Source of the DNA: a virus
Lineage: Duplodnaviria; Caudoviricetes
DNA length: 56,444 nucleotides
Direction: 5' to 3' (one strand)
IMG/VR virus record: IMGVR_UViG_3300019360_000010
Coordinates: 1-56,444 of that record
In this document: piece by piece, positions 1 to 56,444 of the stretch
Layout of the letters: each line of letters opens with the position of its first letter
Position numbering within the stretch: the first letter of the stretch is position 1
Notes under the pieces: model-generated
What the model was told of the DNA's origin: nothing
What the model saw: only the letters and a program-made list of their open reading frames with translations
The model's database searches: none
Program-made: the position numbers and the translations under genes

Positions 1-351
1 GGCGCCCGCGAGGTTGGCGCCCGCGAGGTAGGCGCCCGCGAGGTAGGCGTTCGCGAGGTAGGCGTTCGCGAGGTAGGCGCGCGCGAGGTCGGCATGCGTG
101 AGGTTGGCGTTCGCGAGGTTGGCGTTCGCGAGGTAGGCGTTCGCGAGGTAGGCGTTCGCGAGGTAGGCGTTCGCTTTGATCGCGAGCTTCACCGCCGCGC
201 CCAGGCGCAGCTCATCGGTAGAAAGCCCCGCATCAACTTCCGCGCTGAACAGCACGGCGTGGGTGTAGCAATGCTTGATCTGAACTTGCATCGGTCCCTC
301 CTTTTTCACGCCCCTAAGCTCGCCGCGATCGGTCTTGGACGTCGTAGTCAT
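1..351 (-). CDS. Pentapeptide-repeat protein, N-terminal part (continues across the contig junction into 56444-55540)
   Basis: Reverse strand reads MTTTSKTDRGELRGVKKEGPMQVQIKHCYTHAVLFSAEV...KLAIKANAYLANAYL...; in-frame ATGs at 351 (SD GAAGGGAG) and 291 (SD AAGGAGG); open at the window edge. Confidence 0.85.
   Translation of the reverse strand, partial: MTTTSKTDRGELRGVKKEGPMQVQIKHCYTHAVLFSAEVDAGLSTDELRLGAAVKLAIKANAYLANAYLANAYLANANLANANLTHADLARAYLANAYLANAYLAGAYLAGANLAGA
129..191. repeat. 63-bp end overlap identical to 56382-56444 (circular or terminally redundant contig)
   Basis: Direct comparison; the match includes unique non-repeat sequence TTTGATCGCGAGCTTCA. Confidence 0.85.
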
Positions 352-359
352 CTGAGTTC

Positions 360-451
360 TCCCTTCGTGATATCGGAGGAACCACCTCGGCCCTCCTGAC
401 TCCTCGAGCCCGAGACCGGCTGCCGCCGATCGTCGGGCTCGAGGGAACGCG
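360..451 (-). repeat. 92-bp structured intergenic element, copy 1 (identical to 55439-55530)
   Basis: Exact direct repeat; two hairpins joined by AGTCA, followed by ACGAAGGGA. Confidence 0.9.
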
Positions 452-459
452 GTCAGTCG

Positions 460-750
460 TTACCTTTGGGTCGTAGCAATTCGGATGTTTGTGATGTGCG
501 CACGGCGCTGTACCATGCGACCAACACGCCGATCAGCCTCGATTGTCTCTGTCGGGGGTTGACTGTGCCACTCGCCATCGTAACCATAGGCGTTGAGGCT
601 GGGGTCGTTGCTGTGCCGCGCATAGACAACCTCGTCGCCGGTCGGCGCAGGATAGCGATTTAAAAGGACCGAATCGTCTCCGACCATATCACTGTCCGCC
701 TCACGGCGGCGCATCGCGCGGTCCGAGTAGTAATTGATCTGATATGCCAT
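460..750 (-). CDS. Hypothetical early protein
   Basis: ORF MAYQINYY... with ACGAAGGGAGAGA SD just upstream of ATG 750. Confidence 0.7.
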   Translation of the reverse strand: MAYQINYYSDRAMRRREADSDMVGDDSVLLNRYPAPTGDEVVYARHSNDPSLNAYGYDGEWHSQPPTETIEADRRVGRMVQRRAHITNIRIATTQR

Positions 751-776
751 CTGTCTCTCCCTTCGTGAGGATATGA

Positions 777-1004
777 TCAACGCCGCTTACGACGGCGCTG
801 ACCGGTCGTGATTAGAACGCGTACGATTTCTCGAGATGAAACTTTACGAGCACCCGCGTCGAACGCAGCGTTGCGTCGCGCGGTCGTCGTGAGGTCGTAG
901 TGATCGCGATGGAACCAGCACCGCTTAATTTTAAGCTGATCAGCGAACGTGTGAAGCTCATCACGGGTATCCGCGATCAGGTGTGTTCCATCGGTGTAGA
1001 TCAT
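777..1004 (-). CDS. DUF4031-like protein
   Basis: HLIADTRDELHTFA...WFH..DHYDL pattern; ATGA overlap with the upstream gene. Confidence 0.75.
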   Translation of the reverse strand: MIYTDGTHLIADTRDELHTFADQLKIKRCWFHRDHYDLTTTARRNAAFDAGARKVSSREIVRVLITTGQRRRKRR

Positions 1005-1180
1005 CGCGCGGCTCGCCACGCGCGGATGAACGGAAGCAGTTCCGAAACTTCACGACCTTCCAGTTCGCTGTCGTACGTTCCGAGATCTGCCGCGTTCTGT
1101 TCGTCAGACTGATCGCGAGGATCGTGCCCGTTTTCGACGGCGTTGTCGAGCGCGGTAAACACGAGGTTTTGAAGTGACAT
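1001..1180 (-). CDS. Small hypothetical early protein
   Basis: MSLQNLVFTALDNAVENG...; ACGAAGGGAGAAC SD; first gene after the predicted promoter. Confidence 0.7.
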   Translation of the reverse strand: MSLQNLVFTALDNAVENGHDPRDQSDEQNAADLGTYDSELEGREVSELLPFIRAWRAAR

Positions 1181-1229
1181 TCGGTTCTCCCTTCGTGACG
1201 GTCCGGCCGGCGTCCGACCGGACATACTT

Positions 1230-1258
1230 AATATACCCGAGGGAAATCCGCCGGTAAA
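1230..1258 (-). promoter_or_regulatory. Sigma70-type early promoter
   Basis: Minus strand TTTACC-17 bp-TATATT in an AT-rich gap, followed by a hairpin at 1201-1223. Confidence 0.65.
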
Positions 1259-1283
1259 TCCGGGATTTTCAACGAAGTTTCAA

Positions 1284-1712
1284 TCACTTACTGCCCATCT
1301 TCAGGGCCGCGACGAACCGAACCGGGCTAACCGCGCCCGTATCCCCACCGCACGCGCGTATCGCTATATCCTCGTGGGTATAACGCTTTTCCAGCACGGC
1401 GCGCGCGTCGCGCGGCCGCAGCAGCCCGTACCAACGCTCGACGCGCAGCGCGAGGAACGCGGTGCCGCCGTATCGATCCCACGCTTCAAGGAACAACACC
1501 TGCTGATCCGTCAACGATCGGATCACGACGCGCGACGTACGACGCTTCGGCCACGCCGGCAGGTACTTCGCTTCGATCCAGCCGGCGTGGCCGCCGTACA
1601 CGACATACGCGATGTCGGGTAGTCCGGCCGCCGTGAGGTCCTCGATCCGTCGCGTGAACGCGTAGCCCCTCAGCGCTTCGCGCATCTCGTCACGGAACCT
1701 CTTCTCGCTCAC
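1284..1712 (-). CDS. PD-(D/E)xK nuclease (VRR-NUC / Holliday-junction resolvase-like)
   Basis: MSE..F, GLPD, WIEAK and Q..FL motifs; near polA. Confidence 0.8.
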   Translation of the reverse strand: MSEKRFRDEMREALRGYAFTRRIEDLTAAGLPDIAYVVYGGHAGWIEAKYLPAWPKRRTSRVVIRSLTDQQVLFLEAWDRYGGTAFLALRVERWYGLLRPRDARAVLEKRYTHEDIAIRACGGDTGAVSPVRFVAALKMGSK

Positions 1713-1897
1713 GAGAAGTTGAACCGGTAGTAGCCGGGCGGCTTCTCAAGGTGGGCACGCGTTTTCGGGCGCCGTCGGTTCGGCTTACCGGTCGGACGAT
1801 ACGCGGCGCGACGCTGGCAGACCACGGCGCAATACCGCTTATCCGATCGACCACCGATGAGTTCCGTGCCGCAGCGTTCGCAGCATCGACGGATCAC
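1709..1897 (-). CDS. Small Cys-rich putative Zn-binding basic protein
   Basis: CERCG...KRYCAVVC; GTGA overlaps at both ends. Confidence 0.55.
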   Translation of the reverse strand: MIRRCCERCGTELIGGRSDKRYCAVVCQRRAAYRPTGKPNRRRPKTRAHLEKPPGYYRFNFS

Positions 1898-2088
1898 AAC
1901 GCGACCTCCCCGTCGCACTTCGCTTTCCAGCGCGCGTCGGCCGCGCGGGCGACCGCGCCGCAGGTCTGGCAGACGGCCACGCCGCGATCGTCGCGCGTCC
2001 AGACGTGACCGAGTGGTTCCGTCGCCGCGACGAACCCGCGCCCGATCTGGTTGCCCAACAGCTTGATCTTCTCCGCTCGGTTCAACAT
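1894..2088 (-). CDS. Small hypothetical protein
   Basis: MLNRAEKIK..., GGAGG SD, CQTCG motif. Confidence 0.5.
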   Translation of the reverse strand: MLNRAEKIKLLGNQIGRGFVAATEPLGHVWTRDDRGVAVCQTCGAVARAADARWKAKCDGEVAL

Positions 2089-2104
2089 CAGTACCTCCAT
2101 CGGT

Positions 2105-4078
2105 TCACTTACACTCGCCCCAGTGCGCACCGCGCTCCGCCTCGGCGATGATCGGTACGCGCAACGTGATCGCGGTCTCCATCAGTCGCTTTACCTCCTT
2201 CGCCGCCGCGTCGCCGGCCATCGTCTTCGGCACTGACCAGTCCAGCTCGTCGTGGACGGTGAGGAGCGGTGCGCCCAGTATACCGCAGCAGCCCGCGTCC
2301 CAGATATCCACCATCGCCTTCTTCATCAGGTCGGCCGACCCGAGCTGGAACAGGCGGTTCATCGCCGTGTACGTGTGAGCCCGAACCAGCACCTCCCCTG
2401 GGTACTCCTTTTCGGCGCGACCGCGTGGCAGGGCCGGCACGCGATCTTTCATCTTCTTCCGGCCGTTCGAGGCCGGTTCCCACAGGGGGAAGCGGGCGAA
2501 CCGGCCGAGCACGGTCTTGATGTATCCGCGCTCGGCCGCGCGGCGCTGAGCGAGGTCGAAGGTCTCCTTCGTCCAGGGGCAGGCGGCTTCGTATTCCTTT
2601 ACGAACGCCTCGGCCTCCGTGATCGAGCAGCCGAAGGTGACCGCGAGCTTCGGTGCCATCGCGCCATACTTCTTGGCGAAGTTGGTGTTCTTCACCTTCT
2701 TCCGCTTGATTTTGTCCTCAGGATCGACGTGCAGCAGCTCCGCGATGAACTTGTGATAGTCCGTCTTCGGATCGTTGACGTACTTCAGGCGGAACTCGCG
2801 CGCGCCGCGTCCGACCGCGTAGTGCGCTTCGAACCTCACCTCGATCTGGGAGTAGTCGTCGCGTTCCCACTCTTCATCTTCCTCGGGGATGAAAAGACTT
2901 CTGACGAGAGGACCCAGCCGCTCGTCCCTGGCCGGTATGTTCTGAAGGTTGGGGTTAGAGCTAGAGAACCTTCCGATCGTTCCACCATCGTCGGACTTGA
3001 GCTGGTGAAACTCGGTGTGGATGCGTCCGTTGACGTTGTGCTCAAATATGTAGGTATCAACGAAGGTCTCCTTGCACTTGTCGAGGGAGCGCGCGTCGAG
3101 CAGCAACTTCAGCACCGGAAACCGCGATGCCATCTCCTTCAACCACTCTTTCTTGATCGACCACTTGCGCGTCTTCTCGGTCATCGGAACCGGGATGTCC
3201 ATCGCGGCGAGCGCCGCGCCGAACGAGTCGGGCGCGAACAGCTCGGCCTTCGGGCAGGCGGTCAGCCGTCGGAACTCGGCGTGAAGCGCGTCGCGCTCGG
3301 CGCCGAGTTCGGACGACACCTCCTCCGCGCGGCGCAGATCCACGCGGACGCCGCGCCGGCGCATCGCGAGAAGGATCGGGATCAGGCGCGACTCGAGATC
3401 GAACAGTTCCATCAGCTGCTGCTCGTGCAGCGCGGTCTCTTGCCGTTCGAGGACGCGCAGGGGTAGGTCCGCGTCACCCTCGCCGTACGCGCCCACGAGC
3501 TTGGCCGGCAGCCGCCATAGGTTCGTCTTTACCGCCTTATTCGTGGTGCCGAAGCCCCAGGCGATCGCCGCCGCCTTCAACAGGTCCTCGCGCTTCGACT
3601 CGCCGAGCCAGGTCCGCGCGAGCGCGTCGAGGTTGTACTCGAGCCGGTGTTCGTCCAGCAGCGGCTCGGCGACCTGAACGTCGCGGAACCGGCGTGCGTT
3701 CTTGAAGTGGATACCGACCTCCGCCATGAAGTCGAGGTCGTACAGCAGCCCGGCACCGACTACCTCACCGGAGAACTTCGCGGCCTCGGCCGTCAGCCAG
3801 CGCTCGACCATCCGGGCGTCGAGGTTCCCGCCGCCCTCGTGGCGAACCGGGTAGTACGCGCGCCGGCCGTCATCGGTGCCGATCGCGTACCCCACGATGA
3901 ACGCGCCGCGCCGAACGCCTGGCCCGAGAACGTCCAGTCCGACGTCCTTGGTCTCTACGTCGATCGCGAGACGTTTCACACCCTCGAGGTTCATGAAACC
4001 GCTCGGCGGTTTCCAGTCGCTCTCCGGTTGGAACAGCGGCAGTTGGGTCCGATCGGTCGGCTTCAACGTGCGGGTCAC
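2105..4078 (-). CDS. polA: Family A DNA polymerase with 3'-5' exonuclease domain
   Basis: Exo DVET/YDLDF/YGEGD; GRFSSSNPNLQNIP; motif A DYSQIEVR; motif B KNTNFAKKYG; motif C VHDE. Confidence 0.97.
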   Translation of the reverse strand: MTRTLKPTDRTQLPLFQPESDWKPPSGFMNLEGVKRLAIDVETKDVGLDVLGPGVRRGAFIVGYAIGTDDGRRAYYPVRHEGGGNLDARMVERWLTAEAAKFSGEVVGAGLLYDLDFMAEVGIHFKNARRFRDVQVAEPLLDEHRLEYNLDALARTWLGESKREDLLKAAAIAWGFGTTNKAVKTNLWRLPAKLVGAYGEGDADLPLRVLERQETALHEQQLMELFDLESRLIPILLAMRRRGVRVDLRRAEEVSSELGAERDALHAEFRRLTACPKAELFAPDSFGAALAAMDIPVPMTEKTRKWSIKKEWLKEMASRFPVLKLLLDARSLDKCKETFVDTYIFEHNVNGRIHTEFHQLKSDDGGTIGRFSSSNPNLQNIPARDERLGPLVRSLFIPEEDEEWERDDYSQIEVRFEAHYAVGRGAREFRLKYVNDPKTDYHKFIAELLHVDPEDKIKRKKVKNTNFAKKYGAMAPKLAVTFGCSITEAEAFVKEYEAACPWTKETFDLAQRRAAERGYIKTVLGRFARFPLWEPASNGRKKMKDRVPALPRGRAEKEYPGEVLVRAHTYTAMNRLFQLGSADLMKKAMVDIWDAGCCGILGAPLLTVHDELDWSVPKTMAGDAAAKEVKRLMETAITLRVPIIAEAERGAHWGECK

Positions 4079-4524
4079 AGCAGCCGTATCCCCTCATACC
4101 GAAGCCAGGTTCGACTCGGCAGGCGTTCCCACAGCGCGCGGGCGGCCGCGTCGTGAGCGTACGGCACGCTGAACACGATCCGGGTGCACGCGGTGTTCAT
4201 CAGCATCTTGACGCAGTGAACGCAGGGCGAGTGGGTAACGAAGCACGTGTGGATGCGCGCCGGGTCCGGGCAGCGGATCAGCGCGTTCTGCTCGGCGTGA
4301 ATCGCCTCGCACTTCTCCAAGCCCTCCCCGGACGGATACGCCGCGCCGACGCAGGGCGTATCGACGCAGTGAGGCTGACCGGCGGCGGGTCCGTTGTACC
4401 CGGAACTGAGCTGGTATCCGTGATGATCGAACAGGACGCAACCCACCTTCCGTCGCCGGCACGTGCCCATGTCCGCCCAGCTATACGCGAGACGCAGGCC
4501 GAGAAGATCGCGATCGCGGTTCAT
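4075..4524 (-). CDS. dCMP deaminase
   Basis: C.RRKVG, GYNG, HAEQNA and SPCVHC Zn motifs; ATGA overlap at 4521-4524. Confidence 0.93.
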   Translation of the reverse strand: MNRDRDLLGLRLAYSWADMGTCRRRKVGCVLFDHHGYQLSSGYNGPAAGQPHCVDTPCVGAAYPSGEGLEKCEAIHAEQNALIRCPDPARIHTCFVTHSPCVHCVKMLMNTACTRIVFSVPYAHDAAARALWERLPSRTWLRYEGIRLL

Positions 4525-5342
4525 TGCAGCACCGCCGGCCGGCGCAGCTCCATCAGCCAACGCGGGTAGGTGGGCCCAACGTCGTTGGCGTTCGCCCAGA
4601 GCTGCTGGAGAAGATCAGCGTCATCGCTGAACCAGTCGAGGTCGAGCGGCGCGTATCCCGGGTGAAGCGCTTCTTCGGACTTCACGCACACCCGGGACAA
4701 CGCCGCGTTCTTCTCGTAGAGGTGCTGGCTGCCGGCGGTCAGGTACAGGTTGCCGAGATCGATGTCCTTGATCCAGGGTCGAAGGCGCAGCGCCAAGAAA
4801 GCGCTGATCATCGAGAAGCTGTGAACGTCGTACGGCCAGCCGAGCCACGCGTCCGACGATCGCATGGTCGCGAGGCAGTGAAGCCGGCCGTTCCGGATCA
4901 TCCACTGCAGCGCGACCGTGCAGGGTACGTCCACCGACTTCAATGGGCGCGGTCGCCAGATCGTCAGTACCGCCTGACGCGAGTAGGGATCGTCCATCAA
5001 CGATCGCCAGACGTACGGCAGCTGGTCGATCACCGGCGGACCATAGGCTCCGGAAAGCGTAACGAGATCGTCGCTGAACTTCGCGTAGCTCGGCGCGTAC
5101 TTCTTCAGCGGCTCGAGCCGGTTGTCGCCGGACAAGATCCACGCGGCCTCGGCGCAGGCAAAGTTCCGGCTGAGCGTGCGCTGGTGAACCGTGATGAACG
5201 GTTGGTTCATCGGCACGATCGTCCGATACGCGAACAGCTCGCGGGTCGCCAGCCCACGCGGACTGACGACGTTGCCGGTCTCGAGTAGGTCCTCCAGCAG
5301 CTTCGTCCAGACGTAGTTCACGTCGAGCGTCATGTGCGTCAC
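4521..5342 (-). CDS. Thymidylate-synthase homolog, predicted dCMP hydroxymethylase/methylase
   Basis: SRQA, catalytic PC, MRSSD, GWPYD (Asp at the Asn177/Asp179 specificity site), SQHLY; GTG start overlapping the kinase stop, with GGAGG SD. Confidence 0.9.
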   Translation of the reverse strand: MTHMTLDVNYVWTKLLEDLLETGNVVSPRGLATRELFAYRTIVPMNQPFITVHQRTLSRNFACAEAAWILSGDNRLEPLKKYAPSYAKFSDDLVTLSGAYGPPVIDQLPYVWRSLMDDPYSRQAVLTIWRPRPLKSVDVPCTVALQWMIRNGRLHCLATMRSSDAWLGWPYDVHSFSMISAFLALRLRPWIKDIDLGNLYLTAGSQHLYEKNAALSRVCVKSEEALHPGYAPLDLDWFSDDADLLQQLWANANDVGPTYPRWLMELRRPAVLQ

Positions 5343-6391
5343 GCGATCGCCTCCCGTATTATCTTTGCGTATTCCATCGGGTCGTGATGGAACCGCCGGT
5401 GAAACTGAGGGTGCGGCAGATGAACCGTGTTCTGACCGCGCCCGCCGTACGCGTCCAGCGCCACGCGACCCATCACGATGACCTTTCGCCACTTCCGCGT
5501 GAAGAGGATACGGCGCATCCGATCGTCGGCTTCCTTCGTGAAGGACGGTCGCGCGTTCGTCCAGATGCCGAGCGTCTCGTCGAAGTCGAGTAGCTGAAGC
5601 GCGGCGTTCACGTACGTCACGGCCGACAACTGATCGTTCCAGACGAACGGCCAGGTCGGCTGACCGGGCTTCACCTGCGGCGATACCTGCTCGCCGACGA
5701 ACAACAGCTCCTGATCGGTTCCGGTTCGCGGCCGTCCGTTGATGTTCTGCGTCGTGTAGTTTAGGCAGTGCTCGAACTGCTTGTCGCGTACGTAGGCCAG
5801 CTGACCAATGATCCGGTCAGCCGCTCGTTTGATACCGCCGCTCACCTGCGAGTACGAGGGACTGGTGTAGTCGTATACGAACGTGTCGTCACGAAGGTTA
5901 AAATGGTTCTTTCGCGTCAGCGTTCCAAGATATCCCGGGACCTGACCCGCGAACCGGTTACCGTGAGTAACTTCGTGATAGAGCTGGATCACCTTTGAGA
6001 TGCTACGGAACTTTTCGGTGCCCGCCGCCCAGCGGTCAGCGTGAACCTTCAGCTGAGCGTTGACGTCAGAAGGGACGCAGAGAACGTACAGCGCGCCGTG
6101 CTTGCGCAGGACGCGATCGATCGATCGAGCACCGAGGTCGTACGCCGGACCACCGCGAAACACCAGCCCATAGATCAACTCGCTGAGCCAGTGCCGGTCA
6201 AGCACGACGAGGTGGTGATCGGCAAGCTTGCACGCGAGGTTCAGCGCGCCGAGGTGCCAGCGCCAGATGTCGCGCCGAACGGTCGAGTGAAGATAGCGCG
6301 CGCCGTACTTCTCTCGGAAGTAGTTGGCGAGCGTCGTCTTGCCGGACGCGTCCGCGCCCTCCAGGACGATGATGCCGCGCGGCGGTGCCAT
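5339..6391 (-). CDS. P-loop dNMP kinase fused to a C-terminal UDG-like domain
   Basis: GADASGKTT and LDRHWLSE (thymidylate-kinase-like); C-terminal LFVGE, WTNA, VIVMGRVA, LPHPQ. Confidence 0.78.
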   Translation of the reverse strand: MAPPRGIIVLEGADASGKTTLANYFREKYGARYLHSTVRRDIWRWHLGALNLACKLADHHLVVLDRHWLSELIYGLVFRGGPAYDLGARSIDRVLRKHGALYVLCVPSDVNAQLKVHADRWAAGTEKFRSISKVIQLYHEVTHGNRFAGQVPGYLGTLTRKNHFNLRDDTFVYDYTSPSYSQVSGGIKRAADRIIGQLAYVRDKQFEHCLNYTTQNINGRPRTGTDQELLFVGEQVSPQVKPGQPTWPFVWNDQLSAVTYVNAALQLLDFDETLGIWTNARPSFTKEADDRMRRILFTRKWRKVIVMGRVALDAYGGRGQNTVHLPHPQFHRRFHHDPMEYAKIIREAIA

Positions 6392-6831
6392 CAGTCGGTT
6401 CCTTCCCAGCCGGCGGCGCGCAGCGCCTTGCGGTGGTTCGGTGCCAGCCAGCCGGCCGGCTTCACCACGTCGAGCGAGTGGCCGCGCTTCGATCGCGGAT
6501 CGGCCGCCGAGATCGCGCGTTCCTTCAGCATGTTCTTGTACTGAACCTCGCGCCAGATGGCGTCGAACGGCAATCCCATCAAGTGCGCGGTTCCCAAGGC
6601 GACGTAGACCAGATCGGCGAGCGCGTCTGCCATGTTCGGTATGCTGCCGGTGTCGATCGCCTGAACGAACTCGTCCAGCTCCTCCTGCATGAACTTGATG
6701 CGGAACGCCAGCACGTCCGCCTCGGGCAAGTTCACCTTGACCGAGGGGTAGTAGTCCAGACCGAACTTCACGTGAAACTCGGCCACGTCGCCGAACATGT
6801 CCGGCGCGTCGGGGTTGTTCAGGTAACCCAT
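6391..6831 (-). CDS. MazG-like / PRA-PH-family (d)NTP pyrophosphohydrolase
   Basis: DVAEFH.KF, EELDE, DALADLVYV, V...NM.K. Confidence 0.88.
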   Translation of the reverse strand: MGYLNNPDAPDMFGDVAEFHVKFGLDYYPSVKVNLPEADVLAFRIKFMQEELDEFVQAIDTGSIPNMADALADLVYVALGTAHLMGLPFDAIWREVQYKNMLKERAISAADPRSKRGHSLDVVKPAGWLAPNHRKALRAAGWEGTD

Positions 6832-6835
6832 GATC

Positions 6836-15186: not shown

Positions 15187-16152
15187 TCACATCTCGGGCT
15201 GAGGACCATCGCTCTCACTACCGTCGCCGCTCTCGGCGGCGTCGACATCGTCCGACGACATCTGGTTGTACTGCGCGTTGAGCTTCCCGTCACGCCACGA
15301 CGTATACATCTCGCGGCCGAGGAGATAGACCGGGTGGTTCGCCGGCAGCCGCGAGGCGATCGGCGTCTCGTTCAGCATCGAGGGCTGCCACGCGTAGTAG
15401 GTGCCCTTCTTTCCCTTGACGCTGACGGTCTTCATCCGCCAGCGGTGCGACCAGAGCGGATACGGGATCAACTGCCCGTTGTTGTTGTAGCGCAGACCGT
15501 TCAGCAGCGTGATCATCTGCTTGTACACCTTGATCTGCGAGCTGGCGTACGCGATCACGCCACGCGACGGCATCGGTTCGTCTTCGCTCTGATCGAGGAA
15601 GTGACCGAAGAGGTAGTACGTTTCGATCAGCTCCTTGTCGTCACCGGTCGGCAGCTTGCCGAAGCGGTGATCGTTCGGCCGCTTGCCCTCCTTCCAGAGC
15701 CGGTCCGCGCGGCGCTGGCAGTCGAGGACGACCGGATCGTCGGGCAGGTACAGACCCTCGAAGCCGCCGCCCTTGTCGCGCGGGGTGAACTTGGCGAAGT
15801 TATGCTCGCGGACCGCCGGGATGAAGACCACGCCTTCCTTCGAGTCCCAACGCTGCTGCGTCGCCACGTTGATGATCTGCCCGGCGACGGCACCCGGGAT
15901 CAGGTTGTCCGCGATCGCCGGAGACAACGCCTGGAGGATGCGGTAAAACGGAACGACCTGTTCCTCGTTCCCCACGTTCTCCATACCGCCCGACGCGTCG
16001 GCCGCGTAGGCGGACGGATCGGTCAGGTTCGTCTCCTTTCGCTCCGTCACCGCGAAGCTCGGTTCCTTCGGCAACGTCGAGGCGGAAGCACCGCTGGCCG
16101 CGTCCTCGTGGAGTTCGGCGACCTTCTTAGCAGCTGGTTTCGTCTTAGTCAT
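15187..16152 (-). CDS. Putative ssDNA-binding / recombination-associated protein
   Basis: P...ILQALSP motif, acidic C-terminal tail, position in the replication module; GAGG SD. Confidence 0.6.
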   Translation of the reverse strand: MTKTKPAAKKVAELHEDAASGASASTLPKEPSFAVTERKETNLTDPSAYAADASGGMENVGNEEQVVPFYRILQALSPAIADNLIPGAVAGQIINVATQQRWDSKEGVVFIPAVREHNFAKFTPRDKGGGFEGLYLPDDPVVLDCQRRADRLWKEGKRPNDHRFGKLPTGDDKELIETYYLFGHFLDQSEDEPMPSRGVIAYASSQIKVYKQMITLLNGLRYNNNGQLIPYPLWSHRWRMKTVSVKGKKGTYYAWQPSMLNETPIASRLPANHPVYLLGREMYTSWRDGKLNAQYNQMSSDDVDAAESGDGSESDGPQPEM

Positions 16153-16371
16153 GTTTCGTTCCTCGTAAGGTTGATCGTTGACAGGCATCGGTTCGCCGGT
16201 CTGTCCCGGCCGTCAGGTAGTCGTTCGCCTCCTTAGGTGGTGGGGATAACGCTGGGGAAAGCGGGGAAGGTCTTGCCGCGATCGGGGCGCGACCTTTTAC
16301 GACCGAGACTGCCTTCTCTCGCGTCAACCCGCTCCCGACGCGCGGAACGCTGCATACGAACCGGAACCGGA

Positions 16372-16611
16372 TTAACGGTCACGTCCGACGCTCCGCGCGG
16401 TCTCGTCGCCCGGCTGCCACTCGATCGCCGCCGGGCTCTCCCAGCGGAGGTCCTGCCGACGAACGGCCTGACCGAGCGTCGAGTGACCGAACCGGACGAA
16501 CACGAACCGGCTGTTGTACCCGTTGATGAAGCCGCGTTCGTCCACCGCGCCCGGGTACGAAGCGCGGTACAGTACGGCGCGGCCGAGATCGGTGAGACGC
16601 GGATCGATCAC
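16372..16611 (-). CDS. Hypothetical protein
   Basis: GTGA-coupled ORF. Confidence 0.55.
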   Translation of the reverse strand: MIDPRLTDLGRAVLYRASYPGAVDERGFINGYNSRFVFVRFGHSTLGQAVRRQDLRWESPAAIEWQPGDETARSVGRDR

Positions 16612-17210
16612 GGCTGATCCCCCTTTGGCCGTTTGATCGAGGCGATTATTTTCGCGAAACCGCCCAACGTTGCCAGCTCTAAGATTTTGCCTTTATCAAG
16701 CTGCTCACGGCACCACGATGTCAGCGTACCCCAGTGAACGGACACGGCGGACGCGACGGGCTTGTCCGGAAACTTCTCGCGCAGCAGGTCTGCCGCTTCG
16801 ACCGCGAGCGCCGGATCTTCCTTGTTGAACTCGACCGTCACGAGCCGCTTCGCCAGGTCGCCGCCACCCATCTTTTCGAGGTATGCGAGGCCGCGCGCGA
16901 AGCCGTCCGGATCTTTCTCCTTGTTCGGCAATGCCGCGAACACCTTCATGCCCACCGAGATCTTCACGCCGTTCTCGATCGTGAAGTCGGTAAGCCCGAC
17001 CTGCGTCATCAGCGTCGGGAGCTTGTCCTCGAGGATCTCGGCGATCTCCTTCTTCAGGCGCGGGATCTCTACCTCCTCGAGCCGCTCGATCTCGCGCGTC
17101 TTCTCCAGCGCCGACGCGGCCAGGTTCTTTGCCGTGGTCAGCTCGCTCGCCGGCACGGCCGTCAGCGCGGCGTCGGCGGCGTATCCGTTATCTACCTTCT
17201 TCTTAGCCAC
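16608..17210 (-). CDS. Hypothetical replication-module protein
   Basis: AAGGAG SD; coiled coil followed by LP..M...G and VH..TL..W.RE segments. Confidence 0.75.
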   Translation of the reverse strand: MAKKKVDNGYAADAALTAVPASELTTAKNLAASALEKTREIERLEEVEIPRLKKEIAEILEDKLPTLMTQVGLTDFTIENGVKISVGMKVFAALPNKEKDPDGFARGLAYLEKMGGGDLAKRLVTVEFNKEDPALAVEAADLLREKFPDKPVASAVSVHWGTLTSWCREQLDKGKILELATLGGFAKIIASIKRPKGDQP

Positions 17211-17964
17211 GGGTGTTCTCCTTCCGCGCGAGCTGCGTCATCGCGTAGAACTCTTCCATGATCTGCCGGACGTTGTCGACGTGGCCTGCCTTCGCGGCCT
17301 CGAGGAGCTGCTCGAGCGACGGTGTCGTTAGATAGCTGCTCTTGTCGTTCAGGAGTTCGCGCAGCTGATCCACGTCGATCACGTCACCGGCCTGATGATC
17401 TTCGACGATCATCGCGAGCTCCTCCTTGATGGAGCGATACGCCTCCCACGCCCGCCAGCGTACCTGCCAAGCGTGCTCGACGATCGCGTCTACCAGTTCC
17501 AGCTTCGCGAGCCGCGCGTCCGCGAGCTTTTCCGGCACGTTGACGATCTTCGCGTTCGCCTCGGCGGCCAACATCTCGGCGTATCGATCCGCTTCTTCGC
17601 GCGTCGGCAGCAACATATCTTCTTTGTACACGGAACCGCTACCGATACCGGTCTCCCGGCACATGTACTTGACGACGCTGCCATCGAGTGCCGCCGTGTC
17701 GATCTGCACCGAGCCGATGGTGAGGACCTCCACGATCGGGTCGTACGCGTGATACTTCAGTGACGGAAGGTCACGCGTGCCATAGGAGGCATCGACGCAG
17801 CGCGGGCAGGTGGCGGTCAGCGTCGAGCCGACCGGCGTCGTCACCTGCCACTTCATCGTGCCGAGACAGTCCGGGCACGGGTGAGTTTTCGTTATGGAGG
17901 TCGTCCACCCCCGATAGACGATGTCGCCGATCTTGTATCTCGGCGTCGGTAGGTCGCTCATCAA
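17203..17964 (-). CDS. Hypothetical protein with CxxC...CxxC Zn ribbon
   Basis: CPDCLG and CPRC; GAAGGAG SD. Confidence 0.7.
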   Translation of the reverse strand: MMSDLPTPRYKIGDIVYRGWTTSITKTHPCPDCLGTMKWQVTTPVGSTLTATCPRCVDASYGTRDLPSLKYHAYDPIVEVLTIGSVQIDTAALDGSVVKYMCRETGIGSGSVYKEDMLLPTREEADRYAEMLAAEANAKIVNVPEKLADARLAKLELVDAIVEHAWQVRWRAWEAYRSIKEELAMIVEDHQAGDVIDVDQLRELLNDKSSYLTTPSLEQLLEAAKAGHVDNVRQIMEEFYAMTQLARKENTRG

Positions 17965-17976
17965 CGTTCTCCTTCG

Positions 17977-18225
17977 TTAAAGTTCGTGCCCGGTCTCGTC
18001 CAGGCCGTTGATCCGATCGCGCAGCGTCGCGAGAAATACCCGCGCGGTCGGCGTCATCACCAGCATGTGTCTCATCTTCTCGCGACAGGTCTTCTTGTCC
18101 ATCAGCTTCGACGGGTCGGGGTATCGTTGCGTTCCGGTTATCGTGCGCGCGGTGTAGCTGTTCCGCAGCGCGTTCGCTTGATCGGTCAGCGCGTTCTCCT
18201 GGTACACGGACCAGTACGGCCTCAC
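17977..18225 (-). CDS. Hypothetical protein
   Basis: GTGA-coupled ORF. Confidence 0.5.
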   Translation of the reverse strand: MRPYWSVYQENALTDQANALRNSYTARTITGTQRYPDPSKLMDKKTCREKMRHMLVMTPTARVFLATLRDRINGLDETGHEL

Positions 18226-19208
18226 GGCAGCTGCTCCCGGACGATCCGCGCGATGAACCGGTGGCCAGCCGGGCTTGGGTGCCCGAGCTGCCCGTTCTCG
18301 TTGAGCCAGAGGATGAACCAGTCATCGCGGTTCAGGCTCTTAAGGCGAGCGCGGTACTCGTCCCACGTGTCGATCACGCGCAGCCCGGCGCGGTCCGCCG
18401 CGTATATCACTCGGTTCACGTACCACGGTCGTATTTCTTCGGTCAGCTCGCCCGCGCCGTACATCATCACGATGATCCAGTACTTCGGAACTTTGACCAA
18501 CAGCAGCTCGGTCACCCTCACCGCCTGCTCGTCAGTCAGTACCTTCTCGTACTTCGCGTCGTGAACCCAGCTCGTCGGGTACAGTCGACGCAGCGCGGCG
18601 TGGATCGCGTACGAGTAGCTCAACCAGTTGAACCGGCGTTGATGGTTCGTCAACGCGTTGATCGCCGTAATCGGTTGCCGGTACAGCTCGTTTACGACCG
18701 GTGTGAGCAACGGCTTCGTACCGCCGCCGTAGACCCGGTAGGCGTTCCGCAGCGTGTCCTGCGACAGGAAACCGATGATCGTGCCGAGTGACGCAAAAGC
18801 TTGAAGCTGATGCGCGCGCAGGATGATCTGATCCGCGCCATATCCGCCGACCGCCGCGTTGAACGTCGAGACGTCGAGAAGTGCGGGCCACGTCTCCTCG
18901 TCGCGAACGCCCGATCCGGCCGTGAACGAGTCGCCCACGACCAGGTACGCTGATCTTCGCGAGCCGGAGGGCCGGCGAAACCCGAGGTGATCCGTGTTCA
19001 TCCCGTCCGAGACGAAGTTTGCCCGGTGCCGCCAGCCCACGTCCGCGTCGAACTCGATCACGTTTGCGTTCGCGCGCAACAGGCTGATCTCGCGCTCGAG
19101 GAAATTCTCGGTCGTCAGTACCGGCACGCCCGCGAGGGCGCGCAGGCCGAGCTCGATCGACGCGAGCGAGATGAGGACGGATAAGATCAGCAGCGTTCCG
19201 TTTACCAC
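18222..19208 (-). CDS. Membrane-anchored SGNH/GDSL-family hydrolase or acyltransferase
   Basis: N-terminal TM helix; GDSF, NAAVGGYG, QDT, GHPSPAGH blocks. Confidence 0.8.
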   Translation of the reverse strand: MVNGTLLILSVLISLASIELGLRALAGVPVLTTENFLEREISLLRANANVIEFDADVGWRHRANFVSDGMNTDHLGFRRPSGSRRSAYLVVGDSFTAGSGVRDEETWPALLDVSTFNAAVGGYGADQIILRAHQLQAFASLGTIIGFLSQDTLRNAYRVYGGGTKPLLTPVVNELYRQPITAINALTNHQRRFNWLSYSYAIHAALRRLYPTSWVHDAKYEKVLTDEQAVRVTELLLVKVPKYWIIVMMYGAGELTEEIRPWYVNRVIYAADRAGLRVIDTWDEYRARLKSLNRDDWFILWLNENGQLGHPSPAGHRFIARIVREQLP

Positions 19209-19540
19209 AGCCGCGCGCTCCTCACCACGTACCGCGTCTCGTCGTTCCGCCAGGACAGCGTCTTGAGGTGACCGTTCAGCTGCTTGGCGGCGATCGCCAT
19301 GGTCCACCCGATCAGTTCCGGCGCACCGACGCAGAGGATGAAATCCTCCTCCGTCAGGTCCGCCAGCTTCGCGGTGATCCCCTGGATCGTTGCGGTCGGG
19401 TCGAGCCCGAACATCCCAGGGGAGGTGAGGAACACCAGCTCGCCGAAGTCCTGAGCCGGCGTCAGGTCGATGCGCGGTTTATGCGTCCGGGTGACCGGAT
19501 CAAACTTGGTGGGCTCCTGGACGATATAGACCTTGGGCAT
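19202..19540 (-). CDS. Hypothetical protein
   Basis: AGGAG SD; MPKVYIVQEP...A..FGE...D.IL..G.P. Confidence 0.75.
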   Translation of the reverse strand: MPKVYIVQEPTKFDPVTRTHKPRIDLTPAQDFGELVFLTSPGMFGLDPTATIQGITAKLADLTEEDFILCVGAPELIGWTMAIAAKQLNGHLKTLSWRNDETRYVVRSARLW

Positions 19541-19559
19541 GTCGATACTCCTGATGAAG

Positions 19560-19967
19560 CTAGTAGCGCAGCCGGCGATGGATCACCGACAGCTTGGCCT
19601 GTGTCGCCTCGTCGATCTTCTCGAGCCGGATGATCCCGGCGTCGGCCATCAGATCGACGGCGGCGGCGATGTCGCCCAGTTCTTCCTCGAGCTGTTGGCG
19701 GTTGTCATGCTGGCCGTTCGACCAGCCGAACCGGAGGATCTTGCCGATCGACTGGACGACCTCGCCGGCCTCCTCCGCGACGATCGCTAGCCGCTCGATC
19801 TCAGTGGGTGTGAGGGGATACCCCGGATCGACGTGGCCGTACGGCCCGCGCCCGGACGCCGCCGCGCGGAGAACGTTGGCGATCGGCGTCGGGTCAGCGG
19901 TAGCCCCGACTAACCGAGCGAGCTGCTCGGCCTGCTCGTTGAAGACGTCGCGGACGGGATCGGTCAT
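19560..19967 (-). CDS. MazG-like nucleotide pyrophosphohydrolase (second copy of the fold)
   Basis: EEAGEVVQ..GK..RFG and LEEELGD motifs. Confidence 0.72.
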   Translation of the reverse strand: MTDPVRDVFNEQAEQLARLVGATADPTPIANVLRAAASGRGPYGHVDPGYPLTPTEIERLAIVAEEAGEVVQSIGKILRFGWSNGQHDNRQQLEEELGDIAAAVDLMADAGIIRLEKIDEATQAKLSVIHRRLRY

Positions 19968-19986
19968 GATCGTTCTCCTCTACGCG

Positions 19987-20145
19987 TCAGCCTCGGTACT
20001 CGTCTGGCTCGGGGATCGGGTAGCCTAGCAGATCGTACTTGACCCAATAGTACAGCAGCACGACCGGGCTGACGGCAACGCACACGGCCAGCAGCACCAG
20101 TAGCGCCACGTAGCCCAGGCCGATGGCGAGCGCGATGGTTTCCAC
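19987..20145 (-). CDS. Small membrane protein (52 aa, absent from ORF track)
   Basis: GTG-ETIALAIGLGYVALLVLLAVCVAVSPVVLLYYWVK...; fills the gap between genes. Confidence 0.5.
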   Translation of the reverse strand: METIALAIGLGYVALLVLLAVCVAVSPVVLLYYWVKYDLLGYPIPEPDEYRG

Positions 20146-20146
20146 G

Positions 20147-20503
20147 CTACCGCGCCTTCAGCGCGGCGATGCACAGCGCGAGGGCTGGAGTCGAAGCGTT
20201 CTGGGCCTCGATTTTACATTCTTCATGGTCGAGCATGTCGCGTCCCAAGCTGTCGGCGTCTTGTTCGAGGGTCGCGTGGCAGTATTGACGCCCGACCTTG
20301 TTTCGACTGAGACTAACCTTCACGCATCCGACACCTTCTGGCACCAGCGCCAGTGCGACGTCGATGGAGGTGGTGTAGGGCGGCGCGCGATAGTCGGGAT
20401 TGGTCGTTGGGTAACCTTTCACAAAGTCATCGATTGCTCTGTCCAATCTTCGGGAGCCCTGCTTCACTGCTTTCAGCTTCGCGATGAGTCCCGCGCGCGT
20501 CAT
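20147..20503 (-). CDS. Hypothetical protein
   Basis: PPYTTSIDVALALVP...TPALALC.AAL.A; ATGA coupling. Confidence 0.7.
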   Translation of the reverse strand: MTRAGLIAKLKAVKQGSRRLDRAIDDFVKGYPTTNPDYRAPPYTTSIDVALALVPEGVGCVKVSLSRNKVGRQYCHATLEQDADSLGRDMLDHEECKIEAQNASTPALALCIAALKAR

Positions 20504-20982
20504 CGGGTCGGCTCCTGCGCCTTCAGCGCAGCGAGGGCGTCAAGTAGCTTTTGTTCGTAGCGCGGTATTACTGCGTGCTTGCGCATTTCAGTGATCACCC
20601 ACATCGCCGCCTCATACTTCGCCCTCAGCGGCGCGCAGCCGGCGGCGAGCGCGGCGGACATGCACTGGTGGAGATCATCACCCATATAGCCGTAGTGGAC
20701 TGCTAGCGCCGCCTTTACATCCAGCCCATCGGCCGAGGTCAGGGCGGACAGGCGGGCCTTCAGCCGCTCGATTTCTGCAGCCTGCTCCTTAATGGTCACG
20801 TCCTTGTCTAGCTTCATCATCGTTGCTAACTCATTCATTCCCATTTCGCCTCGAAGCCAGCTTTGTCGTTGCGCCTCTCGCTCAACAGCTTGTTCTTCTG
20901 GTGAGAGCGCGTCGAAGCGCGTTTTCGCTTCGGCTATCAGTTTAGCCAGTTGATCATCGCTCACTCGCTGTTCAGTCATCAT
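20500..20982 (-). CDS. Hypothetical protein
   Basis: AAGGAG SD; coiled-coil-like. Confidence 0.65.
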   Translation of the reverse strand: MMTEQRVSDDQLAKLIAEAKTRFDALSPEEQAVEREAQRQSWLRGEMGMNELATMMKLDKDVTIKEQAAEIERLKARLSALTSADGLDVKAALAVHYGYMGDDLHQCMSAALAAGCAPLRAKYEAAMWVITEMRKHAVIPRYEQKLLDALAALKAQEPTR

Positions 20983-21019
20983 CCCTCTCCTTCATCTACC
21001 TCCTTGGTTATTCCGCCGG

Positions 21020-21268
21020 TCATACGGCGGGGGCGGGATCGAGACCTGGCTTCGACTGCAGTTCGCGAATACGCTTGTCCAGCACCCACACTAAATCTTC
21101 GCCCATGCCCATGGAGCGCTTTGGCAGAAGATTAAGTACGGCGGCCAAGTTGTTGTACGCTTCTGCTTTCGGTCGAAGGTGGTCTATCTCATCCCGCATG
21201 GACTGGATCTCGTGCTTGCAGCGCTGCATCATTTGGATAGCTTCTTCGTTACTGATTTGAGTAGACAT
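21020..21268 (-). CDS. Hypothetical protein
   Basis: AAGGA SD; helical. Confidence 0.6.
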   Translation of the reverse strand: MSTQISNEEAIQMMQRCKHEIQSMRDEIDHLRPKAEAYNNLAAVLNLLPKRSMGMGEDLVWVLDKRIRELQSKPGLDPAPAV

Positions 21269-21431
21269 TAGAGTTCCTTTCAGTTTGTGCTAGCCCGCCC
21301 CTGTTATTCCGCCGGCCATGCGGCAGGGGCGGCACATGGGCACTCGCTCGCAGCACGGGGACCGGCCAACGTCCGTCTTCGTCCTTGTGCTGCCTCCAAC
21401 TGCCCGGTGGTTCACCATCGTTTGCCACGGT

Positions 21432-21635
21432 TCAGCCATCTAGCGGACCGCCCTTTTTGGCTTTGGCCATGGCATCTTCCATCGTCATGGTTAGCCCCTT
21501 CGTCAGCATGTCCACGCGACGCGTCAGCGCGTCCACGCGCTTCGTCAGCTCCTGGTCGTTCTTCGTCAACTGCTGGAGGTCCTCGGTCAGCATCTTGAAT
21601 GAGATTACCAGCGTAGCTATGAGGTCCGCCGTCAT
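21432..21635 (-). CDS. Small coiled-coil protein
   Basis: AAGGAG SD; heptad-like repeats. Confidence 0.55.
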   Translation of the reverse strand: MTADLIATLVISFKMLTEDLQQLTKNDQELTKRVDALTRRVDMLTKGLTMTMEDAMAKAKKGGPLDG

Positions 21636-21639
21636 CGTT

Positions 21640-23277
21640 CTACTCCTTCCTCCGGAACAGGTGCCGCCAGTTCGACGAACCGAGGACGAACGCGGCGAGG
21701 TCCTTCTTTTCTTTCAGCGCGTTGAGGATGTCCTCGTCCACCGAGTCCTCGGCCACCAGGTCGACGATCGCCAGCCCGCGCTGCCGGTTCATCGACTCGC
21801 CGCGATCCTCCGCCTGCGACCGTAGGCGGCGACGGTAGGTGTGGCCGTAGAAGATCATGCCCGGCGCGTTCGAGAAGTCCAGCCCGCGCCCGCCCGCCGC
21901 CGGCGTGCCGACGAGGTACTGGGAGTGGCCGGTCTGATACGCGGTCTTCGCCTCGGCGCGCGCGGCCTCGGGAACGGTGCCGTCATACCGCGAGGCCCAG
22001 CCACCCTTCCGGTCGTTCAGTACCCGGACGATCGTGTCCGCGTCCTGGTGGAACGTCGTCCAGATGGTTACCTGCGCGTCGCCGAACGTCTTGAGCTCGG
22101 CGAGGAGCGCGTCGAGCCGGGGATGGCGTGCCGGGTCGATCGGGGACAAGGGTTTCACCTGCACGATGAAGCCGAGGCCCTGGCAGGCGTCGCAACCGTC
22201 GCCCTGGCAGGCGTCGCAGGTCGTGGGCTCGCGCGTCTCGGGGAAGAAGTTGTGGCACACCTGCTGAAGGCGGAGGTACCGCGTCAGGACCATCGCGGCG
22301 GTGACCGTCCGGCCGTCCGCGAGGTCGGCCGTGAACCGGTCGGCGAGGTCGTTGTACACCCGGCGCTGCTCGTCGGATAGCTGATAGTACCGGCGCGTGA
22401 CGGTACGCGGCGGCAGGTCCTTCAGCTCGGTCCGGCGGATCACGGCCGCGAACCGGCTCAGCTTCGTCCGGTACTCGGGGAGGTTCTTGTACCCCACCAC
22501 GACCTCGTACGATCGCCCGGGAACGTCGCCGACGTATCCGCAGTCCGCGCAGCCCGCGCCCTTACAGGCGGCGTGTGGTAACATCGGCGAGCCGGGCTGG
22601 GCGGTCTTCTGGATGATCGCGTACCGGCGCTTGAACGCCATGAACGAGGTGAAGCCGAACGGCGCGTCGTTAAGGAACTGGACCTGGCCGTACGCGTCTA
22701 ACGGTGACTCGTCTACCGGCGTGCCGTCGAGGATGCGTCGCCAGGCGAACCAGGTCCGCAGCTTCACCATCGCCTTTTGGCGCTGCGAGGTGGTGTGCGC
22801 GAGGTCGGCCGACTCGTCCGACACGCCCATCATCTTGCCGCGCTCGGCGAGCCGGCGGACGATCGCGCGGAACGCGTCGTTCGTCGCCGCGTCGATGTTC
22901 GCCGACAGGACGCTGAGCCCGTCGTTGTGGTACAGCACGTCTACCGCGTGCTGGAACTTCTTCGACTTGGCGCGCGACGATCGCCACAGCAGCGCCTTGT
23001 ACTCCGTGCGCGGCGAGAGCCAGCGCGGGATCTCATCGGTGACCCAGTTCCGGTGAACGCCGTTCGGCGCGATCACGACGAGGGTGCGCAGGCTCGCGTC
23101 GTGGAACAGGCGCGCGGCCGAGTCGAGGATGATCCGCGTCTTGCCGGTACGCGGCTCGGCGAAGATGGCAAAAAAGTTGAGGTTCCAGGTCCGCCGGTAG
23201 ACCGTCGCCTGGTGATCCCAGGCCGGGAGCGACAGGCCGCGATAGTGGTGACCGTGAGAGCGGTGATCGATGAGCAT
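21640..23277 (-). CDS. SNF2-like SF2 helicase with two Zn-finger-like insertions
   Basis: EPRTGKT, DESA, LDGTP, GGRGLD, QAEDR. Confidence 0.9.
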   Translation of the reverse strand: MLIDHRSHGHHYRGLSLPAWDHQATVYRRTWNLNFFAIFAEPRTGKTRIILDSAARLFHDASLRTLVVIAPNGVHRNWVTDEIPRWLSPRTEYKALLWRSSRAKSKKFQHAVDVLYHNDGLSVLSANIDAATNDAFRAIVRRLAERGKMMGVSDESADLAHTTSQRQKAMVKLRTWFAWRRILDGTPVDESPLDAYGQVQFLNDAPFGFTSFMAFKRRYAIIQKTAQPGSPMLPHAACKGAGCADCGYVGDVPGRSYEVVVGYKNLPEYRTKLSRFAAVIRRTELKDLPPRTVTRRYYQLSDEQRRVYNDLADRFTADLADGRTVTAAMVLTRYLRLQQVCHNFFPETREPTTCDACQGDGCDACQGLGFIVQVKPLSPIDPARHPRLDALLAELKTFGDAQVTIWTTFHQDADTIVRVLNDRKGGWASRYDGTVPEAARAEAKTAYQTGHSQYLVGTPAAGGRGLDFSNAPGMIFYGHTYRRRLRSQAEDRGESMNRQRGLAIVDLVAEDSVDEDILNALKEKKDLAAFVLGSSNWRHLFRRKE

Positions 23278-23399
23278 GTGCGTTCTTCTCGTTCTGTCGA
23301 TCGACGATGAAGCAGTTCAAACTGCTTCATCGTCGATCCGTGTGGCCTCAGATCAGACGAGCGTACGGGAACGACCGTCCGTGACCGACCCGACCCGAA

Positions 23400-24000
23400 T
23401 ACCGAAACGTATTTCAAAATAACAGTGGTTTTATTTTGAACCGTTCTGGTTTATCTTAGCGGTTCCGGCTCGCAAGAGTGCGGGGAGCGAACGAAGTAGT
23501 CGGCCGAGGCGCAGATCTCGGTCGATTACTTGTCTCTACAGTTAGAATGGATAAGGTTGAACTTTCGTAAACAACCCGGAACGAATTGAAGGTAAGTACC
23601 GGGAATATTGGATAAAATCAGCCAATCACCAGGCAATTTTTTGCCAAATAGAACGAAATCAACGGGTTAGGACCCGAAAAAATTGCCTGTTAACCTTCAG
23701 GCAATTAGCGTTGATTTTGTTCGATAAACCGCCTCTTCAACCTTAAATAATCGTTTGATATCAATACCCGTCTTTTCTTCTGATTAGACGCGGGGAGTTT
23801 TTTTTTCGAAAAAATTTTTCAAAAATAAATCAGCCAATCAGCCAATCAGCCAATATTCGACCGGGATCAAGTCCCTGATATCACGGCGAATATTGAATAA
23901 TTGCCTGAGTCCTTGCCTGAAAACTTCAGCCAATTCGCTCGGTAAGTATATGATATGACAGGGGATTAATCCCCACGCGTAATTTTTATGAACGTAGGAG
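23400..24000. other. AT-rich non-coding switch region with iterons; candidate replication origin and divergent promoters
   Basis: About 10 CAG(C/G)CAAT-type copies, A/T tracts, no ORFs, located at the strand switch. Confidence 0.6.
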
Positions 24001-24096
24001 ATTAAATCCACCGGGTACTCGCGCGTAGTTGAGTGGTCGGCGCGGCGCGAGCGCGGTAACCTCCCCCGTACCCGCGCCGTTAAGAGGGGACGAACG

Positions 24097-24576
24097 GTGA
24101 TCGATCAGCAGCGTTGGTATGTAGCCGCGACTCAATCGAAATCCGAACAGCTCGCCGAGGACCATCTTAAACGACAGCACTTCACCGTCATGCTGCCGTG
24201 GATCATCGATCCGACCGGCCGGCGTGAGCTGCGGTTTCCCGGCTATATTCTCGTCGCGTTCGATCGCGACACCGATCGATGGCGGTCGATCAATGGAACG
24301 CGCGGTGTAAAGGCGTTGCTGTTCGGCGAGTATCCGACGCCTCTGCCGCGTGATGCGATCGCGGCGATTCCGGCGATCGAGACCTTCGGTCCGTTCTCCC
24401 CGTCCGCGCGTCCATTTGATACCGGCGACCGCGTGCGCGTGATCGATGGTCCGTTCGAGGGGCACGTTGGCACCATCGGTCTTACCGGCGTTGAGCGCGT
24501 TCAAATACTGCTTAGTTTACTTTCGCGGACCGTTAAGGTATATGTCTCACCCCATCAGATAGACCACGCCGCGTAG
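24097..24576 (+). CDS. NusG/RfaH-family transcription antiterminator
   Basis: WYVA.T, FPGYILV, INGTRGV (NGN domain); GDRVRVIDGPFEG (KOW); RV..LL..L. Confidence 0.93.
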   Translation: MIDQQRWYVAATQSKSEQLAEDHLKRQHFTVMLPWIIDPTGRRELRFPGYILVAFDRDTDRWRSINGTRGVKALLFGEYPTPLPRDAIAAIPAIETFGPFSPSARPFDTGDRVRVIDGPFEGHVGTIGLTGVERVQILLSLLSRTVKVYVSPHQIDHAA

Positions 24577-24589
24577 TTGCATACCGAGC

Positions 24590-24603
24590 GCTACTGCGGT
24601 AGC
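24590..24603 (+). promoter_or_regulatory. ops-like element (GCGGTAG) in a short hairpin
   Basis: GCTAC-TGCG-GTAGC just after the NusG paralog stop codon. Confidence 0.5.
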
Positions 24604-24617
24604 TATCAGCGGAGACG

Positions 24618-24725
24618 TTGCTGAAACGCTGGTCGGTCTTCAAGTCCATCCTCTTCATTCTCGCGTCGTCGACCATCGCCTGGGCGGTGATCGTGAACGC
24701 GTTCCTTTACCTGTGGAGGCGTTGA
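24618..24725 (+). CDS. 35-aa single-TM peptide (absent from ORF track)
   Basis: GGAG SD, TTG start, LKRWSVFKSILFILASSTIAWAVIVNAFLYLWRR, TGATG coupling to the next gene. Confidence 0.55.
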   Translation: MLKRWSVFKSILFILASSTIAWAVIVNAFLYLWRR

Positions 24726-24985
24726 TGGGTAAGCTCAGTAAGCTCGTAGCTGCTGTTGCTGGTCCGCGATCGGAGAACGAGTACGCGTCGATCGACGTGC
24801 GGAAGATCGACAACGGATACGTCACGCGTCAGTCGCGTCACAGCGACGATGGCGGATACGAGTCGAAGGAGACGTTCTCTCCGGATCGCCCGTCGCTCGA
24901 GGCCGAGGTCGCGCCGCCGCCCGATGCGGGCCAGGCGGCCGGTGCCGGGTTGATGGCGCGCGCTAAGCGCGTGCTGAGTCGATAG
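24725..24985 (+). CDS. Hypothetical protein
   Basis: GGAGG SD; VRKIDNGYV. Confidence 0.65.
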   Translation: MGKLSKLVAAVAGPRSENEYASIDVRKIDNGYVTRQSRHSDDGGYESKETFSPDRPSLEAEVAPPPDAGQAAGAGLMARAKRVLSR

Positions 24986-24994
24986 GAGGTAGAG

Positions 24995-25213
24995 GTGGCT
25001 CGTAACAAAGACGGCAACATGAACAAAGAACCTCCTCGCGACATGTTTTCGCCAAAACAGGTCGCGGGTTTCAAGGCATTTCTTTCAAGCAGAAAGGATC
25101 ATAAACCGCGCGACACGCACGCTATCGCAAAGAAAGCCGCCGCGACGCGCAAGGCCCACGGTTCGGGTCTCTCCGGCAACCTCGCTCGCGCCGGTGCCCA
25201 CGCGAAGCGATGA
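24995..25213 (+). CDS. Small basic protein
   Basis: AGGAGG SD; Lys/Arg/Ala-rich. Confidence 0.65.
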   Translation: MARNKDGNMNKEPPRDMFSPKQVAGFKAFLSSRKDHKPRDTHAIAKKAAATRKAHGSGLSGNLARAGAHAKR

Positions 25214-26286
25214 CGTATTTCTTCGGCGCTCTCATCACCGCCTTCTATCTCCCCTGGTATCCTCGATCGGGTGTCGAGTTCCGCTGGGTGGTGATCCTGG
25301 TGGGCATATCGGCGCTGATGTGGGCCGAACGTCGAGAACTGCCGTGGACGTTGGCCGTAAAGCTGTTCGCGGCGTTCTACGTCCTCGCCACCTGCTCACT
25401 GGCCTGGTCGGACTACCCGTTGTTGTCGATCGGTCGTTGGTTTGAGCTGACGGCGCTGGCGGTCGTGTTCTATCTCGGTGGCGTGCTGGAACGCGTGGAT
25501 GAGCTGCTGACCGGGTTGATCATCGGTCTGGTGCCGTCCGTACTGCTGCTGCCGTTTCAGCTCGCGGGCTGGTCGCCGGTCGAACAGTGGTCCGTACCGG
25601 CGGGGGTTTTCGTCAGTAAGCTGCAGCTCGTTGAGGTAGCGGTCCCGCTGTTGTTCGTATCGGTTGCGCGCGGTTGGTGGTGGAGCGCGCTGATCTGCGC
25701 CTCAGCGGCGATCCTGCCGTCCGTGCGTGGCGCGTGGCTGGCGCTCGTCGTGACATCACTCATCGCGATGACGCGCCGGCCACGTTGCGACTGGCGCTGT
25801 CTAACCGGCGCGACGTGTCTGTTACTGTTGTTTGCCGTCGCGTTGGGGGTGCTGCTGAACCCGATCACCGTTCAACACCGGTTGCTGATCTGGTCCGAGA
25901 CGATCGCCGCCCTCACGCCGCTCGGCCACGGGCTCGGTTCGCACCTCCCGGTGTACGGCGCGGCGCACGCGCACAACGACTTTCTGGAGATCGCATACGA
26001 GCTCGGTGTACCCGGCGTGATGTTGTTCGTCGTGGCGATATCGTCGTTGACGCGGTTCGGTGGAGAGTGGCATGGTATCGTCAGTCTCGTCATCTTGTCG
26101 CTTACCTCTTTTCCCCTTCAAAATCCGGCGTCGAGCGTGGTGTTCGCGTTGCTTGCTGGCGGTCTGGCTGTTGATCGTTGGCGCGCATGGTACGATGATC
26201 GTGATGAGCGAGATCGTGTTCGTGAGGAGCTTTTCGCTGACGTCCGACGATCGCCCGCTGGCTATCCGGTTCGCGGCCGCTCTTGA
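25210..26286 (+). CDS. O-antigen ligase / Wzy_C-family polytopic membrane protein
   Basis: Many TM segments; SVRGAWLA, R..IW, GHGLGS, HAHNDFLEIAYELG.PG. Confidence 0.85.
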   Translation: MTYFFGALITAFYLPWYPRSGVEFRWVVILVGISALMWAERRELPWTLAVKLFAAFYVLATCSLAWSDYPLLSIGRWFELTALAVVFYLGGVLERVDELLTGLIIGLVPSVLLLPFQLAGWSPVEQWSVPAGVFVSKLQLVEVAVPLLFVSVARGWWWSALICASAAILPSVRGAWLALVVTSLIAMTRRPRCDWRCLTGATCLLLLFAVALGVLLNPITVQHRLLIWSETIAALTPLGHGLGSHLPVYGAAHAHNDFLEIAYELGVPGVMLFVVAISSLTRFGGEWHGIVSLVILSLTSFPLQNPASSVVFALLAGGLAVDRWRAWYDDRDERDRVREELFADVRRSPAGYPVRGRS

Positions 26287-26324
26287 TCCGACGAGTCGGA
26301 AACTGTACCAGTTCACGGTGATCC

Positions 26325-26693
26325 TTGATACGATGGCACAACCCCAGCACGCGGCCACCGCAGGCCAAACCGGTACCGGTAGTCAAAACGGTGCCGCCCG
26401 CTGAACCGATCTCGAAGACCGCCGCGTCCGTCCCGCTGAAGTCGGAGAAAGATGTCTGGCTGTTGAAGCGAAACAGCAAGTACACGGACGAGCAGCGCGC
26501 GGCCGTTCTCAAGCTGTACGATCAGGCAAAGTATACCTACGACCAGATCTCGAAGATGACCGGCGTCGGTAAAGGTACGTGCGCTTACGTCGTATACGCA
26601 CGAAAGCACGGGTTAACTAAGATCCATTCGGACGCGTCGCGTGTTTCGCCGCCATCGCGCGACTCGGCAACATCAACTGGTGGCGAGGAGTAG
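26325..26693 (+). CDS. Putative HTH DNA-binding protein
   Basis: YTDEQR..VL.LY....TYDQISKMTGV.KGT. Confidence 0.6.
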   Translation: MIRWHNPSTRPPQAKPVPVVKTVPPAEPISKTAASVPLKSEKDVWLLKRNSKYTDEQRAAVLKLYDQAKYTYDQISKMTGVGKGTCAYVVYARKHGLTKIHSDASRVSPPSRDSATSTGGEE

Positions 26694-26698
26694 AACGA

Positions 26699-27220
26699 AT
26701 GAAGTTCCGTTATGGACTCTTCGCCGCGTTCGCGGCGTTGCTGATCGGCGCGGTAGTTCACGCGCAGTCGATCACGCCCGGGATGCCGACGATCCCGCTG
26801 CCGCTGACGGGCGACGAGACCTTCGCGCTCGATACGAACCTGTCGGGCGGCCGGCAACCGCAGACGGGCAAGCTCACGATCCTCCAGGCTCAGGGGCTCT
26901 CGCCCGTTACGCTGACCGACGGCACGACGATCACGCCGTCCGGTACGGCGGGCAACATGTTCCGCGTCGTGCTGGGCGGTAATCGTACGATCGCCAACTT
27001 CAGCCCGGCACCGGCAGCCGAGTCGATCTTCAAGATCCTGGTGATCCAAGATTTCACCGGATCACGCACGGTCACGTGGGGCTCGTTGTTCAAGTGGTTC
27101 GGCGGCAGCGCGCCCACGCTGACCACGACCGGGACACGCGGTGACATGATCACGTGCTTGTACGACAGCGCGGGATCGGGCTATTACCTCTGCGACAAGC
27201 AGCTGAACATCACACCATAG
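26699..27220 (+). CDS. Signal-peptide-bearing virion/tail-fibre-type domain protein
   Basis: MKFRYGLFAAFAALLIGAVVHA|Q; LGGNRT...IQD.TGSRTVTW...KW.GG.APTLTT. Confidence 0.75.
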   Translation: MKFRYGLFAAFAALLIGAVVHAQSITPGMPTIPLPLTGDETFALDTNLSGGRQPQTGKLTILQAQGLSPVTLTDGTTITPSGTAGNMFRVVLGGNRTIANFSPAPAAESIFKILVIQDFTGSRTVTWGSLFKWFGGSAPTLTTTGTRGDMITCLYDSAGSGYYLCDKQLNITP

Positions 27221-27334
27221 CCGCCGGTCCACATCCCGGCGACTAGCGCGGCGGCCGAGTTTCCCCTGGTGCATTCCCTGTGAGCTGGCGAGCTCGGCCG
27301 CCGTCGTTTCCACCGCGTATCAAAGGAGATCTAC

Positions 27335-27517
27335 ATGGCGCGCAAGAAGTACACGGGACCGGTCGAGCACCTGAAGGAACGGTACGCTGACGTCGTGGAA
27401 GTCGAGGGCGACGCGTCTACGGTCCGGGCGAAGTTCGAGATCAAGAACGGCGACATGCCGGCCGTCGAGGAAGCTGCCAACGGATACTACGGTTATCCGG
27501 CGGCGGACTTCTCATAG
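27335..27517 (+). CDS. Small hypothetical protein
   Basis: AAGGAG SD. Confidence 0.6.
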   Translation: MARKKYTGPVEHLKERYADVVEVEGDASTVRAKFEIKNGDMPAVEEAANGYYGYPAADFS

Positions 27518-27541
27518 TCACGAGCTGAAGGAGCGCCCTCG

Positions 27542-27892
27542 ATGGGAACCGTCCCGAACATCCCGGGTTTTGCGGTCACGCCGTTCGAGGGCGTTTCCGG
27601 CGCGTCGATCAACCTCGCGTGCGGCGCGGTGACGAACCGCGCCGCCGTGCTGCCGACGCCTCTCGAGAACGCGAACTTGAAGTTGCGCCAGGTTCGCATC
27701 GCCAACACCTCGCTCGACACCGACATCTTCATCGCGTGGGGTGACGTCACCGTCGTCGCGACGACAGCTACCGGTATGGCCGTCCCTCACGGGGACGTTG
27801 AGATCATCACTATCGGTGCAGCGACTCACATCGCAGGTATCACCGCTGGTGGAATAGCTACCTTGAACATCACGCCGGGTGGCGGGGTGTAG
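27542..27892 (+). CDS. Putative virion accessory (beta-rich) protein
   Basis: AAGGAG SD; QVRIAN, FIAWG, THIA.I. Confidence 0.65.
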   Translation: MGTVPNIPGFAVTPFEGVSGASINLACGAVTNRAAVLPTPLENANLKLRQVRIANTSLDTDIFIAWGDVTVVATTATGMAVPHGDVEIITIGAATHIAGITAGGIATLNITPGGGV

Positions 27893-27951
27893 AGCGCGAC
27901 GGCCGGCGCGCGCTTTAATCGCCGACCAACCACTAGCGAGGAGATATCTGA

Positions 27952-28422
27952 ATGGCAGCGTATGCGTTGAACAACGAGCTGGCCGGCACCCAGCAGGCGA
28001 CGACGACTACGTACAAGACGTTGATCGCGATGACGGCCGCGACCGCGACCCTCCGCCGCGCGTTCCTGTACGATGTGCTGATGGGTTGTGCCGGCACCCC
28101 GGCGAACAACAGCTATGTCTTCGACATCTCGCGTCAGACCGCCGCCGGCACGTCCACGTCGGCTACGCCGACCATCCTCGATCCGGCCGACGCCGCGTCG
28201 GGCACCGTGGGCTCGGCGAACTTCACCGCCGAGGGCACCATCACCGCCGCGTCGTCGGTGCTGAACCTGGCGATGAACCAGCAGGCCTCGTATCGCTGGG
28301 TGGCATACGGCGACGCGCAGCGGCTCGTCGTGCCCGGCACGAACCTGAACGGGTTCGCCGGTCGCGCGAAGTCGGCGGCGGGCACCGTGATCTGCAACAT
28401 GCAGTTCTACTACGCGGAGTAA
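27952..28422 (+). CDS. Putative virion accessory protein
   Basis: GAGGAG SD; Ala/Thr-rich beta-type sequence. Confidence 0.7.
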   Translation: MAAYALNNELAGTQQATTTTYKTLIAMTAATATLRRAFLYDVLMGCAGTPANNSYVFDISRQTAAGTSTSATPTILDPADAASGTVGSANFTAEGTITAASSVLNLAMNQQASYRWVAYGDAQRLVVPGTNLNGFAGRAKSAAGTVICNMQFYYAE

Positions 28423-28429
28423 CCTCGCG

Positions 28430-28714
28430 ATGGCGATGCGCAGACCCGGGGGATATCTGTTCGGGTTCTTTCCCGATCGGAAGCCTGACGAATGCGACTC
28501 GTTTACCTGCCGGCACTGCCAGCAGGTCGTGTTCGTTCGCGGTAAGGAACGTCCCGACGATGTCGGTGGTTTCTGCCGGGTCTGCACCTCGCTGATCTGC
28601 CCGCGCTGCGTGAACCACGCCCGCGTCGGGATCACGTGCGACGTGATCGAGAAGAAGCTTGATCGCTCCGAGAAGACCAACACACCGGTCTATGTAGGAC
28701 CGATCACGCTATGA
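28430..28714 (+). CDS. Cys-rich putative Zn-finger protein
   Basis: TCRHC, FCRVC, ICPRC. Confidence 0.65.
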   Translation: MAMRRPGGYLFGFFPDRKPDECDSFTCRHCQQVVFVRGKERPDDVGGFCRVCTSLICPRCVNHARVGITCDVIEKKLDRSEKTNTPVYVGPITL

Positions 28715-30927
28715 GCCTCCCCTGGGAGCGTCGCGATGTAACCTGGCGTCCGCGCGGTACGTGCGATTTGTCGCGGTCGGGCTTTCAGGTCGGGGCCGGC
28801 GCGCAGGGTCCGCGTCAGTCGCCGCCGGCCGGTGGTGGCGCGGCGACGTTCATCACCGATATCGCGTGGCGCAACGACGGAGGATCTACTGCGTCCGGGC
28901 AGCTGCTGCGGCGTACGTTCGGATTTACGCAAGGCCAGGTGCCGACCGGTCAGCTCTTGGAATTTCGTAAGTCCGACGGCACGACGCCGCTCACCTATCA
29001 GAGCTTCGACGCCGAGGCCGATCGTTACGCGGACGGTTCGCTCAAGTTCATCGTCGGTACGGTGATCCAGGAAGACAACGCCAACAGCGGATCGAACCTC
29101 ACTTACAAGCTGTACCGCGCCGGTACGTCAACGGCGAACAACGTCAGCCCGATCACCAACGCGAACCTTCAGGCGCTGGCGATCACGGTCGACATCACGG
29201 CCGGCGGCACCACGTATACGTTCGACGTGGCGGCGGCGATCACGGCCGCGCGTATCCGAGACTTTGCGCTCGGTCCGTGGGGTCGCACCGTTCAGGTATG
29301 GGGCGTGGCCGCGAACGGCGGTACGCCGAACAACGCGCTCTACATCAACGTTGACCTTACGTTGATGCGCGACGGTACGACCTGGAACGCCTGGGTCGAG
29401 GTCATCTCCAACTGGGACCAGAACTACTCGGTTCGGAACTGTCCGGGCACGGGCACCATCACCGCGATGCGCTTGAAGCAGTCGGGCAGCGACGTACGCG
29501 CGTTGACCAGTCTCAGCTTCAACAACTCCGGTGGCGTTGGCACCGATATCCCTACGTCGGACGGTTTCGAGGTATGGAACACGAACGCCTGCACGATGCG
29601 GCCGCTGTACGATCCGCACCAACTCTCGCTGTGCCGCCTGATCCCGTACTACCCGAACGGTGCTGGCTACATTACCGCGCTCGGCAGTCCGTCGCCGTTG
29701 ACCTTTACGCCGATGGATATCTATGACCTGACCGCCGCGTTAAATACCGGCGGCGGTCGGTTCGACATCGGCTATCAGCCGGGTTGGCACGCGGCGGCGG
29801 CGGTGTCACAGGCCGGCAGCGCGGGTAAGGCGTGGAGCAACAGGGCGCTGCTGAACGCGCTCGGCGCGAGCGGGTTGACGAAGAACTTCTATAACAGCAC
29901 CTATGGCCTGCCGCTCGTCGTACGAAACCAGACCTACGGCAGCATCGTCGGCAACAACGCGATCGGGTACATCGGCAGCAACACGTTCGGTTTCAGTGGT
30001 GGTACGTCGCCGTTCTCTCAGGACACCGACACGTACCACTGGCCGTTCATGCCGTGGTGGATGTACGTCGTCTGGGGTCAGCCGTGGTGGTTGCGCAAGT
30101 CGATAGTCGACGCGAACCAGGGAGTCCTCGGCACCGATCCGTCGCTGCGCGCGCGGACCATGACCAACGGCGACAGCTACACCACGGTGACGCGCACCGA
30201 TGGCGGTCCGCGTGGTTGGGCCTGGTCAACGCGCAACATCCTCGACACGCGCATGGTGATCCCGAGCACGCATCCGCTTCACGACTACATCGTGGATGTG
30301 GCGAACGACAACCTCAACTGGTTTAACTCGGCGAACAAGACCGCGAACATCGTCACGGCGATGCGTGCGCTCAACGTCATCGGCGACTTCATAGAGAACC
30401 CCAACCCACCGAACGCTGGTATCTCGACGCGCTGGTTCATGCACGGGTACACTACCACCGTGTTGGGGATGCAGCTCAAACGCGGGTATCTGACGACGGC
30501 TAGTCAGTCGATCACGGGGTACGTCGAGCTCAACACGATGGGCATGGGCGTTGACGGGTGCAACTCGCGCGCTCAGGGCTTCACGGTCAACTTCTCGATC
30601 GACAACTCGCTCACCACCTCGGCGGCCAACACGGCGCAGACCTGGGATCGCGTCGCGGCGAACGCGGACACCGCGCCCACGTGGGACGACAGCACGAAGC
30701 TGATCCCGTCCACGGGTTGCCCTGCCTCCGGCACCAACTCGCCGTACGGCATCGAACCGTGGGACTACTTCGGCGTCTGGCGATCGGCGTCGGCGTGTTG
30801 TGCGGACGGCGGATCGACGAAGTCGGGAACGTACTACACTTATATGCAGGCGCAGCTCGTGGGTGGCGCGGCGTGGACGGACGCGGACCTGACGACGGCG
30901 CCGCACTGGATCATCGAGAGGGAATGA
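28711..30927 (+). CDS. Large putative carbohydrate-active / depolymerase-like protein
   Basis: N-terminal F..GQVP...RY.DGSLK segment, GGGRFDIG, RGWAW..RN; Trp/Tyr/Asn/Thr-rich. Confidence 0.5.
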   Translation: MSLPWERRDVTWRPRGTCDLSRSGFQVGAGAQGPRQSPPAGGGAATFITDIAWRNDGGSTASGQLLRRTFGFTQGQVPTGQLLEFRKSDGTTPLTYQSFDAEADRYADGSLKFIVGTVIQEDNANSGSNLTYKLYRAGTSTANNVSPITNANLQALAITVDITAGGTTYTFDVAAAITAARIRDFALGPWGRTVQVWGVAANGGTPNNALYINVDLTLMRDGTTWNAWVEVISNWDQNYSVRNCPGTGTITAMRLKQSGSDVRALTSLSFNNSGGVGTDIPTSDGFEVWNTNACTMRPLYDPHQLSLCRLIPYYPNGAGYITALGSPSPLTFTPMDIYDLTAALNTGGGRFDIGYQPGWHAAAAVSQAGSAGKAWSNRALLNALGASGLTKNFYNSTYGLPLVVRNQTYGSIVGNNAIGYIGSNTFGFSGGTSPFSQDTDTYHWPFMPWWMYVVWGQPWWLRKSIVDANQGVLGTDPSLRARTMTNGDSYTTVTRTDGGPRGWAWSTRNILDTRMVIPSTHPLHDYIVDVANDNLNWFNSANKTANIVTAMRALNVIGDFIENPNPPNAGISTRWFMHGYTTTVLGMQLKRGYLTTASQSITGYVELNTMGMGVDGCNSRAQGFTVNFSIDNSLTTSAANTAQTWDRVAANADTAPTWDDSTKLIPSTGCPASGTNSPYGIEPWDYFGVWRSASACCADGGSTKSGTYYTYMQAQLVGGAAWTDADLTTAPHWIIERE

Positions 30928-31340
30928 TGGCGACCGGTATCACCTGGCATCGACACGTGAAGCTGGACGGGTTCTACCCGAACTATTTCACGCTTCATCA
31001 CTACGGCGCACACTGTCTCGAGCACGCGCACGCTCAACGCCACCTGATCGAGGCAGACGGCTTCATCCTCGTTGCGGCGCGCGGAACACCCGGCGGCGAC
31101 TTCACCCGTCTGTGCCAGCCGCTGGAAGGGTTCAGCGCGGCGGCTGATGTCCGCCATCTGGTGATCAACATAGAGCAGCGCCCGGTCCGTGTACGCTGCT
31201 TGTTCAACAGCGAGCCGGTTGGCCGCCCTGACCGCCTGGTTGATGAAAGTGCGGAGACGCCCATCGAGGATCTGTCGCCAGTGATCCGCGAGGCGATGAG
31301 GTTGGCGCACGCCTGGATGAAAGAGGCCGGACTCGCATGA
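30924..31340 (+). CDS. Cupin-like protein
   Basis: EHAHAQRH...VRH...RCLF; ATGA coupling. Confidence 0.55.
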   Translation: MMATGITWHRHVKLDGFYPNYFTLHHYGAHCLEHAHAQRHLIEADGFILVAARGTPGGDFTRLCQPLEGFSAAADVRHLVINIEQRPVRVRCLFNSEPVGRPDRLVDESAETPIEDLSPVIREAMRLAHAWMKEAGLA

Positions 31341-31723
31341 TCCAACCGCACCGCATCTTCGACGGCACGTGGGACTACGGCGAGATCGCCACGCACGTCT
31401 TTCGCGTCGTCGGCGGCGACCTGGGCAGCAAGACGCCCGTCGGGCACAAGCACGCCTATCCGCACATGCTGCTGGTGCGCAAGGTCGAGCCGGTCGCGTT
31501 CGATGTGACGGTCTGGGCGATCCAGGACGGTCAGTGGGTCAAGCTGCCCACGCGTCCCGGCGATGCGTGGTACGTTGAGGCCGGCGTCCAGCACTACGCC
31601 GAGGTACCGCCAGGCTGCACGGCCGATATCCTGTGCATCTTCTCCAACTGGGGACCGGACGGAAAGCGGTTCAACCCTAAGAGCTATCGCGCACCTTCCG
31701 TGGAGCCCGAGCCATGGCAGTAA
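31337..31723 (+). CDS. Cupin-like protein
   Basis: GHKHAYPH...VEAGVQH...LCIF. Confidence 0.65.
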   Translation: MIQPHRIFDGTWDYGEIATHVFRVVGGDLGSKTPVGHKHAYPHMLLVRKVEPVAFDVTVWAIQDGQWVKLPTRPGDAWYVEAGVQHYAEVPPGCTADILCIFSNWGPDGKRFNPKSYRAPSVEPEPWQ

Positions 31724-32094
31724 CGCTCTGGGTCAAGCGCGTGGATAACGGTAACTTCCAGAACGGCGACGTGGTGGACATGGCGGAGGGCGTCGGCCTG
31801 TTCCATGGTCATAAGCCCACGCAGAGCGGCGACTGGCGCATCATCGTGGTGGACGATGCCGTGCCAAAACAAATCTACGCGCTGGACCTGTTCAAGAGCT
31901 ACAAGCACCCCGCCACGGACAAGCCGATCCTTCAACGCGTCGCGCATATCGACATGTCGGGACTGGAAGCGCATGCCGCCCGGATGGCCGGGCGTGCGCT
32001 GGCGAACGACGACTCGATCCGCACCGGGATGATGCAGGTCGAGGCATACACCAAGCGCAAGTTCCTCCCGCCGATCCCGGGGCTGCTGACGTGA
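31714..32094 (+). CDS. Hypothetical protein
   Basis: Coupled ORF with GGAG SD. Confidence 0.65.
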   Translation: MAVTLWVKRVDNGNFQNGDVVDMAEGVGLFHGHKPTQSGDWRIIVVDDAVPKQIYALDLFKSYKHPATDKPILQRVAHIDMSGLEAHAARMAGRALANDDSIRTGMMQVEAYTKRKFLPPIPGLLT

Positions 32095-33080
32095 GCGTCG
32101 ATACCATCGGATCGGGCGGCGATACCCCGACGGTCATCACCTGGGCCGGCGGCATCCCCGGTACGCTGCTGGAGAACGAGGAGGGGCGCGTTCTCAACCA
32201 GGAGGTCAACAACACCTCGGACAGCGTGGACCTCAGCGGGGTTACGACCGGCGCGTTTTCAATCACGCTCACCGCTAACCCCGGCGCCAGCTTCGTCGAC
32301 GTACTCAACCCCGCCACGACGGCGGTGCGGTACTACGCTGGAACGCAGGGCGCAGCCGTGCTGATGAGCAGCAGTTGCCAGGAGCTCAAGTTCGGAGCTG
32401 CCACCACGGTCTCGAAGCTGATGTTCAAAAAGACCAGTGGCTACGGTGTGATACTCTACAGCACCAACGACGCGTTCACGGCCAACCAGTTGATCATGTA
32501 CTCGACCGATGGTAACTACATGATGCGCGGCCCTGGGACTTTTCAGCGCCTTATCGCCTATGCCGACGTCAACATACAGTTCTACCAGGGCAACCTGGCC
32601 ACGTTCCGGAACTGGTCCTACTACCGCTTCGGCGGGGGTTCAACCATCGGGCTGGAGAGCCAATACAGCGGCGCGAAGTCGATCAACGGCGCGGTCGCCG
32701 GTTGCGGCGCCAACGGGTACGAGGGAACCTCGTCGGCGACCAGTCTCAACAACGCCACCGATCAGGGCAGCTTCGGCGGCATCGGGTTTGATGGTGGCAC
32801 GCCGCAGACCTCGCTGGTGGCGGCCACGGAATGGACCAACGTGGCAAGCGCGGCGGCGGCCGATTTCCGTATCGCATCCGGCAGCGCGAAGTTGAAGGCC
32901 AACGGCACTACCGGCGGGAGCGCGCCGGCCACGGACATCTTTGGTGTGAGTTGGAACGCTGGCACGCCGGACATCGGCGCGATCAAGTTCGCCGGTGCGG
33001 CACCGAGTAACGACTGGGTGCCCAACCCGTATTGGCAACAGACGCCGGGCATGCGTCCGCGTGGTCACGTGGGGTACTAG
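32091..33080 (+). CDS. Beta-helix-like protein with DFR...D..G...PDIGA tail
   Basis: Gly/Ser/Thr/Asn-rich; the C-terminal motif is typical of pectin-lyase-like beta-helix proteins. Confidence 0.6.
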   Translation: MSVDTIGSGGDTPTVITWAGGIPGTLLENEEGRVLNQEVNNTSDSVDLSGVTTGAFSITLTANPGASFVDVLNPATTAVRYYAGTQGAAVLMSSSCQELKFGAATTVSKLMFKKTSGYGVILYSTNDAFTANQLIMYSTDGNYMMRGPGTFQRLIAYADVNIQFYQGNLATFRNWSYYRFGGGSTIGLESQYSGAKSINGAVAGCGANGYEGTSSATSLNNATDQGSFGGIGFDGGTPQTSLVAATEWTNVASAAAADFRIASGSAKLKANGTTGGSAPATDIFGVSWNAGTPDIGAIKFAGAAPSNDWVPNPYWQQTPGMRPRGHVGY

Positions 33081-33083
33081 ATC

Positions 33084-33788
33084 GTGTCAACGTCAATTCA
33101 ATATCAGATCAAGACCGACTGGCCGCCGGGCGGTGCACCGACACCACCGGCACTGACGTACGTCGACACGCCGTGGCTCGTGCCGCGACCGCGTGCGCAG
33201 CAGCGCGTGGCGGTCATGGCGTCGGGCGCGTCGATGGGTGGTGACTGGTCCGACCCGCCGGTGGCTCAGCTCATCCTGCTGTCGCAGCCGCGTCCGAAGC
33301 GTCCGGGCCTCGCCGTCGCGGGGCACCCCCTATATCAGTCGGCCGTGCCGTTCGTCGCTCCGCCGCCCGCGAACGTCGGTGAGTGGTTCCGACCGTTGAA
33401 CCAACCGTCACCGAAGCGTCCGGGTCTTCACGCAGCGAGCATCCCGGCCGCGTTTCAGACCGTTCAGCTCATCGTCATTCCGGCAGCCGAACCGGGCACC
33501 TGGCTGATGCCGTTGTCGCAGCCGGCACCGAAGCGTCCCGGTCTGCGCGCCGCGAACCAGTTCGCGTTCGCGATGGGTCTCATCAGTTACACCGGTCCGG
33601 GAGTGCAGGCCGGGTCGTGGTTCCGTCCGCTGAACGAGGGCCGCCAAGCGATCCGACGTGGCGGGCTACGTGCGTCGGAGATACCGTCGACGCCGTTCAC
33701 GCCGCCGTTCGTCCCGCCGATCCCGCCGCCGGCCGGTGGTGCGACGCAGCGTCGACGTCGGTTCGTTCGTCGCGGCAAGGTGTATTAG
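33084..33788 (+). CDS. Pro-rich internal-repeat protein
   Basis: About four W..PL.QP.PKRPGL-type repeats; basic C-terminus. Confidence 0.65.
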   Translation: MSTSIQYQIKTDWPPGGAPTPPALTYVDTPWLVPRPRAQQRVAVMASGASMGGDWSDPPVAQLILLSQPRPKRPGLAVAGHPLYQSAVPFVAPPPANVGEWFRPLNQPSPKRPGLHAASIPAAFQTVQLIVIPAAEPGTWLMPLSQPAPKRPGLRAANQFAFAMGLISYTGPGVQAGSWFRPLNEGRQAIRRGGLRASEIPSTPFTPPFVPPIPPPAGGATQRRRRFVRRGKVY

Positions 33789-33789
33789 C

Positions 33790-34302
33790 ATGGCTGGTTC
33801 ACCTCAGATCCCGGTCATCTTCGTTCCGTCTGAATACCTGACGGACATGTTCATCTCGAACGACGTGTCCACCGGCGTCCTCACGTTCATCCGTCCGTTC
33901 CAACCCTGGTATCGGCTGTTTCCGGGGGAGGAGATGAACCAGGTCGTCGATGCGGTGAACGAGCTGATCCTGCGGTTGAACCTGAACATGGTTCAACGCG
34001 TGATCACGGACCCGGGCGACATCGACATCGAGCCCGGCGACGTTCAGGTGCTCATCGACAAGACGGTGCCGCAGGCGACCACCGTATACCTGCCCTCGGT
34101 GACCGAGTTCGTCGAGCGCGGATACAACTTTGCACCGGTCCTGATCAAGGACCTGGCGCAGAACGCCGGCACGTTCAACATCACGATCGTGCCGGACGGC
34201 GCGGATACGATCGACAAGCTGGCCACGTGGACGCTCGCGGCTGACGGTGCCGCGATATCGCTCCGCGCCCTCAACGACATGACCGGGTGGTACGTCGCAT
34301 GA
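33790..34302 (+). CDS. Putative tail-fibre-associated protein
   Basis: TTVYLP...IKD...NA...NITI.P...DTID. Confidence 0.65.
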   Translation: MAGSPQIPVIFVPSEYLTDMFISNDVSTGVLTFIRPFQPWYRLFPGEEMNQVVDAVNELILRLNLNMVQRVITDPGDIDIEPGDVQVLIDKTVPQATTVYLPSVTEFVERGYNFAPVLIKDLAQNAGTFNITIVPDGADTIDKLATWTLAADGAAISLRALNDMTGWYVA

Positions 34303-35678
34303 TGAAGCGCTTGATCGCCGGGCTCTTCGGGCTGCTGTTCGCGGCCGAGGTCTCGGCGCAGTCGTTCACCGGGACCGTTCAGAACCACGCCATCCCGATC
34401 GGCAAGGGACCGGGCGTCAGTGGGATGACGAGCCTGCTGCCCGGTTCTACGAACACGCTGCTGCGATCCAATGGACCGTCCGCCGATCCGAGCTACGCGT
34501 CGGTCGCGGTCGTCCTTGATACGATCTGCACGGCGCGCGGATCGTTATTGTTCCGCAACGCGACGGTCTGGACCTGTCTGCCGCCCGGAACGAACGGTCA
34601 ACCGCTGCTGACGCAGGGCGCGGGTGCCGATCCGATCTATGGCACCGTCACCGTGCCGTTTGGCGGCACCGGGTTGACCTCGGGATCGGCCGGCGGCGTC
34701 CTGGCGTTTTCCACGCCGACCACGCTGGTGTCGTCCTCCGCGCTCACCTCTAACGCGCTCGTGCTCGGTGGTGGTGCCGGATCGCCGCCGGGCACGCCGG
34801 TATCGCTCGGTACCACCACGCTCGTCCTACACGGCAACGCGGCCGGTCCGCCGACCTGGGGCACGGTCGACATGGCCAACTCGGTCAGCGGGGTGCTGGC
34901 CTCGGCGAACGGCGGCACCGACACCGGCACGGTCACGCAGGGCGACCTGCTGTACGGCAGCACCACGACCGGTTGGAGCCGACTGTCGAAGAGCGCCACG
35001 GCGACGCGGTACCTGTCGAACCAGGGCGCGTCTAACGGTCCGGCGTGGTCGCAGGTCAACCTGCCGGACGGCGTGACGGGCGTCCTCCCCGAAGCGAACG
35101 GTGGCACGAACCAGTCCACCTACGCGCAGGGTGACCTGCTGTATGCGTCGGCCGCGAACGTCCTTAGCAAGCTGGCGAAGAACACCACGGCGACGCGGTA
35201 CCTGTCGAACACCGGCGCGTCGAACGCACCGCAGTGGGATCAGATCACGCTGACGACCGGTGCCAGTGACTATGCCGAGGGATCGTGGACGCCGGTTATC
35301 GCGGGCAGCACCACGGCTGGTACGCAGACTTACACGGTTCAGGTCGGGCGGTACGTTCGGATCGGCAACAACGTCACGGTTCACGGCCGCGTCACGACCT
35401 CGGCGATCGGCGGTACGATCGCGGGGAACGTCCTTATCACCGGGCTGCCGTTCACCGCGCGAAACGTCACGAACCTACTTCCGGCCTGCTCGCTCGGCAA
35501 CGTCAACAACGTGACGTTGACCGGCGGCTATTTCTTTTGGACGGCGATCGTCGGACCCAGCACCACGTCGATCGCCATAGTCGAGAACCGATCGGCGAAC
35601 ACGGCTCAAAGCATCCCGGTCGCGGCGCTCGGCGCGGCGACGGACATCATCATCACCTGCAACTACCTGATCAACTGA
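34299..35678 (+). CDS. Tail-fibre-like protein with N-terminal signal peptide
   Basis: MMKRLIAGLFGLLFAAEVSA|Q; repeated GVL..ANGGT...QGDLLY; C-terminal YAEGSWTP...GRYVRIGN.V...I.GLPF module. Confidence 0.8.
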   Translation: MMKRLIAGLFGLLFAAEVSAQSFTGTVQNHAIPIGKGPGVSGMTSLLPGSTNTLLRSNGPSADPSYASVAVVLDTICTARGSLLFRNATVWTCLPPGTNGQPLLTQGAGADPIYGTVTVPFGGTGLTSGSAGGVLAFSTPTTLVSSSALTSNALVLGGGAGSPPGTPVSLGTTTLVLHGNAAGPPTWGTVDMANSVSGVLASANGGTDTGTVTQGDLLYGSTTTGWSRLSKSATATRYLSNQGASNGPAWSQVNLPDGVTGVLPEANGGTNQSTYAQGDLLYASAANVLSKLAKNTTATRYLSNTGASNAPQWDQITLTTGASDYAEGSWTPVIAGSTTAGTQTYTVQVGRYVRIGNNVTVHGRVTTSAIGGTIAGNVLITGLPFTARNVTNLLPACSLGNVNNVTLTGGYFFWTAIVGPSTTSIAIVENRSANTAQSIPVAALGAATDIIITCNYLIN

Positions 35679-36235
35679 TGGCCAAGCGCACGCCGGCATA
35701 TCCGACGTTGAAGACGGGCGAGCGTACAAAGTACGCGCCTGAGTTCGATGATCTCGCGTTTCGTGCTAAGCTGCTGGGCGCGACCGATGAGCAGCTCGCC
35801 AAGATGCTGCGCGTGTCGGCCACTTCGATCTCGCGCTGGCGCAACACGATCGAGTCGTTCGATCTCGCCTGCCGGAAGGGCGAGCTGGAGGCGGACACGC
35901 GCGTCGCCGAAGCGCTGTACAACCGGGCGATCGGGACGATCGTCACCGATCAGGTCGCGATCAAGGTGAAGAAGGGCAAGGATCTCGAGGAGGTAGAAGT
36001 CATCGATCTCGAGAAGACGATCCCGCCCGACACGACCGCGCAGATGTTCTGGTTGAGGAACCGCGCGCGTCGACGCTGGCAGTCGCAGCCCGACGAGAGC
36101 GACGATGACGAACGTCCGACGCGCGACGTGCGCATCACCTTCATCTCCCCTGGTAGCGTGCAGGTCGTACCGCCGGGGAAGTCGCTGATGCCCGCGTTCG
36201 TTGACGTGACGCCGAAGGGTACGGCCGATGATTGA
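35678..36235 (+). CDS. terS: Terminase small subunit
   Basis: TKY, HTH, V..ALY.RA.G, PPDTTAQMFWL.NR; directly upstream of terL. Confidence 0.85.
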   Translation: MAKRTPAYPTLKTGERTKYAPEFDDLAFRAKLLGATDEQLAKMLRVSATSISRWRNTIESFDLACRKGELEADTRVAEALYNRAIGTIVTDQVAIKVKKGKDLEEVEVIDLEKTIPPDTTAQMFWLRNRARRRWQSQPDESDDDERPTRDVRITFISPGSVQVVPPGKSLMPAFVDVTPKGTADD

Positions 36236-37550
36236 GGAAGTTGAGGACGTACCGATCGGGGCTCAGTTCCCCGAGATCACGCGGTTCCTCTTCGATCCGA
36301 AGCGGTTCAAGATAGCGTACGGCGGTCGCGGTGCCGCGAAGTCATGGAACTTCGCCCGGGCGTTATTGATCAAGGGATACCAGAGCAAGAAACGTATCCT
36401 CTGCTGCCGTGAGTATCAGAACACGCTCGCGGACTCGTCGCATCAGCTTCTCCAGGATCAGATACGGTTGCTGGATCTGACGGATCACTACCGGATCTTC
36501 GAGAACAAGATCGAAGGTGCGAACGGAACCAAGTTCAGGTTCTTCGGGTTGCGCAAACAGTTCAACGAGATCGCGTCGTTCGAAGCGATCGACATCGTCT
36601 GGGTGGAAGAAGCGAACACCACCTCGAAGGCATCGTGGACAAAGCTGATCCCCACGATCCGAAAGGACGGCTCCGAGATCTGGGTCTCGTTCAACCCGGA
36701 GCTGGACACCGACGAGACCTACAAGCTGTTCGTTGTCAACACGCCACCGGACGCGGCCGTCGTGAAGATGACCTGGCAGCACAACCCGTGGTTCCCGAAG
36801 GTCCTGAATGAGGCTCGTCTTCACGATCGTCGGACGAAGCCGGAGGACGAGTATCTTCACGTCTGGGAAGGTCAGTGCCTGCGATGGCTTGAGGGTGCGG
36901 TGTTCGCCGAAGAGATGCGCGCGGCCGAACTGGCGGGTCGCATCACCAAGGTCCCGTACTTCGTCGGGTCGCCGGTGGACACGGTGTGGGACCTCGGGCG
37001 CGGCGACAACACGTCGATCTGGTTCCGGCAGCGTGTCGGGATGGAGTGGCGGTACATCGACTTCTACGAGAACAACCGTAAGCACATCTCGCACTACCTC
37101 GAGGAGCTACAGCGCCGGAGCTACGTGTACGGCACGCACTACCTTCCGCACGACGGTGAGGCCGAGCAGCTCGGTAGCAAGATGACGGTAGAAGAGCAGG
37201 TCCGCGCGGTGTTCCCGGGGAAGGTCCGGGTCATCCCGGCGCAGTCCACGCAGGACCAGCTCAACGCGGCGCGCACGACGTTTCCCAACTCGTACTTCGA
37301 TCAGGAGAAATGCACGGACGGTCTGCAGCACCTTCGTTATTGGAAGTATAAGATTGATCCGCACACGCGTCAGCGGAACCGAGAACCGGAACACGACATT
37401 CATTCGCACGCGTCGAAAGCCTACATCTACTCGGCACTGACATCGTTAGCGAAGGTGGCGAAGAAGCTAGACCTCGAGCCGCCGGTCGAACGCCGCAAGG
37501 TTCAGCTCGGTGATCTGTCATCGAGCGCTAACCAAGCTTGGATGGGCTGA
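36228..37550 (+). CDS. terL: Terminase large subunit (PBSX-type)
   Basis: YGGRGAAKS, CCRE.QN, WVEEA, SFNP, WDLG, LPHDG. Confidence 0.95.
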   Translation: MIEEVEDVPIGAQFPEITRFLFDPKRFKIAYGGRGAAKSWNFARALLIKGYQSKKRILCCREYQNTLADSSHQLLQDQIRLLDLTDHYRIFENKIEGANGTKFRFFGLRKQFNEIASFEAIDIVWVEEANTTSKASWTKLIPTIRKDGSEIWVSFNPELDTDETYKLFVVNTPPDAAVVKMTWQHNPWFPKVLNEARLHDRRTKPEDEYLHVWEGQCLRWLEGAVFAEEMRAAELAGRITKVPYFVGSPVDTVWDLGRGDNTSIWFRQRVGMEWRYIDFYENNRKHISHYLEELQRRSYVYGTHYLPHDGEAEQLGSKMTVEEQVRAVFPGKVRVIPAQSTQDQLNAARTTFPNSYFDQEKCTDGLQHLRYWKYKIDPHTRQRNREPEHDIHSHASKAYIYSALTSLAKVAKKLDLEPPVERRKVQLGDLSSSANQAWMG

Positions 37551-37552
37551 TC

Positions 37553-39619
37553 ATGGCGCGTCGCGGTACCGATACCGAAGTTATCATGGAAGCGAAGGGA
37601 AACTTCACACGGACCGCGCGGTGGGAGTCGTACGCGCGTCGCAACTTTCTCGAGGACCTTAAGTTCGCCGAGGCAGACGCGGACAACGCGTATCAGTGGC
37701 CGAACGACATCCGGCGCAACCGGGAGATCGACCAGCGCCCGTGTCTTACCATCAACAAGACACGTCAGTTCAACCTTCAGATCTTGAACGACATGCGCGA
37801 CAACAAACCGTCGCCGAAGGTGATCGCGGTTGGCAGTGAGTCCAACAAGGCTTCGGCTGACATCTTTCAGGGCGTCATCCGCCACATCGAAGACATCAGC
37901 AACGCCGACGCGACGTATCAGCTCGCGGCCGACTTCCAGGTGAAGGCCGGGATCGGATATTGGCGACTGGAGACGGGATACGCGGCGGGGAACACGTTCG
38001 ATCAAGAGATCTTTATCCGGCCGATCCTCGATCCGTTGTCGGTGTACATGGACCCCGACATCAAGGAGAAGGATGGGTCAGACGCGAAGTTCGCGTTTCA
38101 TTTCGAGAACATGTTGAAGACCGAGTTCAACGAACGTTACCCGAAGTTCAAGAACAAGGGCGCGCAGTCGATTTTTGGCGACTTCAGCTACCGGACGGAC
38201 GACGATCACTACCGCGTCTGCGAGTACTACCGGCGTGTGGACGAAGAAGATACGTTGATCTTCATGCCGGACGTGAACCAGTTCGTCCGTGAGTCGACGA
38301 TCCGAAAGCTAGGTGCCGACAACCTGACGCGAAAGCTGCTGGACGAAGATCGCATCCAGCGCCGGACGATCATCACGACGCGGATCGAGTGGTACGTGAT
38401 GTCAGGCATGCAGATCCTCGAAGAGGGTGAGATCGTCGGCACGTACATCCCGATCATCCGCGTTCCGGGCGAGGAGTCGATCATCGACGGTCGGATGGAT
38501 CGAAAGGGTCACACGCGCGCGCTCAAAGATCCTCAGCGCATGTACAACTACTGGTCCTCGTCGGCCGTCGAAGCGTTGGCGATCCAGACCAAGACACCAT
38601 GGCTCGCGCCGGCTGCTGCGATCGAAAACTACGAGGTGTACTGGCGTCAGGCGAACCGGGCGAACACCTCCGTTCTGCCGTACAACAACCGCGATGACGA
38701 CGGCAACGAGATCGCGCCGCCGCAGCGGATCAACCCGCCGACGATGCCGTCCGGCTTCATGTCCGGCATGGAAGTCGCCAACAACGAGATGATGATGGCG
38801 TCGGGCCAGTACCAGTCGATGATGGGACAGCCGGCGAACGAGCGGACGGGCAAGGCGATCAACAACCGGCAACGTCAGGGTGATCGCGCAACGCTTCACT
38901 ACGCGGACAACCTGGGACTGGCGATCCGTCACACCGGCCGCGTCCTCGTTCAGTGGGTGCCGTTGATCTACGACACCGCGCGGGTCATCCGCATCCTTGG
39001 CGAAGACGGTACCGAGGACCAGGTGACCGTCAATCCGCAGGCGGCGCAGGCGATGACGCAGCAGCGAAACGTGCTGACCGGTCAAGTCCAGAAGATCTTC
39101 AACCCGAAGGTCGGCCGGTACGACGTGCGCGTCACGATCGGACCGTCGTACGCGACGCGGCGTCAGGAAGCGTTCGACGCGCTGATGATGATCATCGCGC
39201 AGAACCAGCAGATCGCACCGCTCATCTCCGACCTGGCCTTTCGCAGCGCCGACTTCCCTGGGTCGGAGGAACTGGCCGATCGGCTCAAGCGAACGGTGCC
39301 GCCGGAAGTTCTCGGCGAAGCGCCACCGCCAAACGTTCAAGCGATGCAGGCGCAGGTCGCTCAGCTCCAGCAGCTCGTAGAGACGTTGACCGCGACGATG
39401 CAGGAGAAGGATCTGAAGTACAAGAAGCTCGAGGCCGATCGCGAGATCGAGGGGTACCGCGCGATCAGCGATCGGATGAAGGTGCTGGGCGCGGGCATGA
39501 CGCCGGATCAGGTCCTCGCGACCGTGCAACAGCTACTGGTGAACGCTCAGCTGATCAACATCGAACCGGAAACGGTCGAGCCGCAGATCGCGCCGATGCC
39601 GAACGGTCAGGGGATGTGA
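37553..39619 (+). CDS. P22-like portal protein
   Basis: QWP...RPCLTINK, KDPQRMYNY, TGKAI..RQ.QG, G.YDV....GPSY.TRRQEA. Confidence 0.93.
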   Translation: MARRGTDTEVIMEAKGNFTRTARWESYARRNFLEDLKFAEADADNAYQWPNDIRRNREIDQRPCLTINKTRQFNLQILNDMRDNKPSPKVIAVGSESNKASADIFQGVIRHIEDISNADATYQLAADFQVKAGIGYWRLETGYAAGNTFDQEIFIRPILDPLSVYMDPDIKEKDGSDAKFAFHFENMLKTEFNERYPKFKNKGAQSIFGDFSYRTDDDHYRVCEYYRRVDEEDTLIFMPDVNQFVRESTIRKLGADNLTRKLLDEDRIQRRTIITTRIEWYVMSGMQILEEGEIVGTYIPIIRVPGEESIIDGRMDRKGHTRALKDPQRMYNYWSSSAVEALAIQTKTPWLAPAAAIENYEVYWRQANRANTSVLPYNNRDDDGNEIAPPQRINPPTMPSGFMSGMEVANNEMMMASGQYQSMMGQPANERTGKAINNRQRQGDRATLHYADNLGLAIRHTGRVLVQWVPLIYDTARVIRILGEDGTEDQVTVNPQAAQAMTQQRNVLTGQVQKIFNPKVGRYDVRVTIGPSYATRRQEAFDALMMIIAQNQQIAPLISDLAFRSADFPGSEELADRLKRTVPPEVLGEAPPPNVQAMQAQVAQLQQLVETLTATMQEKDLKYKKLEADREIEGYRAISDRMKVLGAGMTPDQVLATVQQLLVNAQLINIEPETVEPQIAPMPNGQGM

Positions 39620-39909
39620 TGAGACGTAACGCGCACTGGCGGATATCGAAGGTCGCCCGGGTCATCGCCGCCGAGATGTACGAGTCGTACATGACCGACG
39701 CGATCTTTGCCAAGCTGCATCCGAACCGGACGAACTGGGTCAACGTGAACTATCACTTGTTCCTCATGCCGGCGCGCGCGGCGCTGGCACAGTCGTTGAC
39801 GTCTACCGCCTTGTCCGAGAACGACAAGGAAGAGATCATCGACGCGCTGGCGCTCGATCAGACGTTCATCGATCGTAAGAAACCGCGCGTCGGCATCATC
39901 CGAGCGTAA
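39619..39909 (+). CDS. Hypothetical head-module protein
   Basis: TGATG coupling; MRRNAHWRI...IIDALALD. Confidence 0.65.
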   Translation: MRRNAHWRISKVARVIAAEMYESYMTDAIFAKLHPNRTNWVNVNYHLFLMPARAALAQSLTSTALSENDKEEIIDALALDQTFIDRKKPRVGIIRA

Positions 39910-39922
39910 AAAGGAGAGTGCA

Positions 39923-40804
39923 ATGGACAAGATCTGGTATCGACGGCTGTTCGACACGGCGAACGAGGGTGGCGGTGGTGGCGCCGATCCGGCCGCGCCG
40001 GCCGCGCCCGCGAAGACCGAGGAGAGCGGCGATCCGGCCGCGCCGGCCGCGCCGGTAAAGGTTACGCCGGCACCGGACGCGTGGAAGGACCAGCGCATCA
40101 GCGAGCTGACGTTCCAGAAGGCGCAGGAAAAGCAGCTGCGCGACGCGGCCGACGCCGAGAACAAGCGGCTGAAGGCTCGTCTCGCGGCGGCGAACCTCAC
40201 CGAGGAAGTTGGCGATGCGGCACCGGAGTCGGTGACGCCGCGTCAGCAACCGACGCGTCAGGTCAACGACGAGGATATCGCGAAGGTCGCCGACGTGTTG
40301 GCCGACAGCAAGGCGGCCAAGATCCTCTTCGACAAACAGTGCAACGACACCTTCAGCCGGGGCACGGTGGCGTACAAAGACTTCAAGGAGTCGATCGACA
40401 CACTGAAGCAGACCGGGTTCACGGATAACCGGGAAGCGCTGGAGACCGCTGTGAACCTGCCCGATCCCGAGGACGTGATGTACTTCCTCGGGAAGAACCC
40501 GATCCGCGCGCAGCAGATCGCGGCGATGCCCGCGATGGCCCGGACCGTCGCGCTGGTACAGATCAGCAACGATCTGAAGGCCGCGAAGAACACGGGCGTG
40601 GTTGAAGCTGGCTCGGGCGTGGTTCCGAGCGACGGCAGGACCGTGACGCTGACCGGCGCTCCCGCGCCCGTCCGCACGCTGCGTGGCGGCACGGCCGCCG
40701 CCGGTCAGGTCGATCTCTACGACACGAAGAACGTGTCGATGGATGATTGGGTCAAGAAGCGCGACGCCGACGTGGCCGCGCGTCGCGCTGCACGAGCCAG
40801 CTGA
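39923..40804 (+). CDS. Scaffolding protein
   Basis: Between portal and coat genes; Pro/Ala-rich N-terminus, RI.ELT coiled coil, Y.LGKNP. Confidence 0.8.
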   Translation: MDKIWYRRLFDTANEGGGGGADPAAPAAPAKTEESGDPAAPAAPVKVTPAPDAWKDQRISELTFQKAQEKQLRDAADAENKRLKARLAAANLTEEVGDAAPESVTPRQQPTRQVNDEDIAKVADVLADSKAAKILFDKQCNDTFSRGTVAYKDFKESIDTLKQTGFTDNREALETAVNLPDPEDVMYFLGKNPIRAQQIAAMPAMARTVALVQISNDLKAAKNTGVVEAGSGVVPSDGRTVTLTGAPAPVRTLRGGTAAAGQVDLYDTKNVSMDDWVKKRDADVAARRAARAS

Positions 40805-40842
40805 CCCGTTCTCGTCGTAGCGAGCGACGGTAAGACTCGCTT

Positions 40843-40929
40843 CCGACCCGATCGGATCTATCGTCGGTGTTCTCGTCCCAGCCGAGGCTATCGCTGGTGT
40901 TCTCGTCCCGACCGAGGCTACAGTCGGTG
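40843..40929 (+). repeat. 30-bp tandem hairpin repeats upstream of the capsid gene
   Basis: Units 40858-40887, 40888-40917 and partial 40918-40929 with covarying stems. Confidence 0.75.
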
Positions 40930-40995
40930 CATCGCCTTAATCCGCTCAGCTTGGGCAGCCGAGCACGTATCAACTTCATCTTCAACGAGGGTTAG

Positions 40996-42210
40996 ATGAA
41001 CAGTCTTCTGACGATCGATATGATCACGCGGGAGGCGGTGCGGTTGTTCCGTAACAGCAACGCCTTCATCCAGAACATCAATCGACAGTACGACGACCAG
41101 TATGCACGCGACGGTGCCAAGATCGGCACCACGCTGCGCATCCGGTTGCCGAACGACTACACCGTCCGGACGGGCACCGCGCTTCAGGTCCAGTCCACGA
41201 CGGAACAGCAGATCACGATGACGCTCGCCACCCAGAAGGGTGTCGACGTCTCGTTCAGCACGGCCGAGCGCACCATGAGCTTGGACGACTATTCCGAGCG
41301 AGTGTTGTCGCCCATGATCAACAACCTGGCCGGTGACATCGCTAACGACATCATGTCGGGCAGCGAAACCGGGATCTGCAACTTCGTCTCGAACGTGGAC
41401 GGCTCGAACAACATCATCGCGCCGACCGCGACTCAATTCCTCGAGGCGGGTGCCTATCTCAACGACAACTCGGGTCCGATGGGTGACCGCAAGGTCATCA
41501 ACGATCCGTGGACCGACGCGCGTGTCGTCGGGTCGTTGACGGGGCTGTTCAATCCACAGCCGCAGATCAGTGAGCAGTACAAGACCGGTTCGATGCGCGG
41601 ACAGGCTCTTGGCTTCTCGAACTGGATGATGGATCAGACCGTCATCAAGCATCAGGCCGGTACTTTCACCGCCGGCACGGTGGCCGGTGCCAACCAGACC
41701 GGTACGACGCTGCTGCTGAACGCGATCACCGGCACGCTGAACGCTGGTGATATCATCACCATCGAGGGCGTGTACGCGGTCAACCGGGTCACCAAGGAGA
41801 CCACGGGCAAGCTTCGACAGTTTGCCGTTCAGTCGGACGTGGCGGCGCTCGGCACGTCGGTCACCCTGTACCCGGCGATCATCCCGGCGATCGCGGGCGT
41901 CAAGCAGCAGTACCAGACGGTTACGGCCTCGCCGGCCAACCTGGCCGCGCTGTCTCTGACGACGAAGGCCAGCGAGATCTACCGTCACAACATCGCATAC
42001 GCTCCGGATGCGGTGACGATGGCGACCGCTGACCTGGAACTACCGCGCGGCGTCCACGAGGCCGCGCGCGAGTCGTTCGACGGCGTGTCGATGCGCATGA
42101 TCACCGACTACCTCGTCGGTACCGATCAGATGATCACGCGGCTCGACATCCTCTACGGCTTCCTCTACGTGCGCCCCGAGTGGGGCTGCGTGGTGGCGGA
42201 CAAGATCTAA
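40996..42210 (+). CDS. Major capsid protein (P22 coat family)
   Basis: N.LLT.DMIT.EA, KIG.TL.IRLP, GDIITI.GV.AVN, RLD.LYG...RPEW. Confidence 0.93.
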   Translation: MNSLLTIDMITREAVRLFRNSNAFIQNINRQYDDQYARDGAKIGTTLRIRLPNDYTVRTGTALQVQSTTEQQITMTLATQKGVDVSFSTAERTMSLDDYSERVLSPMINNLAGDIANDIMSGSETGICNFVSNVDGSNNIIAPTATQFLEAGAYLNDNSGPMGDRKVINDPWTDARVVGSLTGLFNPQPQISEQYKTGSMRGQALGFSNWMMDQTVIKHQAGTFTAGTVAGANQTGTTLLLNAITGTLNAGDIITIEGVYAVNRVTKETTGKLRQFAVQSDVAALGTSVTLYPAIIPAIAGVKQQYQTVTASPANLAALSLTTKASEIYRHNIAYAPDAVTMATADLELPRGVHEAARESFDGVSMRMITDYLVGTDQMITRLDILYGFLYVRPEWGCVVADKI

Positions 42211-42241
42211 CCGATCTCGTTCGTCGTTTCCTCCCAAACTA

Positions 42242-42272
42242 CCGGGCGGCTTCGGCCGCCCGGCCTTCTTTC
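42242..42272 (+). terminator. Intrinsic terminator after the capsid gene
   Basis: CCGGGCGGC-TTCG-GCCGCCCGG followed by CCTTCTTT. Confidence 0.7.
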
Positions 42273-42291
42273 GATCGAAAGGTGCAGCAAC

Positions 42292-42522
42292 ATGCCGAAA
42301 CCAAAGATCTTCAACCGCTACGAGAACATGGAATTTCCGAAGTACGTGTTTCACGAGTACCCGAAGCTTCTCGGACCGGAGGGCAAGCGTGTGACCGTCC
42401 ACTCCCCTGAGGAAGAGGAAGCGACGCTGGCCAAGTTGAAATTGCCGGTGGGTCGCAAGAACAAGCTGTCGAACGAGACCGAAGCCGACCTGACTGAACA
42501 AGCGACCGAAGCAAAGGGCTGA
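42292..42522 (+). CDS. Small head-associated hypothetical protein
   Basis: EYPK.L....V....EEE pattern; follows the coat gene. Confidence 0.65.
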   Translation: MPKPKIFNRYENMEFPKYVFHEYPKLLGPEGKRVTVHSPEEEEATLAKLKLPVGRKNKLSNETEADLTEQATEAKG

Positions 42523-42525
42523 TCC

Positions 42526-43257
42526 ATGACCACCGCGCGAGATATCTGCCTTCAGGCTCTCAAGGACTCGGGCATCATCGGCGTCGGTCAAACGGCGTTG
42601 GCGGAAGACATCAACGACTCCTTTACGGCACTGAACCAGATGCTCGCGCAGTGGCGACGCAAGCGGTTTCTGATCCCGTACCTGAGCACCATCAGCAAGA
42701 TATCGACGGCCGCGCAGACCTACTCGATGGGGCCAGGGGGTGATTTTGACACGGGCACGGGCATCTCGCGCCCGGACAAGATCGAGTCAGCGTACTTCCG
42801 TCAGAAGACGGGGCAGCCGAACAACGAGGTGGACTTCGGTCTCACCATCATTCCGTCGCGCGAACAGTACAACCAGATCTCGTTGAAGACGCTTCAGACG
42901 TTTCCGAACTGGGTGTACTACGAACCGACGTTCCCGCTCGGCACGTTGTACTTTTGGCCGATCCCGCAGGCGAACATCTACGAGATGTTCGTATCGGTGA
43001 AATCGACACTGCAGCGGTTCGTCGATCTCAACACCATCATCGTGTTGCCCGAGGAATACGAGGCGGCGCTGCGGTTCTGTCTGGCGCAGCGGCTGCTGTT
43101 GATCTATCAGCTCCCGCCGAACGAGAACTTGATGCGATTGGCAAAGGACGCGCTCAACGTCGTGCGCGGCGCGAACGTCCAGCTTGCATCGCTCGAAGTT
43201 CAGTCTGAACTCATCCGTCCGGGTCTGTACAATGTATACTCGGACAGCATTTATTAA
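42526..43257 (+). CDS. Head-tail adaptor (P22 gp4-like)
   Basis: TARD....AL...G...G, LN.ML..W, LP.EY..AL...LA..L. Confidence 0.8.
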   Translation: MTTARDICLQALKDSGIIGVGQTALAEDINDSFTALNQMLAQWRRKRFLIPYLSTISKISTAAQTYSMGPGGDFDTGTGISRPDKIESAYFRQKTGQPNNEVDFGLTIIPSREQYNQISLKTLQTFPNWVYYEPTFPLGTLYFWPIPQANIYEMFVSVKSTLQRFVDLNTIIVLPEEYEAALRFCLAQRLLLIYQLPPNENLMRLAKDALNVVRGANVQLASLEVQSELIRPGLYNVYSDSIY

Positions 43258-43444
43258 GAGAGCGCTGTCGGCTGCGGAGTTCCGAGCGTTCATGACCGGC
43301 GAGGTCGCGTACGTTCGTCGCGCGCCGCTGAAAGGTTTCGTGTTGTACCACGCGGACGGGTCGATCGTCGCCGCCGATCCGGATGAGCTGAACTTGATCC
43401 GGATGTGTTGGAACAACGACGTGTTCTGTCAACGGGTTCACTGA
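43232..43444 (+). CDS. Possible small hypothetical protein
   Basis: Fills the gap, TGATG coupling to the next gene; start uncertain. Confidence 0.35.
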   Translation: MYTRTAFIKRALSAAEFRAFMTGEVAYVRRAPLKGFVLYHADGSIVAADPDELNLIRMCWNNDVFCQRVH

Positions 43445-44868
43445 TGAAGCTTCCACTTACCGGTGGTTTTTACGTCGCTCAGTCGCTTCTCGCTTCGGCG
43501 CAGCGGTGCGTGAACCTGTATCCGGAGACCAACCCGTCGGAGTCGACGTTCCCGTTCACACACTACCAGACGCCAGGATCGTTGAAGCTCGGTGCGCCGC
43601 CGGCCGCCGGTTCCGGGCGCTGCATCTACCGCGCGTCCAACGGCGCGTTGTACGCCGTGGTCGCGCAGAACGTCTACGCGATATCGAGCGCCTGGGTATA
43701 CACGCTTCTCGGTTCGATCAGCTCGCCGCCGAACCCGTGCTACATCGCGGACAACGGCGTGGACGCGTTGCTGGTGGATGGGACGCCGAACGGCTATATG
43801 TGGGATCTCGCGACCGACACGTTCGCGCCGTTCGTCGATCCGAACTTCTACGGCGCAGACCGCGTGGACTATGCGAGCCTGCGGTTCGTGCTGAACAAGC
43901 CTGGTACACCGATCTTCTACTACAGCGAACCGACCTCACTGGTGTTCGACCCGCTCGACTTCGCCGCGAAGTCCGGTTCGCCGGACCCGCTGATCTCGAT
44001 CATCGCGTCGCTCGATCAGGTCTGGCTCCTCGGCGAGTTGACGACTGAAGTGTTCTACAACGCGGGCGCGACCGACGCGATCTTCGAGCGTCAGCCTGGT
44101 TCGTTCATGGAACACGGCTGCGGTGCGAAGTACTCCGTCGCCAAGGCGGATGTCTGGACGTTCTGGCTCGGCCAGGACCGGCAGGGCACGCACATCGTCT
44201 ATCGTGGCGAAGGATATCAGGCGCGACGGATCAGCACCTCGGCGATCGAGAACGTCCTCGCGGGATACTCGACCGTGGCCGACGCGGTGGGTTTTACCTA
44301 CCAGCAGAACGGCCACCTGTTCTACATCCTGGTGTTCCCGACCGCCAACGCCACCTGGGTGTTTGACTGTGCGACGAACCTGTGGCACGAACGTGCCTGG
44401 ACTGATCCTGACGACGGCACGCTCAACCGCATCCGTGCGAACGGCGTGGCGTTCGCCTACGACAAGAACATCACGATCGACTGGGAGAACGGCGCGATCT
44501 ACGAGCTCCGTCTTGACCTGTTCGTAGACGACGCGTCGCCGATCACGCGCGTCCGGTCGTGGGCGAACGTCGTAGAAGAGGGAAAGCGCGTTCTCTATCG
44601 TCAGTTCACCGCGTGGATCGATGCCGGCACGATCATGCAGCCGGGTGAAGATCCGTTGATCGGCTTGCGCTGGTCGGACGATGGCGGCAACACCTGGGGT
44701 AACACGGTGCTGCAGTCGATCGGCAAGACCGGCACGTACAACACGACGCCGAACTGGTCACGGCTCGGATATGGCCGCAACCGCGTGTTCGAGCTCAGCT
44801 GGTCAATAAACGCTAAGGCGGCGCTGCAGGGCGCGTTCGTCGAAGTATCCGGAGTCAGCAAGACGTGA
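43444..44868 (+). CDS. Packaged-DNA stabilisation / tail hub protein (P22 gp10-like)
   Basis: QRCVNLYPE, FWLG.D, RISTSAIE, YQQ.GH.FY.L.FP, WHER, LRWSDDGG.TW. Confidence 0.9.
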   Translation: MKLPLTGGFYVAQSLLASAQRCVNLYPETNPSESTFPFTHYQTPGSLKLGAPPAAGSGRCIYRASNGALYAVVAQNVYAISSAWVYTLLGSISSPPNPCYIADNGVDALLVDGTPNGYMWDLATDTFAPFVDPNFYGADRVDYASLRFVLNKPGTPIFYYSEPTSLVFDPLDFAAKSGSPDPLISIIASLDQVWLLGELTTEVFYNAGATDAIFERQPGSFMEHGCGAKYSVAKADVWTFWLGQDRQGTHIVYRGEGYQARRISTSAIENVLAGYSTVADAVGFTYQQNGHLFYILVFPTANATWVFDCATNLWHERAWTDPDDGTLNRIRANGVAFAYDKNITIDWENGAIYELRLDLFVDDASPITRVRSWANVVEEGKRVLYRQFTAWIDAGTIMQPGEDPLIGLRWSDDGGNTWGNTVLQSIGKTGTYNTTPNWSRLGYGRNRVFELSWSINAKAALQGAFVEVSGVSKT

Positions 44869-45188
44869 GCGACACGCAGTTCCAAGGTTTTCCGGATCTC
44901 AACCAGCCGGTCGTCGAGAAGGGCGGTCGGTTGACGCTGATCTGGTACCGGTTTCTTACCTCGCTGTGGCGGCGGACCGGCGCGGGCGGCGCGGGCAGCG
45001 CGGTGTTTTCCGGCGCCCCCCTGGACCCCGTGGCCGATCGCGGGTTTCTCTACGTGGCCGGCGGTGACGGTCCACCCATCGGAACGCCGCTCGTCTACTC
45101 GGGTCAGTCCGCGTTCTACGCCGACTACACGAACAAGAAGATGTATGTATTCTTCTTCGGTGACAACGCCTGGACGGCGCTGAACTAG
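44865..45188 (+). CDS. Hypothetical tail-module protein
   Basis: WYRFL..LW; GTGA coupling. Confidence 0.65.
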   Translation: MSDTQFQGFPDLNQPVVEKGGRLTLIWYRFLTSLWRRTGAGGAGSAVFSGAPLDPVADRGFLYVAGGDGPPIGTPLVYSGQSAFYADYTNKKMYVFFFGDNAWTALN

Positions 45189-45199
45189 GAGACAGCACC

Positions 45200-46216
45200 A
45201 TGGGTTTTGATCCGTTCACGATGATGCTCGGCGGTTCTGCGCTGAACGGCATCTTCGGTAGCCTGGGCAGCTTGTTCGGTTCCTCGTCGCAGTCGAAGGC
45301 TGCGGACAAGGCGATGCAGTTCGCTCAGAACCAGTTCATGATGTCGAAGCAGTTCCAGGAGGAGATGCTTGCGAAGGCGAAGGAGATCCTGGGACAGGGG
45401 AGGGACTCGGCGTCGAACTATCTGATCGGCGGTCGCGACGTCTCGAACAAGTATCTCCAGGACAGTTTGATCCAGTCGAACCTGTTGACGCAGGGTGGTA
45501 TGTCGCTGGGCCTCGATCAGCTGTCACCGTACGCCGCGCTCGGCGGTGAGGGGATCGAAGCGTTCAACGCGAACAAGAACCTCCTGATGAACCCGTTGGT
45601 GATGGATCAGGAAGCGCTGGAGAAGACGCCGGGGTATCAGTTCGCGTTGAACCAGGGCCTTCGCGCGCAGCAACAGTCCGCCACGACGCGCGGCCTCGGC
45701 CTGTCCGGCGCGCAGCTGAAGGGCGCGTCAGAGTTCGCCACCGGTCTGGCGGATCAGACCTACGGCAACCAGTTTCAGCGCGAGCTGTCGAACCGGAACG
45801 ACCTGTTCTCGCGGATCAGCGGCATGATCGGTGGCGGCGCGAGCGCGGCCGGTTCGATGGCGAACATGCTGTTCGGTGGCAACGAGTCGATGGCGAACCG
45901 CACCATGGGACTCGGCAACACGATCAGCGGCAACAACATGGCGACGGGCGGCGCGCTCGCCGGGAACGAGATGGACACGGCGCGCGCGATCGCGCAGATC
46001 ATGTTTGGGACCGGTGCGAACGTCGGCGGCAACAACATGCAGCTCGCCGGGCTCGGGTCGAACGCGCTGATGCAGCAGGGCAACGCGAACGCCGCCGGTA
46101 TCATGGGGATGTTCAACTCGCTCGGCGGCGCGCTCGGCAACATGGGCAACATGTCGATGATGAGCAGCTTGTTCGGTGGCGGCAACATGTTCAGCACCTC
46201 CGGCAAGCTGTCGTAA
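45200..46216 (+). CDS. DNA-ejection protein (P22 gp7-like)
   Basis: Gly/Met-rich; PY...G, TPGYQF...QG, GLSGA.LK. Confidence 0.82.
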   Translation: MGFDPFTMMLGGSALNGIFGSLGSLFGSSSQSKAADKAMQFAQNQFMMSKQFQEEMLAKAKEILGQGRDSASNYLIGGRDVSNKYLQDSLIQSNLLTQGGMSLGLDQLSPYAALGGEGIEAFNANKNLLMNPLVMDQEALEKTPGYQFALNQGLRAQQQSATTRGLGLSGAQLKGASEFATGLADQTYGNQFQRELSNRNDLFSRISGMIGGGASAAGSMANMLFGGNESMANRTMGLGNTISGNNMATGGALAGNEMDTARAIAQIMFGTGANVGGNNMQLAGLGSNALMQQGNANAAGIMGMFNSLGGALGNMGNMSMMSSLFGGGNMFSTSGKLS

Positions 46217-46226
46217 GGATATCGCC

Positions 46227-47843
46227 ATGACGATGGGCATGCTTGATACGTCGTTCTATCCGAAGAACAACGCGCTTCAGCAGCGTGATCCGCTGCAGAT
46301 GATGTCCACGATGATGGGCATCCAGCAGCAGGCGAACCAGAACCGGCTGTTCCAGCAGGAGTTCGCCGATAAGTCGATGGAGAACCAGCTCTACTCCAAG
46401 GCTGCGATCGACCCGGAGACCGGCCTACCGGACATGACCAAGATGGCGCAGGCCGCGCAGGGCATGGGTGCGGGTCGCCTGCTGCCGCAGATCATGGAGC
46501 GCGTTCAGCAGCAGCGCCAGCGTCAGCTCGAGATGATGTCAAAGCAGCTCGGTATCGCCAAGGATCGGTTTGACTACACCGCGAAGATCATGTCGCCGCT
46601 CGCCGGCAAGGAAGATCTGAACCAAAAAGACGTCGCGATGGCGTTTTCCAACCTGATGGATCAGGGCTTTCTCACGTCGCAACAGACCGCGCAGATACTC
46701 ATGGGCATGCCGCCGGGCGGCGATCCGCGCGCGCTGCGTCAGTGGGTCACGCAGAACTACCTGATCCCGACGTTGGACGCGCAGCAGAAGGTCAACTTCA
46801 TGTATGGCACGAGCGGCATGGCGAACGCCGGCAACAAGCTCGTGCCGTACACGCAGATGCCGGGCGGCGAGATCAAGACCAGCGGCCAGTCCATCCCGAT
46901 CGGTCTCTCACCGGACTCGGCCGCCGCGCCGCGTGAGATGATAGTGCCGTTGCCGGGCGGTGGCACGGTGAAGATGGCCGTGCCGGCGGCAGCCTGGCTG
47001 AAGCTCGGTGGCGGTGCGACCGAGCTGCCGCGCAACGATCAGGGTCTATCGCCACCGGAAGCGAACCGACTCGTTACGCTGAAGAACGAAGAAGGTCAAG
47101 AGTTTAAGATGACCGAGGCTCAGATCCTCAAGCAGCTCGGCGTTGGCGGCGCGGGCGTTGCGGGGCAAGGTGTCGGTGGCACCGCTACGCCAACCGCTAC
47201 CGGGCCGAAGCTGGGTGCGGGCACGCAGGCCGACGCGTCGGCGAAGCAGGGCGTGGAGCTGTCGCAGCAGGCCGATCAGGTTCCGACGCGCAAGGCGGAC
47301 CTGTTTAACCTGCGCGCGCTCAGCAAGACGTTTGCCGGTGGTCCTACAGCGGATATGGCGTTGAAGTTGAAGCAGTTCGCTAACACCTGGGGTATCCCGT
47401 TCGATCCGAAGGGAACGGCGGGTCAGGAAGAGTTCGACAAGATCGCGTCGCAGATCGCGTTGAAGCAGCTGCAGACGATCGGGACGGGCACCGACGAAAA
47501 GCTCGGCGCGGCGATGAAGGCCAACCCCTCCGCGTATCTTACGAGGATGGGACGCGACGGCATCATCTCGATGATGCTCGGGAACGAAGATGCGTTGAAG
47601 ACCAAGGCGGACGAGTGGCAGGCCTGGCAGGAAGCCGGCAACGGTCCGGGCACCTACGGCAAGTTCTCGAAGGAGTTCGGCCGCACCTTCAACCCGCGCG
47701 TGTTCCAGACGATGTACATGGAACCGAAAGCGATCGACCTCATGGTCAGGGACATGTCGACAAAGGAGAAGAAGCAGTTCGAGAAGGACTACTCTTTCGC
47801 GATCACCAAGGGGTGGGTCGCTGACCCGCGCGTGAAGCAGTGA
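46227..47843 (+). CDS. DNA-ejection protein (gp20-like position)
   Basis: Gln/Met-rich helical ORF in the ejection-gene position. Confidence 0.65.
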   Translation: MTMGMLDTSFYPKNNALQQRDPLQMMSTMMGIQQQANQNRLFQQEFADKSMENQLYSKAAIDPETGLPDMTKMAQAAQGMGAGRLLPQIMERVQQQRQRQLEMMSKQLGIAKDRFDYTAKIMSPLAGKEDLNQKDVAMAFSNLMDQGFLTSQQTAQILMGMPPGGDPRALRQWVTQNYLIPTLDAQQKVNFMYGTSGMANAGNKLVPYTQMPGGEIKTSGQSIPIGLSPDSAAAPREMIVPLPGGGTVKMAVPAAAWLKLGGGATELPRNDQGLSPPEANRLVTLKNEEGQEFKMTEAQILKQLGVGGAGVAGQGVGGTATPTATGPKLGAGTQADASAKQGVELSQQADQVPTRKADLFNLRALSKTFAGGPTADMALKLKQFANTWGIPFDPKGTAGQEEFDKIASQIALKQLQTIGTGTDEKLGAAMKANPSAYLTRMGRDGIISMMLGNEDALKTKADEWQAWQEAGNGPGTYGKFSKEFGRTFNPRVFQTMYMEPKAIDLMVRDMSTKEKKQFEKDYSFAITKGWVADPRVKQ

Positions 47844-49954
47844 CCGACACACCGATCCTCGACGCGTTGATCGGCAAAAAGGACGAAGCCGGTACGCCGA
47901 TCCTCGATCAACTGGCAGGAACGAACCAGTCCGAGGGGAAGCTGGCGGCTAACTCCGGTGCGGAGTGGGGACCGCTGCGCGAACTGCTGTCCGGCTACAC
48001 TCTCGGTGCCGGTCCGACGCTTTCCGCGTTCGGCGCGGCGACGAAGCAGGCACTGAAGACCGGTGACTGGTCGAACTGGGGCAAGGACTACGACTACGCG
48101 CACACCGCGTATTCTGGTGCGAAGAAGAAATACGAGGAAGACTCGCCGGTCGGCTCCGGTACCGCCGAGATCGCGGGCAACATCGCCGGTCTCGTCGCGC
48201 CGATGGGGCTCGCGACGAAGGCGGTGACCGGCGCGGGCAACTTGCTGCTGCGCGGCGCGCCTCAGGCGGCACGCGCACCGCTCGCCGAGGCCGGCAACTT
48301 CCTCACCGGTGCGTTTCGCGGCGGACCGTTCGGCGTCGGCACCGGCGCATCACGCGCGGTCGCGGGCGCGGGTGCCGGCGCGGCCGGCAACGCGATGCTG
48401 ACCGGTCAAGGGGAGACCTCGGCCGGGGACAACGCGCTCGTCGGTGGCGCGGTCGGTGCCGCTCTCGGCCCTCTCGCCCCCCTGATATACCGGGGAGCGG
48501 CGAACGTCGGGAAGGGTCTCGCCGCCGCCGTCGAGCCGTTCACGAAGCGCGGTCAGGAGAAGATCGTTGACCGTGCGATCGGCGACTTCGCGGCCGGCGG
48601 ACCAACCGCCGCTAGGTCGTCACCGGTGCCCGGGTCTGAGCCGACGTTAGCCCAGGCGACGGGCAACCCGGGACTTGCGGGCGTCGAGCGGCAGCTGCGC
48701 AACGTCGCACCGAACGAGTTCAACGCGGTCGAGGCCGGCAACATGGACGCGCGTCAGGCGCTGTGGCGATCGATGGCCGGAACGCCGGACACCATCACTC
48801 AGATGGAGACGGCGCGCGAGACGGCCACGACGGTTCTCCGCGACAGGGCGTTCGCGAACGCGCAGCCGGTGAACGCGCGATCGGTGGTGAAGAAGATCGA
48901 CGACATCCTCGCGTCACCGTCCGGTAAGCGCGATCAGGTCGTGTCGACGTTGGAGGGTCTGCGCGGCAAGCTGGAGATCGACAACCCGCTCAACGATCGT
49001 ATCGACCAAGCGATCGGACCGATAAAGGCGTTGCTGACGGGTAGCCGCGTCACCTCCTCGACGGACCAGAACGCGCTTCTCGAGGTCCGGCGCTTGATGA
49101 ACAGCGCGAAACGCGGGAACATCGACGAGGCGCAGCTGATCGACGGGTTGAAGAGCGTTAAGACGTCCGGAAAGCTCGCGACCGGAGCGGTGGCCGACGC
49201 GCGGAAGGCCATCGGTCAGGGTGATACGAAGCTGGAGGCCGATCCCGAGCAGCTGTACGGTATCCGTAAGTCGATCAACGACATGCTGTCATCGAAGGCT
49301 CAGGACGAGAAGTCGAAGGTCGCGAAGCTGGCGTCGAAGGAGCTGATCGAGGTGCGTGATCAGCTCGATCGTCTTCTCGAGCGGTCGGCACCCGGCTTCA
49401 AGCAGTATCTCAGGACCTACGAGTCGATGTCGCGGCCGATCGACGTTCAGCAGTACCTTCAGGGCCTCAACGTAACCGACGCCGCCGGCAACCTGTCGGT
49501 GCGCGGCGTCGATCAGGCGATCAAAAAGATCGAGAAGGAGATCGCGAAGTCCGGCGTGAACAAGGCGAAGTCCATCCCCGAACAGGCGCTCGACTCGCTG
49601 AACGCGATCCGTGACGATCTGCGCATGGCGGGATCGACCGCGAAAGGCAAGGCGGTCGGGTCGGACACGGTCCAGAACCTCGTGCTGCAGAACTTGATGC
49701 GTCAAGCCGGTATCGAGACCGGTCTCGGCAAGGTATCGGGTAACGTCTTGTTCAAGATACCGAGCTTGGCGTACAAGTCGGTGAACGAGGATCTTACGAA
49801 CCTGCTACTGCAGAAGATGCTATCGCCGCAGACGGCCATCCAGCCATCGCTTCCGGGTGGGGTGGGGAACCGCGTCGTAGACAACCTGCTCGCTCGCGGC
49901 GCTCCCCGAGCGATGATACCGCCCACGAACCGCCTTCAGCAACCCAGCGAGTAG
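47840..49954 (+). CDS. DNA-ejection protein (gp16-like position)
   Basis: Ala/Gly-rich; PTLAQATGNPG, LY..RK.I.D, GSDT..NL. Confidence 0.65.
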   Translation: MTDTPILDALIGKKDEAGTPILDQLAGTNQSEGKLAANSGAEWGPLRELLSGYTLGAGPTLSAFGAATKQALKTGDWSNWGKDYDYAHTAYSGAKKKYEEDSPVGSGTAEIAGNIAGLVAPMGLATKAVTGAGNLLLRGAPQAARAPLAEAGNFLTGAFRGGPFGVGTGASRAVAGAGAGAAGNAMLTGQGETSAGDNALVGGAVGAALGPLAPLIYRGAANVGKGLAAAVEPFTKRGQEKIVDRAIGDFAAGGPTAARSSPVPGSEPTLAQATGNPGLAGVERQLRNVAPNEFNAVEAGNMDARQALWRSMAGTPDTITQMETARETATTVLRDRAFANAQPVNARSVVKKIDDILASPSGKRDQVVSTLEGLRGKLEIDNPLNDRIDQAIGPIKALLTGSRVTSSTDQNALLEVRRLMNSAKRGNIDEAQLIDGLKSVKTSGKLATGAVADARKAIGQGDTKLEADPEQLYGIRKSINDMLSSKAQDEKSKVAKLASKELIEVRDQLDRLLERSAPGFKQYLRTYESMSRPIDVQQYLQGLNVTDAAGNLSVRGVDQAIKKIEKEIAKSGVNKAKSIPEQALDSLNAIRDDLRMAGSTAKGKAVGSDTVQNLVLQNLMRQAGIETGLGKVSGNVLFKIPSLAYKSVNEDLTNLLLQKMLSPQTAIQPSLPGGVGNRVVDNLLARGAPRAMIPPTNRLQQPSE

Positions 49955-50000
49955 CCCGGACACGAAGCCGGCGATCGCGATGATCGCAAGGGAAACGACG

Positions 50001-51284
50001 ATGCCAAAGATTATCCGATCCATCATCACCCTGTATTTTATCCTCGTTACCTCGCTCGCGTTAACCGGTTTTTCGGTGAACGCCGCCACGCTGCTGCCGC
50101 CGGGCAAGCAGCAGTTCTTTGACGTCAACGGCAACTCGCTCAGTTCGGGCTCGATCACGTTCTACGTTCCGAACACGACTACGCTGAAGAACACGTGGCA
50201 GAACGCGAACCAAACTATCCTGAACACTAACCCGGTCGTACTGGACGCGGGCGGCTTCGCGGTCATCTACGGTTCGGGTCAGTACCGGATGATCGTGCGC
50301 GACTCGTCCGGCAACTTGATCTATGATCAGCTCACCAGTTCGACGGCCGAGGTATCGGTCGACAACATCGTCTACTACGCCACGTCGGTAGGCGGTGCCG
50401 CGAACGCGATCACGGTCTCGGCCGTCTCGCCGACCGATTACACGCTGACGCTGGGCAAGACGCTGCGGTTCATCTCACCGTTGTCCAACACCGGCTCGAC
50501 CGTGCTAAATCCGCTCGCGCTCGGCGTCGTCACGATCAAGCGCGTCACGAACATCGGCACCGTCAACCTCGCGGGCGGCGAGATCGTCGCGGGCGGCGTG
50601 TATGACGTGCTGTACGACGGCACGAACTACATCCTCCTGAACCCGTCCGTCACCGACAACCCCTGTGACCTGAAGCCGTTCGCCGGTTCGACGGCACCGA
50701 ACGGATACGCGCTGACGTTTGGCCAGGCGATCAGCCGCACCACCTTTTCTTCCGTGTTCGCCTGTGCCGGCGTCGCGTGGGGACCGGGGAACGGTTCGAC
50801 TACCTTCAACTTACCGGACCTACGCGGCCGCTCGGTCTTCGGCAAGGACGACATGGGCGGTTCGGCCGCGAACCGGATCACGGCTGGCGTGAGCGGGATC
50901 ACGGGCACGACGATCGGCGCGGCCGGCGGTAACCAGAACGTCCAGCAGCACAACCACGTCGTCAACGTCACGGACCCGGGGCATACCCACACGGTCACGG
51001 ACCCGGGGCATACCCACACGATCGCTCACACGCACGGGTTCAACGCGCTCCTCACGCTATCGGGGATAACCGGTGCGCCGGGCGCGTTCGGCACGTATCC
51101 GGACGGCGCAGCGCCTAGTACGACGGGGGGAACGAGCACGCCGAACAGCGGCAGCAGCACGACGGGGATCACCGCTGCGAACTCGAACACGACGGGGATC
51201 ACCGCGACCACGAACAACTTCGGCACGGGAACCGCCGGGAACGTGCCGCCGGCCGCGATCGTGAACTGGCTGATCCGTCTGTGA
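50001..51284 (+). CDS. Tail fibre: signal peptide, head-binding-type N-domain and tail-collar domain
   Basis: MPKIIRSIITLYFILVTSLALTGFSVNA|ATLLPPGKQQFFD.NG...NPVVLD..G; FAG..AP.GY...GQA.SR..F, GNGSTTFNLPDLRGR, H.H repeats. Confidence 0.85.
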   Translation: MPKIIRSIITLYFILVTSLALTGFSVNAATLLPPGKQQFFDVNGNSLSSGSITFYVPNTTTLKNTWQNANQTILNTNPVVLDAGGFAVIYGSGQYRMIVRDSSGNLIYDQLTSSTAEVSVDNIVYYATSVGGAANAITVSAVSPTDYTLTLGKTLRFISPLSNTGSTVLNPLALGVVTIKRVTNIGTVNLAGGEIVAGGVYDVLYDGTNYILLNPSVTDNPCDLKPFAGSTAPNGYALTFGQAISRTTFSSVFACAGVAWGPGNGSTTFNLPDLRGRSVFGKDDMGGSAANRITAGVSGITGTTIGAAGGNQNVQQHNHVVNVTDPGHTHTVTDPGHTHTIAHTHGFNALLTLSGITGAPGAFGTYPDGAAPSTTGGTSTPNSGSSTTGITAANSNTTGITATTNNFGTGTAGNVPPAAIVNWLIRL

Positions 51285-51685
51285 GCGGTCAGGAGACGCG
51301 GCCGATCGATCACGGCGTGGCGATCGGCCGGATCGAGGGCGAGCTGAAGCACATCGTCGCGGACCTCGCGACCGGTCGCACGCGCATGCACGAGATGGCG
51401 CAGACCAGTCAGCGCGTCGAGACACGGCTTCAGACGCTGCTGGATACCGGCATCCCGCAGCGCGAGCGGATGCTGTCGGATCTCGCCGAGATCAAATCAA
51501 CGGTCGGCAAGCTGGAACCGCTGTTGATGGTGGTCGAGAAACACGGCAACAGCATCTCGTCTCTCGAGCACTTCCGGACCAAGGCGCTCGCGCAGATCGG
51601 CATGGTCGGCGGGATCGCCGGTCTCGCGGCCACGACGTTCGGGCTGCTGGTCAAAGAGTTCTTCTTCAGCAAGGGTGGGCACTGA
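51281..51685 (+). CDS. Coiled-coil protein with C-terminal TM (holin/antiholin-like)
   Basis: IGRIEG, coiled coil, C-terminal hydrophobic helix. Confidence 0.55.
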   Translation: MSGQETRPIDHGVAIGRIEGELKHIVADLATGRTRMHEMAQTSQRVETRLQTLLDTGIPQRERMLSDLAEIKSTVGKLEPLLMVVEKHGNSISSLEHFRTKALAQIGMVGGIAGLAATTFGLLVKEFFFSKGGH

Positions 51686-52075
51686 ATGACCGACACGACC
51701 GCGCCGGAACCCCCGCGACCGCCGCTGCAGACGACCGGCCGGCGCTTGCGCATGACCGTGGTCGATCACGTCGCGCGGACCAACACCCTGTCGGCGTACG
51801 GCACCGTCGTCATCTCGGTGATGATCGTCATCGGGTTCTTCGGCGTGCTGTTCTTCTTGCTGGTCAAGCCGCTCGGTGACCTGTCCGACTCGATGAGCGC
51901 GATCATGAACATCCTGCTCGGTGCGCTCGTCGCGAAGTTCGGCGACGCCTGCGCGTATTGGCTCGGATCATCCGCTTCGTCGGCGCGGAAGGACGCGGCG
52001 TCGCCGCCGCCGACCGTACCGCCGCTCGTGCCTCCCGTCCCTCCGGCACCACCGCAACCAGGAGTTACCCCATGA
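51686..52075 (+). CDS. Putative holin (2 TM)
   Basis: Two TM helices; LLG.L......YWLGSS.SS.RKD. Confidence 0.7.
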   Translation: MTDTTAPEPPRPPLQTTGRRLRMTVVDHVARTNTLSAYGTVVISVMIVIGFFGVLFFLLVKPLGDLSDSMSAIMNILLGALVAKFGDACAYWLGSSASSARKDAASPPPTVPPLVPPVPPAPPQPGVTP

Positions 52076-52491
52076 TCAAGATCTTGTATCTGGCCCTCGC
52101 GCTCGTCGCGCCGATCGGCCTCGTCGCCTGCGGCAGCTCGGGATCGACCCCGGCGGCGAACGGACCGATCGACGCGTCCGGCATCATCACCGGCGAAAAG
52201 GCGCGAAAAGCGGTCGGCACCATCTCGGCGTCCGTGGTCGCGCTCGGCACCGTCGCGATCGAGTACGCGTCGCTGCCGACGTGCCCGCAGGCCGCCGGCG
52301 TCTTCTGCAAGGACGCGGGAGTTGCACGCGAGATCGCGGTCGCGTTCGGAGCCGCCGACGACGCGTTGAAGAACGCCGAAGCGTACCTCAAGCAGCAGCC
52401 GTCCGGTGACGCCGGAGACGCGATCCGGTTGGCGAACGTCGGGCTAGCCACGCTGCAGTCGATCGTCCTCAAGTACAACCTCACGAAGTAG
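52072..52491 (+). CDS. Lipoprotein
   Basis: MIKILYLALALVAPIGLVA|C lipobox; AGGAG SD. Confidence 0.75.
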   Translation: MIKILYLALALVAPIGLVACGSSGSTPAANGPIDASGIITGEKARKAVGTISASVVALGTVAIEYASLPTCPQAAGVFCKDAGVAREIAVAFGAADDALKNAEAYLKQQPSGDAGDAIRLANVGLATLQSIVLKYNLTK

Positions 52492-52500
52492 GAGCCGATC

Positions 52501-52737
52501 ATGGTCGCTTCGATCGTTCCCGCCGCCGCCCTCACCTATCTCACCTCGGCGCTCGCCCTCGCTCCGGCGATCATCCGGCTCGGCCTGGAGCTGAAGCCGC
52601 TGGCCGAACAGATCTACAACACCATCAACAAGGATGGCGGACCGAGCGACGATGATCTCGCCGCGCTCGCCGCGAAGCGCGCGGAGATCCGGAAGAAGCT
52701 GGAGGACCTCGGTCACACCGACATCCCGATCCTCTGA
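52501..52737 (+). CDS. Small amphipathic protein
   Basis: AGGAG SD; TGATG coupling. Confidence 0.65.
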   Translation: MVASIVPAAALTYLTSALALAPAIIRLGLELKPLAEQIYNTINKDGGPSDDDLAALAAKRAEIRKKLEDLGHTDIPIL

Positions 52738-52964
52738 TGGAACTGATCGCGAGGATCATCGGGATCGGCAGCGCGGTCTTCAAGATGGTGTCCTCGTTTC
52801 TCAACGCGAAGCAGAGAAACGAGGACCGCGAAGCGGGAAGGAACGAGCAGCGTGTCAAAGATCTTGAGGCTCAGAACCGGGCGAAGGACGCGATGCTGGG
52901 CGCGGCCGTTGACGGTCCTACTCCTGACGACGTGGTTGACCGGCTGCGGAACAATAAGTTTTGA
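52737..52964 (+). CDS. Putative i-spanin (Rz-like)
   Basis: N-terminal hydrophobic segment and coiled coil; overlapped by a lipoprotein ORF in another frame. Confidence 0.55.
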   Translation: MELIARIIGIGSAVFKMVSSFLNAKQRNEDREAGRNEQRVKDLEAQNRAKDAMLGAAVDGPTPDDVVDRLRNNKF

Positions 52965-53175
52965 CATCACCTCGCGCACGCAGGGTCTCGTCGTGGACGG
53001 CTGCCCGCGCATCAAAGAATACACCGCCGAGCAGAACACGGCCGTCGCCACCGAACTGGAGATGCTGCCGCGCGACGCGATGACCCGGCGGTACATCGCC
53101 GACTATGGCGGACTGCGATCGCAGGTCCGCGCCTGCCGTGACACCGGACGCCCCGAAGGAGCACCGTCGTCGTGA
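52852..53175 (+). CDS. Putative o-spanin lipoprotein (Rz1-like)
   Basis: LLLTTWLTG|C lipobox; CP....Y...Q...A.EL...DY..LR.Q.RAC; start uncertain (52852 or 52909). Confidence 0.65.
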   Translation: MSKILRLRTGRRTRCWARPLTVLLLTTWLTGCGTISFDITSRTQGLVVDGCPRIKEYTAEQNTAVATELEMLPRDAMTRRYIADYGGLRSQVRACRDTGRPEGAPSS

Positions 53176-53567
53176 ACGTCCTCGTCGCCGCCGTCCTCGC
53201 CGCCCTTCTTCTCCCCTGGTCCGCCCAGGGGACGGTCCGTGACCCGTGCTGGGAACGCCCGGCCCTCGACCCGCGCTGCGAGCGCCCGGGCGGCGGGGGA
53301 GGTGAGGCCGAGGGACCGGGTAGAGGCGCGGACCCGGGGTCGGCCGGTATCGGGTCCGGGAGTGACCAAGGGTCATCCTCCGGGGTCGGGAACGGACCGG
53401 GAACGGGCGGCTCCCCGGGGACCGGTGGCGGAGCGCCCGGAGGTTCGCCCGGAGGTGGCTCTTCGGGCGGCGGTATGTCCGGGCCGGGGCCAGGCGGCGG
53501 GTCACCTGGAGGCGGCTCTCCGGGCGGCGGCGGGCACGGTCACGGCGGGTCCGGCGGCAAGCACTAG
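53172..53567 (+). CDS. Gly-rich protein with signal peptide
   Basis: MNVLVAAVLAALLLPWSAQG|, Cys pair, then G/P/S repeats. Confidence 0.6.
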   Translation: MNVLVAAVLAALLLPWSAQGTVRDPCWERPALDPRCERPGGGGGEAEGPGRGADPGSAGIGSGSDQGSSSGVGNGPGTGGSPGTGGGAPGGSPGGGSSGGGMSGPGPGGGSPGGGSPGGGGHGHGGSGGKH

Positions 53568-53656
53568 GTTCGACCCGCGCCGGTCCGGTCGGCCGGTCTT
53601 GATGGAGCTCACGGGAGGTAGCGTCCGGCGTTCTAAGTCTCTCCCTAGCGAAGACT

Positions 53657-53692
53657 AAAGAGCCCGGCGACGCGCGTCACCGGGCTCTTTTT
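53657..53692. terminator. Bidirectional intrinsic terminator between the converging arms
   Basis: AAAGAGCCCGG...CCGGGCTCTTTTT. Confidence 0.8.
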
Positions 53693-53711
53693 GTCGGCGC
53701 GTCGATCGACG

Positions 53712-53807
53712 CTAGGTGAAGATGTAGATCAACATCACCGTGGTCAGTGCGGCGCTGAGGCTAGCGACTGCGCCGAAGAAGATCGTGATCGTCTGAAGGA
53801 ACGTCAT
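53712..53807 (-). CDS. 31-aa hydrophobic peptide (absent from ORF track)
   Basis: MTFLQTITIFFGAVASLSAALTTVMLIYIFT; ACGAAGGGAGAAC SD. Confidence 0.65.
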   Translation of the reverse strand: MTFLQTITIFFGAVASLSAALTTVMLIYIFT

Positions 53808-53838
53808 GCTCGGTTCTCCCTTCGTGTGATGAGGTTGA

Positions 53839-54210
53839 TCAGTTGGCGAGATAGGTGTCGTTGACTTTCCGGACCTGCTTGTTCTTGATGAGCTGCGCCA
53901 GCAACGCGTACAGCTGGCCCGTGCGATAGTCCGGCAGTTTCTTTTGGATCGCCGCGAACGTCAGCGGCGTCCGGATCGTCGTGAGGACCTTGTCGACGAA
54001 CTCGGTTCTCTTCAACCCGCGCAGGACCGGTCCGAGCGCCCTCTTTCCCTTGCTGGTCTTGCGCGTCGCGTCCTTCTGGATGATCGTCGCCAGTTCAGCC
54101 GGAAGGTGCTTGTAGCGGGCCCGGCCCATCACGTCGACGGTCACGATGAGGTAGTCGCCGGTAGCGAGCGTCAGCGGCTGTTCGATCTTCACGATCAACG
54201 CGTCGGTCAT
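53839..54210 (-). CDS. Early protein with C-terminal winged-helix-like domain
   Basis: ACGAAGGGAGAAC SD; PLTF..I...L......LY..L..L.....V....Y. Confidence 0.65.
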   Translation of the reverse strand: MTDALIVKIEQPLTLATGDYLIVTVDVMGRARYKHLPAELATIIQKDATRKTSKGKRALGPVLRGLKRTEFVDKVLTTIRTPLTFAAIQKKLPDYRTGQLYALLAQLIKNKQVRKVNDTYLAN

Positions 54211-54217
54211 AGTCGTT

Positions 54218-54299
54218 CTCCCTTCGTAACGGAGGGCCGGCCGGCCCTCCTGACTCCTCAAGCCCGTCCCCGGTTTCATCCGAGGTACGGGCTTGAGGG
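54218..54299 (-). ncRNA. Divergent third copy of the two-hairpin leader element
   Basis: Same architecture as 360-451 with compensatory substitutions. Confidence 0.65.
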
Positions 54300-54311
54300 T
54301 CCTTGAGCCGG

Positions 54312-55430
54312 TTATGCGGCCAGCAGGTCGCCGGCCTTACGCTCGAGCTGAACGCGGTCGTTGTTGTTCGGGACCGACCGCGCATACGCGGTGATCCCGG
54401 TGATCGCGTCCCAGCGCGTCTCGATCGGCCGTCCCTCGTCCGCGACGTGCGCGGCCTGGATCGCCACCGACTCCTTCTTCGTGAACCGGTTCGCGAGGAA
54501 CTCGTCGATGTCGTCGATCTTCGCCTTGCGCTGAGCCTCGATCGCGTCGATCACTGGCTTCTCCGATGCCGCCGCGTACTCGATGAGGACCGGCTCCACC
54601 TCCTCCAGCCAACGCGACGGAGCGCCGGAGGTGTGCCGGATGCGGACCTCGCGGAAGTGTTCGACGTTCCACACGATCCGGTTGCAGCACGTGTAGTCGA
54701 ACAGGAAGAACGACGCGCCGAGCGTGCTCGCGCCGACCTCCGAGTTCCAGACGAAGAAGCCGCGCGCGAACGTCCCCATCATCTGCGCGCGCCGGTTCGG
54801 CAGTTCGATCCGGTTCTTCTCGTCGGCGAGGAACACGAACATGTCTCGATCGGACGCGAACAACGTGGTGTTCGCGCTCGTGACCGTCACGTCCTTGCCG
54901 AACTCGCCGGGCACCTTCCAGTCGCCCGTCACGCCGTCGCCGAAACGATCGACCATCGCGTCTACGAGGTCGGCGTCCCAGATGCGGCCGTAGTTCGGTC
55001 CGGTCGCGGCGCGTAGCTCGTTGTTGTCGAGCTTGGTCAGGAGCACGCCGACCTCCTCGACCGACCGGTTGAACCTCAGACCGTAGTTGAGGCAGTCGGC
55101 CGCGATCGGCGCGGGGAGCGACCGGAGGTAGCCGCCGGGAGCGCCGGCGAGGTTCGCGATCTGACCGAACGAGTGGTGCGTGGTGACGAACGGCACGCCG
55201 TTCGGTCCGAACACCTCCAGTCCGGCGCGGAGGTCCGACGTGGCCGGCGCGAACGACAGCTTGCGGTTCGCCACGATCTTTGCGGAGGACGCTTCACGCA
55301 TCTTCTTCTTGAACGCCTGGAGGTCGGTCAGCGACGTAAAGCGCTGATCGGCCGGGCGGCTCATCCACTGCCGCGACGCCTCGTGCAGGTTGCGGGTCGG
55401 AGCGGCCGGCCGGTTCATGGACATCGTCAT
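54312..55430 (-). CDS. DUF932-like protein
   Basis: LRA.T...YGRI, SDRDMFVF, GF...NSEVG, C.N. Confidence 0.8.
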   Translation of the reverse strand: MTMSMNRPAAPTRNLHEASRQWMSRPADQRFTSLTDLQAFKKKMREASSAKIVANRKLSFAPATSDLRAGLEVFGPNGVPFVTTHHSFGQIANLAGAPGGYLRSLPAPIAADCLNYGLRFNRSVEEVGVLLTKLDNNELRAATGPNYGRIWDADLVDAMVDRFGDGVTGDWKVPGEFGKDVTVTSANTTLFASDRDMFVFLADEKNRIELPNRRAQMMGTFARGFFVWNSEVGASTLGASFFLFDYTCCNRIVWNVEHFREVRIRHTSGAPSRWLEEVEPVLIEYAAASEKPVIDAIEAQRKAKIDDIDEFLANRFTKKESVAIQAAHVADEGRPIETRWDAITGITAYARSVPNNNDRVQLERKAGDLLAA

Positions 55431-55438
55431 CGTAAGTA

Positions 55439-55530
55439 TCCCTTCGTGATATCGGAGGAACCACCTCGGCCCTCCTGACTCCTCGAGCCCGAGACCGGCT
55501 GCCGCCGATCGTCGGGCTCGAGGGAACGCG
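55439..55530 (-). repeat. 92-bp structured intergenic element, copy 2
   Basis: Identical to 360-451. Confidence 0.9.
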
Positions 55531-55539
55531 TATCAAGTT

Positions 55540-56444
55540 CTACTTGATATCGGTTGCGTATTTGCGGCCCTTGAGCCACGCCAGCGTCTCGGCGTTGCCG
55601 GCGTAGAACATCTTCGTTGCCACGGGGGCGCAGATCATGCCGGCGACGTTCGGCGACAGCGCGCGGATTTTCGGGTCCGTCGCGCAGACCTGGAGCCAGC
55701 CGGCGAGGCAATGCGAGGTTCCGCACACCGCTTCCTCGGCGCAACTGCGGCCCTCCCAGGAACCATCTTCGTGCCAGTAGTCCATCTCCAGCCGCTTTTC
55801 ATCGTCCAGGATGATCTCACGCACCCTGTCGAGATTGGCGACAGCCTGCTCGGGCGTGACCGGCAGGATGTCGAAGTTGGCGCGCGCGAGGTTGGCGCCC
55901 GCGAGGTTAGCGTGCGCGAGGTTGGCGCGCGCGAGGTTGGCGCCCGTGAGGTCGGCGTGCGTGAGGTTGGCGCGCGCGAGGTTGGCGCCCGTGAGGTCGG
56001 CATGCGTGAGGTTGGCGCGCGCGAGGTTGGCGCCCGTGAGGTCGGCGTGCGTGAGGTTGGCGCGCGCGAGGTAGGCGTTCGCGAGGTAGGCGTTCGCGAG
56101 GTTAGCGCCCGTGAGGTCGGCGCGCGCGAGGTCGGCATGCGTGAGGTTGGCGTTCGTGAGGTTGGCGTTCGCGAGGTTGGCGTTCGCGAGGTTGGCGTTC
56201 GCGAGGTAGGCGTTCGCGAGGTTGGCGCCCGCGAGGTTGGCGCCCGCGAGGTTAGCGCCCGCGAGGTAGGCGCCCGCGAGGTTGGCGCCCGCGAGGTTGG
56301 CGCCCGCGAGGTTGGCGCCCGCGAGGTTGGCGCCCGCGAGGTTGGCGCCCGCGAGGTAGGCGCCCGCGAGGTAGGCGCCCACGAGGTAGGCGTTCGCGAG
56401 GTAGGCGTTCGCGAGGTAGGCGTTCGCTTTGATCGCGAGCTTCA
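55540..56444 (-). CDS. Pentapeptide-repeat protein, repeat tract plus C-terminal CGT.HC.AGW domain
   Basis: A(N/Y/D)L(A/T)(G/N/H/R) repeats, then LEMDYWH...CGTSHCLAGW. Confidence 0.88.
   Translation of the reverse strand, partial: KLAIKANAYLANAYLANAYLVGAYLAGAYLAGANLAGANLAGANLAGANLAGANLAGAYLAGANLAGANLAGANLANAYLANANLANANLANANLTNANLTHADLARADLTGANLANAYLANAYLARANLTHADLTGANLARANLTHADLTGANLARANLTHADLTGANLARANLAHANLAGANLARANFDILPVTPEQAVANLDRVREIILDDEKRLEMDYWHEDGSWEGRSCAEEAVCGTSHCLAGWLQVCATDPKIRALSPNVAGMICAPVATKMFYAGNAETLAWLKGRKYATDIK

Follow-up and report, generated by a model that had tools for sequence, protein, structure and literature searches.

What keeps a pair of hairpins in three successive gaps between genes of a phage genome, and do these hairpins act in the transcript, as a site for a protein, or not at all? 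The question arises on the minus strand of a 56,444-bp IMG/VR viral contig, the whole of which is referred to here as the window. An initial annotation had proposed three copies of a covarying two-hairpin RNA motif in early-gene leaders, with a structure under selection.

A gene string with three repeated leaders

The contig is recorded as linear and estimated to be 83% complete. Its last 63 nt (56382-56444) are identical to positions 129-191, an exact overlap that places both contig ends in one pentapeptide-repeat gene, composed of about 28 tandem 15-nt units. The recorded linear molecule probably closes on itself in this gene, at a point where the assembly is broken or ambiguous within the repeat. 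The minus strand carries a replication block (SNF2 helicase, AEP primase, C5 methylase and family A polymerase, from GC3 frame analysis and Pfam), and a string of small genes comes after it. Because the contig closes inside the pentapeptide-repeat gene, the three copies of the two-hairpin arrangement, here called A, B and B′, fill three consecutive gaps of this one string, and B and B′ flank a single gene. The string comprises, in order:

1258-1230, minus strand: promoter-like site, TTTACC-17-TATATT
1184-1258, minus strand: leader of the 59-aa gene, with the promoter-like site, a 10-bp hairpin (1223-1201), a Shine-Dalgarno (SD) block (1196-1184) and the ATG at 1180
ATG at 1180, minus strand: 59-aa gene
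Following the 59-aa gene, minus strand: gene of about 80 aa
748-803, minus strand: leader of the 96-aa gene, with an unrelated 12-bp hairpin (803-775), an SD core and the ATG at 750
ATG at 750, minus strand: 96-aa gene
360-451, minus strand: copy B
1-351, minus strand: pentapeptide-repeat gene, N-terminal part (ATG at 349-351), joined through the 63-nt overlap
55540-56444, minus strand: pentapeptide-repeat gene, C-terminal part (PF00805, E 2.3e-53)
55439-55530, minus strand: copy B′
54312-55430, minus strand: 372-aa gene, between B′ and A (phrog_1362, unknown function)
54218-54299, minus strand: copy A
53839-54210, minus strand: 123-aa gene, downstream of copy A, with no family
53805-53825, minus strand: leader of the 31-aa ORF, with an SD block and no hairpin
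Following the 123-aa gene, minus strand: 31-aa ORF
53657-53690, minus strand: terminator-like hairpin closing the string, with a GC-rich stem (95% complementary), the tail UUUAGUCUU and an A-run upstream

The string probably runs from the sigma-70-like promoter near 1258-1230 to the terminator-like hairpin at 53690-53657, which has a U-rich tail and was not flagged by the terminator scan. A simple scan, which can miss non-consensus promoters, finds 0 promoter-like (sigma-70-like) sites in 53000-56444; in 1-1800 the only such sites are 955-928 and 1258-1230, both outside copy B. From the lack of promoter-like sites within 53000-56444 we infer a single transcript across the copies, and a promoter only at the head of the string fits read-through transcription. 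The hairpin at 1223-1201 is unrelated to those of the three copies and lies a few nucleotides past the predicted -10, just before the SD block.

The three copies share a common layout, which consists of a first hairpin (HP1), an AGUCA linker, a second hairpin (HP2), 3-6 nt, the SD block ACGAAGGGAGAAC, 4-5 nt and an ATG. In all three, the copy starts 7-20 nt past a stop codon and ends at the SD block and ATG of the next gene. HP1 has a 12-bp outer stem, a 1-nt bulge, an inner stem of 6-7 bp and a loop of 4-6 nt, and HP2 has the form GGAGGGCC…CCUCC (GGAGG…CCUCC). The parts of each copy are as follows:

54256-54298, minus strand: copy A, HP1 (12 bp, 1-nt bulge A, 6 bp, 6-nt loop; folded; alignment columns 5-47)
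54251-54255, minus strand: copy A, linker AGUCA (0 of 5 columns differ between A and B)
54231-54250, minus strand: copy A, HP2 (perfect 8-bp palindrome, 4-nt loop, 100% complementary)
54208-54227, minus strand: copy A, SD block ACGAAGGGAGAAC, 4-nt spacer and ATG of the 123-aa gene
360-451, minus strand: copy B, unit of 92 nt that begins 7 nt upstream of HP1 and reaches the SD core (121.8 bits with the covariance model described below)
402-444, minus strand: copy B, HP1
397-401, minus strand: copy B, linker
375-396, minus strand: copy B, HP2
356-368, minus strand: copy B, SD block
55439-55530, minus strand: copy B′, 92-nt unit identical to B (121.4 bits)
55481-55523, minus strand: copy B′, HP1
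55476-55480, minus strand: copy B′, linker
55454-55475, minus strand: copy B′, HP2
55435-55447, minus strand: copy B′, SD block, ending …GGGAUAC
55428-55430, minus strand: ATG of the 372-aa gene downstream of copy B′

The 5′ arm of HP2 in copy A is SD-like and its 3′ arm anti-SD-like; in B and B′ this hairpin has 8 bp, interrupted by a bulge and including a G·U pair. B and B′ form a perfect 92-nt direct repeat with sharp borders, so the three copies provide only two independent versions and the second B-type copy adds no covariation. The three minus-strand copies are thus present where the initial annotation placed them, at 54218-54299, 360-451 and 55439-55530, and its AGUCA linker is invariant. 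The second hairpin that it described occurs in every copy, as a perfect palindrome in A and in a less regular, bulged form in B. Its suggestion of a free-standing ncRNA is unlikely, since every copy ends 3-6 nt before an SD block and ATG. The label ‘early-gene’ was not established: the flanking proteins are without known function, so neither ‘early’ nor ‘anti-defence’ can be asserted. For the 372-aa protein, the homolog in Synechococcus virus S-ESS1 carries the annotation DUF932, a label that Pfam leaves unconfirmed, with no match at E <= 0.001. We conclude that the copies are a structure-conserving, three-copy intercistronic leader of a familiar general kind.

Base pairing, sequence invariance and the Shine-Dalgarno block

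The fold z-scores of the three leaders are -5.9, -3.7 and -4.5, and 0, 1 and 0 of 200 shuffles, respectively, fold as well. HP1 folds in 3 of 3 copies, and both hairpins have a near-zero unpaired probability in the ensemble. A covariance model made from the three copies gives them 104-122 bits in an unfiltered search of the whole 56-kb window, the remainder of which scores <=15 bits except for the copies' own reverse strands. These reverse strands reach 25-29 bits and acquire non-canonical pairs. One U·G pair is conserved in both versions and corresponds to a C·A mismatch on the opposite strand. Together with the poorer reverse-strand scores, this pair favours the sense strand.

The model contains 24 pairs, and 72 of its 72 cells hold standard pairs. 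Between A and B, both partners are replaced in 4 of the 18 HP1 pairs (G-C to A-U, A-U to U-A, G-C to C-G and A-U to C-G), and all double changes are located in HP1. Only 5 of 500 shuffles reach the observed pair counts, and every slid control collapses. Counted by position, 8 of the 36 paired positions of HP1 differ, which make up exactly 4 complete pairs that are still complementary; the chance of such an outcome for 8 changed stem positions is 1e-4 from counting alone. Differences are also found at 5 of 7 unpaired HP1 positions, 5 of 10 inner or loop positions of HP2 and 4 of 6 spacer positions, and at none of the 5 linker or 13 SD-block positions. Overall, the cores of A and B diverge by 22%, and as far as the sequences indicate the differences sit where a structured RNA would tolerate change. 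This pattern is most simply read as selection for the pairing of HP1, on the evidence of two paralogs from a single genome; hairpin-templated repair can also give a palindrome compensatory-looking changes without selection. The initial annotation's covariation stands as four compensated HP1 pairs in a fully paired model and is reduced from three covarying copies to two versions. Its proposal that structure is under selection is supported for the pairing of HP1, to the extent that two paralogs of a single genome can speak for it.

Hairpin-templated repair also figures in the reading of the copies as a repeat without dedicated function, be it a recently duplicated junction, a recombination scar or a selfish palindrome kept by such repair. 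The 100% identity of B and B′ over 92 nt with sharp borders, the lack of homologs found elsewhere and the presence of long unrelated hairpins in other gaps all agree with a repeat of this kind. Against it, every modelled cell is paired despite the core divergence, with linker and SD block spared, no Y1 transposase is encoded, and the copies lie strictly in phase with stop and start codons; we consider this reading unlikely. For an origin from IS200/IS605 or REP/RAYT elements, the Y1 (HUH) transposase family PF01797 has 0 matches in the contig, which may be incomplete, and control genomes do match. An integron attC-like site was rejected because the core sites typical of such elements are not evident on reading.

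About 24 nt, from the 3′ arm of HP1 through the linker to the 5′ arm of HP2, are invariant between A and B save for one compensated position. A pure stability role does not explain why the linker and the HP2 5′ arm are strictly invariant, which hints at sequence-specific recognition or at conversion. The module could accordingly be a sequence-specific protein-binding site, either an RNA operator, whose GGAG-rich linker and HP2 would be the target of a translational regulator or an endonuclease, or a DNA site of the type proposed for mycobacteriophage ESAS. This would account for an invariance that exceeds what pairing alone needs, and there are partial precedents: DNA-binding proteins are favoured by the ESAS authors in the account drawn on here (PMC3203893), and GGAG in early mRNAs is described as cut by T4 RegB (PMC1702504). 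We regard such a site as improbable, however, because the interior of HP1 has been replaced and yet is complementary and the half-site changes are symmetric, which argues for pairing and not for a dimeric DNA binder. In addition, G·U pairs leave the DNA palindrome imperfect, and no candidate regulator was identified.

The SD block has a wider distribution than the hairpins. The 9-mer ACGAAGGGA occurs 6 times, against 0.53 expected, always on the minus strand and directly before the start codons at 351, 750, 1180, 53807, 54210 and 55430. Weaker versions (‘…GGAGAAC’, 3-5 nt, start codon) precede many other genes of the phage, so ACGAAGGGA is its preferred Shine-Dalgarno context. The initial annotation had counted ACGAAGGGA as part of the motif; since three neighbouring genes have this block as well, what sets the three copies apart is HP1, the linker and HP2 alone. 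Different single hairpins precede the block in the leaders at 750 and 1180, and none does in the leader at 53807. An SD-insulating role of the hairpins was set aside, the mean unpaired probability of the SD being variable and unremarkable across the six leaders (0.31-0.76). A conserved upstream ORF was likewise rejected: copy B contains a GTG after the SD-like GGAGG, and copy A is without a start codon there.

Search for relatives and other repeats of the contig

Rfam 15 gives 0 matches to the whole window at gathering thresholds, and a search of 53600-55700 at E<=10 returns only sub-threshold generic hairpins, the best of which scores 23.6 bits against a gathering score of 88. The exact 14-nt invariant core is present in 62 IMG/VR stretches, with the motif context in 0 of 62. 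The motif is present in 0 of the 25 loci with relatives of the 372-aa protein (6 viral, 19 metagenome; 32-60% identical), where ordinary hairpins are found in its place. The 123-aa and 96-aa proteins have no relatives that we could find. The nearest relative of the polymerase is 53% identical in IMG/VR (20 viral loci) and 42% identical in GenBank phages. With locus L095 left out of these searches, the covariance model reaches at best 19.4 bits over 45 related loci (416,571 bases), in a match without HP2. The 14-mer of the SD block occurs in 113 IMG/VR stretches, and the model applied to 80 of the 113 (691,214 bases) reaches at best 20.9 bits.

Searching genome contigs for the linker-HP2-SD pattern yields 1 AT-rich chance match, and blastn of copies A and B against GenBank phages and of copy B against plasmids gives nothing meaningful (E >= 0.02). 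Two candidates were rejected: locus L194, which has a similar layout, is unrelated by tblastx and represents a generic stop-hairpin-RBS arrangement, and matches to the HP1 outer stem are one sequence on two loci inside an 897-aa ORF, that is, a coding palindrome. As Rfam, IMG/VR, the related metagenome loci and the phages and plasmids of GenBank yielded no homolog, cross-genome covariation is unavailable and the case rests on two paralogs. The covariance-model search that the initial annotation had called for thus returns no further homologs in the collections covered, which as far as they reach is the outcome that it had set against its own proposal.

Hairpins and repeats of other kinds are present in the contig. 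An unrelated hairpin at 9464-9507 has 20-nt arms (95% complementary) and a 4-nt loop, is followed by GUUUGGAG and an ATG preceded by an SD, and sits between a 225-aa gene and an 870-aa methylase gene of the same strand block. Considered beside the three copies, it makes long intercistronic hairpins look like a habit of the minus-strand block. A perfect 19-bp inverted repeat with a 2-nt spacer (23299-23338) lies just upstream of the SNF2-helicase start (23277). It adjoins an AT-rich, palindrome-rich segment (23800-23908) in the divergent region between the gene blocks, which is a candidate site for an operator or an origin. At 50968-51018, towards the end of the plus-strand block, the 24-nt unit TCACGGACCCGGGGCATACCCACA forms a tandem repeat with a period of 27 nt.

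Loci of 372-aa homologs on other contigs have leaders and repeats of their own. On unrelated contigs (L077, L081, L083 and L087), the homolog often has 1-3 short hairpins upstream, and a ‘CCACAAAC’-like stretch recurs between the first of these and the SD. In L080, a bulged hairpin comes before a GGGAGC…GCUCCC hairpin and an SD, a two-hairpin leader that is analogous, not homologous. In a 64.6-kb viral contig (L085/L073), repeated GGTTCGAATCC motifs are located downstream of the homolog, and their sequence suggests a tRNA gene cluster directly after it. L090 contains a long tandem array of a 9-nt unit (CCTGGAGGC-type) at about 3600-3800, directly after the terminator of the homolog gene.

Possible roles of the leader and comparison with known systems

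Our preferred reading, which we hold tentatively and at slightly less than even confidence, is a repeated intercistronic leader in which HP1 serves in processing or stability, HP2 is a 5′ hairpin and the repeat is a recombination patch. The accessory-gene string would be read as one polycistronic mRNA. HP1, a bulged helix of 18-19 bp just past the upstream stop codon, would be kept by selection as an mRNA processing or stability signal; since its length and bulge fit an endonuclease substrate or an exonuclease barrier, we propose that it may be cut by an RNase III-type double-strand-specific endonuclease or may block 3′ exonucleases. No RNase III domain is encoded in the contig. HP2 would then remain to protect the newly made 5′ end, at or close to which it would lie, 3-6 nt upstream of the SD block. 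The leader at 1180, with its hairpin between the -10 and the SD, makes a 5′ hairpin followed by an SD look like a local design. The 92-nt direct repeat of B and B′ may act as a homology patch for the gain and loss of genes, and its identity around one gene, as read from the sequence, appears to mark a recent duplication or conversion.

HP1 could instead be a partial, U-tract-poor terminator or attenuator that reduces transcription from one cistron to the next, comparable to the stem-loop of the PeSL (promoter-early stem-loop) cassettes of T4-type phages. Its position directly past the stop codon and its very stable, GC-rich stem would suit this role, and PeSL stem-loops, which precede an SD and ATG, are described as terminating or attenuating (PMC2839356). 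With one U in eight in its tail, HP1 lacks the U-tract that a canonical terminator would have; the scan of 53000-56444 flagged 0 terminator-like sites, and the hairpin at the end of the string does have a U-rich tail. A series of three attenuators without a promoter-like site in between would also starve the distal genes, and we therefore find this role doubtful.

A more specific version of the recognition idea, to which we assign a low probability, is that HP1-AGUCA-HP2 is a recognition module for a sequence-specific factor that gates or cuts every cistron boundary, such as a phage or host endoribonuclease or a translational gate on the invariant GGAG-rich linker, with the 92-nt unit also acting as a DNA patch for the exchange of cassettes, the pentapeptide-repeat gene for example. 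The leader would then be an RNA-structured, promoter-less counterpart of the PeSL in a high-GC phage lineage without cultured relatives. Phage HK022 put sites are cis-acting two-hairpin antitermination RNAs, and a put-like processive antitermination role, by analogy with two adjacent sense-strand stem-loops in multiple copies with compensatory changes, is very unlikely here because the copies lie at successive gene boundaries, locked to the RBS and not promoter-proximal, and because there is no Rfam match and no terminator to override is evident inside the string.

Should the hairpins direct processing or stabilization, as in the preferred reading, the string would be a compact case of a phage insulating accessory genes in one transcript, beyond T7 and T4, and a regulatory leader could double as a recombination junction for gene cassettes. 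The present weight of this case is that of a three-copy element in a single metagenomic contig.

The hairpins of T7 RNase III sites span about two turns of the helix, with an irregularity in it. The corresponding feature here, in place of a ~20-bp hairpin between cistrons, is the 18-19 bp of HP1 with its bulge, between a stop codon and the next SD. In T7 early mRNA, RNase III is described as cutting at five intercistronic sites (PMC4858673). The likeness extends to hairpins between the cistrons of a phage operon, repeated at successive boundaries, and, in the T7 account cited, to hairpins left at mRNA ends (PMC4858673). The two differ in that there is no sequence similarity, the leader described here adds a second hairpin and an invariant linker, and its cleavage is a prediction.

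T4-type PeSLs are presented in the cited accounts as repeated intergenic modules of ~100 bp with a stem-loop and with an SD and start codon at the end; small accessory genes lie between them, and where such direct repeats enclose a single gene they form a recombination patch by which genes are gained and lost (PMC2839356; PMC4122927). The leader described here also consists of a stem-loop with an SD and start codon at its 3′ end, and a 92-nt perfect repeat surrounds one gene, in what is so far a single genome. Unlike the PeSLs, which contain a strong sigma-70-like early promoter, it is a module in which no sigma-70-like promoter was found, its stem-loop is without terminator features, and it is present in three copies only.

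The SAS of cluster K mycobacteriophages is a conserved SD block of ~13 nt at the starts of a subset of non-structural genes, in one orientation (PMC3203893). About half of these sites are reported with an inverted repeat just upstream, the ESAS (PMC3203893; PMC12699233), and the more recent of these sources treats the function of both as still open (PMC12699233). In this contig, 6 SD-block sites, all on the minus strand at gene starts, include 3 with HP1 and HP2, which is an analogy of layout and not homology. The block ACGAAGGGAGAAC differs from the 13-bp SAS consensus as published (PMC3203893), resembles the general RBS of this phage and belongs to another phage lineage. For the ESAS, departures in the arms do not support RNA pairing in the description cited (PMC3203893), whereas 4 of the 4 changed pairs described here are compensatory. 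These compensatory arm changes would make the present leader a cleaner case than the ESAS for an RNA-level role of ‘extended start-associated’ repeats.
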